This document shows, piece by piece, positions 1 to 64,000 of a stretch of DNA of 64,000 nt. The stretch lies in NCBI GenBank assembly GCA_951804945.1, contig OX638158.1:31620001-31684000 (forward strand), written 5' to 3'. Below the pieces are notes generated by a model that was not told the DNA's origin, did no database searches, and saw nothing but the letters and a program-made list of their open reading frames with translations. The position numbers and the translations under genes are program-made. Within the stretch, counting starts at the first letter, position 1; each line of letters begins with the position of its first letter. Origin of the DNA: Podarcis cretensis. Its lineage: Eukaryota.

Positions 1-768
1 GCCAGGGGGTGCTGGTTACCAGGAGCTGAAGTGCCTCACAGACCAGGGGTGGCTGCGGCTACCTGGAGGATTCCCAAGAAGAATGGAGAGGAGAGGAAGC
101 TAAGAGAACACTCCACAAAGGAGGGTGTTTGAAAAAGGGTGAGAGGCTGCCAGCTCTTCAGGCAAGGGGTGACATAACTGCGTTCCTGAGCCCTATAGGG
201 GTGGCGCAGAAAGACTGTAGTTGGTCAAGGGAGCTGTGGACTCAAAAAGGTTGAAAATCTCTGGACTAAGGAGAATGAGTCAGGCCCTGGGTCCTCTGGG
301 GACTGCAGCTTGGGGCTGCTCTTTCCATTTCCAGCTGAAGGACCTTGTATTCCAGAGTTTCCTGGCTGTCAGATTCAGGCTTGCCATTGAGATTTCAGCT
401 CATTTCCTGTGCCACTAGTTTGCTCAACCTAGTTGGTACCTTTTATCTCTGTCAGAATTCTGGCTGCTGTTCCAGGTCTAGGCCATGACCTCAACTATGG
501 TTCCTTTGTCTGTTTTTACCCTGTTGGAATTCACAATGCAGTATACGCCTATTTCCTGGGACCCTGAACTTACTGAATTAGAGGAGAATCAACTTACATA
601 TTCTCAAAGAAGTTCCATCCAAATTTCAGCTTCATTTTGGTGACAGATTTGAGGATCAGACACTCATTGCTACAACCATACCCTCAGTGCACAGTGGGTT
701 AGAAAAAACACAGTATGGATTTATTTGGGACCTGGACTGCTGGTCAATATATTTCCCTAAAGATTCAT

Positions 769-910
769 TAGAATCATAGAATTGTAGAGTTGGAAGGGAC
801 CACAAGGGTCATCTAATCCAGCCTCCTGCAATGGAGGAATATTTTGCCCAACTTGGGGCTGAACCCATGACCCTATTAGAGTCTCACACTCTACAAACTG
901 AGCCATCTCA
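769..910 (-). mobile_element. tRNA-derived squamate SINE with CR1-type tail
   Basis: Reverse complement of the 46171-46318 element; TTCTATGATTCTA tail. Confidence 0.8.
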
Positions 911-2792
911 TACTGGGACAGAGTTAAACTTTTTAAAAGTCCTGCTTCCAATTCCTCTGAATTAAGACATGTGTCATTTGGAATCAAGAAACATACTTCT
1001 AGTCAACACAAGTAAGAAACTTCAGAGCCATCAAATTATTTCAGAACTTGGTTATTTTTGTAACCATTTGCAATGGACCCCCTCCACCCAAGGTATCTGC
1101 TCTGCTTTTTAATGACAGAAGATGTATCTCATTTACTTAACACTTAATCTCTTAACCACTGGGTCATTTCTTAATACTACAAGAAATAATCAACCCAGCA
1201 TTGTAATACACTTTTTACCAGTGCCAGATCCTCAAGTTGAGATGGTACCTAGTGTTGTTCTTTTCTGGCTTCTGGTAGGTTTGGTCCTGACATAACAAAA
1301 CCATAATGTCCTCTGTTTAATTACTTAAAAGAAGAGAATATCTCAGACCTCTGTTTCTTTGACATCACCTAAAGCTAGGAATTTACCCACAGAAAGAAGG
1401 TACCTGATCCATTTCCTTTTGATAGGATTCCAACCAAAATTGCAGTTGCCATAGAATCAAGCGTATCAGGTTATTAATGCTGAAGGACCCTTCAAAATTC
1501 TATACCTATACAATCTTACACAAAATAAATTTGCTCAGAGTCATCCCTAAAGTCTTCTAGTGTGAGCAGACAAGAATTTCAGTGTTCAAGTATTGCATCA
1601 GGTATACAACTTTAAAAACTTGGAGCACCCTTGTAGACTACTTTTCTTGGTTTTTGTCTGCTGTTTGGCCTGGTCTCTGGCTGTTGAAATAGTGGGGGGG
1701 TTTTCTTTACCTAGCCGTGCTTGTAAAGAACACAGCCAAATTCAAAAGCCCTGTTTGTCACCACTAAGTTTCTGTATTATTTGTTTTTTGGAGAATGACA
1801 AAGCCAATGGCTATTATAGAGGTAGCTGAAGCAGAATATCTCAGAAATATAATTTCTAGAAATGAGGAGCATTCAGGGAGCCCCGGAGTTAGGTCTCAAA
1901 GAGGGGACTTTGATGGCTATTTCATATTTTTGCATTTACATAAATAGCACTTCCATGAAACAGCAGCTAAGTTAGCCCTAAGCTGCCTTAAATATGGCTT
2001 GATTCTCACATAGGCAGTAGGGAATTGTATTGTCCAGAGTAGCCAGTGTCAACCTCAAGCTGAAAACAACAGCACTTCACCAAAACTGCCTCCATCTTCC
2101 TGGGCTATCAGTCTTTCTCTTCTGATCAGGGAGTGAGGAATTTCAGCATTCTACACTGACCTTGCTGGCTGACACTGTGCACCAGAGACAGATAAGGACG
2201 TTAACCTGAGAAAATGAATCAGTCAGTGTTTATTTTTTGTGTTTGGTTCTAAAGAGCTTTTGGTAACAAAATACTCCATGCGAGGATGTTCATTCTCTTG
2301 CTTTGTAAGAAAGATGGACATACTAGTGTCAGTCGAGTAGTGCTTATAATAATGTACTGGATGGAAGATCTTTAAATTGCCCAAGAACCGAGATATTATT
2401 CTGATGAGATTTCTTTATTCTTCACCTGCCTGAATTCTTCTGCTTGCCTCATCTGCTCTAGGTGTTACTCAGTTGTAGATCTCCTGAAAAGAAATAAAAT
2501 TTTGTCAGCAAATAGAAATATTGCATCTCTTTTATTGAAGATTATCACTTCCACAAGCAGGGCAGCATTAGCTATGGGTAAAGGTTTTTAAGTATTGAAT
2601 TGATTGTTCTGACTTGTCTCCTTTTAGTCCATATTTCCAAAGTAAGTAGTGTACTTTGTTGGAACATATCCTTTTAATGGTTAAAATCATACTAATTTTG
2701 CATAATCTTGGTCATTCATGGTCACTCTCTCTCTTCTTGCATTCTGTTGCTTCACTAACCAACTCCTGCTGATTGGCTACTTATTTCTTCAG

Positions 2793-2960
2793 CTGACTTT
2801 GCCTTTCTCCAATCAAGATGGGTGCCTTGGGGATGAGGCTCCCTGCTCTCCCTTCTCCCCTTCTCCCAACTACAAGCTTTCTCCCTCTGGTTCCACACTA
2901 CCCATCTGCCTTGGGGCAATCGGCTCAGGGCTCAACCCCCAAAACTTCGCTGCTAGACAA
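2793..2960 (+). CDS. TNRC6B: TNRC6B internal coding exon, symmetric phase 0 (56 aa, [10 protein letters not shown]...NFAARQ); probable cassette exon
   Basis: Branch-like CACTAAC at 2753, ttcag acceptor, CAA|gtaagg donor; peptide matches recalled vertebrate TNRC6B. Confidence 0.88.
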
Positions 2961-4276
2961 GTAAGGAGGTCACATTCTTGGTTATATTACTTCTTGGCTG
3001 CATCCTATAGTTAATCCTTGTCAGCTTGGTTTTTGCACCCGTTTTTTTAATGTTTTTTTCATGGAAAATGTAGTAAGATAAATCTCAAATTCAGGAACCC
3101 ACCAGTCTTTATTGCTTCCTTCCAGACATTCAATATGTTGCTTATGTCTGTTACTTTGATCCCTTACTAATACCTCACAACAGTCTGTGAGTTTACTTTC
3201 TCAAAGAAAGTAATTAAAAGTCGGGGAATAAACATTTTGGAACCCAGTGCAAGAATAAACACTTTCCCCCTTGTTCTAAAAAACAAATTTGGCACTAAAA
3301 CTTCATACTACATTTATGCAGTAGTTACTCTGTTTAAATTTGTATGTGTGTTTGCTCTTAATTTATCCTAGAGCAGTTTTGAAACCGAAGAAGAGACTAA
3401 CAATTCTATCCGTTTGGAAATCTCTAGGAATAACAACACAAGCTATAACCACATCTACAAATGTTTTTCTAAGATTAATATGTATCGTGAATGTATCCCT
3501 GCAAAGGGACTAGGTCACTTCTACTGGAATTTGTTTTCAAATTGAATATGAAAGAGACACCTGGCACAAAATGTTGCAGTGTGCTGTGTTCCCTGTTCTG
3601 AATTCCAGACACCAGTCCACCCCACCACCACCCCACGCCTGTTTTAGAGTCGATTCCCCACACCTCCAAACAGTCTGCATTACACGGCCTCTGAGCATGC
3701 TCAGATTCCATTGGGCTGTTTTGGGGTTTCCCTTCCCCTGAGTCTGCTGATACCTCTCTTTTGTATATGATGGTGCTGTTTTGACTGTGTAATCAGTGGC
3801 GCGTTCTCTCTTAGAATATTGGAATTGCTTTATTGTGTATGATTAAATGCAGTTTGAGGACTGCTTAAGACCTTTGAGTAACTTTCCATATTAAATAAAG
3901 AAGCAGCTAAAAACAATGAAGTCCATCATATTAGGTAGTTCTTAATATTTTCTTCTGCTATATGTAATAAGTAATAAATACTGCTATCTACAGTATTCAA
4001 ACACAAAAGACAAATCCCTTTAAATATAAACATTGCTTATCTTTTCTCTGCACCTTCTTTTCTCCTCTTTAAAATGTGTATGGCATACAATCAAACCTCT
4101 TAGAAGGGAATGTGTTTGAAAAAAATGCCAGGCAAATGAATCAAGATGAAATAAGGATGACTATCATTGGCATGTTACAAATTCTCATAGTTATATTAAC
4201 CCCAGGCTCCAGCTAACATATATAAACAACTATACTTACAACCTGATTTGACTTTCTTTCATTCATTCATTTTTAG

Positions 4277-4402
4277 GGTGGCAATCAAGGTCTGTTTGGA
4301 AACAGCACAGCACAATCGAGAGGAATGCACCCACCAGTGCAACCGCTAAACCCTTCACCTAATATCCGGGCACAAGTGCCTCCCCAGTTTCTTTCTCCCC
4401 AG
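4277..4402 (+). CDS. TNRC6B: TNRC6B coding exon ([16 protein letters not shown]...VPPQFLSPQ)
   Basis: ttttag acceptor, CAG|gtaaac donor, 126 nt in frame. Confidence 0.93.
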
Positions 4403-5867
4403 GTAAACAATTTTTAAAAGTTTCTTTGTAGATGGTTTGTTATAGTCTCTTCTGTTGTTCCACATATGGAGTTGGATTTGAGGACATCTGGTGGAGGGAA
4501 GGGGCTTTAGTCTGTTTCCCAAAGCTACATATTTTGTATGGCTCATCAGGAGCTAAAGAGCAGGTACAGTGTCTTTTTGCAGTCTTCTTTCTAATAGCAT
4601 AAGCTTTTTCTTCATCTGCATTCGTTGTTTTCTGCTGTTGACTTTTTGATGTTAGAAGTATTTGGTTTCATTTTGAAACTTGTGACAAGGGAATCCAGAT
4701 GTGCCATACAAGAGTGAAAGTGCCACCCACTTCCAGTTTGTTTTAATTGGTATTTATGAGAGTGCAGTGGGGGCATGAGATTGATGGGTGCTCTTTGATG
4801 AGAGGGAGAAGTCCTTGTAGAGGGGATGTGTGACTTTGAACCTAAGTAAGGGAGAGAGCTTAGTTGGGTGTGGATTGCTATCTTAGAAAGTTTTCTAATA
4901 GGTGGGTAGGTGAGCTTTGTTTAATTATGGCTTTACACAAACAAGCAGTGTGCTGGTGCATGCTTCTCAAAGGTCTCTGCTTAGCTCCTCTCCTGCTTCA
5001 TGTTGGGAGCAACAAACTATGATTGGTAGCCAAGATTTGGTTTTGGGGTACCACTTATAGTTCCCTTGAAGAAAACAAACCATGAGCCCAAGTCTGCATA
5101 ACAACAAGCCAAAACATGCATTTTGTTATTTCTGATGCTGCTAATTCATGTTAAATCCATAGGTAAACATCAACTGTGTTTTAACATTATGTATACTGAA
5201 CCAATGGTGCCCCCACTCCTTAGTTCATCCTAAAGTGTAAAAAGGATGTAGCTGAGGAGAAGAGGGGCTAGCAAGAACCTCCCTCTGTCAGAGCTCTATA
5301 TAATGTTGTTGCACATTCAGAAAAAGCTCATCTTCCTCAGAGGAACAAGTTGCTCCTTCCTCCTCCTTCTTTGTGCATTGCAGTCTCTGTTATTCTCTTC
5401 TCCTTGCACCCCATTTCAAATGGTGTGGGTGGGTGTGTACATATACATGCACACATTTCTGTATGATGTACTGTTAAAGCTACTCATCCACCAGAGCCCT
5501 GCCACAAACTGAAATAGAATATGTTAACTCCAGAATCATGTTCCATATTAAGCTCAAGCTCTTTTCTTTAAATGTACAAAATGTTTGTGCATTGTTCAAA
5601 ATTTCAGCCAAACAAAAGCTAGCCAACTCAAGTAATTGATTCCTTTCTGTACTCACATATTGCTATATGTGTTGGTACCATATTCTTTATGTTCACTTTT
5701 CCTTTGTTGCATTATTTGTTGATGTTCAATTTCATTATGATTAAGATCACACACTTTCTGTTTTCAACAGAGACATCTTGCTTTTGCATACAAACCTGCT
5801 ACAAATGTCTTTGTTGTTCTGTCAGTTTCTGGTTTGACTTGTGTATGCCTTTGCACTTTTTATTAAG

Positions 5868-5999
5868 GTTTCTGCCTCCATGCTCAAGCAATTTCCTAAC
5901 AGTGGTCTGAACCCAGGTCTTTTCAACATGAATCCCCAGCTTTCTCCTCAACAGATTGCTATGTTGAGCCAACTTCCGCAGATCCCCCAATTTCAGCTT
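5868..5999 (+). CDS. TNRC6B: TNRC6B coding exon ([13 protein letters not shown]...PQIPQFQL)
   Basis: aag acceptor, CTT|gtaagt donor, 132 nt; inside ORF 5841..6032. Confidence 0.93.
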
Positions 6000-6598
6000 G
6001 TAAGTAACTATCCTACTACAGTAGCTGACTGAATTTTGCATACTCCTGTGACTGTTTTTGCAGCTTTAATCTTTTTGGGAAAATGTTGTACTTCAGATCT
6101 GTGGAAATATATACTTAGTTGTTGAAAAGGCACAAATAAGTCATATGCAGTTGTGGGAAGGGGACACTTTCTAGCAGTGACTTGTACTTACCTTTACAGT
6201 AAATCAAGCTTCATACTAGAAGTACTGGGCAGAGGCACACCATACATTTAAACCACATGACTTTCCCAAAGTATCCTGGGAACTGTCGTTTGTTAAGGGT
6301 GCTGGGGATCATAGCTCTGTGAGGGGAAAACTGCAGTTCCCAGGACTCTTTTGGCAGGTGAGTCATGTGCATTAAATGTGCATTAGATGTCCTTTAAGTG
6401 CTTGGTGTGGATCATCCCACTATTTCTAATTAGATGTAAAAGGAAAGGCTCATCCATAGTCTAAAACGTTCATGGTAAGTTTCTTTTATTATAAAAAAAA
6501 ACTTACAATGCTAGTCATATCTGCTGAACAGTGCTCATTTGCCAGCAGTTAATGCCTATAAATAAAGTCCTTCATTACCTCCTCTACTTGCCTTCCAG

Positions 6599-6712
6599 GC
6601 TTGTCAACTCATCCTCCAGCAACAGCAGCAGCAGCAACAACAACAACAGCAACAACTGTTACAGAGTCAAAGAAAGATTTCCCAAGTAGTACGACAACAG
6701 CAAGAACAGCAG
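6599..6712 (+). CDS. TNRC6B: TNRC6B Q-rich exon (ACQLIL-Q13-LLQSQRKISQVVRQQQEQQ)
   Basis: ttccag acceptor, CAG|gtacaa donor, 114 nt, CAG/CAA tract. Confidence 0.93.
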
Positions 6713-6882
6713 GTACAATATTTAATCAGCAATGTATGCATGAGGTGTACAATAAAGCCTAGCAATATACCAAGAAGATGTTATTAAAGCTTTATTATTG
6801 CTTGAAACTAATGCACTATTCAAAATATAATCACTTGTTTGTACTAAGATAAACAAATTCTTCTTTATTTCGTTAACTGCAG

Positions 6883-7051
6883 ATTGCCCGTATGGTGAAT
6901 GCCTTTCAGCCACAACAGAGGCAACCTGGCATGAAACATTCTCCATCCCATCCAGTTGGGCCTAAACATTTAGACAGCATAGTACCTGGTGGTCTGAATG
7001 TGAGTCTCTCAGATATACCAACCAAAGGGCAAATTCCTGGATATAGTTCAG
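6883..7051 (+). CDS. TNRC6B: TNRC6B coding exon ([28 protein letters not shown]...GYSS)
   Basis: ctgcag acceptor, CAG|gtaagt donor, phase 0 to 1. Confidence 0.93.
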
Positions 7052-7443
7052 GTAAGTACTGTAAATAGCTAAAACCCTGTGATCTGTTTTGATTTCTTAA
7101 GCGCTAAGAATCTGTGTACCAAACCCAAATACTGGATTTGTTGTTTGTGTCAGTTGAATTGCTGAATCAGTCTTGCTACATAGAACTCTAGCTTCTGTTC
7201 TTCTCTGCAAAGTGTACTTCAGCGTTATGTTGACTCACTAGCTTTATTTTCAAACAGCCTTGCTTATTGCAGGATATCATGTTACAAAAAGTATTTGTGC
7301 AAAAGCATAAGACAGCCTTGTAGTGATGAACATTTGCATCATCTCAGCCATCTATATGGTTTAAAAACATAATTATAAAGCAATTTAGCTTAAATCAGGG
7401 GTGGGAAATCCTTGGCCCTCAAGTTGTCATTGGTTTTTCACAG

Positions 7444-7581
7444 GTTTTGGTTCGAGTGGCATGGATTATGGCATGGTAGGAGGGAAAGAAACTGGAACAG
7501 AATCTCGCTTTAAACAATGGACTTCTATGATAGATGGATTGCCATCTGTAGCTTCCCAAGATGCCAATATGCACAAAAATG
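7444..7581 (+). CDS. TNRC6B: TNRC6B exon with CIM1-type CCR4-NOT motif (ESRFKQW)
   Basis: cacag acceptor, G|gtgaga donor, 138 nt. Confidence 0.94.
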
Positions 7582-7887
7582 GTGAGAGATTCCAGCTTAC
7601 GTTATCAAAAATGATTTTACAAGGTATATTTATATTGCCACTTTTTGCCTCTAGTGAAACACTAGGACAGCAACTTCTCCTGTATTGTTGTTTTGCTGTG
7701 AGATTGTTGTATTTTAATTGTTCTAAGCCACTGTTAGCAATGCAAATGCCTTTGGAAAGGTAATATATAAATCTGAACAAATCATAATGGGCTTTTTGTT
7801 TTGGTAACCTTTTTTTAAAAAGGCCTCTAATTTTGTATCTTGTTTTTCTTACATTATATATATGCTATTTTCTTTCTTACTCTAGTG

Positions 7888-8169
7888 CAGGGGTTGCCAG
7901 TGTGATGCCCTTGGGCACCAGTTTGCCCTTCAGTATTTTCTGTAGCACCCATGAAAGGTCTTGGTAAATATCCCCTCCAAATTCCACAATGCATGAGAGA
8001 CTGTTCACTCAGTTCCTGTTTGCACTGGTGTGTCCTCTCCTATATGCCTCCATGGCAGCCATTTTGTCTTATGCCACACCTCCATAGCAGTCATTTTGTG
8101 ACTGCCGTCCACAACACTTTCACAAAATTCCAAACATGCCCACTGGCCCTCAAAAGTTGGTGACCCTTG
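7888..8169. mobile_element. hAT (Charlie-like) non-autonomous DNA transposon
   Basis: CAGGGG…CCCTTG termini with exact 8-bp TSD CTCTAGTG at 7880-7887 and 8170-8177. Confidence 0.8.
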
Positions 8170-8300
8170 CTCTAGTGGCTTTATTGTTACAGTGAAACTG
8201 GTATGAATTGCCATTCTGCTTTTATGTTAGGTTTGAGCCCTGTTTCAGTTGCTACCATGATGTCCTTTTGTCAAATTAATATTTTTCCTCTTCTTTCCAG

Positions 8301-8477
8301 GGACGATTGTGCCCCCTGGAAAAGTACGAGGGGCATCGCCCTATAACCAATTTGATATAATCCCTGGCGACCCACTGGGCAGCCACACAGGTCCTGCTGG
8401 AGATAGTTGGTTACCTGCCAAATCTCCACCAACAAGTAAGATTGGAAGCAAATCCAGCAATGCCAGTTGGCCTCCAG
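8301..8477 (+). CDS. TNRC6B: TNRC6B exon, first half of PAM2 (…[10 protein letters not shown])
   Basis: ttccag acceptor, CAG|gtaatt donor, 177 nt. Confidence 0.95.
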
Positions 8478-8852
8478 GTAATTTCAGTGTTCTTGAAAAC
8501 TGTTCATAAATGTTACATCCCAGCTTATAAAATAAAATTTATTACTTCTATCAATGTGTCACCGCTGTCAATAGCTTTCTATGCACAGCAGACTGGTGCT
8601 GTGCAAACATGCATTGTAAGAGGGGTTTTTTTTTTCAGATTTTGGACCATTTGCCTGTATGAGGTTGTGTAAAACTTGTTTCAGAGGTGTAAACTCCATT
8701 TTAAAGAAACCAGACTTCTTTGGTCTGTATAAATGACATGAACTAAGCACTTTTTTATTTTGTATAATTTATTTTTGGGGGAGGTTTAGACTTAGGATAA
8801 AGTTGCTACACTGAACAGTAATGCCCTACTCTTGACCACTGGGAATGTTATA

Positions 8853-9069
8853 CAGTAATACCTCTTGCGAACATCCGCCTTGTCTAGAGTCCATTTCGGC
8901 GAACATCTGCAGCAAACCCGGAAGTACCAGAATGGGTTACTTCCAGTTTTGCCGCATGCGCAGAAGCGCGAAGCGCTCCGTACACAGACGCAGCGCTTTG
9001 CCCTGCGTCCTTTTTGGCTAGCAGCCGGGGCTCTGGAACGGATCCAGGCCGCAAAACGAGGTACGACTA
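8853..9069. mobile_element. Tc1/mariner-pogo MITE, diverged
   Basis: TA-flanked CAGTAATACCTC…GAGGTACGACTA termini, CpG-rich interior. Confidence 0.7.
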
Positions 9070-9569
9070 TACAGCAATTTATTTATTTCTGAGACTTCAC
9101 CAAGCGTTGTCTCTCTCCCATCATCATCATCATCACCACCACCACCCTGAATTTTGAAAATAGGTGTTTTAAGTCTACTCTTGAATTGGCATCTTTATTG
9201 TTTGTGATTTATATTGTAATGGCAATTGGCTACAGACAATAAAAATGTGACTGATTGACTGCATACACACATATAGTAGCAATATTAATTTGTATGCTTT
9301 TTAATCAGAATGTAGAATAACATTTTAATTACTATTTTTGAAAGGGTAGGAAGGAATGGAAGAGCTAATAAAGGACTAGGAAACACATGTATGCCTTTAG
9401 ATTCCTCTAATAACATTATCTGCACTCTCAAACTGATCTCCCAAGACCCCAGAACTAGAAACTTGACACCACACATTCTTGGACACCTCATATTTGTTGG
9501 AAGAATTTAACAACTTTTAAGTCTTGAATATTTCATTTGAAATACTGTATGATTATTGTTATGTTTCAG

Positions 9570-9716
9570 AGTTTCAGCCAGGAGTGCCATGGAAAGGTAT
9601 TCCAAACATTGACCCTGAATCTGATCCCTATGTGACCCCAGGAAGTGTGCTGGGGGGTACAGCCACATCCCCCATTGTAGATACTGATCACCAACTTCTG
9701 CGGGACAACACCACAG
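9570..9716 (+). CDS. TNRC6B: TNRC6B exon, second half of PAM2 ([26 protein letters not shown]…)
   Basis: ttcag acceptor, CAG|gtatat donor, 147 nt; GW182-type PAM2. Confidence 0.96.
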
Positions 9717-10294
9717 GTATATTTATTACATAATACAATTTCTGTTTACCTTGCAACTATTATAACTGGAATAACAAGTTGGATCAGCAAATACATGTTT
9801 GCTGATTATAAGTTGGGGCAGGGATACATTTGCAGGGGAGAATCAGCAAAATTGAGGGTGGTTAATCTCTCTACACAGCCAATTATTTTTCCTTATAACC
9901 TCTTCTGCCAGGCCCCTTTCCCCCCCAGCCAGTCTTAGTTGCAGTTTTAGACTTAGCTAGAGGGGAAAATAGGAAAATACCTATCTGGAGGGTAAGCATT
10001 GGTGAACCAAGAGAATGAATTAAAACCCTGTTTGCACTTAACAATTTCCCCCTGGAAATGCCCCTGTCCTGTATTAATGGCAGTAGGCAAATACAAACAA
10101 CCCTATTCTGCTCTGTATTCTATTCTAAAGTTTGAAGATGCAGATGTTGCTATGGTTTAATTTATGTTAAGACTAAATACATGGATCTGCAATAGGTTTC
10201 TGCCATTCATTGTCATTGCTAGAAATGTCAGTTGTCACGTAAATTCTTTATTCATCTATAATGTTTTTCTTTACCTTTCCTTATTATGCCATAG

Positions 10295-10390
10295 GGTCTA
10301 ATTCTTCCCTCAACACCTCGCTGCCTTCACCTGGTGCCTGGCCCTACAGTGCCTCTGACAATTCCTTCACAAATGTTCATAGCACTTCAG
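10295..10390 (+). CDS. TNRC6B: TNRC6B exon ([32 protein letters not shown])
   Basis: catag acceptor, CAG|gtatct donor, 96 nt. Confidence 0.94.
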
Positions 10391-10715
10391 GTATCTGGTT
10401 TCCATTCTCAATACACCTAGCTCACATTTTATATTGTAGCTGGAAAACATTGAGATATTTAAGCATATATAGTAATGCTCTGTACAATAGATAGTTGCCT
10501 GGGTTTTTTCCTCAGTGTAACTTTTTTTTACGTATTAAATAACTCCCTGGTGAAGTTTTTTCAGATCCGTGTACTATATTGTCGCAAAAGCGTGTAACCT
10601 GGATCACATGCAAATATACTTCAACGGACTGTTGGCAAAAACTAAAATTATGATGATCTGTGTTATGTGTATTAACTTTCACTAATTGATTGGCTTTTCC
10701 TTTCCTCTGTTGTAG

Positions 10716-10937
10716 CAAAGTTCAGTGATTACAAATCAACATGGTCCCCAGATCCCATAGGACCCAATCCCCCTCATCTCTCCAACAAGTGGAGAAACAA
10801 TATTTCCTCAAGAAACACTACAGGGCTACCCCGCCCACCTCCTGGTCTGAGTAATCCAAAACCATCCTCTCCCTGGAGCAGCACAGCACCCCGCTCACTC
10901 AGGGGGTGGGGGGCACAGGATTCAAGGCTTGCCTCTG
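10716..10937 (+). CDS. TNRC6B: TNRC6B exon with PRPPPGL motif
   Basis: tgtag acceptor, CTG|gtgagt donor, 222 nt open in frame. Confidence 0.94.
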
Positions 10938-11329
10938 GTGAGTAGAATTTCCTAGCATTCTTATTGCTTGGCCCATGAACAAGTTCCACAGCATTACTAG
11001 TCTGGATAAGATAAGACCTTTAGGTGAGAGAATGTTATAATTGCTCAATGAGAGAAAAGAGAATGTTCTATCTCTCTCTCTTAAAAGGGCTATGGGTGTT
11101 GGTTTCTGCTCTCTTCACTGTGCAGCGAAGTGCTTGTCACGAGACAGGTGTTTACATTCCACAGTCTGTGCTGTTGGAGTTTCTCACGGGAAAGGAGACT
11201 GGATGTGACGTACACTGGTTTCCTGTTTTTCACTGTTCACAGTGTGCTTCTCTCCGTGCTTCAGAGGAGAGAGGATGCTTTCTCTGCTCCGGCAGAGGCA
11301 TGATGTTTTTCTGTAATCTACCAGCTTTG

Positions 11330-13180
11330 AAATGTAAATAAAGCAATATAGAGTATGTGCACGTATTCCTCATCATTCCGCTGTGCACGGGACACTGCAA
11401 ACACAACAATGGGATGTTTGTCAGAAACTACTGAGGGAGATACAGCTAGACCCTTCCTGTCAGAAGAGGTCCTTGAAAGTTGACAAGGAACATGTATTGA
11501 ATAATTTGTGGGTTGGGTCTCAAGAAGATGCAGTTCTTCATATTGTCTGTGCAGATCCACAGACTTCATCCTCACAAAGCAGCATTTAGCACTTTCTTGA
11601 AGGGGTTTAGATGGAAAGCTAACCCCCCAACCCTCAGTGTGCACACTCAAAAAAGGTCAATGTGGCTCCCATTTTTTCTGGTCACTGCAGCAAGAGAAAC
11701 TTTCACTTACCCCTGAGAGAGCATATGAGCTAGACCCTTCTTTTCCTTCACTTCATCTTTTTCACCTTTTTTTCTCTACAGTGGATTTTTAAAAAAAAAC
11801 AAAAAACCTTTGGGCTAATTCTGCAACAGTGCATGCCTCACTCTCAAGCGGGTGCTTGTGGTGCAACTGGCACTTTTTAAGAGGTGTTCAGTTTGTGGCA
11901 GCAGACTACCTCCTTAACTTGGTGAGGGACCTGTAATGCATATGGTTCCAGCTGTCTGTTTCACTAGGCAGACACACAAAATCACTTGTTTCAGGCACAG
12001 GGAATGTTGTTGGAGCAGGCTGTCTTTGCTTTCAGTGCCAAGGTCAGAGTCTCCAAAGCAGCATAAGCTACAAAACTTTGTTCCACTTCAGTTCTGCTCA
12101 TGTTGTTGATGGCAGGGACGGTATCCTTGAACCGATAGGTCACTTGTGCTATGGAGGTCTTCCATAGCTTGCTTACTACACTGTCCTCTATGGGAACTGA
12201 ATTGCCCTTTACATTGACCATGGCTGTTAACCTCTCCAGCCTTCACTTCTGCCTCTGATTCTGAACTGCTCTCTGCCACAGACTCTTTCTTGCTCACTAA
12301 GCCCTGTTTCCTCTTCAGCTTCTGACACCTCCTTCCTGTCTGCTCCCTCTGACCACTCATCATCATCCCACCACCAATCCCTGGGCTCTGAGTCTTGGAG
12401 GCTCCCCAGCTGGTTCCTCCCACCACTCAACATCCAGTCCATGACACCCAAATGTGTTTTTCTTTTCTAAACTTCAGTCCCTTCTTTCAGAGGAAAATAC
12501 CAAAATCTTCCTCTGAAAAGAGATAAACTGGTACTCAATGCCTTGTGCATTTAGCATTTTTTTAAGCATTTCGCTATCCCCCAGAAGACTGAGGTCTTTG
12601 GCCACTTCTGGACCTTCAGGATGTGTCATAAGTCCAAAGACATGCAGGATGGTAACCCTTGTCAAATTCTTTTAAGTGAAAGCAAGCATCTTTCATGTCA
12701 GAGCTTGGTCCACATCCACAGATTTGGAAGATGCTTAGCCTTTCAGCCAAAACTTTGCTGTTTGCCTCACTTTGCTCTGAGTGACTGCAGCTTCTCTATA
12801 GGATTGCAAAGTTTTAGAGCTATTTAGAACTGTCATCATTGCACACTTCTGTCAGTAAGGGATTTTGATCTTCCCATAGATAGATGACTGCCTACTTATT
12901 GCATCCACTCAGACCAAGTTGCTTTTACACTTTGCGTTCACAGCATCGGGCTTCTATATCAATGTGGCAAAGTTTCCAATACATCACCCCATGTGCTCTT
13001 TTTCATTCTGGTAGAAGTTTATGAATCTCCTGTCCTCTGGCTGAGCTTGAAACCTTATTGCAGGATTGAGGCACCTCAGCCCCAGGGGTTGAATTCTGCA
13101 CTCCAGGCATTTCTGTCTTTCCCTTGGAACTTTCCCCAGGCAGTAACCTTCACTGGTTGTGCTTAACACCCCAAATGTTT
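11330..13180 (-). mobile_element. Highly degenerate Gypsy-like LTR retrotransposon remnant (gag/protease/integrase fragments)
   Basis: Minus-strand peptides in retroelement order: gag-like FQAQPE…FINFY, protease-like VNVKGNSVPIEDS, integrase-like HIDLFE and GL…SVVSDKHP; many stops and frameshifts. Confidence 0.45.
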
Positions 13181-13965
13181 TTGCCAGGCTGCAATGTGTC
13201 CTTGAACTCTGCTAATGTCACTTGAATTTCTGGAGGGAGGATAGACAGAATTGTGTGTGTGTGTGTAGAAACTAGCTCACTGTACAAAAGCTAAAAATTT
13301 GCATTTGTTGCTTCATCCACTTTTGCCTCTGGCTTCACCCCCACTGTCATGTGGCCCTTGGAAGATTGCAGAGAAGGAAATGTCCTCCTTTGACTGAAAA
13401 AGGTTCTCCACTCCTGCCTTATTTGGGTGGCTGCTGACACGGCAGTTCAACCTAGATTCTGGGGCCAATGGCCTTGAGAACTGTCATCCACCCATCTGAG
13501 AATGTGTCCTCTTTAGTGTTGATTTCTGTATGTGTTCCAGCCAGGAGTCAACTCCCAAGCAAAACATCTCATCTTGTCTTCTCAGTTCTGCATTCCTGTC
13601 ATGGTTTGATCCTCAGCAGCTATAGTTCCACCTGATACTGTAACTGCAAATGTCATTTTGACCTGTTCTCCGTCTCATGTTTCTTTATATAGCTGCCGCA
13701 ACAGGAAATTGTTGGGAAGGTAGAAGCCATACTCCTTTGAGTGTGCTCTTATCTTTTGAAAGTTTAGAATGTTACTTTGTGCAACTGCAGAATCCATATG
13801 TGTAGCTGCACCAGTGACCACTTGAACAACCCTGTCTTTCATGTTAAATGTGGCAAGTGAAATGGTTTCTATAAAGCACAGAATTCATTCTGGTTTTCTG
13901 TTTAAGATAAATTTTGAAGTAGGTCTCATCCAAATGTATCCTGCTTACTGTTTAATCATTTGCAG

Positions 13966-14036
13966 CCTCTACCTGGAGTGATGGTGGATCTGTTCGTCCC
14001 AGCTACTGGCTGGTTCTTCACAATCTCACTCCGCAG
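13966..14036 (+). CDS. TNRC6B: TNRC6B exon, start of RRM (…[12 protein letters not shown])
   Basis: tgcag acceptor, CAG|gtattt donor, 71 nt. Confidence 0.95.
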
Positions 14037-14455
14037 GTATTTCTGTCTTCTGCTTCCTTTTTATTACTGAAACAAGACTATTCTGAATTGTTGATTATTT
14101 AAAATAAATATTGTATTTATGTACCAACACAAGCTAACTAGTATGACAGTGTGTTTAGGACATGAGAGACCTACTGTAAACCACATTTTCAGCTTTTTTT
14201 TTTATTGGATTGTGAATTAATTGCAGTGCTTGTTTTAGTTAGGTAAGTAAGCAATTTTGTGAATGCAAAACATAGTGTTGTCATTTTTATACAAAACTCC
14301 CAGTCTTCAGGATGCTAGGCAGAATGGCTAGTTTTCTCTCTTATGTTTTCATAGCAAAACCACAGAATGTTTCCAGCACTGCAGCCAAAAACAAAGGCCT
14401 ATAAGGTTCCTTCAGCTTTTGTTTGTGTCTGCTGAGACACCATGCTTTCTCAGTA

Positions 14456-14793
14456 CAGTGGTGCCCTGGAAGACGGAAAACCCACTAGACAAAAGGGTTT
14501 TCCGTTTTGGAGGCGCTTCGCTAAACGAATTTCTCTGTGGGGTTGCTTCGCAAGATGAAAAAATCTTGCGAGTTCCCGCAGTTTTTTTTCGCTCCCCCCC
14601 CCTTTCCTAAGCCGCTAAGCCGCTTATCAGCTGTTCCGCTGATAAGCCGCTTAACAGCTGATCGCTAAAAGCCGCTAGACCGCTAATAGCGCTAATCCGC
14701 TAAGCTGTCAATGGCCTTGCTTCGCAAGACGAAAAAACCGCTAGACGAAGAGCCTCACGGAACGGATTCTTTTCGTCTTGCGAGGCACCACTG
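14456..14793. mobile_element. Tc1/mariner-pogo MITE with internal short CCGCT(T/A)A repeats
   Basis: TA-CAGTGGTGCC…GGCACCACTG-TA. Confidence 0.8.
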
Positions 14794-14795
14794 TA

Positions 14796-15012
14796 CAGTC
14801 ATACCTTGTGTTGCATTAGGTTCATGTTGCGTCTTTTCAGTTTGCGAATGTGGCAAACCCAGAAGCGTATACTTCAGGTTTTGCCCCGTGCGCGTGCACA
14901 GAAGCATTCTGCACACTTAGCACATGTGCAGAAGCGGCGCTCTAGTTACAGACTTTTCAGGGTGCGAACGGCACCCCGGACCAGATCAAGTCCGTAACTA
15001 GAGGTACCACTG
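14796..15012. mobile_element. Tc1/mariner-pogo MITE directly abutting the previous one
   Basis: Shares TA 14794-14795; CAGTCATACCT…GAGGTACCACTG-TA. Confidence 0.75.
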
Positions 15013-15179
15013 TATTTTGAGCTTAGTTTATTTCTCTTGTGGCATTTACAGTAATTGCCTGATATTTTTGGTTTGTATATTAACCATACTATTTCAGATA
15101 TATTTACAAATGAAAATACTTACCTCCCCCCCCATAAACCTGCTGTTTGTCTTTGTTCTTCCAATCTGTTCTTCACAAG

Positions 15180-15319
15180 ATTGATGGGTCAACTTTGAGG
15201 ACCATCTGCATGCAGCATGGTCCACTGCTGACATTCCATCTCAACCTGACCCAAGGCACCGCCCTTATCCGATACAGCACCAAGCAGGAGGCAGCCAAGG
15301 CCCAGACTGCACTGCACAT
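15180..15319 (+). CDS. TNRC6B: TNRC6B RRM exon ([23 protein letters not shown]…AQTALHM)
   Basis: caag acceptor, AT|gtgagt donor, 140 nt; GW182 RRM sequence. Confidence 0.96.
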
Positions 15320-17705
15320 GTGAGTTACACCAACAACCTTTCCTGACCATTTGCAACCTCATTTTGTCGGTAGATGGAAGTCTTGTGTGCAAGAGGTAGC
15401 CCAGTAATGTGTTTTGTTTGCCTAGTGCCCAGATTTGAAATGGCATGAAACAGTTTTTTCCGCCAGGGGCTCCTGGAGGGGGCAGCATTTACACTGGGAT
15501 GGCTCCTCCCATCTGGCTGGACAGGCAGGGTCAGTCAAGGATCCTTGGCTGGGGGAGGCGCCATCCCCACTTTTGCCAGACCTGCCTTGCCTCTCAAGTT
15601 GGTCAGACAGGTCTCTAGTGCTGCAAGGCTCCTGACCCAGCACATTTTTTCATTCTCATTTATTTTCGTTTAGCTTGCATTTTTCCATTTCTTACTTAAT
15701 TTCTTTTTCCTTGTAATTTTCTTTCTTTTAATGCCCTTCCCGCCTCTCCTTTTGCCTCCCTGTCCAAGGAGGCAGACTCGGCCAGCTCTGAGGAAGAGCT
15801 CTGTATTTTTCACGAGGAGGCTCTCCCCCAGAGCCCACAGGAAGGCACCCAGGCAGCTTCTGCTGCCCCAAAGAGCTCAAATGCTCTACACAGTGAAATA
15901 GATGCTGGACAACTGATTTGCGCAGTAGTGCAACAGCAACAGTTCCCTGTCTCACACTTTACTTGTGCGGCAGCAAAAGGAGCTTGTGTGTGCCATTTCT
16001 GGCTGGCACTGGAGTTTTTCCTTTAGTCTTCACCTTTCCCTGGACAGGGGAGCCCAGGGGAGAAGCACGGACACCAGGTATGCTAGACTAGACGGTCCGT
16101 TCTCTGATCCAACAGGGCTCTTACGCAGTATCTAGAAGGTACAGGCATATTCTGTTATCTGGCTGAACTGTTCTCACCTCCAGGCAAAGTCCATTTTGTG
16201 GCCTTCCACTAGTTTGGCAAACTGAAAAAGCAAACAAAAATATTTCAGGTAATGGTGTGCCTCTTTTTAAAAGCTAAATTAGTATTCTCTTTAAAAGCTT
16301 TTGAAATCTTTCTGTTAACTTAAAATATTTTAATAAGGATCTCAAAAGGATGTTCAATTAGTATTCTCATTACTGTATCCAATTACATTTCAGTTTGGTT
16401 AACTATTTGAGTGAGAATAGAGAAGAGATTAGATAAGTCAAAGCTTTGATTATGACCTGATTGAGGCATGGCAAAGGATAGTTTGTTGTTACTTACTTGA
16501 ACTACAGCAAGCCTCAGATTTATATGCTCCCTCTGCTCTTCCTTCTCTCTACTTTGAATGGGAAGGGGCAAGGGAAATTTAAAACTCTGTCACTTTTTGA
16601 AAAAACTGCAGCTTCCATTTTCATCTGAATACAGGAAATTGGTTTATTTAACCGTAGTTAAATAATTAATAAACTAGTATATCAAAGCACCATTTGATCC
16701 TGGTTTGATAAAATCAAATCTTGGTTTCCCATATGTAAATAAAAAGGGAAGCATTTGGAAGAGGCATGGTTGTAGTTTAGTTCAGTTACCCCAGGTGGAT
16801 GAGATCTGGCTATACACCTCTGAAGTTTCACGTTTGCACTTCATCTATTCTGGGCAGACATGTTCTTTACTAGCTTTTCCTTGTCTTCTGTGCTCTTTTG
16901 CCCTCTGCTCATGAGTTTCAGCTTAATTTGTTTCTTCTCCCCTCACTCTGGGGAAGAGGGCTGTCTGCTGGGGTAGCGGCCACCACTAGCAGCTGGATGG
17001 TAACAGCTCAACAGGATGCTTGCGCTGCCTCTCCCCTCAGGGAGTTTTGAAGGATTATGTGAGAAGCATGAAATTTATGTTTCTTGCCTGTAAGTGGCTT
17101 TCTTAACCAAAAATTGTGGATGGTATATCCATGCTTGTATTCATCCTGAAAGAAGAAATATTTTTGGTGCATGTTTCATGACAGCATTTACATTTGCAGT
17201 TTTTTTTGTACACGAAGAACATGCAAATTTTGTTGCTGCCGTAAGTTTGTGGGCTCTTGGGGAAAGCAGTGGACTTGCACATTTGTGAGGTGACCATGAC
17301 TCTGCTTGCAGTGGGCTACAAACTGGGTCTTACTTGCCTTGCAAAAGTACGCTAATATTTGGACAAATGTTAGGGCCCCAGTATGAATATTTGCGACTCT
17401 TACCACTATTCTCAGAAATCTCCTTTGTATATCAGCTTCCAAATTTGGAAAAACTTTTGCAAAAATATGCATACATGCTTAAACCATTTTTTTTTTCTTT
17501 TAAAGTAAAAGAAAATAATATTAATTCTGGAAAACAAATGTAGTAAGGATGAGGGCACTATATAAATATTGTTCTGCCGCTCATACTAATTTTCTTTGTT
17601 GAACTATATATTCTTTGCAATGTTAAACTGTGGATTTGGCTCAGGTTTCTGGGATATATTTTCCTGTTAACTTTTGTTTCTGTTCATTCTACCCTATTTT
17701 TTTAG

Positions 17706-18093
17706 GTGTGTTTTGGGAAACACTACCATCTTGGCTGAGTTTGCCACAGACGAGGAGGTTAGTCGCTTTCTGGCACAAGCTCAGCCTTCTACACCTGCAG
17801 CAACACCCAGCACACCTGCAGCAGGCTGGCAGTCTCTAGAGACAGGACAGAATCAGACAGATCCAGTGGGACCTGCTTTGAATCTTTTTGGTGGGTCAAC
17901 AGGGCTTGGGCAGTGGAGCAGCGGTGGTGGCAGCAGCAGTGGGGGTGACCTTGCTGGTGCTTCATTATGGGCCTCCCCAAATTACTCTTCAAGCTTGTGG
18001 GGGGTTCAGAGTGTAGAAGATCCCCACAGGATGGGAAGCCCTGCTCCCTTACTACCTGGAGACCTTCTAGGCGGAGGGTCGGATTCAATCTGA
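17706..18093 (+). CDS. TNRC6B: TNRC6B last coding exon ([13 protein letters not shown]…SSLWG…[10 protein letters not shown]), contains CIM2-type LW repeats
   Basis: tttag acceptor, TGA at 18091-18093; ORF 17674..18093. Confidence 0.96.
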
Positions 18094-18177
18094 ACTTAAA
18101 ACTTTCAACTCTGACCTCGTGACCTTTTTTGGAACAGCAGCAGCACTAACTTGACCTTTTCTTTTTTTTCAACTTGC

Positions 18178-18183
18178 AATAAA
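18178..18183 (+). terminator. Candidate proximal polyadenylation signal of TNRC6B
   Basis: AATAAA 85 nt after the stop; downstream context partly lost in an N gap. Confidence 0.4.
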
Positions 18184-18231
18184 TACATTTTAAAAGGAAA
18201 AAAGAAAATGGAGAGAGAAAAAAAAGGTGGG

Positions 18232-18395
18232 NNNNNNNNNNNNNNNNNNNNNNNNNNNNNNNNNNNNNNNNNNNNNNNNNNNNNNNNNNNNNNNNNNNNN
18301 NNNNNNNNNNNNNNNNNNNNNNNNNNNNNNNNNNNNNNNNNNNNNNNNNNNNNNNNNNNNNNNNNNNNNNNNNNNNNNNNNNNNNNNNNNNNNNN
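18232..18395. other. Assembly gap (164 N)
   Basis: Run of N. Confidence 1.
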
Positions 18396-19655
18396 AAACA
18401 CAAAAATTTAAAAAAATTAGTTTCTAGTTTTTCACTTTTTCATGTTATACGGAAGTTGTTGCTACGAAACATATATACTGAAAAATAGCTTTTTAACTTT
18501 GTTTGCACTGGGTGTGTTTCCGTCCTTAGGTCTACTATGTCGGGAAGGGGCAGGGTTCAAAAGAATTGGGGGTGGGGTGGGAGGGGAAGACTTGACGGAG
18601 CCTCACTTTAAAAAACAAAAAAAGGAAAAAAAACACTTTGTGATTGGCTGGTTGATATATACCAGTATGTTCTGGCACATGTAACTGCCCCGTGTGTGTG
18701 TTTCTGTGAGAGCGTGTATGTGAGCATGATTGTGTGTGCGTGTGTGCGCATTTTTGTCTTGGAAAGCTGCATTGCTGTTGGTCAGCAACCTACCTGGCTA
18801 GACTCTTAAACTGAATAATGATGGTGCCTATGACTGGTGCAAAATCAAATTGACCTGTGTTAAAATCTGTCGGTGGTATTTTTATTTTAGCAGGGTATTC
18901 AGCGCAGTACAGATCTTGTTCTGACCCTGTCATAGAGCAAAACACTGCCATATCCTAAGGATTTGGTGAGAGGGGTGCCAGTGTGGGAGTTCAGGGTTTT
19001 GATGGTGGGGGAGGGGGGTGATCTGTTTTGCCTAGAAGTGTATTTGTGTCTCTAATGAGACTTTTTGAGTGAACCCAAGCTTACTTTTTATGACAAGGCC
19101 TTTCACCTTTTGGGGGACACCAGGGGGTAATGGGCATCACATTTCTTTGTGACAAAGACCTATGTAATAGTTGAAGCTTCTGCAGTCCTTAAGAACCAAA
19201 TCCTGTAGCTATTCCTCAAGTCTGCATACTAAGGTTCTTATCCTTTCATGGAAAATCCACCAAAATTCAGGCCTAACTGTATTTTCTTAAGTGGTCTGCT
19301 GTTTGTGACAAAACTAAAATGTCAGTAGTTTGCTGGCCTATCTTGTATTGTGAAAGCACATGCAGCAACTTTTGTTCTCCTTTCTCCATAGTGAGCGTTA
19401 CCTGTGCCAGGCCTAGGTGTATTACAGCACCAGACCATCACTGACAGAAACGTTTACTTACGAATGTTCTTAAACCAGTGTGTACTTTGAGCATTTTTTC
19501 TCTGTGTATTTCCTGTGTATGTCTTGCTTAGGCTTTGCTTAGGCAGGCATATAACTAGCAAAGACTTCTTTTGTTTATAAAGTATTGCACCTTTATTATT
19601 TTTACTTTTCCCTGTACTGTTGCTTTTTATTGTCGGTATTTAAAGAAAGGTTGTA

Positions 19656-19689
<34 letters not shown>

Positions 19690-22600
19690 TTATTTTTTTA
19701 AACAACAGTGTAGTAGTACTCTGGGCAGGATAGGGGAGACCTATACTTAATTCAGAAGATAGCCAGTGTGTGCACTGGGACAGAATTGCTTGTTGTGAAG
19801 AAAGCCGTAGCAAACATTGCCTTTACACAAAGCAATTTTGAAGATGGGCAGACAGGATAAGAACAGGGAGAAGGAGGCATTATTCTTTGAAGTGTTAGAA
19901 CTTAGCTCTGGATTTTTGCTAGCTCTGCATTATACTGAATAACAAAAGTGCTGCAATATTCTGTACCAGCAAATACCTACATAACTCCGGTACTTGGAAG
20001 TAGCAGATCATAATGTACAGGATCACAACAGAAGATTCTTTCTCCTTCAGCAGTTTCATGTTTAAAAAAAAAATCAGTGGTGTCTGCTATATAAGTATTG
20101 ATAGCAAAATTAAAGCAAAAAAATTCCTCACATTTATGTAGAAAGGGAGGAGTTGTGAATTCTGTACATGAACTCGGTTTCACAGGAAGACTAAATAAGG
20201 CAATTACTGCATTTACATCTGCCTGTTATTTTGCTGTGAAGTTGAGTGGTAAACATAGACAGGTGTTGCGTATTTAACCTTCAGAATCTGCAGCATATGT
20301 GGATCTTTTAAGTGTTTCCCTATTTCTCCCTTTGTCATTGTATCTTGTAAGTTGAAGCAAAATGTCCCCCCCCCCATTCCTGCCACTTAAGTTTCCCTTG
20401 CAGCCCCTACACATGCCTGCTCCTAAAACAGCTGTATTTGTCTCTGGGGCCTCAGTGTTGAAAGCATGCAGGACAAACTATAATAAAAAAAAGCTCTGAG
20501 CTGGGAGGACATCGGAATACTGCACCTCATGGCCTAGAAAACAGCTATGTGCTCCAATATGTGACTTGACACACAAGCAGGTTCACTACTGTGTTATCAC
20601 TCTCTCCCAACCTGCCCTACGGTCCCTTTGCCTGCACTTTGGATTTGTTGAGTTCATTACGATACTACGGTGAAAGCCGGGTGCTAGAGCCCCTCTTGTT
20701 TACAAGACATAATGAGGGATATGACATATTTAAAAAATGAAAAGCTAAAATGTTCTTCCATCACAAGCTTAAAGGGAAAAAATTAAAAACTTTTTAAAAA
20801 AAGACCAAAAAGTGCGTGTGCATATATAAATATATATAAGATGAAGACTAACTCTGGGAGCATTTAACAGTGTTTTTGTGTTTTAACATTTATTTTCCTG
20901 CTTTAAATTTGCAAGCATTCTCAGGAATTCTAGGGTAGGAAGCCAGTTTTCGAAGATGGTTTATTTAACCTTTACCTTATCCTAGATAGATGGTTGTTTC
21001 TTTCGTAAACTTTTACAAGTTCCTGAATCTTTACAAAAAGCAAAAAATTTGAAAAACAAAATCTAACTAATACAAACTCCAATTGTCAGAACTGGGGATC
21101 AAAAAAATTTTAAAGTACAAATTGATTACAAAAGAATTCTCAGTAGCAGCAACACAAATTCATTGTATTCTTAAAAGTCCAAGTTGTGAAAAGATTTATA
21201 CTTTTAGAGCTTAGTCTCAAGTGGAAGCGCGTGTGCAGATGAGTGGGGGAGAGGATTGCATATGAATGAAAGTATAATCATCTAGTTGTTTCACAGTGAG
21301 CATAAAATCTTCCTCCAAGCACCATTTTAAAATAAACAGTTAAAAAAGAGTAAAAAAATGCATTTTGATTTGACTAAATCAGTCAACCACAGTTAAGAAG
21401 AATTGCTGGGAGTACAGGATGGTGCTTCTTGAAACCACTTTTAGATTGACAGTGCTTCAGAGAAGCAAAATCTTTATTGTGACCCAGTAATGGAGCTGTT
21501 TTAACTTTTACTAATTTTAAAACAGAAAATAGGGAAAGAAGAATGTGGAGAAATCAGTGAAGTGTACCTGGGAAAAATGGCTTGGTGTATTTTAATCATT
21601 TTGAAGATTTGTTTTTTTTTGTTTGCTTTTTCCATTTATCAACCAGAGATGTGTAAATGAGAAATTTTGGGAAGTGGGTTGGAGGTAAGATATATTAACT
21701 GCTGCTGCCAGCTACTGGGACTCCCATTCTTAAGAACCAGTTTACTGCAGCTTTTTCCTGGGATGGATAGCTCAGAGCTTCCAGCACAAAGAGAGAAGGA
21801 CTTAATGTGCTTGAAGCATTTTTGTTAGAATGAAAATAACAAGCCGCTTTAGTGCCTTTGTAATGCATCCTTGCATCCTACAAAAGACATATGCAGTCTA
21901 GTCACTCCAAGGAAACAAATGAACCCATTTTTCTAAAACAAAAAGCATTTCTCTTGAGCATGCTGAATAGAAGCCTCAAAGGCCTGCCGTGCAAAGAGTT
22001 ACATATAAAATAACATACATGTAAACATTTTTCTTTGAAATCTAAGGGCAATTTTCATGCATTACTACTTTCTTGTTTTGAACTACTCTTCAGATAGAAG
22101 TGTGAAGTAATGCTTGGTTTTCTGTGACATCAGTTGTGTGTTCTTTAGTTGTGTGTTGCGTTGTTTCCCAAATTGCACCTTGGAAAAAATGCATCAACTG
22201 ATTCCTAGTGTGATAGGCCAGTGAGAGGAGCCCCCTTTTGTTTTTTTAAAGGAAGTTATTTATCTGAATGCTTTATCAGAGGCTTTGACTTATTTCCCCC
22301 TATAATATTTTTTTAAGTGGAAAATTACAAAAGCCTGTTACTTGGCTGACAACTGCTGAAGAAGGTAGAAAGGTAAATGTATAACTGTCATATTTAAAGC
22401 ATCCTTTACCTCTCAACATTTCAACCTATGCATATTGAAGTTTGTCATATTTTTGAAGAAGTGAACTAAAATATCAATCTTGGCAACCTTCCATCCCTGA
22501 TGAATACCTGGAATGTTTAATCAGCCCTTTGGACCATAGCAATACAGGTTTCCAAACACCTTTTCTGTTTTGAATCTGCTATGTTCTCTGGCCAGTGAGG

Positions 22601-25600
22601 ATGATACTTTGGGGAACTAAGCACTAAACTATACTTGAGAAAATGTTTTCTGCAGTTGTTTTGTGGGTGGTGTTACTATATTTTCATGTACGTTCTACAC
22701 ACACACACAAAAAGGCAAGAGGTCTCATGGGGTGTTGGAGACCTCTTCAGATTGCCAGAGCACCCTGCGCAGCTTGCAGCCACGTGTCAAATTTTTCGTT
22801 TTATAAAGTTGCTCCTTCCATGAAAAGGAGAAACAGTCCATATCAATGTTTTGTCCTCCTTTTTAGTTGTATATTTTAAATGCACATGCCCAACTTAAAA
22901 AATAGCCCTATTTTGGTTCTATTTACTCTTTTAATATATGGCCTATATGAACCTACTGCCAGAACCAGCATCTAATTGGATGGGTCTTGCAATAACACCT
23001 TTCCTATAATAGTACTATTCCCAGAAAGCTGCTTATTATGACATGCCGAACCATTCTGAGAAGGTTGCAGTCTTTTCCAGTGCACCCGTATAAAGGGGAT
23101 AGAGTGAGCTTTTCCTTCACTCTTGGGTTCCCTTTGTAAAGGAATATGTTAAAAGCATGTTTTCCCTCTGCCACTTAGCCAAAGCAAAACTCTTCACCTT
23201 ATCTTTGAAAATTTTAAAAATAAATTACTGAATATAAATAAACAGACATTTCCTGTTTGATTTTCAATGCAGGCATTTGAATTGGCAAGTGTAACAAGTA
23301 TTAACACCTCTTTCTATTCTGTCCTCCACTGCCATGGCAAATGTTACCCGATCTTCACTGTCATCCAAATAGTAGTGTTCAAATCACTCACCTTTATTTT
23401 TTTATAGTATTGGCTAACTGAGATACTCTGTTCTCCCCTGAGAAGGTTCTGTTTAGTTTAGCTGTATTGTTCCTTCATTATAAATATGCAACAGCAAAAA
23501 CACTCTCCATATAATACAAATGCTACCCAAAATGCAGTTAAAATGATGCATTCTGAAATGAATACATGCTTTCCAAGGCATGCATTGATTGGAGCGATAC
23601 TGACTGAAGGAAGATGGATAAAATCTATATTACTGGTTTCCTTAATTTTCCACAAAGCTACAGCTGTTCATTTGAATGCTGATTAGTCTCCGTGTTATGA
23701 TATGCTAATGATATTGGGAGCATTATGTAGATGGATGATTTGGTAGTAACAGTTACACCTGTTGAATACAAGGCTTAATCAGCAAAGATGTAATGTTGTT
23801 TATTCTTTATTCCAATAATATTTTGCAGATTTTCCTACTGTTGCAATCCCTCTCAAAGGTTTAAAACTTTGCTGATTTTTAAAAAGTATATATTGACTCT
23901 GATCCATACAATTTGGTCATACAGTTGTTGATCTGTTATGAATTAGTAAATTTCTAAGAAAATTCTGTAGTGCTCTTAAGGATGGGTGAAAGGAGTAAAA
24001 CAAATTTTGTGCTGAAGATAGCTTTTATCCTCCTTCAGAACATTGCTAAAATGTATACAAACAGTCGCCAAATTAAAAGGATTATTCACCTCTTATGCTA
24101 CAATAGGGAACAAAATTCTAACCTGATCTTCTGGCTGTCAGGCCTCATCAGATGCTAGCAGTTGTCAGACCAACCTAAGTGCCCTTAACTGTTCTCCATG
24201 GCCATGTCAGATACAGATAAGCAGTTTCACATGGCTAAGAGGATATTTAACAGGCACCATAGACGTTACCAAATGTGTGATATGGAACAGTGTCAACATA
24301 CCTGCTTCTTAAGTTTGTGCAGTATGGCATATTTTTACAAATTTCTCAGAGACATGGGCCATAGAAGGATCAAAAGAATCAACCTCAACTAAGAGCCAGT
24401 TTCTTCATGTACTTGGCAGTGGTGATAGCTAGAGTTATATACCCTTGTCTTTTTTTAAAATGCATTTTTTTTAGCCATAGAGTTTTAATGTGTTTTTACT
24501 TGAGCCTGACAACCATCCATTTTAACACAAATCCAGGTTATTGAAGTTAAAGCATTGTGCCAGGCAGCCTGTGAGTATATTTTGACATATGATTAGCTGT
24601 TCATGGAGCAAAATAAAATAAGAATGGAGAAATGTTCCATGGGTAAACAACACAGTTGGACAGTGTCAAGCAAGAAGTGGTGTGTTTTTTTAAGCGCTTA
24701 GTGCCTCATCTTAGGTAATAGTATGCCAGTTAATGCATTCAAAGAACTAAAGTTCCTCATTTCTTACCATGTTTTAATCAGAGAAAATAAATGCATATTG
24801 TCTTTCTGTATTAGAAAATGCAGCGGTTAATTGAGTCCTCCTTATAAAGATTGCTTTGCTTGCTGGATAATAATTTTTGTGGCATGGTTGTGAATATCAA
24901 GTGCTTTTCTTCTCCTTACTTATCCCAGCCAGACTGGCTCACCCTCCTTTTATATTAAGTGCTGAGTGCTTTGAAGTTTGGGTGGGAAGGGGCAGGGAAT
25001 AAAGGAAATAAAGGGAGCCAAGTTAGAGCAGCCTTACTTTAGGGAGTAGCCTTACAACAGAGCTTTATAGTGAGGGTGTGCTGTATTCCAAATTGTGTAA
25101 GCCAAAAATGAAAAAAAAAAATCATTTATGCAAAAAGAGGCGTTAACTTCTTAACATAATATGTACCTTCTGAAGGTAGAATAGGGTCTCATGAAGTAAT
25201 ACATTGTGATGCTTCTTGCTGGGTCAGTAGGTATGGGATTTGGGATATAAGCGCTTAACATTCCCTTGTGGGGTTTTTTAGGGTTGTGTTTTGTTTTTAG
25301 TTTTGAACAAGCAGTAAGTTAAATGTGGTATCTCTGAATGTGCCTTTGTGAGTATGTGACTGTCAGTCCGAGAAGACTACTTGGGCTTGACAGGGGGAGA
25401 TGATAGTCAGTTTATTCTCTCTAAAGGTCAAATGCAAAGATTCCAGCCTGCTGGTACCTTTTGACAAACAGTGTCTTTTGGGGCTGGTCTCTAAGCTGCG
25501 CAGTATGCAGTTGTGTGTGGCAGATGCATCCAGGTGTGGATGGGTTGTAATTCACATGTTGACATTTTTAGGCTAGTGCTCCGTTGCTGGTTGAATTCGT

Positions 25601-27499
25601 ATATGTATTACGTACCTATTACATTTGTGTATGTGGCTTGCTTTAACTTTTTTTTTTTTAAAGCACTGGAAAATGAAACGCAGTGATGTTTGAGACACAT
25701 TTATGCATGTAGAGAAGAAGGTATTTTGTAGTTTCTGCCATTCTTGGGTGTAGGCACACTTTTGCCCTCTATCAGTGTCCTGATAATAGAAGAAAAAAAA
25801 TCTACCCTATAACTTCTAGCACACTTATTGTTGCCATTTAAATGAACAGGGTATTACACAAGAAAATAAGATGTTTTTGAAATGGTGAGGAAGAAGTGTT
25901 GTTTTTTAATCAAAAAGTAATTCTTTGTTTCTTTGAAGCTGTTTGTAGCTAAACATGGGAATCTGCAGTGTCTACTTTCATTTGTTTTTTTCATATATAT
26001 TCCACCTCTTCTTCTCCCCACCTCAAATGCAAGGTGTACAAAATCAAGAGCTGCTGTAGCACCTCTCAGCAACCTTCCCAAATGAAAGCTCTAGCAGGCT
26101 CTCTTCATCTCCATTCAGGAAGACAAAGGGAGGAGAGATGCTGCAGCTTTCTTGCTTCGCTCTCATTCCTCTCTAATGGCCTTGAAATGTATTATTATGC
26201 AAATGTGAATTTTGATACTGAACTTTAAGAAGAGGTTGTTTCTTTTTCAAACAAAAAAAAAGGTCCCATATGTGGTCAGCATTGCTTCTTTTTCTTGTAA
26301 GTGAATTGTAAACTATGCATTCAGCAAGAGATGGTTTGGGGGAGGAAAAGAGAGTCCTGCGAAACTGTTGAAAATGTTTCTGTGTCCATTGAATTCCAAC
26401 ACTGATGTAGGAGGAAAGAGGTTCATGTCATGGGAGGACTTAATGGAACCCATCTCGTCAGAGAAGTTGACTTATTTGATTGCCAGGCAGATTTGTTTTT
26501 GGAGGAAATTAAAATCAACTTCAGAAATGAAGTAAGGTCTGCCTGTTTCACAGGACTGTGCTTTCTTGCCATGCAGTGTTAGACCAGGATCAGCAGCATG
26601 ACACAAAACAGCCCAAGGAGAGAATTTATCTACATAGCACCTCCTCCATTTGTTCAACCTCAGGAAATGGCACCTCATGCACTGTCTTTAAGGATTTACT
26701 CTACAACTTGTTCTCCTTTACAACTGCCCTTGTTCCTCAGGAGAATTACAATGTGGCTTTTCCTTGCATGCATTTCCAAAACTCTGTCCTAAAAGTTTCT
26801 ACCAATTCCCATCGCAGATGAAACATAAAATAGCAATGCCAGCTTGGAACTGCTGTAGAATATATACTGCACTGGCATTAGTCAATTCCTTGTCTTCTAA
26901 TGTTCATCAGAACTTTTCAAGGAAGACGGCATGCTAGTCACCATCTGTGACTTCTTTGAGCTAATACTACCACTAATAAAATGGAGGCGAGTGATAGAGA
27001 CTAGAAGAGGAAATTTATATGGATGCTTTTGCTGGCAAGAAGCTGCTTTGAAAGGAGAAAGATTTCACTTCCTTACTTTCCGAATGTAGAGGCTGCTTCC
27101 CATGTTAATGGAGGTGTGTTTCCTTTACAAGTCTCCCTTGGGTGTTGTGAACTGTGGTATCTGCCTCATTTCACCTTGGCATCACCATAGCCAAGAAATT
27201 CTCCTACCTATAATTCAGTGTTTTTTTTTCTCACACAGCAATTTTTTGTTGGTGTTCACAGTACTGTAATGAATAATAAATAGCCTTGACCGCTCATTCT
27301 CACATGCATACTTGCCTTGCAGATCTGATCTTATCAGGATTCTTATCTGGTAGATTGCCTTTTGTTGTTGTTATTTGTTGAAGGGGAAAAGTTTCCAGCT
27401 CTTTGTCTCAAAATACCTCGTGGCACATATTTACCTTTAGTGTAACTGGCCTTGTATATTCTCTTTCATACTTAGTGAGATTATACTGTTCCTACATTT

Positions 27500-27735
27500 G
27501 TCCTAGTGGTTTGAAGACTGGATCATGAGGCTGAAACTCCTGAGTTCTAATCCTGGCCTTTACTCTTCCCTCTTTTTGCCTTAGGCAAGAGTCATTTAAC
27601 CTTTGCCTCAGTTTCCCCATCTGTAAAATGGGGATAATAATACTTACCTACCTCACAGGGGTTTTGTGAGGATTGACTACAGGTTTTTGTGAAGTGCTTC
27701 AAAGAAAAAGTACTTTTTCTAAGTATTATTATATG
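27500..27735 (+). mobile_element. Ancient CORE-SINE (MIR-like) in the TNRC6B 3'UTR
   Basis: B-box-like GAGTTCTAATCC and CORE CCTCAGTTTCCCCATCTGTAAAATGGGGATAATAATACTTACCTACCTCACAGGG…TGTGAGG. Confidence 0.88.
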
Positions 27736-29788
27736 GAGGTGTAACTAGCAGGCTACCTCCTTTCCCAGTCTTAGACGTACATCTCAGGGATGTGCAAAGA
27801 GGAAATAGGAGAGGAAACAGTGTATTTTATTTTTTACTTGTTAAGCCATCAAATACTTTAAACTACTTTTAACAAGAAGGAAGGAGCTAAAGAGCTAAAC
27901 TATTCACAAATCTCCCTCGAGTTCCACATATAGCATAGAGAAAAGCCAGTCTTTTAACAGACACATTTTAAAAATAAAGTACACTTCCTCTTGAATTGGA
28001 ATATGTAAAGTTTGCCATCTTTTGTATGTCCCCCTTTTAATTAGACATGGACTTTTTTGTTAGATTAACAATGGCAGCACATCTGCTGCATTTGGGAAAG
28101 GAGACATTGCTGTGTAGTTTATATGAGTTCTGTAAAATGACAATGTTTGTCAAGTAGTTGGCTTAAAGATGGGGACACTATCCAAACTTGCTTTCCTGTT
28201 TGTGTGTTAAACATATACTGCCTCATTCCCAATATACACAAGCCATTGTATGCCAATAAAACATGGAAACACAGTAATGTTCATTAATAAGAGCTGCTTG
28301 TGAATATGCCTTACAGCCTTCTCAAAATCTTTGGGAGGAGGGGTGGAATAAGAGGTTGGGGTAAATTCCATAGGGAGTCTTTGCTACTTCCTCCCTTTTC
28401 TGATCTATTATGGACAACATTCTCTCTTCAATCTTAGACGTGCATCTCAGGGATGTGCATATTGAGCCCAGCATTCGGATCTTGGAAAACCTAAGATTTG
28501 GTTCCATTCTATATTTGAAGTCTCCATATTGGACACTCCCTTAATCCTTTTCATCATTTACTCCCCAAGGAGCAGCTCTGTCCACAACTGTTAGGTGATT
28601 AAAAGTTCTACGGTGATCAAATTCAACATGATGCAGGTGTATTTGTATCTGTATCTCTGTTTGTTTTTGTGTGTGTGTGTGTGTGTGTAGATACATGCAT
28701 ACATATACGAATGCTCACTCAAGATTCCACCTTCCACTAGTTGGGGCAAGAAAACTGAAGTGCAGATCACCTAACAAAAACAAACAGCAGCTTTGCTCTG
28801 CTAATACATATGCACTGCTTTCTTTAAAACAAACCTTTTTTTTTTTTTTTGAGGGAGGGATGAAAAAAGCAGTGGAGTTTAGAACTACTTTAGCATCCAC
28901 TGGTTAGACAGAGACTTGAAATGCTGCTTTAATTTCAGAGCTCCTATGGGGCTATGTTTACAAAGAACTGATCAGGAAAATGACCAATTGTGGATATTCA
29001 ACTTAGTGAATTATGCTTCATTTCTGGTGAGCAAGCCATGTAGTGGAAAATGTCTTAACGGAAAATGAAAGAAGTTTAACTCCACCTAGCCTTATTTGTG
29101 AAGTAAACAATATTTTATGTCCAAAACATCTTGATTAGAAAAGGCAGCTTTTCTACTTTGCACATAAATAGGTAATACGAAGGTACAGCTGAAATGCTAT
29201 TGCCTGAAACACTGTCCCTTCCCCCAAGCAGGCATAATAGTGGATACATGTATTGAGGCTCTTTGCAAAGATACCTATTAGTATTTTTTCCTTATACTTG
29301 AAATAACGTACCCATCTCTATTTGTCAGTTGGGCATCCAAGAAGGGTGGAATAGTGGAAAATAGGAAAAGGCACAATATGTTTTCATGCTAGAGTTTGCT
29401 TAGTTCTCTCCCCTCCCCCATAGTGCTTTTATTTCAGCTTACTTTCTATCCTAGGAATTCACATGGACACAGAAACACAGCACTTTATGTGCTCTTGCAT
29501 GGCATGCTGCCCTCCCCTTCTCCCTCTCTTCTCTATTTTTATTTTAGTATAGTGGTACTTAAAATCACTGTTTCACTTAAAAAGACAATAAAATGTTTAA
29601 ACTCTACTAATGTACAAATAAGCTGAAATGTTGCATTTATGTGTATTTTGCCATAGCAGGTACTGTATTTCTCATGCTGGATTTCAAACCAACAAAAGGG
29701 TGATGTTTTATTGGAGTGTGACAAGTTGAGAGTAATAAGGAATTAAGTCGTCGTCATTTCATTGAAATTGAGAGATGGTGTAATACAT

Positions 29789-29992
29789 NNNNNNNNNNNN
29801 NNNNNNNNNNNNNNNNNNNNNNNNNNNNNNNNNNNNNNNNNNNNNNNNNNNNNNNNNNNNNNNNNNNNNNNNNNNNNNNNNNNNNNNNNNNNNNNNNNNN
29901 NNNNNNNNNNNNNNNNNNNNNNNNNNNNNNNNNNNNNNNNNNNNNNNNNNNNNNNNNNNNNNNNNNNNNNNNNNNNNNNNNNNNNNNNNNNN
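29789..29992. other. Assembly gap (204 N)
   Basis: Run of N. Confidence 1.
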
Positions 29993-30109
29993 TGTCAATT
30001 TATTTTTGTTTGTTGATTTGGTCTATAAAATGCAGTTGTTAACTATAATTTATTGGCTGTGCATTTTCCCTTCAGGAATTCATACTCACTATTTACACAG
30101 TCTTGCAGC

Positions 30110-30115
30110 AATAAA
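30110..30115 (+). terminator. Candidate distal polyadenylation signal of TNRC6B
   Basis: AATAAA followed by U-rich sequence at the end of the repeat-poor block. Confidence 0.65.
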
Positions 30116-31374
30116 TTGATAGTTGATTATTTTTATCTTTAGTATCTCCTCAGTCGTGTAAATAATTGTGCACACACATTTTTCCTAGGTTTGGAGGCAG
30201 CTATTTTTATTGAGAAATGGCATCTTGGCTTATCACAATAGCACATTGTTATTCTGGTATCAGAGAAATTCAAGGGTTCTAGAATCTGATTGAGCTTTAC
30301 TAGATACCAAGGAAACCAGACAGATGGACAGTTTTCAAACCTACTTGTCAACTCTCAGATATCTGTACAGGCTGGGCAAACTACAAGCATTATTTAGCAG
30401 GAAGATGTGAATCCCCTTAATATCTTTCTTTGTTCTATATTGGAGAGGAGAGCTCAAATCCATACTGGAATCGAAATGAACTGGGAATTCAGCAACGCCC
30501 AAAATAACTTACATTAGCTATGTGAGAGCTCCCAAGGTGGCTAGGCAAGCCGCTTCTCCCACTGTCCATGCGACCCACGCTGAATATATTATTCTTGATG
30601 GTACATTATAGTATATTCAGGGTATCATATGGGTTATCATCTCCCTGGTTCTTCAACACAATACACATTGAACATGACAATGGTTGCTTCTTCTAACAAA
30701 ATTATAAAAGGGTTGCATTTCGAAACACTGCTCAAAGCAAGCTATTATTCACCACTGAGGGAAAGCATGCAAAGCTAGTGTGATGTAGTTGCTAGAGTCT
30801 AATATAAACCTGCACTCTGATGTGACACTCATTAGGTACTCCTGAGCAAGTCAGACCTGTGACAGCAAAAATTGTTGCTTTAATCTCCTTGGAGAAACAA
30901 AAGGTTACAAATCTTATATGACCTTGTTATGTCAACAACAGATTCATCATAAGTGGTGTCAGTTGTCAAGGAATGGCCACATCATGAACAGCACACTTTC
31001 ATAGCCCTGGAAACAAAATTACCTAAGATTCAAAATTATAGATACTGTACTGAACTTGCTGAATCCTTGAAAATAACTGGCTTATAAAATCATGGGAATC
31101 AAAAGTGCAACAGATTTGCAAAGAGACTGTTACACAATAATTCTTTTCCTGCGTCAAACAAAGGTCTGACTTGTCTGGATTTGGTTTCCAGCAGTGACCA
31201 ACCAGCTGCTTCTGGAAGCTTCCAAGCAAAGCAGGTGATGGGTCATAGTTTGTATCTTGTACTCAGAAGTGTAGTGTGTCCACTTACAGACACTTTCTGT
31301 ATAGCTGTAATGGCAAATAACTGATTTGACCTACACACAAATTGTCTCATTCTGCTTTTAAGCCATCTGAGCTA

Positions 31375-31720
31375 GTAAAGGACCCCTGACACTTAAGTCC
31401 AGCCGCGGATAACTCTGGGGTTGTGGAGCTCATCTCGCGTTACTGGCCAAGAGACTCGATGTTTGTCCACAGACAGTTTTTCTGGGTCATGTCGCCAGCA
31501 TGACTAAGCCGCTTCTGGCGAAACCAGAGCAGCTCATGGAAATGGCGTTTACCTTCCCACTGGAATGGTACCCATTTATCTAATTGCACTTTGACGTGCT
31601 TTTGAACTGCTAGGTTGACAGGAGCTGGGACTGAGCTTACCCTGTGGGGATTCAAACCGTCGACCTTCCGATCAGCAAGCCCTAGGCTCAGTGGTTTAGA
31701 CCACAATGCCACCTGCGTCC
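31375..31720 (-). mobile_element. Sauria SINE inserted in an older CR1-like fragment
   Basis: Minus-strand start GGGACGCAGGTGGCATTGTGGTCTAAACCACTGAG; ~14-bp TSD CATCT(G/A)AGCTAGTA on both sides. Confidence 0.9.
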
Positions 31721-32449
31721 CATCTAAGCTAGTAGTCCTCTCCATAACTTATGGCAGTGAATTCCACAAGTTTATTTTGCTATGTGAAGTACTTCCTTTG
31801 GCCTTCTGTGAATTTAATGCAAATCTGTTCCTGTAGAGGAATGTCCAAGTTCTACTGTAACAACATTTATGTTATCAGTCCATCCACATTACATATGTTA
31901 ATAAACATATGCAAAGGCAGCTCATACAGATACTACTTAAAATCTAATCTCTTGGGCCTTTTCTTACATGGAAGATTCTCTTATCTCTTGCTGATTTTAG
32001 CTACCCCCTTATAAATTATTATTTGCAAATGTGACAAGGAAAGGAAAAAAAGATAAAAGCAAACAAGGTAAATTAAAGTTGAAGAAAGAAGAGGAAAAAG
32101 TATACAAATAATACTAATATCAACGGTAGATCACCATTGGTACACAAATCTTAAACATGCAAGTTAATACATACGGTAAGTGCTCCAGATAGCCACACAA
32201 AGTTGGGGCAGTGAGATCTTAAGACCATTTTGTAACAGACCCATGTCTAATTCTCCCAACTCCACCATAAACTGGGGCAAGCAATATTCGAAGCAGGGCC
32301 ACACCATACTTTAAAATGGAACTGCCAGGCGTTCCCTAACACGGAATATGCCTCCCCTAACCCCACTGCAACAATGGAAGCTATTTTCAGTAAGAATTTT
32401 GCCGAGACCCCTCAAAACTTCTTCGGGAGTTGCTGCCAATAGGGACAAT

Positions 32450-33120
32450 AGTATACGTGGGGAGTTAACTCTTGAGGGGAGCTAGGGCTGCAGTGCAGCC
32501 TCCCAAGCAGCAGGGGCCGCTGCGACCCCGACCTTGCCCCAGTCCAGTCGCAGGCGAACCGGAAGGGGGCCGGGGCGCCGGAGGTGAGGTTGAGTTGGGG
32601 GCGGGCCTGAGGGCGGGACCTCTCCGCTCCCTTTATTACGGTCCTGGGGCTGCTGCCTCCCTTTCGCCTGCGGGTTGCAGCTGCTTCTCAAGAGGGTGTC
32701 GCTTCCCTGCGCGGGACCTTCTCCACGATGGCCGAGGAGGATCCTTTCTGCCGCTACCGCTCCCCTCTCGTCTCGCGCTACGCCAGCCCCGACATGGCTT
32801 TTAACTTCAGCGAGAGGAAGAAGTTCAGCACCTGGCGGCGCCTCTGGCTTTACTTGGCCAAGGCTGAGAAGGTGGGCGCGCGGGGGTTCGTGGCTGTGCA
32901 AGACCAGCTCATTCAGTGGAAAGGCCCCTGTCCACCCCCACCCCCCAATGCAATGGGGGTTGTGGCATTTGCACTTTTACTGACCCTGCGCCACACACAC
33001 ACGCACAGAGCTAACAGACCTCCTGCGCAACAGGTGAAGGGGCAACATGCCTGTTCTGTTTGACGCCACTGTTTGCATACCTACATGTCCTTTATGCTTC
33101 TCTGTGTGCGCGCACATCTG
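32450..33120 (+). promoter_or_regulatory. ADSL: ADSL CpG-island promoter with GC boxes and an ETS/GABP-like CCGGAAG (32559-32565)
   Basis: Sharp rise in GC and CpG around exon 1; GGGGCGGG and GAGGCGGG near 32600. Confidence 0.85.
32728..32871 (+). CDS. ADSL: Adenylosuccinate lyase exon 1 ([20 protein letters not shown]…AKAEK)
   Basis: YRSPLxSRYAS motif; AAG|gtgggc donor. Confidence 0.96.
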
Positions 33121-33217
33121 CCCAGTTTTGTTAATAATGCACTAGAACTGGAGTCGCCCACTGAAGCTGAATGGTAGGCAGCCAAAATTAATCCCCACCC
33201 CCTGCCCCTACTCAGTA

Positions 33218-33432
33218 CAGTGGTACCTCGGGTTACAGACGTTTCAGGTTACAGACTCTGCTAACCCAGAAATAGTACCTCGGGTTAAGAACTTTGCTTC
33301 AGGATGAGAACAGAAATCGGGCAGCGGCAGCGGGAGGCCCCATTAGCTAAAGTGGTACCTCAGGTTAAGAACAGTTTCACGTTAAGAACAGACCTCCAGA
33401 ACGAATTAAGTTCTTAACCTGAAGTACCACTG
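33218..33432 (+). mobile_element. Tc1/mariner-pogo MITE family A, copy 1 (ADSL intron 1)
   Basis: TA-CAGTGGTACCTC…GTACCACTG-TA; strand is an arbitrary reference. Confidence 0.9.
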
Positions 33433-34171
33433 TACTTAGTTAAACTAGGGAATTTGTTGCCACAAGAAGGTAGTGATAGCTGCCACTTTAGGCGGCTTTA
33501 AAAGGGGGTTTTACCCATTGGTGAGGGTTATGGCTCTCTGTGTATTCAGGTGATATTGGATGTCTTATGACCTGAAGGATCCGATCGGATATAGCACAGC
33601 TTCGAATATTGATCCCTGGGAAACAAGAGCAAATGTGTTGTTATGCTCGCATCTTGTTTGTAGGCATCCCAAAGACATCGGGTTGGCTTCTCCAAATTGT
33701 CGTGTTTTGTTAATAACGCTTTATGTAAGTTTTTGATACTGTTGCACAGTTGTAAGGCTATATTGTGCTTAGCAGCAATGGTTGCTCAGAAACAAAATAA
33801 AAGGAGCATCACCACTTAGAACTGTGATCAAGCAGTATACAAATTGCAGAAGTAAAATCGTTGCACTCGACTTCTAAATTTAATATTTTTTTTTTACTTT
33901 TGTGCAACACTGTAATGTGGGTACTTATGTCTAGTAAATGTGCTGTGGTTCTTCATTTCTCATCAGATTCTAGGATCCTATTTACCTGGAAAAGGTATTT
34001 GGCTGAGAATTCCAATATAACTTTTTCATAGGCATCTGCTCATATTGCAAGTGTCCATTGTTGCATCAGGATCCTTATGCAGAGTTACATTTTTGCTATT
34101 CTCATCTGATTACAACAGTATGACAATGGACATTTGCTAAAATGGTTTCTAGAAACGTACTCAGAAGCATA

Positions 34172-34396
34172 CAGTGGTACCTCAGGTTACATACGCTTCA
34201 GGTTACAGACTCTGCTAACCCAGAAATAGTGCTTCAGGTTAAGAACTTTGCTTCAGGATGAGAACAGAAATTGTGCTCCAGCGGCGCAGCAGCAGCAGGA
34301 GGCCCCATTAGCTAAAGTGGTCTTCAGGTTAAGAACAGTTTCAGGTTAAGAACGGGCTTCCGGAACGAATTAAGTACTTAACCTGAGGTACCACTG
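34172..34396 (+). mobile_element. MITE family A, copy 2 (ADSL intron 1)
   Basis: Same TIRs and interior as copy 1. Confidence 0.9.
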
Positions 34397-35639
34397 TACT
34401 GTCTCTGATCATGGAGGCAGAACATATTCATTGAGTTTAGTAGCCATTGATAGCCTTTACCTCTATGAATTTGTCTAATCCTCTTTTTAAAGCCACCCAA
34501 AGACTCTTCTCTTCTGATTACCATGCTCGAGGTCACTGCAGAGGTGGTATGTTGTAAGTGCATGCATTTCAATGTAATTTATCAGTCACCAAGGGGATGG
34601 AAGCAATATTCCGAACATGTTAGTTGCACAAACCTCTGTACGTCACTCTAAACCATACAGAAGATACAAGGTTGTTTGCTTAGCCGTAGGTAACATTTCA
34701 TATGCCCCATCAGCCCAGAGGGGATTGACCCTGACTATCAAGCAATAGCACTTTATCTCATGTGTATTATACCTCACAAAGTGATTTTGTCAATCAAGAA
34801 TAAACAAAGTGGATTTTAGCTTCTGATCCAAATGTTAAACTATTACAACTCTTAGTGGGATTCACTTACCCTCAAAAAAAATCTTTAAATGGTACCATGT
34901 GGTCCTTAAAGTATCCTGGATCCAAGTTTTTCGGAACTTTCTAGATATTTTTTAAATTTTTTGTTTATTTCTGACAACCCAAAAGTATTAGTAGCAGGGT
35001 GCTAGATTGTACCATAAAGAAACAAACAAAGAAAAAGAAATTGTAACACACCAGTATACATTGAGGCATCCATGTTTCCCAGGCTAGCATGGGTGGTGAC
35101 TATTGCATGTACGTTCAAAGCATAAGAAATAAAATCCTGCCAAATGATGTAGAAGTGTTATGGGTTCTCCCATTACTCTAGAGACACACAATAACCAAAA
35201 GTCCATAAGTTCTTATACCACAAAGACCAGTGTAGATTTTTTCTAAGCTCTCCATAGCTAGATTATTGAAATAGTAGCAGCAGCTAGGATCCATGTCAAA
35301 AATTCTTTAGTGTGACAAGGTTTCCTATTATCAGTCTGAAAATTCAGTAGTGACAGTTGTGGATAAGCCTGAGCAGATGATTTAATTATTTAAAGTATTT
35401 CTTTATAAACTTGGGATCAGAATTATGAGAGCAGAGGGCATTCCCACCAAAGATAAAAAAATATTCCCCGGAGCCCACAGGCCTGCCAGCAATCCTGTAT
35501 TGATTGCGGTATAATTATGAGACATCTGCACAGGTGTACTATTCCATCTATGCACAACTTTTAGCATTCCTTCACAAATAGTGGAACAGATTTGTGAGGC
35601 TTAGCTGACCACAGTGATTTCCATTCAAATTCCTCTTTT

Positions 35640-35835
35640 TGAACATTTAGATCTTTCTCCTAGTAAAGTATAAAGCGAACCAAGGGACAAGTGGCATGCT
35701 CTGAAAGTTCTGCATAAATAATAGAGACCAGTTCTTTATCTCTGATAATAGAGACCAGGACTTGTGTTGATATATAATCAGCACAATAACTTTGAACCTG
35801 GCCCAGGAACATGTGGGAAGCCAGTGCAGATGTTT
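35640..35835 (-). mobile_element. L2 LINE fragment
   Basis: Minus-strand peptide LHWLP…ARFKVIVL typical of the L2 ORF2 C-terminus. Confidence 0.7.
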
Positions 35836-37467
35836 TAACAAAGGTTGTCATTTGCTGAAGTACAAGATATCATAGTAGCTATGAAGTTATGACATACAAA
35901 GTTTTAGAGTGTGTGATTTACAACAAAGGGCTCATCTATGCTTCTGTCCACTGTTCTATTTTTTATTTTTTTAAAATTATTAATTTTGTATACCACCCTT
36001 CATCTGTAGATCTCAGGATGGTTCACAACATAAATTATAACAGAAAAGACACAAAATACATAATAAAAATAGGAACAAAACCCCCCAAGTATTCCCCCTT
36101 GCACAAAAAGGGCATTGGATTTCAAGGCAAAGTTCTCTGTCCAAGCACTCCCCCCCATGCCACTTTCTCTGTGAAAACCAAATATTTATCGCTACATAAG
36201 AGCAAATGGCAAATGGGTGAGGGTCTCTAGATCATCTTATGATTATTTTATTATATAGCAGTGTACATATTGCTTTACCAAGTCACATAAGCAAAAGTCA
36301 GTTCTCCTATCTAAACAGAACCATGTTTTCGGAAAGCATGGCAGATGTTGCTGTAACATATCTTGTGCTTTAACGTGAGTTGGGGAGCCTGCTATTTTTA
36401 TCCGTATGTTCACATTCCTGAGGAGTTACAACTCTGGCCTTGATCTTCAGCTGGAAATGGAGAGACAGACACACAGCACCTGTTCGTTTCAACAGGGTTC
36501 TGTCAGATTGCTACTAACAATCCCCAATAGATCTCCCTTCAGTCCGACATGGGATATGATTAGATTTCTAGTTGTAGGGGATTCAATGTAGTGAAAAGTG
36601 TGTAACATTTATGTGTTGTTTGCCTTTGTTTTAAATAAGCAACATTCCTGCTTGTTTTTTAATTTAAATTGCATTCACTGGGAACAGCAGCAGAAGGTAA
36701 ACGAGGCGCCTAAGATTCTGCAGGCGGGTTAGGATAATAGATGTGATGTTACATATAAATAATGGAAAGGCAAAGCACAACTTTATTTTTCCTCTGAAAA
36801 ATTGAAAAAGGTGTAAAAAGACGGTTATGGAGACTTTAGTCAATTACAGTAAATTCTGGGTAGTGTTTTCAGAAAGCCTAGCAGAGTCAAGTACAATGGC
36901 TTCCTTTAGAACTCTGAAAAAATCCTTTGTACTGTAGGTAGAGCGTTGTAGTGCCTTTTCATACAACTGGGTTGACATTCAAGTTTGAGGCAACTCCAAA
37001 CATTTTAGTCTGCTGTCTCTCCCCGTTTTTAAAGCTATTTGGGACACTTACTGTCAGAGACAAAACTGAAGTAACTGCTTAAATATAGAACTTAGAAAAT
37101 GAAATAAACTCTATAGTAAATCAGCCAAATTCAAAAAGAGAAATTGCACAGTTCTTTTACGTTTTTATTTAAATCAAATTGTTGTGATCTATAAGAATAA
37201 CATTTTTTCTAATATTAATTGCAGTGAAGTGTTCCTTTAAAATTAACTCATTCAGAACAGTAATAACCTTGGGACTTTGGATTTTAACCTCAATAGTTAA
37301 AAGCTAATCTTGCATAAACTGGGCTTTGTGTCACCCATCCCTCATTCTGAAAATTGCATAAGAATAAGATCCCAGTTGATTGTGTAAATTCAGTGATCTT
37401 ACTAGTGGGGGTGTCCTTGAATAAGGGGTCATGTGTTAGTTAACTTCAGGTTTTTCTCTCCTTGCAG

Positions 37468-37671
37468 TCACTGGGTCTACCCATCACAGATGAGCAAATA
37501 CAGGAAATGGAAGCAAAACTGGACAGCATAGATTTCAAGATGGCAGCTGAGGAGGAGAAGCGGTTACGTCATGATGTAATGGCCCATGTGCATACATTTG
37601 CCCACTGTTGTCCAAAGGCTGCAGGAATAATTCACCTTGGAGCAACTTCCTGCTACGTGGGAGATAATACG
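37468..37671 (+). CDS. ADSL: ADSL exon 2 (…RHDVMAHVH…[15 protein letters not shown])
   Basis: AG/GT boundaries, 204 nt, conserved lyase motifs. Confidence 0.97.
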
Positions 37672-37722
37672 GTAAAACAACGTTATGAAATTGTTCTCCA
37701 TAAGCTGGGCTGAATCACTATA

Positions 37723-37955
37723 CAGTGGTACCTCGAGTTACAAACACCTCAGGTTACAAACGCTTCAGGTTACAAACTCCGCTAAGCTGGAAGAGTTACC
37801 TCAAGTTGAGAACTTTGCCCCAGGATGAGAATGGAAATTGTGTGCCGGCGGCAGCAAGAGGCCCCATTAGCAAAAGCACACCTCTAGTTAAGAACAGTTT
37901 CAGGTTAAGAACGGACCTCTGGAATGAATTAAGTTCGTAACTAGAGGTACCACTG
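37723..37955 (+). mobile_element. MITE family A, copy 3 (ADSL intron 2), more diverged
   Basis: Same TIRs and interior. Confidence 0.88.
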
Positions 37956-38377
37956 TAATAGTTCTTTTCTATCCCTGCTTTACTATCTGAAATACCAAGC
38001 TTGTAAAGTATCAGCAATATTTTTTTCTTTATTAAAAAGACGAAGATAAGTATTGTATAGCTAAAAATTCAAAACCCAGTAAAGTTCTGAGTGAGATAAC
38101 ACACACACACCCCATTCTCTCGTCTCTTCATTTTCACCCTCTTGGGTGGTATAGAAGTAATGCTGATCCCTTTGAGGCACAAGTGAATTTGAGAGTGACC
38201 AAAATAAATGCTTGTGCACAGTAGATTACTTGATTCTTTGATACACAAAGAGAATGTTAGTCATACCCATTTGTCTTTATGGAAATTGCAAATTACCCTG
38301 AAAGGAGAGTGTAGATAAGCACATGATTATTGAATAGAATTGTGACTGACTGACTATTTTATTCCTTTTTCTGTTAG

Positions 38378-38422
38378 GACTTGATAGTTCTCCGGGATGG
38401 ATTCAACCTGCTTCTTCCCAAG
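38378..38422 (+). CDS. ADSL: ADSL exon 3 (DLIVLRDGFNLLLPK)
   Basis: gttag acceptor, AAG|gtgaga donor, 45 nt. Confidence 0.95.
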
Positions 38423-38528
38423 GTGAGACGCACAGTTTTTAAGAGTTGGGTGCTATTGATTCCAATTGGCTGTCTGCCAGAGTTAACTAGAAAAAATTAG
38501 GAGCTGGTAAGGCACTGAGAAAAAGGTA

Positions 38529-39346
38529 CCGTATTTTTCGCCCTATAGGACGCACCGGCCCATAGGACACACCTAGTTTTTTGGGGGGGAAATCAAGGAA
38601 AAACATTTTATTTCCCCCCCAGATTTGCACAGCCATCCCCAAGCTAGAAGAGGGAGACGGAGCGCTCCGTCTCCCTGTTCTGCCTTCAGGGACAGCCTTT
38701 CTAGCCTCCGTGGGGCAGCGGCTTGCCCCGCTGTCCCCCAAGCTTGTGGGGCTGGCGATGGGGAGAAGCAAGCTTGCTTCTCCCCCCCCCCCCCCCGCCA
38801 GCCTCCAGACCAGGTCCGGGAATAGCGGGGTGGTGGCGCTTCGCCTCCCCGCTATCCCCCGAGCTTGTGGGGCTGGCAGGGGGGGGGAGAAAGCAAGCTT
38901 GCTTCTCCCCCCCCCCCCCCCGCTAGCCTCCAGATCAGGTCCAGGAATAGTGGGGTGGCGGCGCTCCGCCTCCCCACTATCCCCCAAGCTTGTGGGGCTG
39001 GCGATGGGGAGAAGCAAGCTTGCTTCTCCCCCACCCCCACCCCGCCAGCCTCCAGACCAGGTCAGGGAATAGCGGGGTGGCGGTGCTGCGCCTCCCCACT
39101 GTCCCCTGAGCTTGTGGGCTGCAGGCTGCTGCCCACAAGCCTTGCGAGCCCGCGGGACCTCCCGCCGGGCTTGCAAGGCTTGCTGATAGCTTCCTGAAGC
39201 CTGGAGAGCAAGAGGGGTCGGTGGGCACTGACCCCTCTTGCTCTCCAGGCTTCAGCGAAAGCCTGCATTCGCCCCATAGGACGCACACACATTTCCCCTT
39301 CAATTTTGGAGGGGAAAAAGTGCGTCCTATAGGGCAAAAAATACGG
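38529..39346. mobile_element. Tigger/pogo-like non-autonomous transposon with internal GC-rich ~120-bp tandem repeats
   Basis: TA-flanked TIRs CCGTATTTTT(C)GCCCTATAGGACGCAC at both ends; about three internal units. Confidence 0.85.
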
Positions 39347-39565
39347 TAGTTATTTTACAAGGCACCTGATCAGTGTTGGATTCTAGTTGTGTTCATACAG
39401 AGTTCATAATATAACATGAATTGATTTTATGTACTGTATATGCTGTTGTTTTAAACATATATATATATATATTGTTTTCATGTATTCAGTTGTATTAACT
39501 GTTTTATATATGTTCTGTTATAAATCCCTCACTCTGCAAGGGTCACACCTAAATGAAATAACTAA

Positions 39566-39604
39566 TAGTAGTAGTAGCAGTAGCAGTAGTAGTAGTAGTA
39601 GTAA
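39566..39604. repeat. (AGT/AGC)n microsatellite
   Basis: Read directly. Confidence 0.9.
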
Positions 39605-39807
39605 TATAGAGGCATCATATTAAGTTATATATTTTTCTCTCTAAGCATTTTACAATTCTACTTGGAGAATAATTCAGACTTGACTATCAGATTCTTGAAG
39701 AACCTTGTATTCTGCCCTACCCTTCTTGAAAGCAGAATTGGATAAAAATGTAAATAATTATTTTGTGACTTCTTTTGTGTTTTCCTTCTTTCATTCAATC
39801 TTGCTAG

Positions 39808-39887
39808 CTTGCCAGGGTGATCAGCCGTCTTGCAGATTTTGCTGAGAAGAATGCTGACTTGCCCACCTTGGGCTTCACTCACTACCA
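39808..39887 (+). CDS. ADSL: ADSL exon 4 (LARVISRLADFA…TLGFTHYQ) with the catalytic His
   Basis: ctag acceptor, CA|gtaagt donor, 80 nt. Confidence 0.96.
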
Positions 39888-40151
39888 GTAAGTAATTCAT
39901 ACAAATACTCATTTAATTCTGTGGATGCTGCTCCCATTTCTACCCCATTTCTTTTATTCACCCTCAGATCAGCAGCCTTTAATTGCTACTGTGCAAGATT
40001 AAACTCCAGAAAACTAAATGAATTTACGGCTATAAGATTCTGAAAGAAGCTGTGATAGAAATGCTTGCAAAGCAGCAAGTGCAAACACTGTATAGTGACA
40101 TGAATGAAGCTGTACAGGCTTATTCTTGAGTCATATTCTGTGTTCTTTTAG

Positions 40152-40323
40152 GCCTGCCCAGCTGACTACTGTTGGTAAACGCTGTTGTCTGTGGATCCAA
40201 GATCTCTGCATGGACCTCCACAATCTTGAGCGGGCACGAGATGAGTTGAGATTTCGTGGTGTGAAAGGCACCACTGGTACACAGGCCAGCTTCTTGCAGC
40301 TCTTTGAAGGAGATCATGATAAA
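40152..40323 (+). CDS. ADSL: ADSL exon 5 ([10 protein letters not shown]…[12 protein letters not shown]…DHDK)
   Basis: ttag acceptor, AAA|gtacgt donor, 172 nt. Confidence 0.97.
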
Positions 40324-40801
40324 GTACGTATCCCCAGCAAGTGTCAGTTTTGAATTGCAATTAGTTTGGGAACACTTGACTGTTGTATTATGTGGTGGTA
40401 ATCACAGGCTGCCATTCGACATAAACATCCTGAGCAGTAGTGGAAGAAATTATTGAAACAGCATCTAAAAACAACAAAATCCCACAGCAAAACCAGTAAA
40501 AAAATAGTTCTAAATCAGCAGTCAGAATATCCATAAAGTGCACCTTATGCCCCAATCAAGAAACTAGCAAAGTTGTTTCCTGGGACATTTCACTCTAGGG
40601 CTTTTGCCAGTATGAAATTTGCATGAGACCTACAGAAGAATTTTTATTTCTGTGGGAAGCAGACAGCAGATTGAGCATAGGGCAATATAGTGATTGCATC
40701 AGCAAAACACCTGTAGTGCTCAGAATGGTGCAAGAGGCACAATCATTCCCACTTCAGCCACTGCATTCTGAGTGAGGTTCCTATCATATTTTTCCCCTGA
40801 G

Positions 40802-40848
40802 GTGGAGGAGCTGGACAGGCTGGTGACTGCAATGGCGGGATTTAAGCG
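40802..40848 (+). CDS. ADSL: ADSL exon 6 (VEELDRLVTAMAGFKR)
   Basis: Rare gag acceptor, CG|gtatgt donor, 47 nt; phases fit both neighbours. Confidence 0.9.
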
Positions 40849-41527
40849 GTATGTAAAAAAACAAAAAACCCTCTCCTTCCTTGCCTTTACTGCTTTAAGA
40901 ACACAGAAATCTGCCTTTATACTGAGTCAGACCACTGGTGTTGTCTTAAATTTAGTACTGTCATATCTGGACTAACTGACTGGCAGCATGGTTTTCCAGA
41001 GCTTCCAGCCTTACTTGGAGATATCATTGATTGAAGCTGTGATCTTATATGTGCAAAGCCTGCCATTAAACTGAGGCCCTTCCGCATTCTTAAGATGAGC
41101 ACCTCTGGACCTATGTATAAATTTGGATTCTGCTCTGCAATTAACATTCCTGCTGTTGCTGCTAACTGCTAGGACCTATTAGGGGAAAGGTTGTGCTTAC
41201 ATAATCTACTCCATGATGTAGGTTTGTAATGGAACTTCCTCCCATCTTAGTCCTTTGCAGTTTTGCTCTTCTCTATGTGAATGCATGTTTCCCTTTTTTT
41301 TGCTACCCCTACTGCATGTTAAACTGAATTGTACAGTCACACAAATAATTTCTCTAGATTGTTTCAAACGAATACTGTACCTTCACTGGATCAGGAAGCA
41401 GATATAAAATGAGGGACAAGGAACCAGTTGATGTTGTGTGGTATTCATTCCTTGTAGCATGCTCTCTCAATCTCATTTATAGGCTCTGTTAAACTTCATG
41501 ATGCTTTATCTTTGTGTTTGGTTTCAG

Positions 41528-41618
41528 CGCTTATATCGTCACAGGGCAGACATACAGTCGCAAAGTGGATATTGAAGTTCTTTCTGTTCTGGCCAGTCTA
41601 GGAGCATCTGTACATAAG
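41528..41618 (+). CDS. ADSL: ADSL exon 7 ([14 protein letters not shown]…VHK)
   Basis: AG/GT boundaries, 91 nt. Confidence 0.96.
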
Positions 41619-42286
41619 GTAAGAATTACTTCAAATTCTATATTCAAAGGCACCACTGAGAATTGGGGCTCAATTGGATGCCTTCTTGAATTGCACAGCC
41701 ACATAAATTTTTTCTTTAGAGGTTTCAAGCTTTTAGAAACTGTGGTCACATTTTGATGTTTTGCTTTTCTCCTGTGTTTAACACAGATTTCTGTAGTATA
41801 CCGGATATCTAGGAGATATCCTAGCTCTATTGAATTATAGATGGCTGAAAAAGTGAAAGTGAGCCAGTCCACCATTCCTGCTGCTGTGCCTGCACTGCCT
41901 TGCCTCTCTCTGCCAGTAAGCAGAAGCAGTGCACAGTGTTCGGAAGTTGGGAGAGTGACTCAGGGGGGCAGACATCTGGGAAAAAAGACTTCGGCAATCC
42001 CACCCACCAGTGAACCCAATGTGTTTTCACTACATGTGATTTTGGCTTTATGTGCTATCCCCAAAATATAACCCCAGCATAAGTTGAGTGTCTCGTGTAT
42101 AATAGGCTTGAATTCAAATCTATGTTTTGGGCTGGGGAATATGTTTATATTCAGAATTTCTCCTATTTCCTTTAAAATAAGATGATGAATTTTTTTATAC
42201 TATTTCTTTGTATCATAGACTCAGTGCTAATTATGAAATCTTGCATGCAGTAAGTCTGTGCCTGCATCTGAACATCTGAAATGAAT

Positions 42287-42341
42287 TAATCTCTTTTTCT
42301 CCCCAGTGGTTAGTAATCTCTTTTTTCTCCCCAGTGGTTAG
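42287..42341 (+). repeat. 27/28-bp tandem duplication TAATCTCTTTTT(T)CTCCCCAGTGGTTAG
   Basis: Two adjacent copies read directly. Confidence 0.92.
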
Positions 42342-42427
42342 TAAAATGAACCAGCTCCAAGATTTCTGATGGATATTAATGCTGCCCAGAAATAGTGTCT
42401 GAACTAATTAGAGTTGTTTTTCTCCAG

Positions 42428-42497
42428 ATATGTACTGATATTCGCCTTCTGGCCAACCTCAAAGAATTAGAGGAACCTTTTGAGAAAGACCAAATTG
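42428..42497 (+). CDS. ADSL: ADSL exon 8 ([23 protein letters not shown])
   Basis: AG/GT boundaries, 70 nt. Confidence 0.96.
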
Positions 42498-43062
42498 GTA
42501 AGCAATGGCTGTAGAAACAGAATTTTGTTGTTTTTAAATTAACTTGTATTGATGCCCTTTTGAAGTTGAATGATTGAAATTAGAATAAAAATGGAATATG
42601 TGTAAACATGTCTCAGAGTGGATCAGCTGGTACATTTACATCCCATTTTTATGTACAAGACAGTTAAGGAGTACATGCATGCATACAGTTACCAGCAAAT
42701 TAAATTTCTGAAGCTACTGCTTTGCTAGCTATCCAACAAGTTGCTGTAAGGACTCTGAAACTGTGACTCCTCTGAGAAAGTGAGATAATGGGCTGCTTTA
42801 GATGTAATTCCAAACCATGCCCTAATGCTATGAAACTGAACAATCAAGCAACCTTGGCTTCACACACTACTCTCTGTCTTTGCATGCAGTGATTCCTCAT
42901 TGCTTGTTCTGAGGCGAAGTGGAAATCTATATTTTACACTTGTGTTTCAAACAAAGAATTAAAACCATAGTTTGATCCTGGTTTCCAGTCATGGTTTGCA
43001 GGCAAAGTACAAGCCACAGTTTGTCTCAAGACTTGTTCTCTGGAGGGCCCCAGACTGAAATA

Positions 43063-43259
43063 CAGTGGTCCCTCCACTAACCCAAAAATAGTACCTCGGG
43101 TTAAGAACTTTGCTTCAGGATGAGAACAGAAATCGCACGGCGGCAGCACGGTGGCAGCGGGAAGCCCCATTAGCTAAAGTGGTGCCTCAGGTTAAGAACA
43201 GTTTCAGGTTAAGAACGGACCTCTGGAACGAATTAAGTTCTTAACCCGAGGTACCACTG
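43063..43259 (+). mobile_element. MITE family A, copy 4 (ADSL intron 8)
   Basis: Same TIRs, internal deletion near the 5' end. Confidence 0.9.
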
Positions 43260-43481
43260 TACTAAGGTCTTTTCAACCCCTTACTGACTTTTCTTTTGTT
43301 TTCAATACAGCTTTTTAAAAAAATGTGATTAATTTATGTAATATATGGTATAATTGATATAATTTTCACCACTGGTTACTTTCAGTCTCCATAGTGATTC
43401 TATCTAGTTGGACTGTGCTTTATTGCTTAATTTTTGCCTTGCTCTTGGTACTATTTTGTATCACTTTAATAAAAATCCAAA

Positions 43482-43579
43482 CTGCGGGAGGCAGTGGAAG
43501 ACAGGAGTGCCTGGCGTGCTCTGGTCCATGGGGTCACAAAGAGTCGGACACGACTAAATGACTAAACAACAACAACAAT
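43482..43579 (+). mobile_element. RTE-BovB LINE 3' end (5'-truncated)
   Basis: GACAGGAGTGCCTGGCGTGCTCTGGTCCATGGGGTCACAAAGAGTCGGACACGACT + (CAA)n tail; TSD AATAAAAATCC on both sides. Confidence 0.88.
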
Positions 43580-44229
43580 AAAAATCCCAATAAAAATTAT
43601 TGCAACCTCCTCCCAGAAACTACTACTATTATTTTATTGAATTTATATACTGTCCTATACATGGAGGTCTCAGGGTGGAAACTATGGTTTATTCAAACCA
43701 AAATCAGTGTCAACAAGTCAGATTCAAATGATAGTTTCAGATCCCAATTTGCTAGTTAACCTTGGGTAGAACAAACCACAGGTCCCCAAGTTTTCCCTTC
43801 TGTGCAAGAGGGGGTAGTGTGCAGGCCAAAAGCTCACTGCAATCTGTTCCCAGTCTACATTGGGGTAGGAAACCTCTGGGCCCCATGATGTTGGTGGACT
43901 TCCATCTCCCACCATCCTTGGCCATGCTTAGGTTGATGGGAGTTGCCCAAAACATCTAGAGGGCCATAGGCTCCCCATGCCTAGCCTTAAGGATAGTAAT
44001 TTTGGTACAAAAACAGCTGCTAAACTTAACTAAGCTTTAGAAGTAGCCTAGCTATGTTGTGCTCTGTCCAACTTACCCCATGGGCCACTAACAGGTGGGA
44101 GGCCACCCCTTTTGTCATCTGATGTCACCATGAAGTTAGCCAACCTATTTTCCTTTGCACCCCAACTTGAACACCTGAATCTATACATTTTTGTGTGCAA
44201 GCTCTGCTATCTGTTCAAAATTATTGATA

Positions 44230-44471
44230 CAGTGGTACCTCGGGTTAAGAACTTAATTCGTTCTGGAGGTCTGTTCTTAACCTGAAACCATTCTTAACCT
44301 GAAGCACCACTTTAGCTAATGGGGCCTCCTGCTGCTGCCGCGCCGCCAGAGCGCGATTTCTGTTCTCATCCTGAAGCAAAGCTCTTAACCCGAGGTAATA
44401 TTTCTGGGTTAGCGGAGTCTATAACCTGAAGCGTCTGTAACCTGAAGCGTATGTAACCCAAGGTACCACTG
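44230..44471 (-). mobile_element. MITE family A, copy 5, inverted relative to copies 1-4 (ADSL intron 8)
   Basis: Interior is the reverse complement of copies 1-4. Confidence 0.9.
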
Positions 44472-44535
44472 TATTGTTGAGGATTGTGTTTGCTGATAAC
44501 CGGAGCAACTTTTGTAGATGGTGAAAGAGCTTTAG

Positions 44536-44811
<276 letters not shown>

Positions 44812-45666
44812 TAGGTCATGAAGCAGAGAGATTATTTCTTTGTTTTCAAAATACATTTAGAAACTAACGGATCTTTCTATGATATTGTGAACTGCACCCA
44901 AAATATTAAACATACTTACTTGGAAGTGAACCTCTGTGATTTCAGTGGAACCCTTTTTAACAAGTATAAAATGTACAAGGCCACCATTGAAGGATGTGAT
45001 TTCTGAAAGCTAAGCTGGAGGTGCAGAGGATTCTTGCTCATTTTGCCCCCATTGGATTCATGTGTGACTCAGAACTTGGATGGATTAAGACACATAATCA
45101 ATGAACAAATCCATGCCTGCTTCTGTACTGTACTTAGGAGTTTTAACGTTTCTTTAAAACTTGACCAGCTACTTAGAGCAGCCAATATCTCCTCCAAGGC
45201 TACACAGTAAAGAATCTGTTTTAAAATGCTCCCATAAAGGAACTGTATATCACAACATGCAGAATTGTACAAAGAAATGATGGCTGTTCCCATGCAACAA
45301 AGGAAGTGTTTGGTTCCCCAAGTAGCTGTAAAATGTTGACAAAAGGGGCAGCCCTTGGACCATCTCATAAGCAGTTATTTCAGTAAAACGGGGCAGATTT
45401 TTAAAATTAAAAACATCTATCCATAAACTGGATGCCATGGAGTTAGTTTTGTGAATACACAAAACTGACACAGGACAGAACTGGGATGATCCGTCCACCC
45501 CAACAAAATGTTCCTTAAAACACTGCCTAGTGTGGAAAATAGGAAGAGTAAGCAAATTAATGAGGAAAGGAAAAATAGTACTGAACTGTTTAAAAAGTCC
45601 TTTCTGTGGGAATGCTGCAACTTCTCCCTCCCTCCAATTCTGGTACTCTTGTGACTTTTTCCACAG

Positions 45667-45757
45667 GCGCGTGTGTTTACCTGAAGCCTTCCTCACTGCT
45701 GACATAATACTTAGCACCCTACAAAATATCTCTGAAGGTCTTGTGGTATATCCCAAG
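45667..45757 (+). CDS. ADSL: ADSL exon 10 ([12 protein letters not shown]…GLVVYPK)
   Basis: AG/GT boundaries, 91 nt. Confidence 0.96.
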
Positions 45758-46013
45758 GTAAGAAGACTCGGAGGAAACGTGAGCGGTCTCTTACTCCTGT
45801 ATTGGCAGTTTTCAAACTGTTTTCTGGGAAAAGCCTGGGGTCCCTTGGAAGCTTTTCAGAGTGTTGTCACCTGAAACACAGCTTGCTTCCTGTTACCAGT
45901 CTTCCCTTCATAGCCACTGTGAGTTGAATATGTATTTTTAATGCACACTCGGTTAACACAGGGGTGCCGGCAAGGACCAAAAACCCTAGCCAAACTCCAC
46001 ACAACTAAGCATA

Positions 46014-46014
<1 letters not shown>

Positions 46015-46058
<44 letters not shown>

Positions 46059-46068
46059 CGCACACACA
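46015..46068. repeat. (CA)n microsatellite
   Basis: Read directly. Confidence 0.95.
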
Positions 46069-46170
46069 GCAGGGCTTCCTTCGCAGACATGAGATGAATA
46101 CTTTAAGGACAGAAAATTTCAAAAACTCTGCCATAAATCAGCACCCACTTTCAGCCCTGGGCATGTATAA

Positions 46171-46318
46171 GGAAGGAAATAGCTCAGCTGGTAGAGCATG
46201 AGACTAATCTTGGGGTCATGGGTTCGAGCCCCACGTTGGGCCAAAGTTTCCTGCCTTGCAGGGGGTTGGACTAGATGACCCTCGTGGTCCCTTCCAATTC
46301 TATAGTTCTATGATTCTA
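46171..46318 (+). mobile_element. tRNA-derived squamate SINE with CR1-type tail
   Basis: A box TAGCTCAGCTGG, B box GGTTCGAGCC, 3' GGACTAGATGACC…GTCCCTTCCAA…TTCTATGATTCTA. Confidence 0.85.
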
Positions 46319-47236
46319 AGCCTTTACAAACAATCTGAGTCATGTCAACTGTTAAATTCCATTTAGCTACATAGTGGAGGTTTTACAGATGGGTAGGTCA
46401 CAGTCACTACGAAGCAGATACCCAGTGCAGGTCCAATCTAATGAATGCTGGGCACAGTTAAGTATGGGAACCTCTATCCAAGGGATTAAGATAGCAGTTT
46501 CAGGAGTCTGCAGCAGGTTTCAACTGTGCACATTCCCAGTGGACTAGCTTTTATAAGAAGAACCCATCCCCTGAATAGTTTTTACTTCTCTTGTAATATT
46601 GAAGAAAAAATCATTTAACACATAACTGTTTTAATTAATAAATGCATGTGTGGCATTTTAAAAAGTAAGAGCAGGCATACAACTCCCTGAAGTATGGTGG
46701 TGAGACAAAACTGACAACTTGAAGCATTTTTAAAATTCATTCATTACTATGTTATTTTTACTGTGAACAAGAGAGGTAGCTGGCTTGCTTCACAGGAGTG
46801 CGGCGAAGTTGTTTAGACTTCCTGTTTTAACATTAAATCTGTGTAAGGAGGCAGTATTTTTTCTTCTTCAGTTTTAATTAGGAATGAGCTATTATTATTA
46901 TTCATGAGGTGTAGCAGAGTCTGGAATGATATAAAATTTGAGGCTAATGAAGGACATGTCATCTAGCAGTAGAAACTGCTTTCTAAATGATGAATCTGTT
47001 TGTCCTTGTATCCCAGTCTTATCTATTCTGACTGGCAGCAAACAGTTCTTCAGGGACTTGGGCAGACGTCCTTCTAACGTGCTACTAATCTGGGACCTTT
47101 TCTATTCAAAGCATGTACTTTTATTGCCGAGCTGTTATCTCCCCCCTGAATAAATAAAATAATGAAGAGTAACATAGAAACTGGATTTTCCAGTCCATTT
47201 TGTAAATACTGTACTTATATTTGATGTTTGATTTAG

Positions 47237-47326
47237 GTTATTGCGAGACGTATTCAGCAAGAGTTGCCTTTCATGTGTACAGAAAATATTATCATGGCTA
47301 TGGTGAAAGCTGGGGGCAATCGCCAG
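47237..47326 (+). CDS. ADSL: ADSL exon 11 ([30 protein letters not shown])
   Basis: AG/GT boundaries, 90 nt. Confidence 0.96.
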
Positions 47327-48430
47327 GTATGTACCTAACTGTAGGCTCTCATTTACAGGCCCTTAAAGGGACTTTCCATGCCAGGAAGTAGAGGGGTTGT
47401 AAGAAAGTTATGACACCAGTATCTTGAACTCTTTGCTGTTTCACAATCTAGCCTGATTGTTATGCACATCCTCTTTCTCTCATCATGTTGCATATTTCTG
47501 AATTTTACAAGTTCACCTACCAGGGAAGGCATTAGTTTTGTTTTATCACCAGTTTTAGTGTCACTATATTAGTATTTAGAAAGCAGAGATGGAACATTGC
47601 AATGTGCCTATCTTTTCCAAATTAATTATTATAATGCTGAACGACGATGCTTTTGGAAATACCTTATAAAATTCAGCACTGACTAAGGTTGTTTAAACTG
47701 TGGTTCAGCACTAACTCGTTCACTTCTTTACCCAAGATCCCTGCTGCCTCTAGATTGGTTTTCTTAGTATCGTATGAATTTTTGCGATTAGACAAATTGT
47801 CACCCTACACATTTTTTTAAAGAGAAGTCCGAAATTATTTTTGTTTGTTGCATTGTTTGCTGCTACTTTTATCATATTTCTGTACTTGTTATGCTCCCTT
47901 GATGCATCTAGAACTGAGAAGTTATTGAAACAATATTCTACAGTGATCGGCTACACAAAATACTGAAAGTTTCAGAAGAGGATGGAATTTTGCTATTTCT
48001 TATTGCAGTTTGTGTGTAATTAAAAAGAGAACTATTATGAATGGACTGAATGATCAAAAGACCCACTGAAGAGAGAATTCAGGCATTGCAACAGTTCTGT
48101 CACACACAGTTCAAATGTTGTTCATTTCCAGGTAGCCTAGCTCACCTCTTTTTGATGAGTTCCTGCACTCCATCTTAGGACCAAGACCAATTCAGACTTT
48201 CTATGGCTTAAATACTAAGCCACTTCCCCCCTACGCTCTTTTCCCTCTTCCTCCCTGACTATATTGTGACATTTTGGTTGGCCTAATAGATACAGCCCTA
48301 CAATGGATTTTGGATTTTTTTATTGTGAGCCACAACTACATTAGCTTTTTGTAAAGCCTATATATGATACTTGGGATGTTTACTGTGTTTGCTGATGGTT
48401 TGTAATGTGATGTTGACTTCTTTTTCATAG

Positions 48431-48607
48431 GATTGTCATGAGAAGATAAGGGTTCTCTCCCAGCAGGCAGCTGCTGTTGTGAAGCAAGAAGGGGGTGATA
48501 ATGACCTCATTGAACGTATTCGTGCAGATCCTTATTTCAACCCTATTCATGGAGAACTGGAATCTCTTCTGGAGCCCAAATCCTTTACTGGACGTGCTTC
48601 CCAGCAG
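48431..48607 (+). CDS. ADSL: ADSL exon 12 ([14 protein letters not shown]…FTGRASQQ)
   Basis: AG/GT boundaries, 177 nt. Confidence 0.96.
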
Positions 48608-49241
48608 GTAAGAACAGGAAAGTTCTTATGAGGTTACCGTGGACTCTAGTCCACCTAAAGCTTTATGTTCTCTACCTGTGACTGTTTCTTTCTTTTTCTT
48701 TGTAACCTTTCTCACTCCATTTGAAAAAATTAATCTATTACTCCTTGTTTTTGTTTCTTCTGCCATAAGCTTCACCTGTGAATGAACCAGTTTCCCCCTC
48801 CTTATTCTATTTAGGCATTTCCTTCATCCATTGCTACCCAACCTTCCTCTAACTACATATTCCTGACTTTTTCTTTAATTGCCTGCCCCACTCTGTCTTA
48901 CTGATTCAGTGCAGATTGTAGCCCAGTAGCCTGTATCAGCCAGTTCTTCATTTACCCGTTAAGCAAAGCTAGGCTTTTAACAAGAGCAGTCTGAGAAAGA
49001 TTCTTGGCATATCTCCCATATCTGGAATAATTTACTTTCTGTACTTCTAACATTTCCTTTTTGTTGTTAATGGTGTGCTTTGGGTGGGGACAAATCTAGT
49101 CTTTGCCTTATCCGGTTCCTGCGTGTTCTGAGTGACAGGGAAGTGTGCAGAATAGAGTAATTTGTTAATATGCTAAGGCTAAACGAGTATTTGGTCCAAG
49201 TTATACTTTTAATGCCTTTTTCCTCCCTTCTTCCATAACAG

Positions 49242-49328
49242 GTAGCAAGATTCCTAAAAGAAGAGGTCTACCCCATTCTTACCCCTTATAAGAGCAAGAT
49301 GGATGTGACAATGGAGCTGTCTCTTTGA
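49242..49328 (+). CDS. ADSL: ADSL exon 13, last (VARFLKEEVYPIL…ELSL*); total CDS 1446 nt = 481 aa
   Basis: acag acceptor, TGA at 49326-49328; summed exons give an uninterrupted frame. Confidence 0.95.
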   Translation, partial: VARFLKEEVYPILTPYKSKMDVTMELSL

Positions 49329-49373
49329 ATTAGTATTCAATTAGTATTTCATTAGGGTATTTGTGGGGAAGAT

Positions 49374-49379
49374 AATAAA
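49374..49379 (+). terminator. ADSL polyadenylation signal (very short 3'UTR)
   Basis: AATAAA 46 nt after the stop, GU-rich sequence downstream. Confidence 0.75.
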
Positions 49380-50393
49380 ATATATTTCAAAACAGACGTG
49401 ATGTGTGAACTGAGTCTTAGAGGTTTCTGTGGCAAGTCTAGGAAATCTTAATGACGTGTAACACTTCTGGGAGAAGGATATGCAGTTGAATTAAAGCTAA
49501 AACTTGTATTGCGATTGTCATGCGGTGGGGAGCTGGAATTTGCAAAAGCAATTGTTGTTTGAAGTGGGAGATCTGTAGGATAAAGTGTAGAGTTTCTTGG
49601 TGTACAGTGTCTTCAGCTTCCTGGCTATAAAATGGGAGTGGCTGACATACAAAGAGATGAAGCTATTGTATGGTTAGACCGAGCTGCTCTGAAATTATAG
49701 AGGTTGGTGCAACTTCAAAGAGTTCATGCACACAAACAAATATTAGACTCTTGTTATAAATCACTCATTTCATTCATGGTTGTTACATTGTTCCTGAGGG
49801 AGGAATTTTAGGAATTGTTTTAAGCACGGGGTTGGAATCAGAAAGCAAGGGGGAATTTTACTCCTAGGGTTGCATTGTTTAGTAGAAGAGGAATGAATGC
49901 CTCTTCTCTCTCAGATAAAAGGGAATTTCTGCTGGGATGTGCTGTATGGTTCCCACCTCTCAAAACAAGAAATAATTCATTTCCCCATGAGAACTGTTTT
50001 ATACAGATTTAATCAATTGAGTTATTGATTCACACAATTATGTATTTTATTGAGTTCATTTTATAAGGGCCTGCAAGGGGCGCCAGAGTAGCCGGGAACT
50101 GCAGTAGGGAAAGGAACTAGAGGAATGGAGGTGCAGAAAAGTAAACAGTCCGTAACATTCTTTGTCAGCAACGTACAAGAGTAACGTGAGAGACTTATAA
50201 GAAGCTTAGAGAAAGAAACTAGTCACACTGCACAGCTGGTCTTGTTTATTTCCCACTTTCTCCTTCATTTTACGCTTTGGGAGGAATAAAAGTACGTCAC
50301 ATTTCCGGAGAGTCACAAGGTGTCTGTATTCATTTCAGCTCCGGCATTGGGCTTGGAAGGAGGTGGCGCCGAGGGCTCGGTTTAACCAGATTT

Positions 50394-50580
50394 AAGAACA
50401 TAAAGAGAGCCCTGCTGGTTCAGACCAAAGACTACTTTGGAACAGCATCATGCTTCCCTCACTGGCTGAGTAGTTGCCCCTGGGAAGCCCACAAGCAGGA
50501 CATGAGCACAATAGTCCTCTTTCCTGCTCATGAGCCCCAGCAATTGGCAGGCAGACTAGATTCCTGCATTGTAAACAGAT
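50394..50580 (-). mobile_element. CR1 LINE 3' fragment
   Basis: TAAGAACATAA…CTGCTGG…CAGACCAAAG reverse-tail pattern; related pieces at ~31150-31370, ~33440-33690, ~34420-34500. Confidence 0.6.
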
Positions 50581-51539
50581 CCCCTCATCTTCAGATCCCA
50601 TCACATGACACGAGAACTAAAGTTGTGGGAAACACTAGTATGCAATCTTGGACTATACAGAGAGTGGCTACATTGCAGGGCTGTTGTAAATCAGCAGGTC
50701 AGCCTCAGCACCACCTCCAACTTGCTATTTTAAGAGCGTGCTGCATAACAGTGTGTGCTATGCCTCAGTCGCTGAGCTGCCCCAATTTGCAGCATGAGGA
50801 TAAACAATAGTGGATCACATTGCAAGGGATGTGGAGAGCCACCCTCTCTCAGCAACCCGCTTGCAATATAGGGATTTGCATTTTCAGCCCAGTCTTTTTA
50901 TAATCATAATAAAAAGTTTAATGCTGTTGTTGCTATTTATTTTTGAAACGCCTTTCCTATGGGTGCATTCTACAACCATAAAGTAAAACAACTAAAATAG
51001 GTTTAATAACAATACAAATATCAACCTAAAGAAATATTAACCCAGCTGGGAAAGCTTGTCCAAACAAGGGTGCCTTCCGTTGTTTTAGAAAACGAGAAGT
51101 AGCAGGCATGTGTCTTAGAGATGCTGTTTCAACAAGATGGGCAGCCTCACTCAAAAGCCCTGATTTGGGGTGCGATGTAGCAGGCTTATATTTTAGCAAA
51201 TCCAGGGAGAAAGCAGTAGCTGCTGTTGCATTATTTTATCATATTAATTTCGGACAAAATAAGATCAGAATTGGAAAACAAAATGAAAGCCATTCTTGAT
51301 TATATCTTTTCTCCCTTTGGGTGGAGTTGCACCGGACAGAGTGAGCTGCACAGTCACAGTTTAAACGCGGAAATCCTGGATTTTTCCATAGTTCTTTAAG
51401 GGCAGCCGTCACTTTTACCCCGCTGACAAGTAGTCCCGTTTTTAAAACAATAAGATCGGCTGCAATCCTAACCGTCTCTTCTCGGAAATAAGCCCTGCTA
51501 AATTCAAGGAGTTGCTCCCAGGAAAGTGGGTCAGGACTG

Positions 51540-52250
51540 CAGGCGGCAGCAGCAGCAGCTTCTCCCGCTTTGAATACCGACGCTTAGAGTCGAAGATTCT
51601 AGCGACTACAGTTCCCGTGATGCTCTGCGGCGTCGGCGTCACGGTCGTGGAGGGGCTTCGGTTGCTGCGCATGCGTCGTGGGTTCGGTAGGCGCTGACGG
51701 GAACTAGATGCGGGGAAGAAGTGGGGGAAGGCTGAAGCGGTGGACGAAGGTGAGCGTTTGGAGTCCGTATGGATGGGCGGGCGGGCGGGCGGGCGGGCAA
51801 GAGGGACGGGTTGCTGGTGGGTGGAGACAAGAGGGGAGCAGGCAAGGGGCTTCGCGTGGAGAGAGGAGGGGGAAGAAGGGGCAGGCGGGGACCCCCCGAG
51901 AACAGGCGTCCTGTTTGCGTGTGTGGACGGACGGAGTGGCTGAGGGTCAGCCCCCCCCCCCGCGTGGCCGACTGAGGGCCGGAGCCTTAAAAGAATTGCC
52001 CCTCCCCCCCCCCAGCCCAGGTGAAGGCAGGTGGAAGAGAGGTGGCCATAAATCAGGTGTGGGGGGGCGCTGACGGGTCACATGACGTAGATCTGGTTTG
52101 GGGAGACGGTTAGGGATCCCCGCACCTTTCGCCTTTCCTCCCCCCGCCTGCGAAATTAAGGTCTTGTCCCCGGGCTGGCCGTGAAGGAAACGCTGCCACT
52201 GTAAGTAGGAGAGACGCTGTTTCGTTGAAGCAAAGCAGTTGTGCCTGATA
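51540..52250 (+). promoter_or_regulatory. SGSM3: SGSM3 CpG-island promoter: ZNF143/THAP11 motif ACTACAGTTCCC (51605-51616), NRF1 TGCGCATGCG (51666-51675), GC-box run, E-box GTCACATGAC (52077-52086)
   Basis: CpG-rich block; motifs read directly from the sequence. Confidence 0.85.
51680..51749 (+). other. SGSM3: SGSM3 non-coding exon 1 (start approximate)
   Basis: Strong AAG|gtgagc donor just downstream of the promoter motifs. Confidence 0.6.
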
Positions 52251-52997
52251 GCAGACCATCTGGTCTAAATGGAAGCCGGCAGAAGGTGTCAGCGTTGTAT
52301 CTGCTTCTTCCTCTTCCAAAACTCAGCAGGCTAAGAAGGTGGTCACCAAAGTCTGGACTAGTTTATCCTTTATTGTTGAGGCTCACATGTCTTGTCATGC
52401 CTTTGTGATGGCCAGCTAAAATTCACAAAGTAGCCAGCAAGCTTTTACATCCTCCAGAAAAAGTGTTCTTCAGGCTAGCTTTTACCCAAAGTGGATAAGG
52501 AAAACGGTGTGAGGGGGGTGGGAAAGACATGATTTTAAAAGTCCCCAAATCTGCAGTTTGTAAGATGGAGGGTCAGGAAGGGTTATGCATGTTTAATTAG
52601 ATTAGAATGTGTTTTTCAGCTAGGACTTTCTAATCTAATTAAACTCTGAATAATGTTATTAAACTACAATGGATTTTGGATTCCCCCTCCGCAGATCAAC
52701 AGAGCAATCCATAGGTAAGGGGGGAAAGACAGTTAAATGTATGACCAGCTATAAATAGGTAACCCAATTTTCCTACTATTGACTTCTTATGTTATCAGTG
52801 TATTATACATGCTTCACTTTTGCCCTGCTCCTTTAAATAAGTGTGTGCTAACTAGTTTGTATTATTGAGAATATTATGTAGAGGAGACTAGAGTGATATT
52901 TGGTATGGGATACCTTTAAACAGAAATGGATTTTTAGCATTTCATAAGGGAAATATCTGCTGTTGCAACAAGGGCACATGTAACCTAGAATAATTCT

Positions 52998-53143
52998 TTT
53001 TTTTTTATAAGATATTTATTGAAATTTTCAAGAATAGTACAATGTAAAACAAAAAGAAAAGAAACAACAATAATACAAAAATACAAAAATAAAAACAATT
53101 AAAAACACATAGAATTTCCATTTACTTATTTTCTTTTAACTTA
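52998..53143 (-). mobile_element. Short 5'-truncated poly(A) retroposon (L1-like 3' end)
   Basis: Poly-T head, TTTATT, exact 12-bp TSD TAGAATAATTCT at 52986-52997 and 53144-53155. Confidence 0.8.
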
Positions 53144-55849
53144 TAGAATAATTCTATTGCATTCACACATGTCCCACTTGATGGCACTGTCAGGTGTCGC
53201 TTGACATAGAACATCCTGTGCAGTGCTTTTCTCTTCCCTCTAATTATCTCTCCCCTGTTTCTGAAGCTTTTTGTGTCCATCTATTAATACTTTCTTCTTC
53301 TAACATGTTTATATCCTATCCAATTTTTCTAGAAGGGTGTATGGAGAAACAAGGTTTCAATGAATACAACAGTCCATACAGCAAAATCTTCTATTCCTTT
53401 AGCACTGTACTGTGCACAGTGCTGTCCCAAATGCATATGCGGGTCAGTGTGTACTGGTGCTTTGAGGCAGGTTTTGTTTTGTCTTCCCCTCTCCCAACCA
53501 AATTCCTGTTTGTACATAACTACTTTGCTTGCCTAGGCTTTCCCCCCTTTTTGTGCCCTCCATTCACTATAATGACACTCTGGGATATCGCTAATCCTAT
53601 TACAAGTATGTAGCTTGAGGTTTAGAACTTGCCAGAATTGTACCCACATTATGAATTCTAATCAGTCTACTGGAAGAAAAAAAATCCAGATCAAGGATAT
53701 TGAATCTCAGAAGCTGTTGCTTCATCTGAGTTTCATTATCTTAAGTTACACTGATTACCTAAACTAATGCCAGGTGCTGTTGTAGATGGCAGTTTCATTT
53801 TATAAAAAGGGCATGCTCCTTCATCTGGAGTGATACCAGTATTTTTCAATATTTCATTGAAAGATTAATTGTTGTGCTTTGATGACTCACAGGACCACAC
53901 TGCAGTTTTCTGACTCATTTCCCCCCCTCAAAGCATTCATGATTAGATTTGTTTGTTTGTTTCCTTGCATGTTCCCTGTTCATTTTTTGTTTCCCTTTCT
54001 TTCAACTTTTCTAGTTCTCAGTCCTGTAATGTGATCTGTTTTCTCCTTTGAAGTAGCTGATTTCTTGCAAGTGACCAAATCATGTGATCTTTCAGTTCTA
54101 ACAGACCGACCCTATGCCTGTTTATCCAGTAATAAGTCCTAGTGAGTTCAGCTGGACTTGCTGTTAAATTAACTGTATCATAACAGCTGTTCTTTATTCT
54201 GTGTGACTTACTTCCAAGTAAATGTAGACTTGCTATGCTACATACAGTTAGGCTGCAGTCCTAATCCCACTTAAATGGGAGTATGCCCTACTAAATTCAA
54301 TTGTACTTACTTCTGAGTAGACCTGGTTAGGTTTGGGACTAAGCTCATAGAACCCGATAGGATTTATTTTTGAGTAACCATGCATGGAAGTGTTCTGTAT
54401 TGATGTATTCCTTGCCTTAAGAGCTGCTTACGATAGAATCTAGTGTTGTGCACTCTCACAATGCAACTTGCCCTTCCTCTTTTCTCCACTGCGCCCCCTA
54501 CACTAAACTGCTCTGGAGGGTTAGGGGATGCTCTTAAGCAGATTTGGAACTCATAGTGGACTGCAGGGGCAATGGGAGGAAGGGGAGGTGTCTCTTGGCA
54601 CAAGTGAAGTTTGTTCCACTTGTACATGCACAACATTGGGCTCAACTCTGTGCCTTGGATAAGGGTTAATTTCAGGGGTTCCTAGAATTAGAATAAACAT
54701 AGGCTTTTATAAAAGCCTTCCTTAAGTAAGAAAACTAGAGAAGTGAAAACGCATTGGAGTCTGAGGGACACAAACATCTCAGTTTATATGAGAAAGTTCT
54801 TCTGAAGTGGTGTATTTTTGGTATTTCCAAAATACCAAGGGTAGTTGATTTTCAGCAATTGCTGTAGTTTCTTTTGATCACAGAATTACAACTTTCTGTT
54901 TAATTATCCCGTTTTACTTTGCAACAGTCTATTGTAGTGATGTGTGAGGCAATATATTATTGTCCAGGTAACAAGGCAAAAAGTCATGTAATGTTTGGGA
55001 CTGAACATCCGTGAGTCATTGAAGGTGCCAAAAGTCTCTTTGCAGGAGTTAGGGATGTTTGACTTTCAGCATTTCTCACTTGGGGACATGTTACATGTGG
55101 GATTCTGTAGAGTTAAATATGAAAACATGTTCAGCAATCCACATTGGTTTTGTCCCTTTAAAACTGCATACAAAATCCCTTACGCACTGTAACTAGCATG
55201 TTGCTTTAATAAACCCTCAGGAAAAAATATTCATTTAACAAATCAAACCACAACAGATGTTCTCCTGATCTTGCCCTTACCTCTCTTATCTGTTACTGCC
55301 CTGTTGCAGGTGTGTATGCTTTACCTAGAATTGGCATTAATTCTTCAAGTTAATATTTGATTTCTGAATGGGGAGGAGCTCTTCTTAGCTTCTACTAAAC
55401 AATAGAGAAGTAGACATTCATGACAGATGGGATAAGAATAGGTATAAGGAGTGGCCTTAACACTTCCTTCAGTTGACATAACCTTTCCTTTTTCACCATG
55501 CTACGTAGCTTGAGTTTTTACAAATTCCACGTGTCATGTTGAACAACTTTTATTGTTTGCATGGGCCTAGCTCACTCTAGGAAACACCTAAGACTGAGGG
55601 CTATTAAAATGTTAATCTATAGTGAATCAGTTGCTTCCCTCTCATGTCTATATTTTAATACCTTTTTAAGAGCTATATGAGGTATTTTTAAATAAATATT
55701 TCATCTAATAAACTAACTGTAAAATTACATAAAATGGCTACAAAATCTAAACAACCACCAGCTTTATAACATCAATAGTTTTTGCTTTCACAAACATTGC
55801 TTGTGTTCTGGTACCCCTGGCATCAGGCAAATCAGTTGTGACTTTATTT

Positions 55850-56400
55850 CTGTATTTATTGCTCTATTACTAATGCGTTTTATATGTTTGTCTTGGCCAT
55901 TCTTTCACTAACATTTTTTGGTCACATTTACAAATGTTTGCAAGAATTTTGGATTCTGCTAATAATTTGTCAAGCATTGCTCTTTAAAAATTAAAATTTC
56001 TTCAATTCTTCAGCAAAATAACCTCTATAGTAAACTCCAAAACATATCTTATACATTCCTTGATAACTCCTGGAAGATATTTCCAATATATTGTATTACT
56101 TTGTCACCAAATATATAAGAATTCTGCTAGTTTGCAGCGCTAATTTTGTTGCCTTCTAGGATCTCCCCTCCCGCATTCTGAAAGTGTAGCAAGAATGAAA
56201 GAACTTAATATTTGGTACTCTTTGCTTAAAATGTGTCTCGAAGTTCTCTTGATTGAAAGGTACTCATCACATGACAGGGCCTTGTCGGCAGTCTCTGTAG
56301 GCAGAGTACTTGCTGGAGCTCTTGTAATGCCACTTGTTATTCTTTGTTTAATAAACAACGTTGGTTTACCTTGGGTTTACCTCTTGGTTAAATAATATGT
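55850..56400 (+). mobile_element. Degenerate L1-like ORF2 3' fragment
   Basis: Decayed H/I-FW…FW pattern of the L1 C-terminal Cys-rich region. Confidence 0.4.
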
Positions 56401-57559
56401 TTATAGCAGTACAGTAGTGCAGACTAATTATGAGTTGCTCTGGGCTCTTGTTCACCTGAATAAAATGTCGTTGCAGAAGTGCATTTAGGTATGTGATGGC
56501 GCTTAAATAAGTAGGAACACATTGGGTAATAAATAACCAACTAAGTCATATTTATGTAAACCTAAACTGAGTGATTATCACTAACATTGGATATCACCTG
56601 TTGACATTAATGTCCAGCCATGTGAAGGATTTTTAATGGAGTGACCTGATATTTATCTTTGTAGAGAGTTGAGATAACATTAATGTTGTTCCTTTGTTTT
56701 TTCAGCTCTGAAAAGCAGCACTAAATATTTAATAGACTTATGAAAACCATCAATATTATTTTTACAGGTAGAAGCTTAATAGAACAGCTCTGCTTGAGAA
56801 AGGAGTTTAGTTTAGTATAAGACTGACACCTTTGTTCTATAAACCCTAGATCTCTGGCTTGGTTCCCATAACATAGTGTCCTCCTTCCTTGCATCCCAAT
56901 TTATGGCCCCTTTCTGGTCACCAGGTGTGATTCATCCACCCTCTTTTGCAACTTTCCTTTAGCAGTGCTGTGTTTGCCTGCATCTCTTCCTCTTTGTCAG
57001 GTCTTGAAAGCAGTTGCTAAGGAATGCTCCATAGCAACCAAAGGCAGGAAAAACCTGCCCACCTAGTTCAGTTTATTTAATATTCATCTATTTATGAATA
57101 AGTTTAGTGAGCTGTGCAGGGGTGGGAGGGAATAGGTAGGAGGAGTGGGCTGGTGATCACGCAACACATTAGACATGGCTGCGTATTATTTGAGAGGAGA
57201 AAGAAATTCTCACATAACTGCCTTTGTTACCTTAGTCTGAAAAGGACCTTGGCAATATGACTTTCTCCAATACATATTGTCTTTCACATTCCATGTTGGA
57301 GTACTCTTGTCTGTGACAATGAATTTGTTAGCAATCCTAACCCCACAAACCTGGGAGTAAGCCTCATTGAATTCTGTAAGACTTACTTCTGAGTAGACAT
57401 CTGAGTATTGTATCTATTTCGATACACTATTCTCTGCAAAAGTTACAGGGCAGTTTATAACAGGCAAATTGATAACGCAATGCATAAAACCCATAAAATA
57501 ACACAATCCACATAAGCACATAACAAATCACTGTAGTGCAATTGCTAATAGCAGCAGCA

Positions 57560-58030
57560 ATCAGGTCCTTCCCTCTTCAGGCACCTGCTAAAAAAGGTGC
57601 AGCTGAACTATCTGCCAAAGGTGAGGCCAAATGCACCTTGAAAGGGAGGGAACTCAACATAAAAGGAGCTGCCACTGCAAATGCCTTTTTCCACATACCT
57701 CGTCCTGAGAAGAGACCACCACAAGGACTCATCTGCTGATCTTGAAACATGGGCAAGCTATTATTCAAGAAGGCATTCTTGCAGATATCTGTGTCCCAAG
57801 CTGTTTAGAGCTTGCCTGGTGCCCTCATTACATATCTTTAGGTGCCAGGCGAAAACATTTCTCTATAACCAGGCCGTTGGCTGATTAACATTCCATGGCC
57901 TTTTAAATGTGTGTGTGGGATGGGGATTATGGATTTTTTGTTCGGTTTTTGTTTTATTATGTATTTTGCGCTCTCATTTTGTATTTCTATGCTATGATCT
58001 TCAGATGAAAGGCAGTATACAAATTTGATG
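57560..58030. mobile_element. L2 LINE fragments, opposite orientations joined near 57810
   Basis: Recognisable L2 ORF2 and 3'UTR wording. Confidence 0.5.
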
Positions 58031-59094
58031 ATAATAGATCTTCATAGGAGTGAAAAAGTGTCTCTGTATATGAATTAGGACTGAGCAAAAAAATTCCATC
58101 CAACATTGGTTTAATTCTCTGCAGGTTTTTTTAAAAAAAACTTTTTAAATGATGTTTCCGACAGTCACCTCAAAACTTTAGATAGTTTTCTTCCATGTTC
58201 TAGATACTGCTCAGGAACCATGCAGGCAGCCCCAAAATGCAGCAGAGCCAAGGATTAGTAGAATGCTGCAAAATTGATTTGTGAACAAGATAGTCTAGGC
58301 AGCCTTGGACTACCATATTATTTATATTATTTATAATTTATGTAGTTCTTTGAACATATAGGCTGCTCTAGAATTTTTTTCTCATTCTTGCCTTGGAATA
58401 GTTCCTTGAGATTTCCTGGTCTGAAAAATGGGAATCAAGCCCAAGAGTAACTAGGCCACCATACAAATCCCTTAGTGACCAAGAGGTCTTCCAATGTAAC
58501 AACATTTTGATATTGTATTCAAGTTGTGAGGAAATGCAACTTCTCAAGAAAGTGATTTTCACTTCTTGCTGCTACTCAGAGTGAAAGTGACAGGTGAGAA
58601 AACTGTATTGAGAAAGTATGTTCAAGTATTGAGAAACTTGAACAGGTTTTCAAATTTAGAAACAAAAGAATTGTCACCTGCTCATCTTTGTGAAGGTCTC
58701 TTTGACTTGTTTCTTGCAGTAGCCTCCAACGTGGAGATTCTGAACCATTTCAGTCCCGGCAATGTCTGCTTTTGCCTGGGGAAAGCAACAAGCAGTGAAC
58801 CTCTGAGGCCTACTGTGTCAGGTTTGTGTTTATATTCAATAGTAAACACCAGTAATGGGGAACTATTGACCCCCCAGGTGATGTAGGACTGCACCTCCCA
58901 TAATTCCTAGCCATTGGTTGCAACTGTTGGGAGCTGAGGTCCAGCAGTGTATGGAGGGCCACAGGTTTCCACGCCTGGCATATACCAACTACTAGCTGTC
59001 AAGGGAAACCTGTGTAGGGAACTCCATGTATTATTTTTACAGAGACAGTCAATGGTGTTAACATTTCTCTGGAAAGTTTGGAGTTGAAAATCTA

Positions 59095-59200
59095 AAGGCA
59101 GCCCTGTATCGGAATTTTTAATGTCTAATGTTTTACATTTTTTGTGTGTTGTAAGCTGCCCAGAATGGCTGGGGAGACCCAGACAGATGGGCAGGGTATA

Positions 59201-59233
<33 letters not shown>

Positions 59234-59235
59234 TA
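59095..59235 (+). mobile_element. L2-type 3' end with (ATT)n tail
   Basis: TGTAAGCTGCCCAGA…GATGGGCAGGGTATAA + ATT microsatellite; similar element at ~63010-63136. Confidence 0.65.
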
Positions 59236-60270
59236 TTAAGAAATGGACATACAGTGTCATGGTGATTCCCTTAGCTAGACTTGTGTAGCTGAATCGTTAA
59301 ATTAAATGCTACCATATCCTGCTTGTTGATACTTCCATCTTCATGCTTTAATTATAGGAAGCTATACTCATTCTGTTACTTTTAATTTAAAGCTTAACAT
59401 TTAGACCTGCCCCATAATGCTGGAAAACTACACCAGTGGCAGTTTAAGTGCTAGGACAAACATAATGCAAGATCAGACATAATCTGTGCTAGGACAAACA
59501 TATACATGTAGGCCCTGCTATCTGTACACTTGCTATCTTAAAATCACTTATCTACATACAAAGAATTATGCCCAAACTTCGTTATATGCACTGCAGATTC
59601 AGATATCCGAACATTTGGCTTCCTTATTTCCTTGTTTGTGCTTTGCTGTCTGGAGGTAGCCGTTTTCAGACAGAAACCATGGACAGAGGGAGATGGGAGC
59701 AGGAGAGACTGGATAAATTTGTTTGTTCTTGTCTCTTTTTTGCTGATGGACTGCAGCCATTTCAGGAAGAAACTGTGGAGAGATGGTGGAAAGAGATATG
59801 ACACATCCTGCATTAGAAATATTTCCAAAAGAAATAATGTAAATCGTGGACTTGTTATGCGAACTCGCCTAAAAAACAGTTTCCAAGGAACACATTGCCT
59901 TTGATAAGTGGGGTGTGCATGTACATATTATACTAACCTAAATGCGAACATGTCCAGGATTATTCTGTAAAGATAGCTGAGCAGACATTTGAAGTCCAAT
60001 ACTTCATCTCCTACACTTGAATGTCTTCCTTTATATGTTGACTCCTGACATACGAGTTACTCTTAGAACATAGAAATAAGTTTATTTGGTAGGGATTGAT
60101 TTAACTAGTGTTCTAGGCTCTGTGAATCAACTATACTTGTTATGCATAGTTTGTTGGTCCCAAGATTAATTGCTTTATTCTTTCTATATTATGCCTGCAT
60201 CTATGTTGTAACAGGGCAGTGACCTTCTGAAGAGTAAAATAGCCACCATTGCCCACGTTCCACTGCCACC

Positions 60271-60277
60271 ATGTCAG
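60271..60277 (+). CDS. SGSM3: SGSM3 start (ATG TCA G) at the end of exon 2 (60215-60277)
   Basis: GCCACCATG context, CAG|gtaagc donor; joins to give MSGSCTP…. Confidence 0.9.
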
Positions 60278-61355
60278 GTAAGCCCATAATCAATCAGTAG
60301 TAATTTTGATACTTTATCAAAATCCTTCCAATTTTAAGAAAAGACCAAGCCAACCATACCAGTGTTGTTAACTTTATTCCAGTTAGCTACATGTGTCATG
60401 TAGTGTTTTGAAACTTCAGAGAGTCAGGCTGCTCATCAGATTGGACACATAGAATCACAGGCATCTTTTCCCTTACTTTTCTCTAGCTCTCAGACAGAAA
60501 ACTCAGTTAACACTACCATATTTACAAGAACAGAATATGTAAATCACTGGCTTGATTCAGATTTTTGAGTGGAAGTCCATTTCCCACCTTTTCCTCCCCA
60601 TTGCAGTCCCTTTTGCCCCCCAAAGCTGCTCAGGAGGGATGGAGTATGGGAGAGTGCAGTAGATGGGGGAATGCGCAGTGAGGAAGAAACTTGAATGTCT
60701 CAGTGGTTGGATTCTTGCAGTTTCTCCCCTCCTGCTGTGTTCTGTACTCCCTCCTGTGCCATTCTGAAGGTATCCCTAACCCTCACAAGCAGCTTTTTGG
60801 GATGGGTCAGAAAATAAAGGGGAACAAAGGCCCCATAGTATGAGTAGCTTTACTGCTTGCAGAAAGTCTGGGTCTGAGCAAAGATCTCTAGCAAGGCCAT
60901 GACTGGTTTACAATGCCCCTAACTAATACATTAGGAATACTTTCCTAGTTGCCAATAAAAGAAGGCAATAAAAAGCTGTGCTGAAATAAGCGCATTTAGA
61001 ATTTAGCACTTCAAAGGTTTGAGAAGAATTGGGGTTCACATGGTATATTCAGAGGAATTTTCCATCTGTTCCCCCCACCCCTTCTAGAACAATAGTTATT
61101 CCCATGCTTGTGAAAAATGAATTTAATCCTACCTACATATCTGAGTTACTTGGGCTATCCTGCATAATTCAGTTGCTTTTCCATGTTTCCATGTGTCCAC
61201 AGTTTGCTTATGGTGATTTCTGGACTTTTAATAGCACAAAACTGGGGACAGTCTTGTGAAGTGTTTTAGGACTGGCTAATCACAGAAGTGTTAGTGTGAC
61301 TTTCCTGTCCCTTGTGTTCCATTGTTGTGTATGTTTGTAATGTTTTTACATATAG

Positions 61356-61441
61356 GAAGCTGTACCCCTACTGCTGGTGGGCCCTTCTCTGCTCTCACAC
61401 CCAGCATATGGCCTCAGGAGATCTTGGCCAAATATGCCCAG
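61356..61441 (+). CDS. SGSM3: SGSM3 exon ([28 protein letters not shown])
   Basis: [16 protein letters not shown] motif of SGSM3/RUTBC3; AG/GT boundaries. Confidence 0.95.
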
Positions 61442-62630
61442 GTACTACTATAAGACAAAGTAATAAATATTGCACCTAATTTCTCTTTCGTTGTTGAATA
61501 GTAAACAGTAGTGTACATTATAAATGTTTGTATGTGTCTTCAAGTACCCTTCTAGGCATTTGTGGCATTTAATTGCTGTGTCAGCAGCTGCATTCATTCT
61601 AGCATGAATGGAGCTCTCAGGTAAATTGGCACTGCTGGCAAAATCTGATATAGAGCCTGACTCTAATAGTTTATTAGCTGGTAACCTAAACACAAATTAT
61701 GTCTGATCTTGCATTATGTCTTACATTTGGGTAAAGAAGCCAGGGTATAAAATACTTCTGAGGGCTGTGTATACCCTTTTAAAAAGACTGGGTAGTGGAA
61801 GCCACGCTCTTGAGACCTTGCCAAAGGTTTCACACATGAATAGCCTATAAATTTAATTAGAAGTGCATGTGCCTGGCACAACATATAAAATGAAAAATCA
61901 GCTGTAAAACATAAAGGCTGCCAGTAAGGAACCCTTACACTGATAAAATAAATAGGCAGCTGCTTGCATGATAGGCACTGTTATATGTACAACTGCTTGG
62001 TGATGCTCAAAACTCGCATTCAAGGACAACAGGGTTAGGCTGACAAATGTTTTCTGGGGCCATCTGGATTAACAGCAATCCCCAGGTTGAATCAGGAATT
62101 GTGTGGTAGATCTTTACATCCAAAAGAAATTGGGACTGCTTTGGTACTAATCTTAGCATGTTAGAATTTGGAACAATATTGTGCTTAAGTGGTTTAAACA
62201 GTACAGAATTCGAAGTATTAATTGTGTCTAGACTAGAAAAGTAGTTGTGACAAGCATTGCTAAGGATGCACACACATGGAGAAGCATAAATGGGAGCAGT
62301 GTTTCCTGTGCATACAGTATATGTACACATAGAATAATATGTAGACTGAGGCAATGAGTGACCAAATCATCAGTCTGTAGGATTTTGATGCCTTTTAAAT
62401 AATGAGAAGGGGTTAAGGTTGGGAGAAGCAAGGCAAAAAATCTCCAATGGAAATATCTTCCCAACATGTTCTTCCTAGATTTACTGTGGAAGTTATTTAT
62501 ATAGGCTATAAGAGTACAGCACAAATGCATAGAGTGCTCCCAATTTTATTTTGGATGCCTGCAGTGTGTAAAAGTGTTGTACCACCTAGTGGCAAAGAAT
62601 GGAAAGCAATTCTTTTCTTCGGTTTTCCAG

Positions 62631-62697
62631 AAAGAAGAATCTGTTGAACAGCCAGAGTTCCGGTATGATGAATTTGGTTTCCGGGTAGACAAAGAAG
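62631..62697 (+). CDS. SGSM3: SGSM3 exon (KEESVEQPEFRYDEFGFRVDKE), GC donor
   Basis: ttccag acceptor; AAG|gcaagg donor gives the phase 1 needed by the next exon. Confidence 0.88.
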
Positions 62698-63541
62698 GCA
62701 AGGCCTTTTATTTCTGTGGTGTAACTTATGACAAGATCTCCCTGGGGCTGTGCTTCAGAAGTCACTTATTCCCAGCAGTCCCTTTCCAACTCTTGATTCT
62801 GGTGGTGCTTTGAAAGCAGTTGACCTCTAAAGAAATTAACTTCAGGCTTTACTAACATGATAACATTCTTGGTAACATGTCATTTAGGAACAGTGCACAT
62901 GTATATAAACAGCAGCTTTTCCTTCTTGAAAAGACATGGAGGTGACAACCAGGATAGGATCAGGGTGTTGCTCGTATGTATTTTAAAGCTGCAATCCATC
63001 TACGTGTTTGTCTGGGCTCAAGTTCTTGAAACCAGCGGAGTCTGAAACCCTGGACAGCTGCTGGAGGCCACCCAGCGTGACTGGGGAAGCACAGCTAGAT
63101 GAGCGGGGTATAAATAATAAAATTATTATTATTATTTGTGTACATTGTTTTCAGAAGATTTAGTGGTATAGAAATCTATATGCAAATAATAAATATTAGG
63201 ACAGCTAGCCACTTTAGGCATTTCATATGAGCCAGAATACAAATGTTCAAATGGAAAAGTAAACACCTTCATTTTCCTGTTTGGATTTCAACTGGCTGGT
63301 GCCCATATACCTCATAAGGGACTGTCAGAGTGGATTTTTCAACATCACCAATGGTGGTGGTCTGTGCATGCTTTGGGATCAGAATTGGAACTTAGTTATA
63401 CAGTTGTCCAAGCATGCACAACTGAATTCTTGACTCTCTAGATTGTAAAGTCCAGCTTTTCAAGGAATTATTATTTTTCAGATGTAGAAGGCTACTTGCT
63501 ACTTTCTTCCCCACACCTAAAGCTGGTGTTCTTTGCTACAG

Positions 63542-63750
63542 ATGGCGCGGAGCCAAACTCCAGCAAGCTCTTGGGGATCCCACTGGTTGAAGAGCCACAG
63601 CACAGGCTGAAATGGCAGGCCCACTTGGAATTCACACACAACCATGACGTGGGGGACCTCACCTGGGACAAGATAGAAGTCACACTTCCACGTTCCGATA
63701 AGCTGCGATCATTGGTGTTGGCTGGCATTCCTCATAGCATGAGGCCACAG
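63542..63750 (+). CDS. SGSM3: SGSM3 exon (…[18 protein letters not shown]…[11 protein letters not shown]), start of the TBC Rab-GAP domain
   Basis: AG/GT boundaries, 209 nt; GIPxxxR TBC motif. Confidence 0.96.
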
Positions 63751-63851
63751 GTGAGGCATTCCTGGTTAATCATGAAGGTGAGGAGAGCTTGCTGGTGAGG
63801 TTTCCTGTCTTAATCATAAAACCCTTTCTTTCTTTCCTTCATTTCACCCAG

Positions 63852-63959
63852 CTGTGGATGAGACTGTCAGGTGCTCTGCAGAAGAAGCGAAATTCAGAAA
63901 TGTCATATCGGGAAATTGTGAAAAACAGCTCCAATGATGAAACCATTGCTGCCAAACAA
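63852..63959 (+). CDS. SGSM3: SGSM3 exon ([19 protein letters not shown]…AAKQ); gene continues beyond the window
   Basis: cccag acceptor, CAA|gtgggt donor, 108 nt. Confidence 0.95.
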
Positions 63960-64000
63960 GTGGGTACTTTGCCATGGGTTAGTTCTTGGGGCTCAAGAAA

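Follow-up and report, generated by a model that had tools for sequence, protein, structure and literature searches.

A near-identical 28-nt pair with a predicted hairpin in the putative TNRC6B 3′ UTR of Podarcis cretensis: selected RNA element or local copy

TNRC6B, one of the core effectors of microRNA silencing, has been tied to a neurodevelopmental disorder, as described in the accessible part of PMC13115724. Its putative long 3′ untranslated region (UTR) in Podarcis cretensis contains nearly the same 28-nt sequence twice, each time predicted to fold into a hairpin. The question raised by this locus is whether the pair is a repeated RNA element kept by selection or a copy left by a local duplication. 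The window referred to below is the whole stretch of DNA analysed, namely 64,000 nucleotides of contig OX638158.1 (positions 31,620,001 to 31,684,000, assembly GCA_951804945.1), and positions are counted from its first letter unless another locus is named.

The two copies and their setting

The features of the window that define the setting are as follows.

15180..15317, + strand: TNRC6-family RRM exon (GW182 RRM match, E 2.5e-15)
17707..18093, + strand: last coding exon of TNRC6B, with the stop codon at 18091-18093
18094..29700, + strand: putative long 3′ UTR, about 11.6 kb, with AATAAA at 29587
27576..27679, no strand assigned: old dispersed repeat fragment (23 other places, 76-95% over 37-90 nt)
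27769..27796, + strand: copy 1 of the 28-nt element, the likely donor (predicted hairpin 27777-27795, CAG triloop 27785-27787)
28432..28459, + strand: copy 2 of the 28-nt element, the likely inserted copy (predicted hairpin 28440-28458)
32728..32871, + strand: adenylosuccinate lyase (ADSL), the neighbouring gene downstream, first coding exon

The initial annotation had placed both copies in the 3′ UTR of TNRC6B, and this placement, about 10 kb past the stop codon, was upheld, with the extent of the UTR being putative and the human clusters matched by eye. The RRM exon has two paralogs in the genome, and the name TNRC6B is based in part on what we take to be synteny with ADSL. Human TNRC6B 3′ UTR clusters (PMC4510711, supplement 5) match the window colinearly by eye, including CID_009934, with 31/31 letters of the binding cluster at 20841-20871, and CID_009952 at 29461-29476, so the gene is named TNRC6B and both copies lie upstream of a stretch matching the human 3′ UTR. 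Many of the 22 human clusters, chiefly those of the distal UTR, have no clear match by eye, which indicates that conservation of the UTR is patchy. The old repeat fragment, presumably MIR/CORE-SINE-like, ends about 90 nt upstream of copy 1, and the element lies outside it; the region 27576-27720 appears well preserved in the UTR, with an 18-nt perfect palindrome (27703-27720) at its end. Polyadenylation-type hexamers are present at 27973, 28255, 28598 and 29587, with the AATAAA at 27973 and 28255 falling between the copies, and alternative 3′ ends could take in one or both copies.

A direct check on the + strand confirmed that the copies are 27/28 identical and 663 nt apart, the sole difference being an A in copy 1 (27779) and a G in copy 2 (28442) at element position 11. 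Past the hairpin stem a further 8 nt, the leader, are identical. A comparable pair was found in 0/100 shuffles of the window, while at least one exact 17-mer direct pair occurred in 2.3% of 300 order-3 Markov simulations of the UTR. When the whole genome (1.51 Gb) was searched with up to 2 mismatches allowed, as had been proposed in the initial annotation, the element was found in exactly 2 places, with no third copy. Searching with the 22-nt core at 2 mismatches added one place on C7, dissimilar beyond the core, which is estimated to be a chance match, about one such being expected. The element is thus not a high-copy repeat, and no dispersed copies indicating a transposon were found in the genome DNA search, from which old diverged copies may escape. 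The flanks proved as unrelated as had been claimed, both by anchored extension, which scored only 2 and 0 (P 0.15 and 1.0 from 1,099 random UTR pairs), and by comparison of 300-nt flanks (P 0.81 and 0.63).

No wider family of the element was detected. With the stems left free, the 8-nt leader combined with the UCAGG loop has 10 matches in the genome, of which only the two copies pair, the 7-bp stem being present by eye in 0/8 of the others. Downstream of the RRM exons of the two paralogs, over 30 kb each (60 kb), there is no match better than 18/28 and no UCAGG hairpin of at least 5 bp, and Rfam gave four weak matches in 18000-34000, all under the gathering score and none on the element. The 24-nt pattern of the element had 0 matches in metagenome contigs, a collection that gave no positive control; a 20-nt pattern from the UTR end had five matches there, which are due to chance, as none extends beyond 21 nt. 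Viral contigs gave 0 matches. No publication describing the element was found in a literature search that had most subscription papers and several supplements outside its reach. Neither TNRC6B nor the motif appears in the supplements of PMC11310781, PMC8728028 and PMC6116022, or in those of PMC3467077 and PMC6581050 (all but one file each). TNRC6 is unnamed in the main text of the bioRxiv preprint 10.64898/2026.10.24.761493, whose supplements could list the structure, and the table of PMC6294493 contains, among the entries listed, one TNRC6B hairpin, unrelated to the element.

The predicted hairpin and known RNA elements

Each copy had been described as a 7-bp stem with a UCAGG pentaloop; the stem is predicted for both copies, but the fold model prefers a CAG triloop to the pentaloop. 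The hairpin takes up element positions 9-27, with predicted energies of -9 (copy 1) and -8 kcal/mol (copy 2) and z values of -2.95 and -1.56, respectively. The seven main pairs are predicted at probabilities of 0.95 or more when the context is 100 or 200 nt, and the eighth pair (U.G), which closes the CAG triloop, has a probability of 0.81 versus 0.19 for the UCAGG pentaloop. Such stability is matched by 1.7% of 1,627 UTR 28-mers, 4.1% of 3,180 GC-matched 28-mers and 4.6% of 6,000 genome samples.

Outside the hairpin the copies are predicted to have no common structure. Copy 1 is surrounded by the following feature, absent around copy 2.

27753..27816, + strand: imperfect pyrimidine/purine inverted repeat with copy 1 inside it (P(E<=) 0.06 relative to random flanks)

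This repeat lengthens the predicted stem of copy 1 (z -2.2 over 91 nt), while the surroundings of copy 2 (z +1.4) offer only weak alternatives. A common basal stem was rejected, as the registers differ between the copies and neither stem is significant (P 0.20 and 0.32). Three other candidates were rejected by inspection: a pre-miRNA, for which the stem is too short and broken; a splice acceptor, with a pyrimidine tract and AG before both copies and no good donor after them; and a microRNA site, the 7-nt match to a microRNA seed within the stem being expected by chance.

In iron-responsive elements (IREs) a bulged C lies below an upper stem of 5 bp that ends in a CAGWGH loop, and the several hairpin copies found in the long 3′ UTRs of MAT2A and of TFRC, the latter being IREs, are deeply conserved. 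These hairpins keep their loops and vary their stems, unlike the TNRC6B copies, where the stems are invariant and the loop is not that of an IRE. An IRE was rejected, since neither the loop nor the stem register fits and there is no Rfam match. The remark of the initial annotation that the loop differs from the constitutive decay element (CDE) bound by Roquin is too firm: the CAG triloop fits the relaxed YRN form, although only that form. The predicted 8-bp stem and CAG loop (probability 0.81) agree with the Roquin rule of a 6-8-bp stem and a YRN triloop, and such a hairpin occurring twice in one 3′ UTR resembles the tandem CDEs of UCP3 (Braun et al. 2018; PMC6294493, accessible part). The differences are the U.G pair closing the loop in place of a Watson-Crick one, with one or two further wobbles (two to three wobble pairs in the stem overall), and a loop ending in G and not in U, so that the high-affinity YRU form is absent. 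Only two YRN hairpins in the UTR are formed by Watson-Crick pairs alone, neither copy being among them, and with G.U allowed there are 17 YRN hairpins of 6-8 bp, which makes the fit a cheap one. Roquin reads shape, according to the available parts of the sources, and shape would not account for why stem and 8-nt leader are identical in both copies. The element core is present in 0/22 human Roquin-1 clusters, which cover about 5% of that UTR and are hence uninformative.

The Smaug recognition element (SRE) has a CNGGN0-4 loop, which is 4-8 nt long and starts with CNGG, as given in the accessible part of PMC4053848, and the letters CAGG are likewise found at the tip of the hairpin. This candidate was rejected, as the N0, N1 and N3 registers have probabilities of at most 2.6e-5 and N2 cannot close (U opposite U).

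Short local pairs in the genome and a repair-type origin

The background of such pairs was estimated from 140 loci of 10 kb from 12 contigs and the window, scanned for 25-100-nt near-exact local pairs with unrelated flanks. Nine pairs passed the filter, the TNRC6B pair included. Left out of the count were three pairs in L084/L085, two shown to be multi-copy in a cluster and the third as belonging to the same cluster, and two pairs in L035 adjoining repeats. Three genome-unique pairs of 28-36 nt, with 0-1 mismatch and 140-540 nt apart, served as controls.

36 nt, direct, 540 nt apart, genome-unique
28 nt, inverted, 140 nt apart, genome-unique
34 nt (51 nt in another comparison), inverted, 422 nt apart, genome-unique

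One of the three is on the same strand, and none (0/3) attains -8 kcal/mol. The corresponding rate is 2.1 per Mb (95% CI 0.44-6.3) in the 1.4-Mb sample, or about 3,200 pairs per genome, with 0.14 expected per 64-kb window and 0.025 per 11.6-kb UTR. A looser scan gave eight within-locus pairs (the TNRC6B pair included; two from one site), 7/8 of them spaced 140-663 nt, and 0 pairs in 138 between-locus controls. The presence of such pairs elsewhere indicates that a process making pairs of this size and spacing is active in the genome.

Given these observations, we lean towards reading the TNRC6B pair as a short repair-type local duplication ("doublet"), probably a recent one. The pair occurs in two places only, with sharp edges, on the same strand, with one transition and at a spacing typical of the other pairs in the genome, all of which speaks for a repair copy. 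Against it stand a sense-strand hairpin in the top 2-5% of 28-mers, which none of the controls equals, the low expectation of 0.025 pairs for one UTR of this length, and a second such pair in the same UTR. Taking all 3′ UTRs together, same-strand pairs that carry a hairpin are roughly estimated at 0.3-0.8 per genome for an assumed UTR total, so that for a scan of the whole genome the neutral reading is plausible, though not overwhelming.

According to the accessible part of Pace et al. 2009 (PMC2671141), proximal repair-mediated duplications are present in all the vertebrate genomes surveyed, 66% of them within 3 kb, with 2 acceptors and 11 donors of 824 located in 3′ UTRs. The term "doublets" is that of Thomas et al. 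2004, as cited there. Copies counted as such duplications in Pace et al. are non-tandem, >50 bp and <5 kb apart. The TNRC6B pair agrees with this class in being restricted to two places, non-tandem and devoid of related flanks, and it resembles the duplications of Pace et al. as far as these are described there, with two near-exact copies less than 3 kb apart and possibly a short microhomology at a junction. It differs from their proximal class, with its median of 147 bp, in the 28-nt length of the copies, and from their cases in lying outside a transposon, which leaves the donor and acceptor roles putative; the copied piece, too, is unlike theirs in being a predicted hairpin in a 3′ UTR.

In such an event an end that had broken or stalled where copy 2 now lies would have primed on the copy-1 site via 1-3 matching bases (CA and, after one mismatch, T), been extended by 28 copied nt and been rejoined. 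The 28 nt copied would by chance have held a small inverted repeat, and the A/G difference would go back to a single neutral transition after the copying. The two matching bases at the left edge of the junction are within chance (P 0.15), and neither a polyA tail nor a target-site duplication was seen at the copies. Copy 1 is taken as the probable donor and copy 2 as the acceptor because deletion of copy 2 leaves a clean palindromic site.

28428..28465, no strand assigned: flanks of copy 2, which form a perfect 10-bp palindrome when joined without the element

A 10-bp palindrome lies within 1 nt at 48/11,280 UTR sites, this feature having been noticed after the fact. The palindrome would represent the pre-insertion site; it may also be read as a weak RNA basal stem, for which the flanks of copy 2 have a pair probability of 0.07-0.30. 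The control pairs have no palindromic empty sites (arms 0-3 bp), so the palindrome is not a general mark of the process.

The signs of selection proposed in the initial annotation do not support the step to a selected RNA-protein element. The A/G difference does preserve pairing, which is a weak argument for selection, since most transitions do the same: every pair is kept by 22/28 transitions in copy 1 and 23/28 in copy 2 (10-11/16 within the stem). It is a one-sided change and not covariation, and there is no compensatory change between the copies. Each copy does contain one CpG, as do 1,769/11,387 (15.5%) of the UTR 28-mers, which makes this argument weak as well, and the two copies count as one observation if the pair is a young duplicate. 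The divergence of the copies is 3.6% (1 difference in 28; 95% CI 0.1-18%), and at 20% divergence at most one difference in 28 has a probability of 0.015. With near-total identity, selection would need to act on nearly every letter. If the duplication reading is true, the pair is only one of thousands of minor scars left by copying in this genome, and its main value is as a caution that near-identity of two hairpins with a single wobble-preserving change does not amount to evidence of selection.

The enclosing inverted pair and alternative readings

Both 28-nt copies are enclosed by a second, inverted pair.

26375..26397, + strand: 5′ arm of the inverted 23/24 pair (predicted duplex -35.8 kcal/mol)
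29454..29477, + strand: 3′ arm of the inverted 23/24 pair (16-nt core 29461-29476 in a human TNRC6B 3′ UTR cluster)

The pair is genome-unique, has one bulge, and its arms lie 3.06 kb apart; it would have arisen as an inverted copy made by repair, or else it would be a long-range RNA duplex that has been conserved. Two pairs in the TNRC6B UTR (11.7 kb) versus 15 in 1.38 Mb correspond to an expectation of 0.13 (P 0.007), an excess that could reflect a copying hot spot or a selected RNA structure, and the inverted pair is arguably the better lead in this UTR. A weaker inverted pair, 25461-25479 and 28135-28153 (17/19, -22.9 kcal/mol with flanks), is likely due to chance.

Both 28-nt copies may instead be old and selected as a tandem RNA element, with a protein reading the 8-nt leader and the hairpin (CAG or UCAGG) and tuning the stability or translation of the TNRC6B mRNA, perhaps within the 3-kb domain closed by the 23-bp inverted pair. 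This is unlikely, as is its fuller form, in which the mRNA would carry an undescribed selected tandem element within a 3-kb domain closed by a conserved 23-bp duplex, setting GW182 dosage. The sense-strand position of an unusually stable predicted hairpin is consistent with it, as are the weak basal pairing possible around both copies with different letters, the genome-unique enclosing pair with a 3′ core matching the human UTR, the 22 Roquin-1 PAR-CLIP clusters of human TNRC6B mRNA (PMC4510711, supplement 5) and the cooperation of tandem hairpins in known cases such as the UCP3 CDEs (PMC6294493, accessible part). The lack of covariation points the other way, together with near-total identity, which is more typical of a recent copy, basal stems out of register between the copies, no genome family or Rfam match, disagreement with the SRE and strict CDE rules, and the absence of the core from the human clusters, given their small coverage of that UTR. 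Were it true, the tandem element would offer a new handle on the setting of TNRC6B level and would illustrate how copies made by repair can give rise to regulatory sites in RNA.

It is also doubtful that copy 1 is an older functional hairpin, for instance a weak Roquin-type one with a longer imperfect stem, and copy 2 a recent repair duplicate that may add a second site. The longer predicted stem is indeed that of copy 1, the surroundings of copy 2 do not fold, and the clean empty site belongs to copy 2; in addition, 82/824 donors contain conserved elements in the accessible part of Pace et al. (PMC2671141), and the CAG loop fits YRN, with wobble closing pairs being partly active in UCP3 mutants as far as described in PMC6294493. 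This is countered by the number of YRN hairpins in the same UTR and by the enrichment of YRU loops only in the Roquin binding selections reported in the available part of PMC11609897. Finally, it is highly improbable that the element acts as DNA, the two copies being sites for one transcription factor within an enhancer close to the promoter of ADSL and the hairpin being incidental. The copies do lie 4-5 kb upstream of the ADSL start and contain a CpG and a small inverted repeat, and repair duplications can copy binding sites (PMC2671141, accessible part), but no complete motif of a familiar factor was recognised, the match over 28 nt exceeds what a factor reads, and the CpG content is unremarkable.

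Further observations concern short repeats in the genome. An inverted 34-nt pair, genome-unique, 32/34 identical and 480 nt apart, follows the stop codon of a TNRC6 paralog at a distance of 10 kb (L162:7446-7479 and 7926-7959; G000:C2:37248146-37248659), and both its differences are readable as G.U on one strand, which illustrates how easily changes look pairing-preserving. At L145:5833-6408 (G000:C13:20095833-20096408) a direct 36-nt pair 540 nt apart is accompanied by a partial copy nearby, so the site is complex and resembles a templated insertion. A cluster at G000:C5:20.08-20.47 Mb, probably a tandem gene family, repeats a 26-nt word in both orientations at intervals of about 5-15 kb, with at least 28 copies that are nearly identical. 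The window itself contains a direct pair at 38726-38756 and 38847-38877 (29/31, 121 nt apart), a 23-nt near-tandem duplication at 42294-42344, and several copies of a short element, its terminal inverted repeats being TACAGTGG, at 33216-33436, 34169-34400, 37720-37957 and 43077-43263. The latter, which we take to be a Tc1/mariner-type MITE, explains the weak mir-322 match in Rfam.
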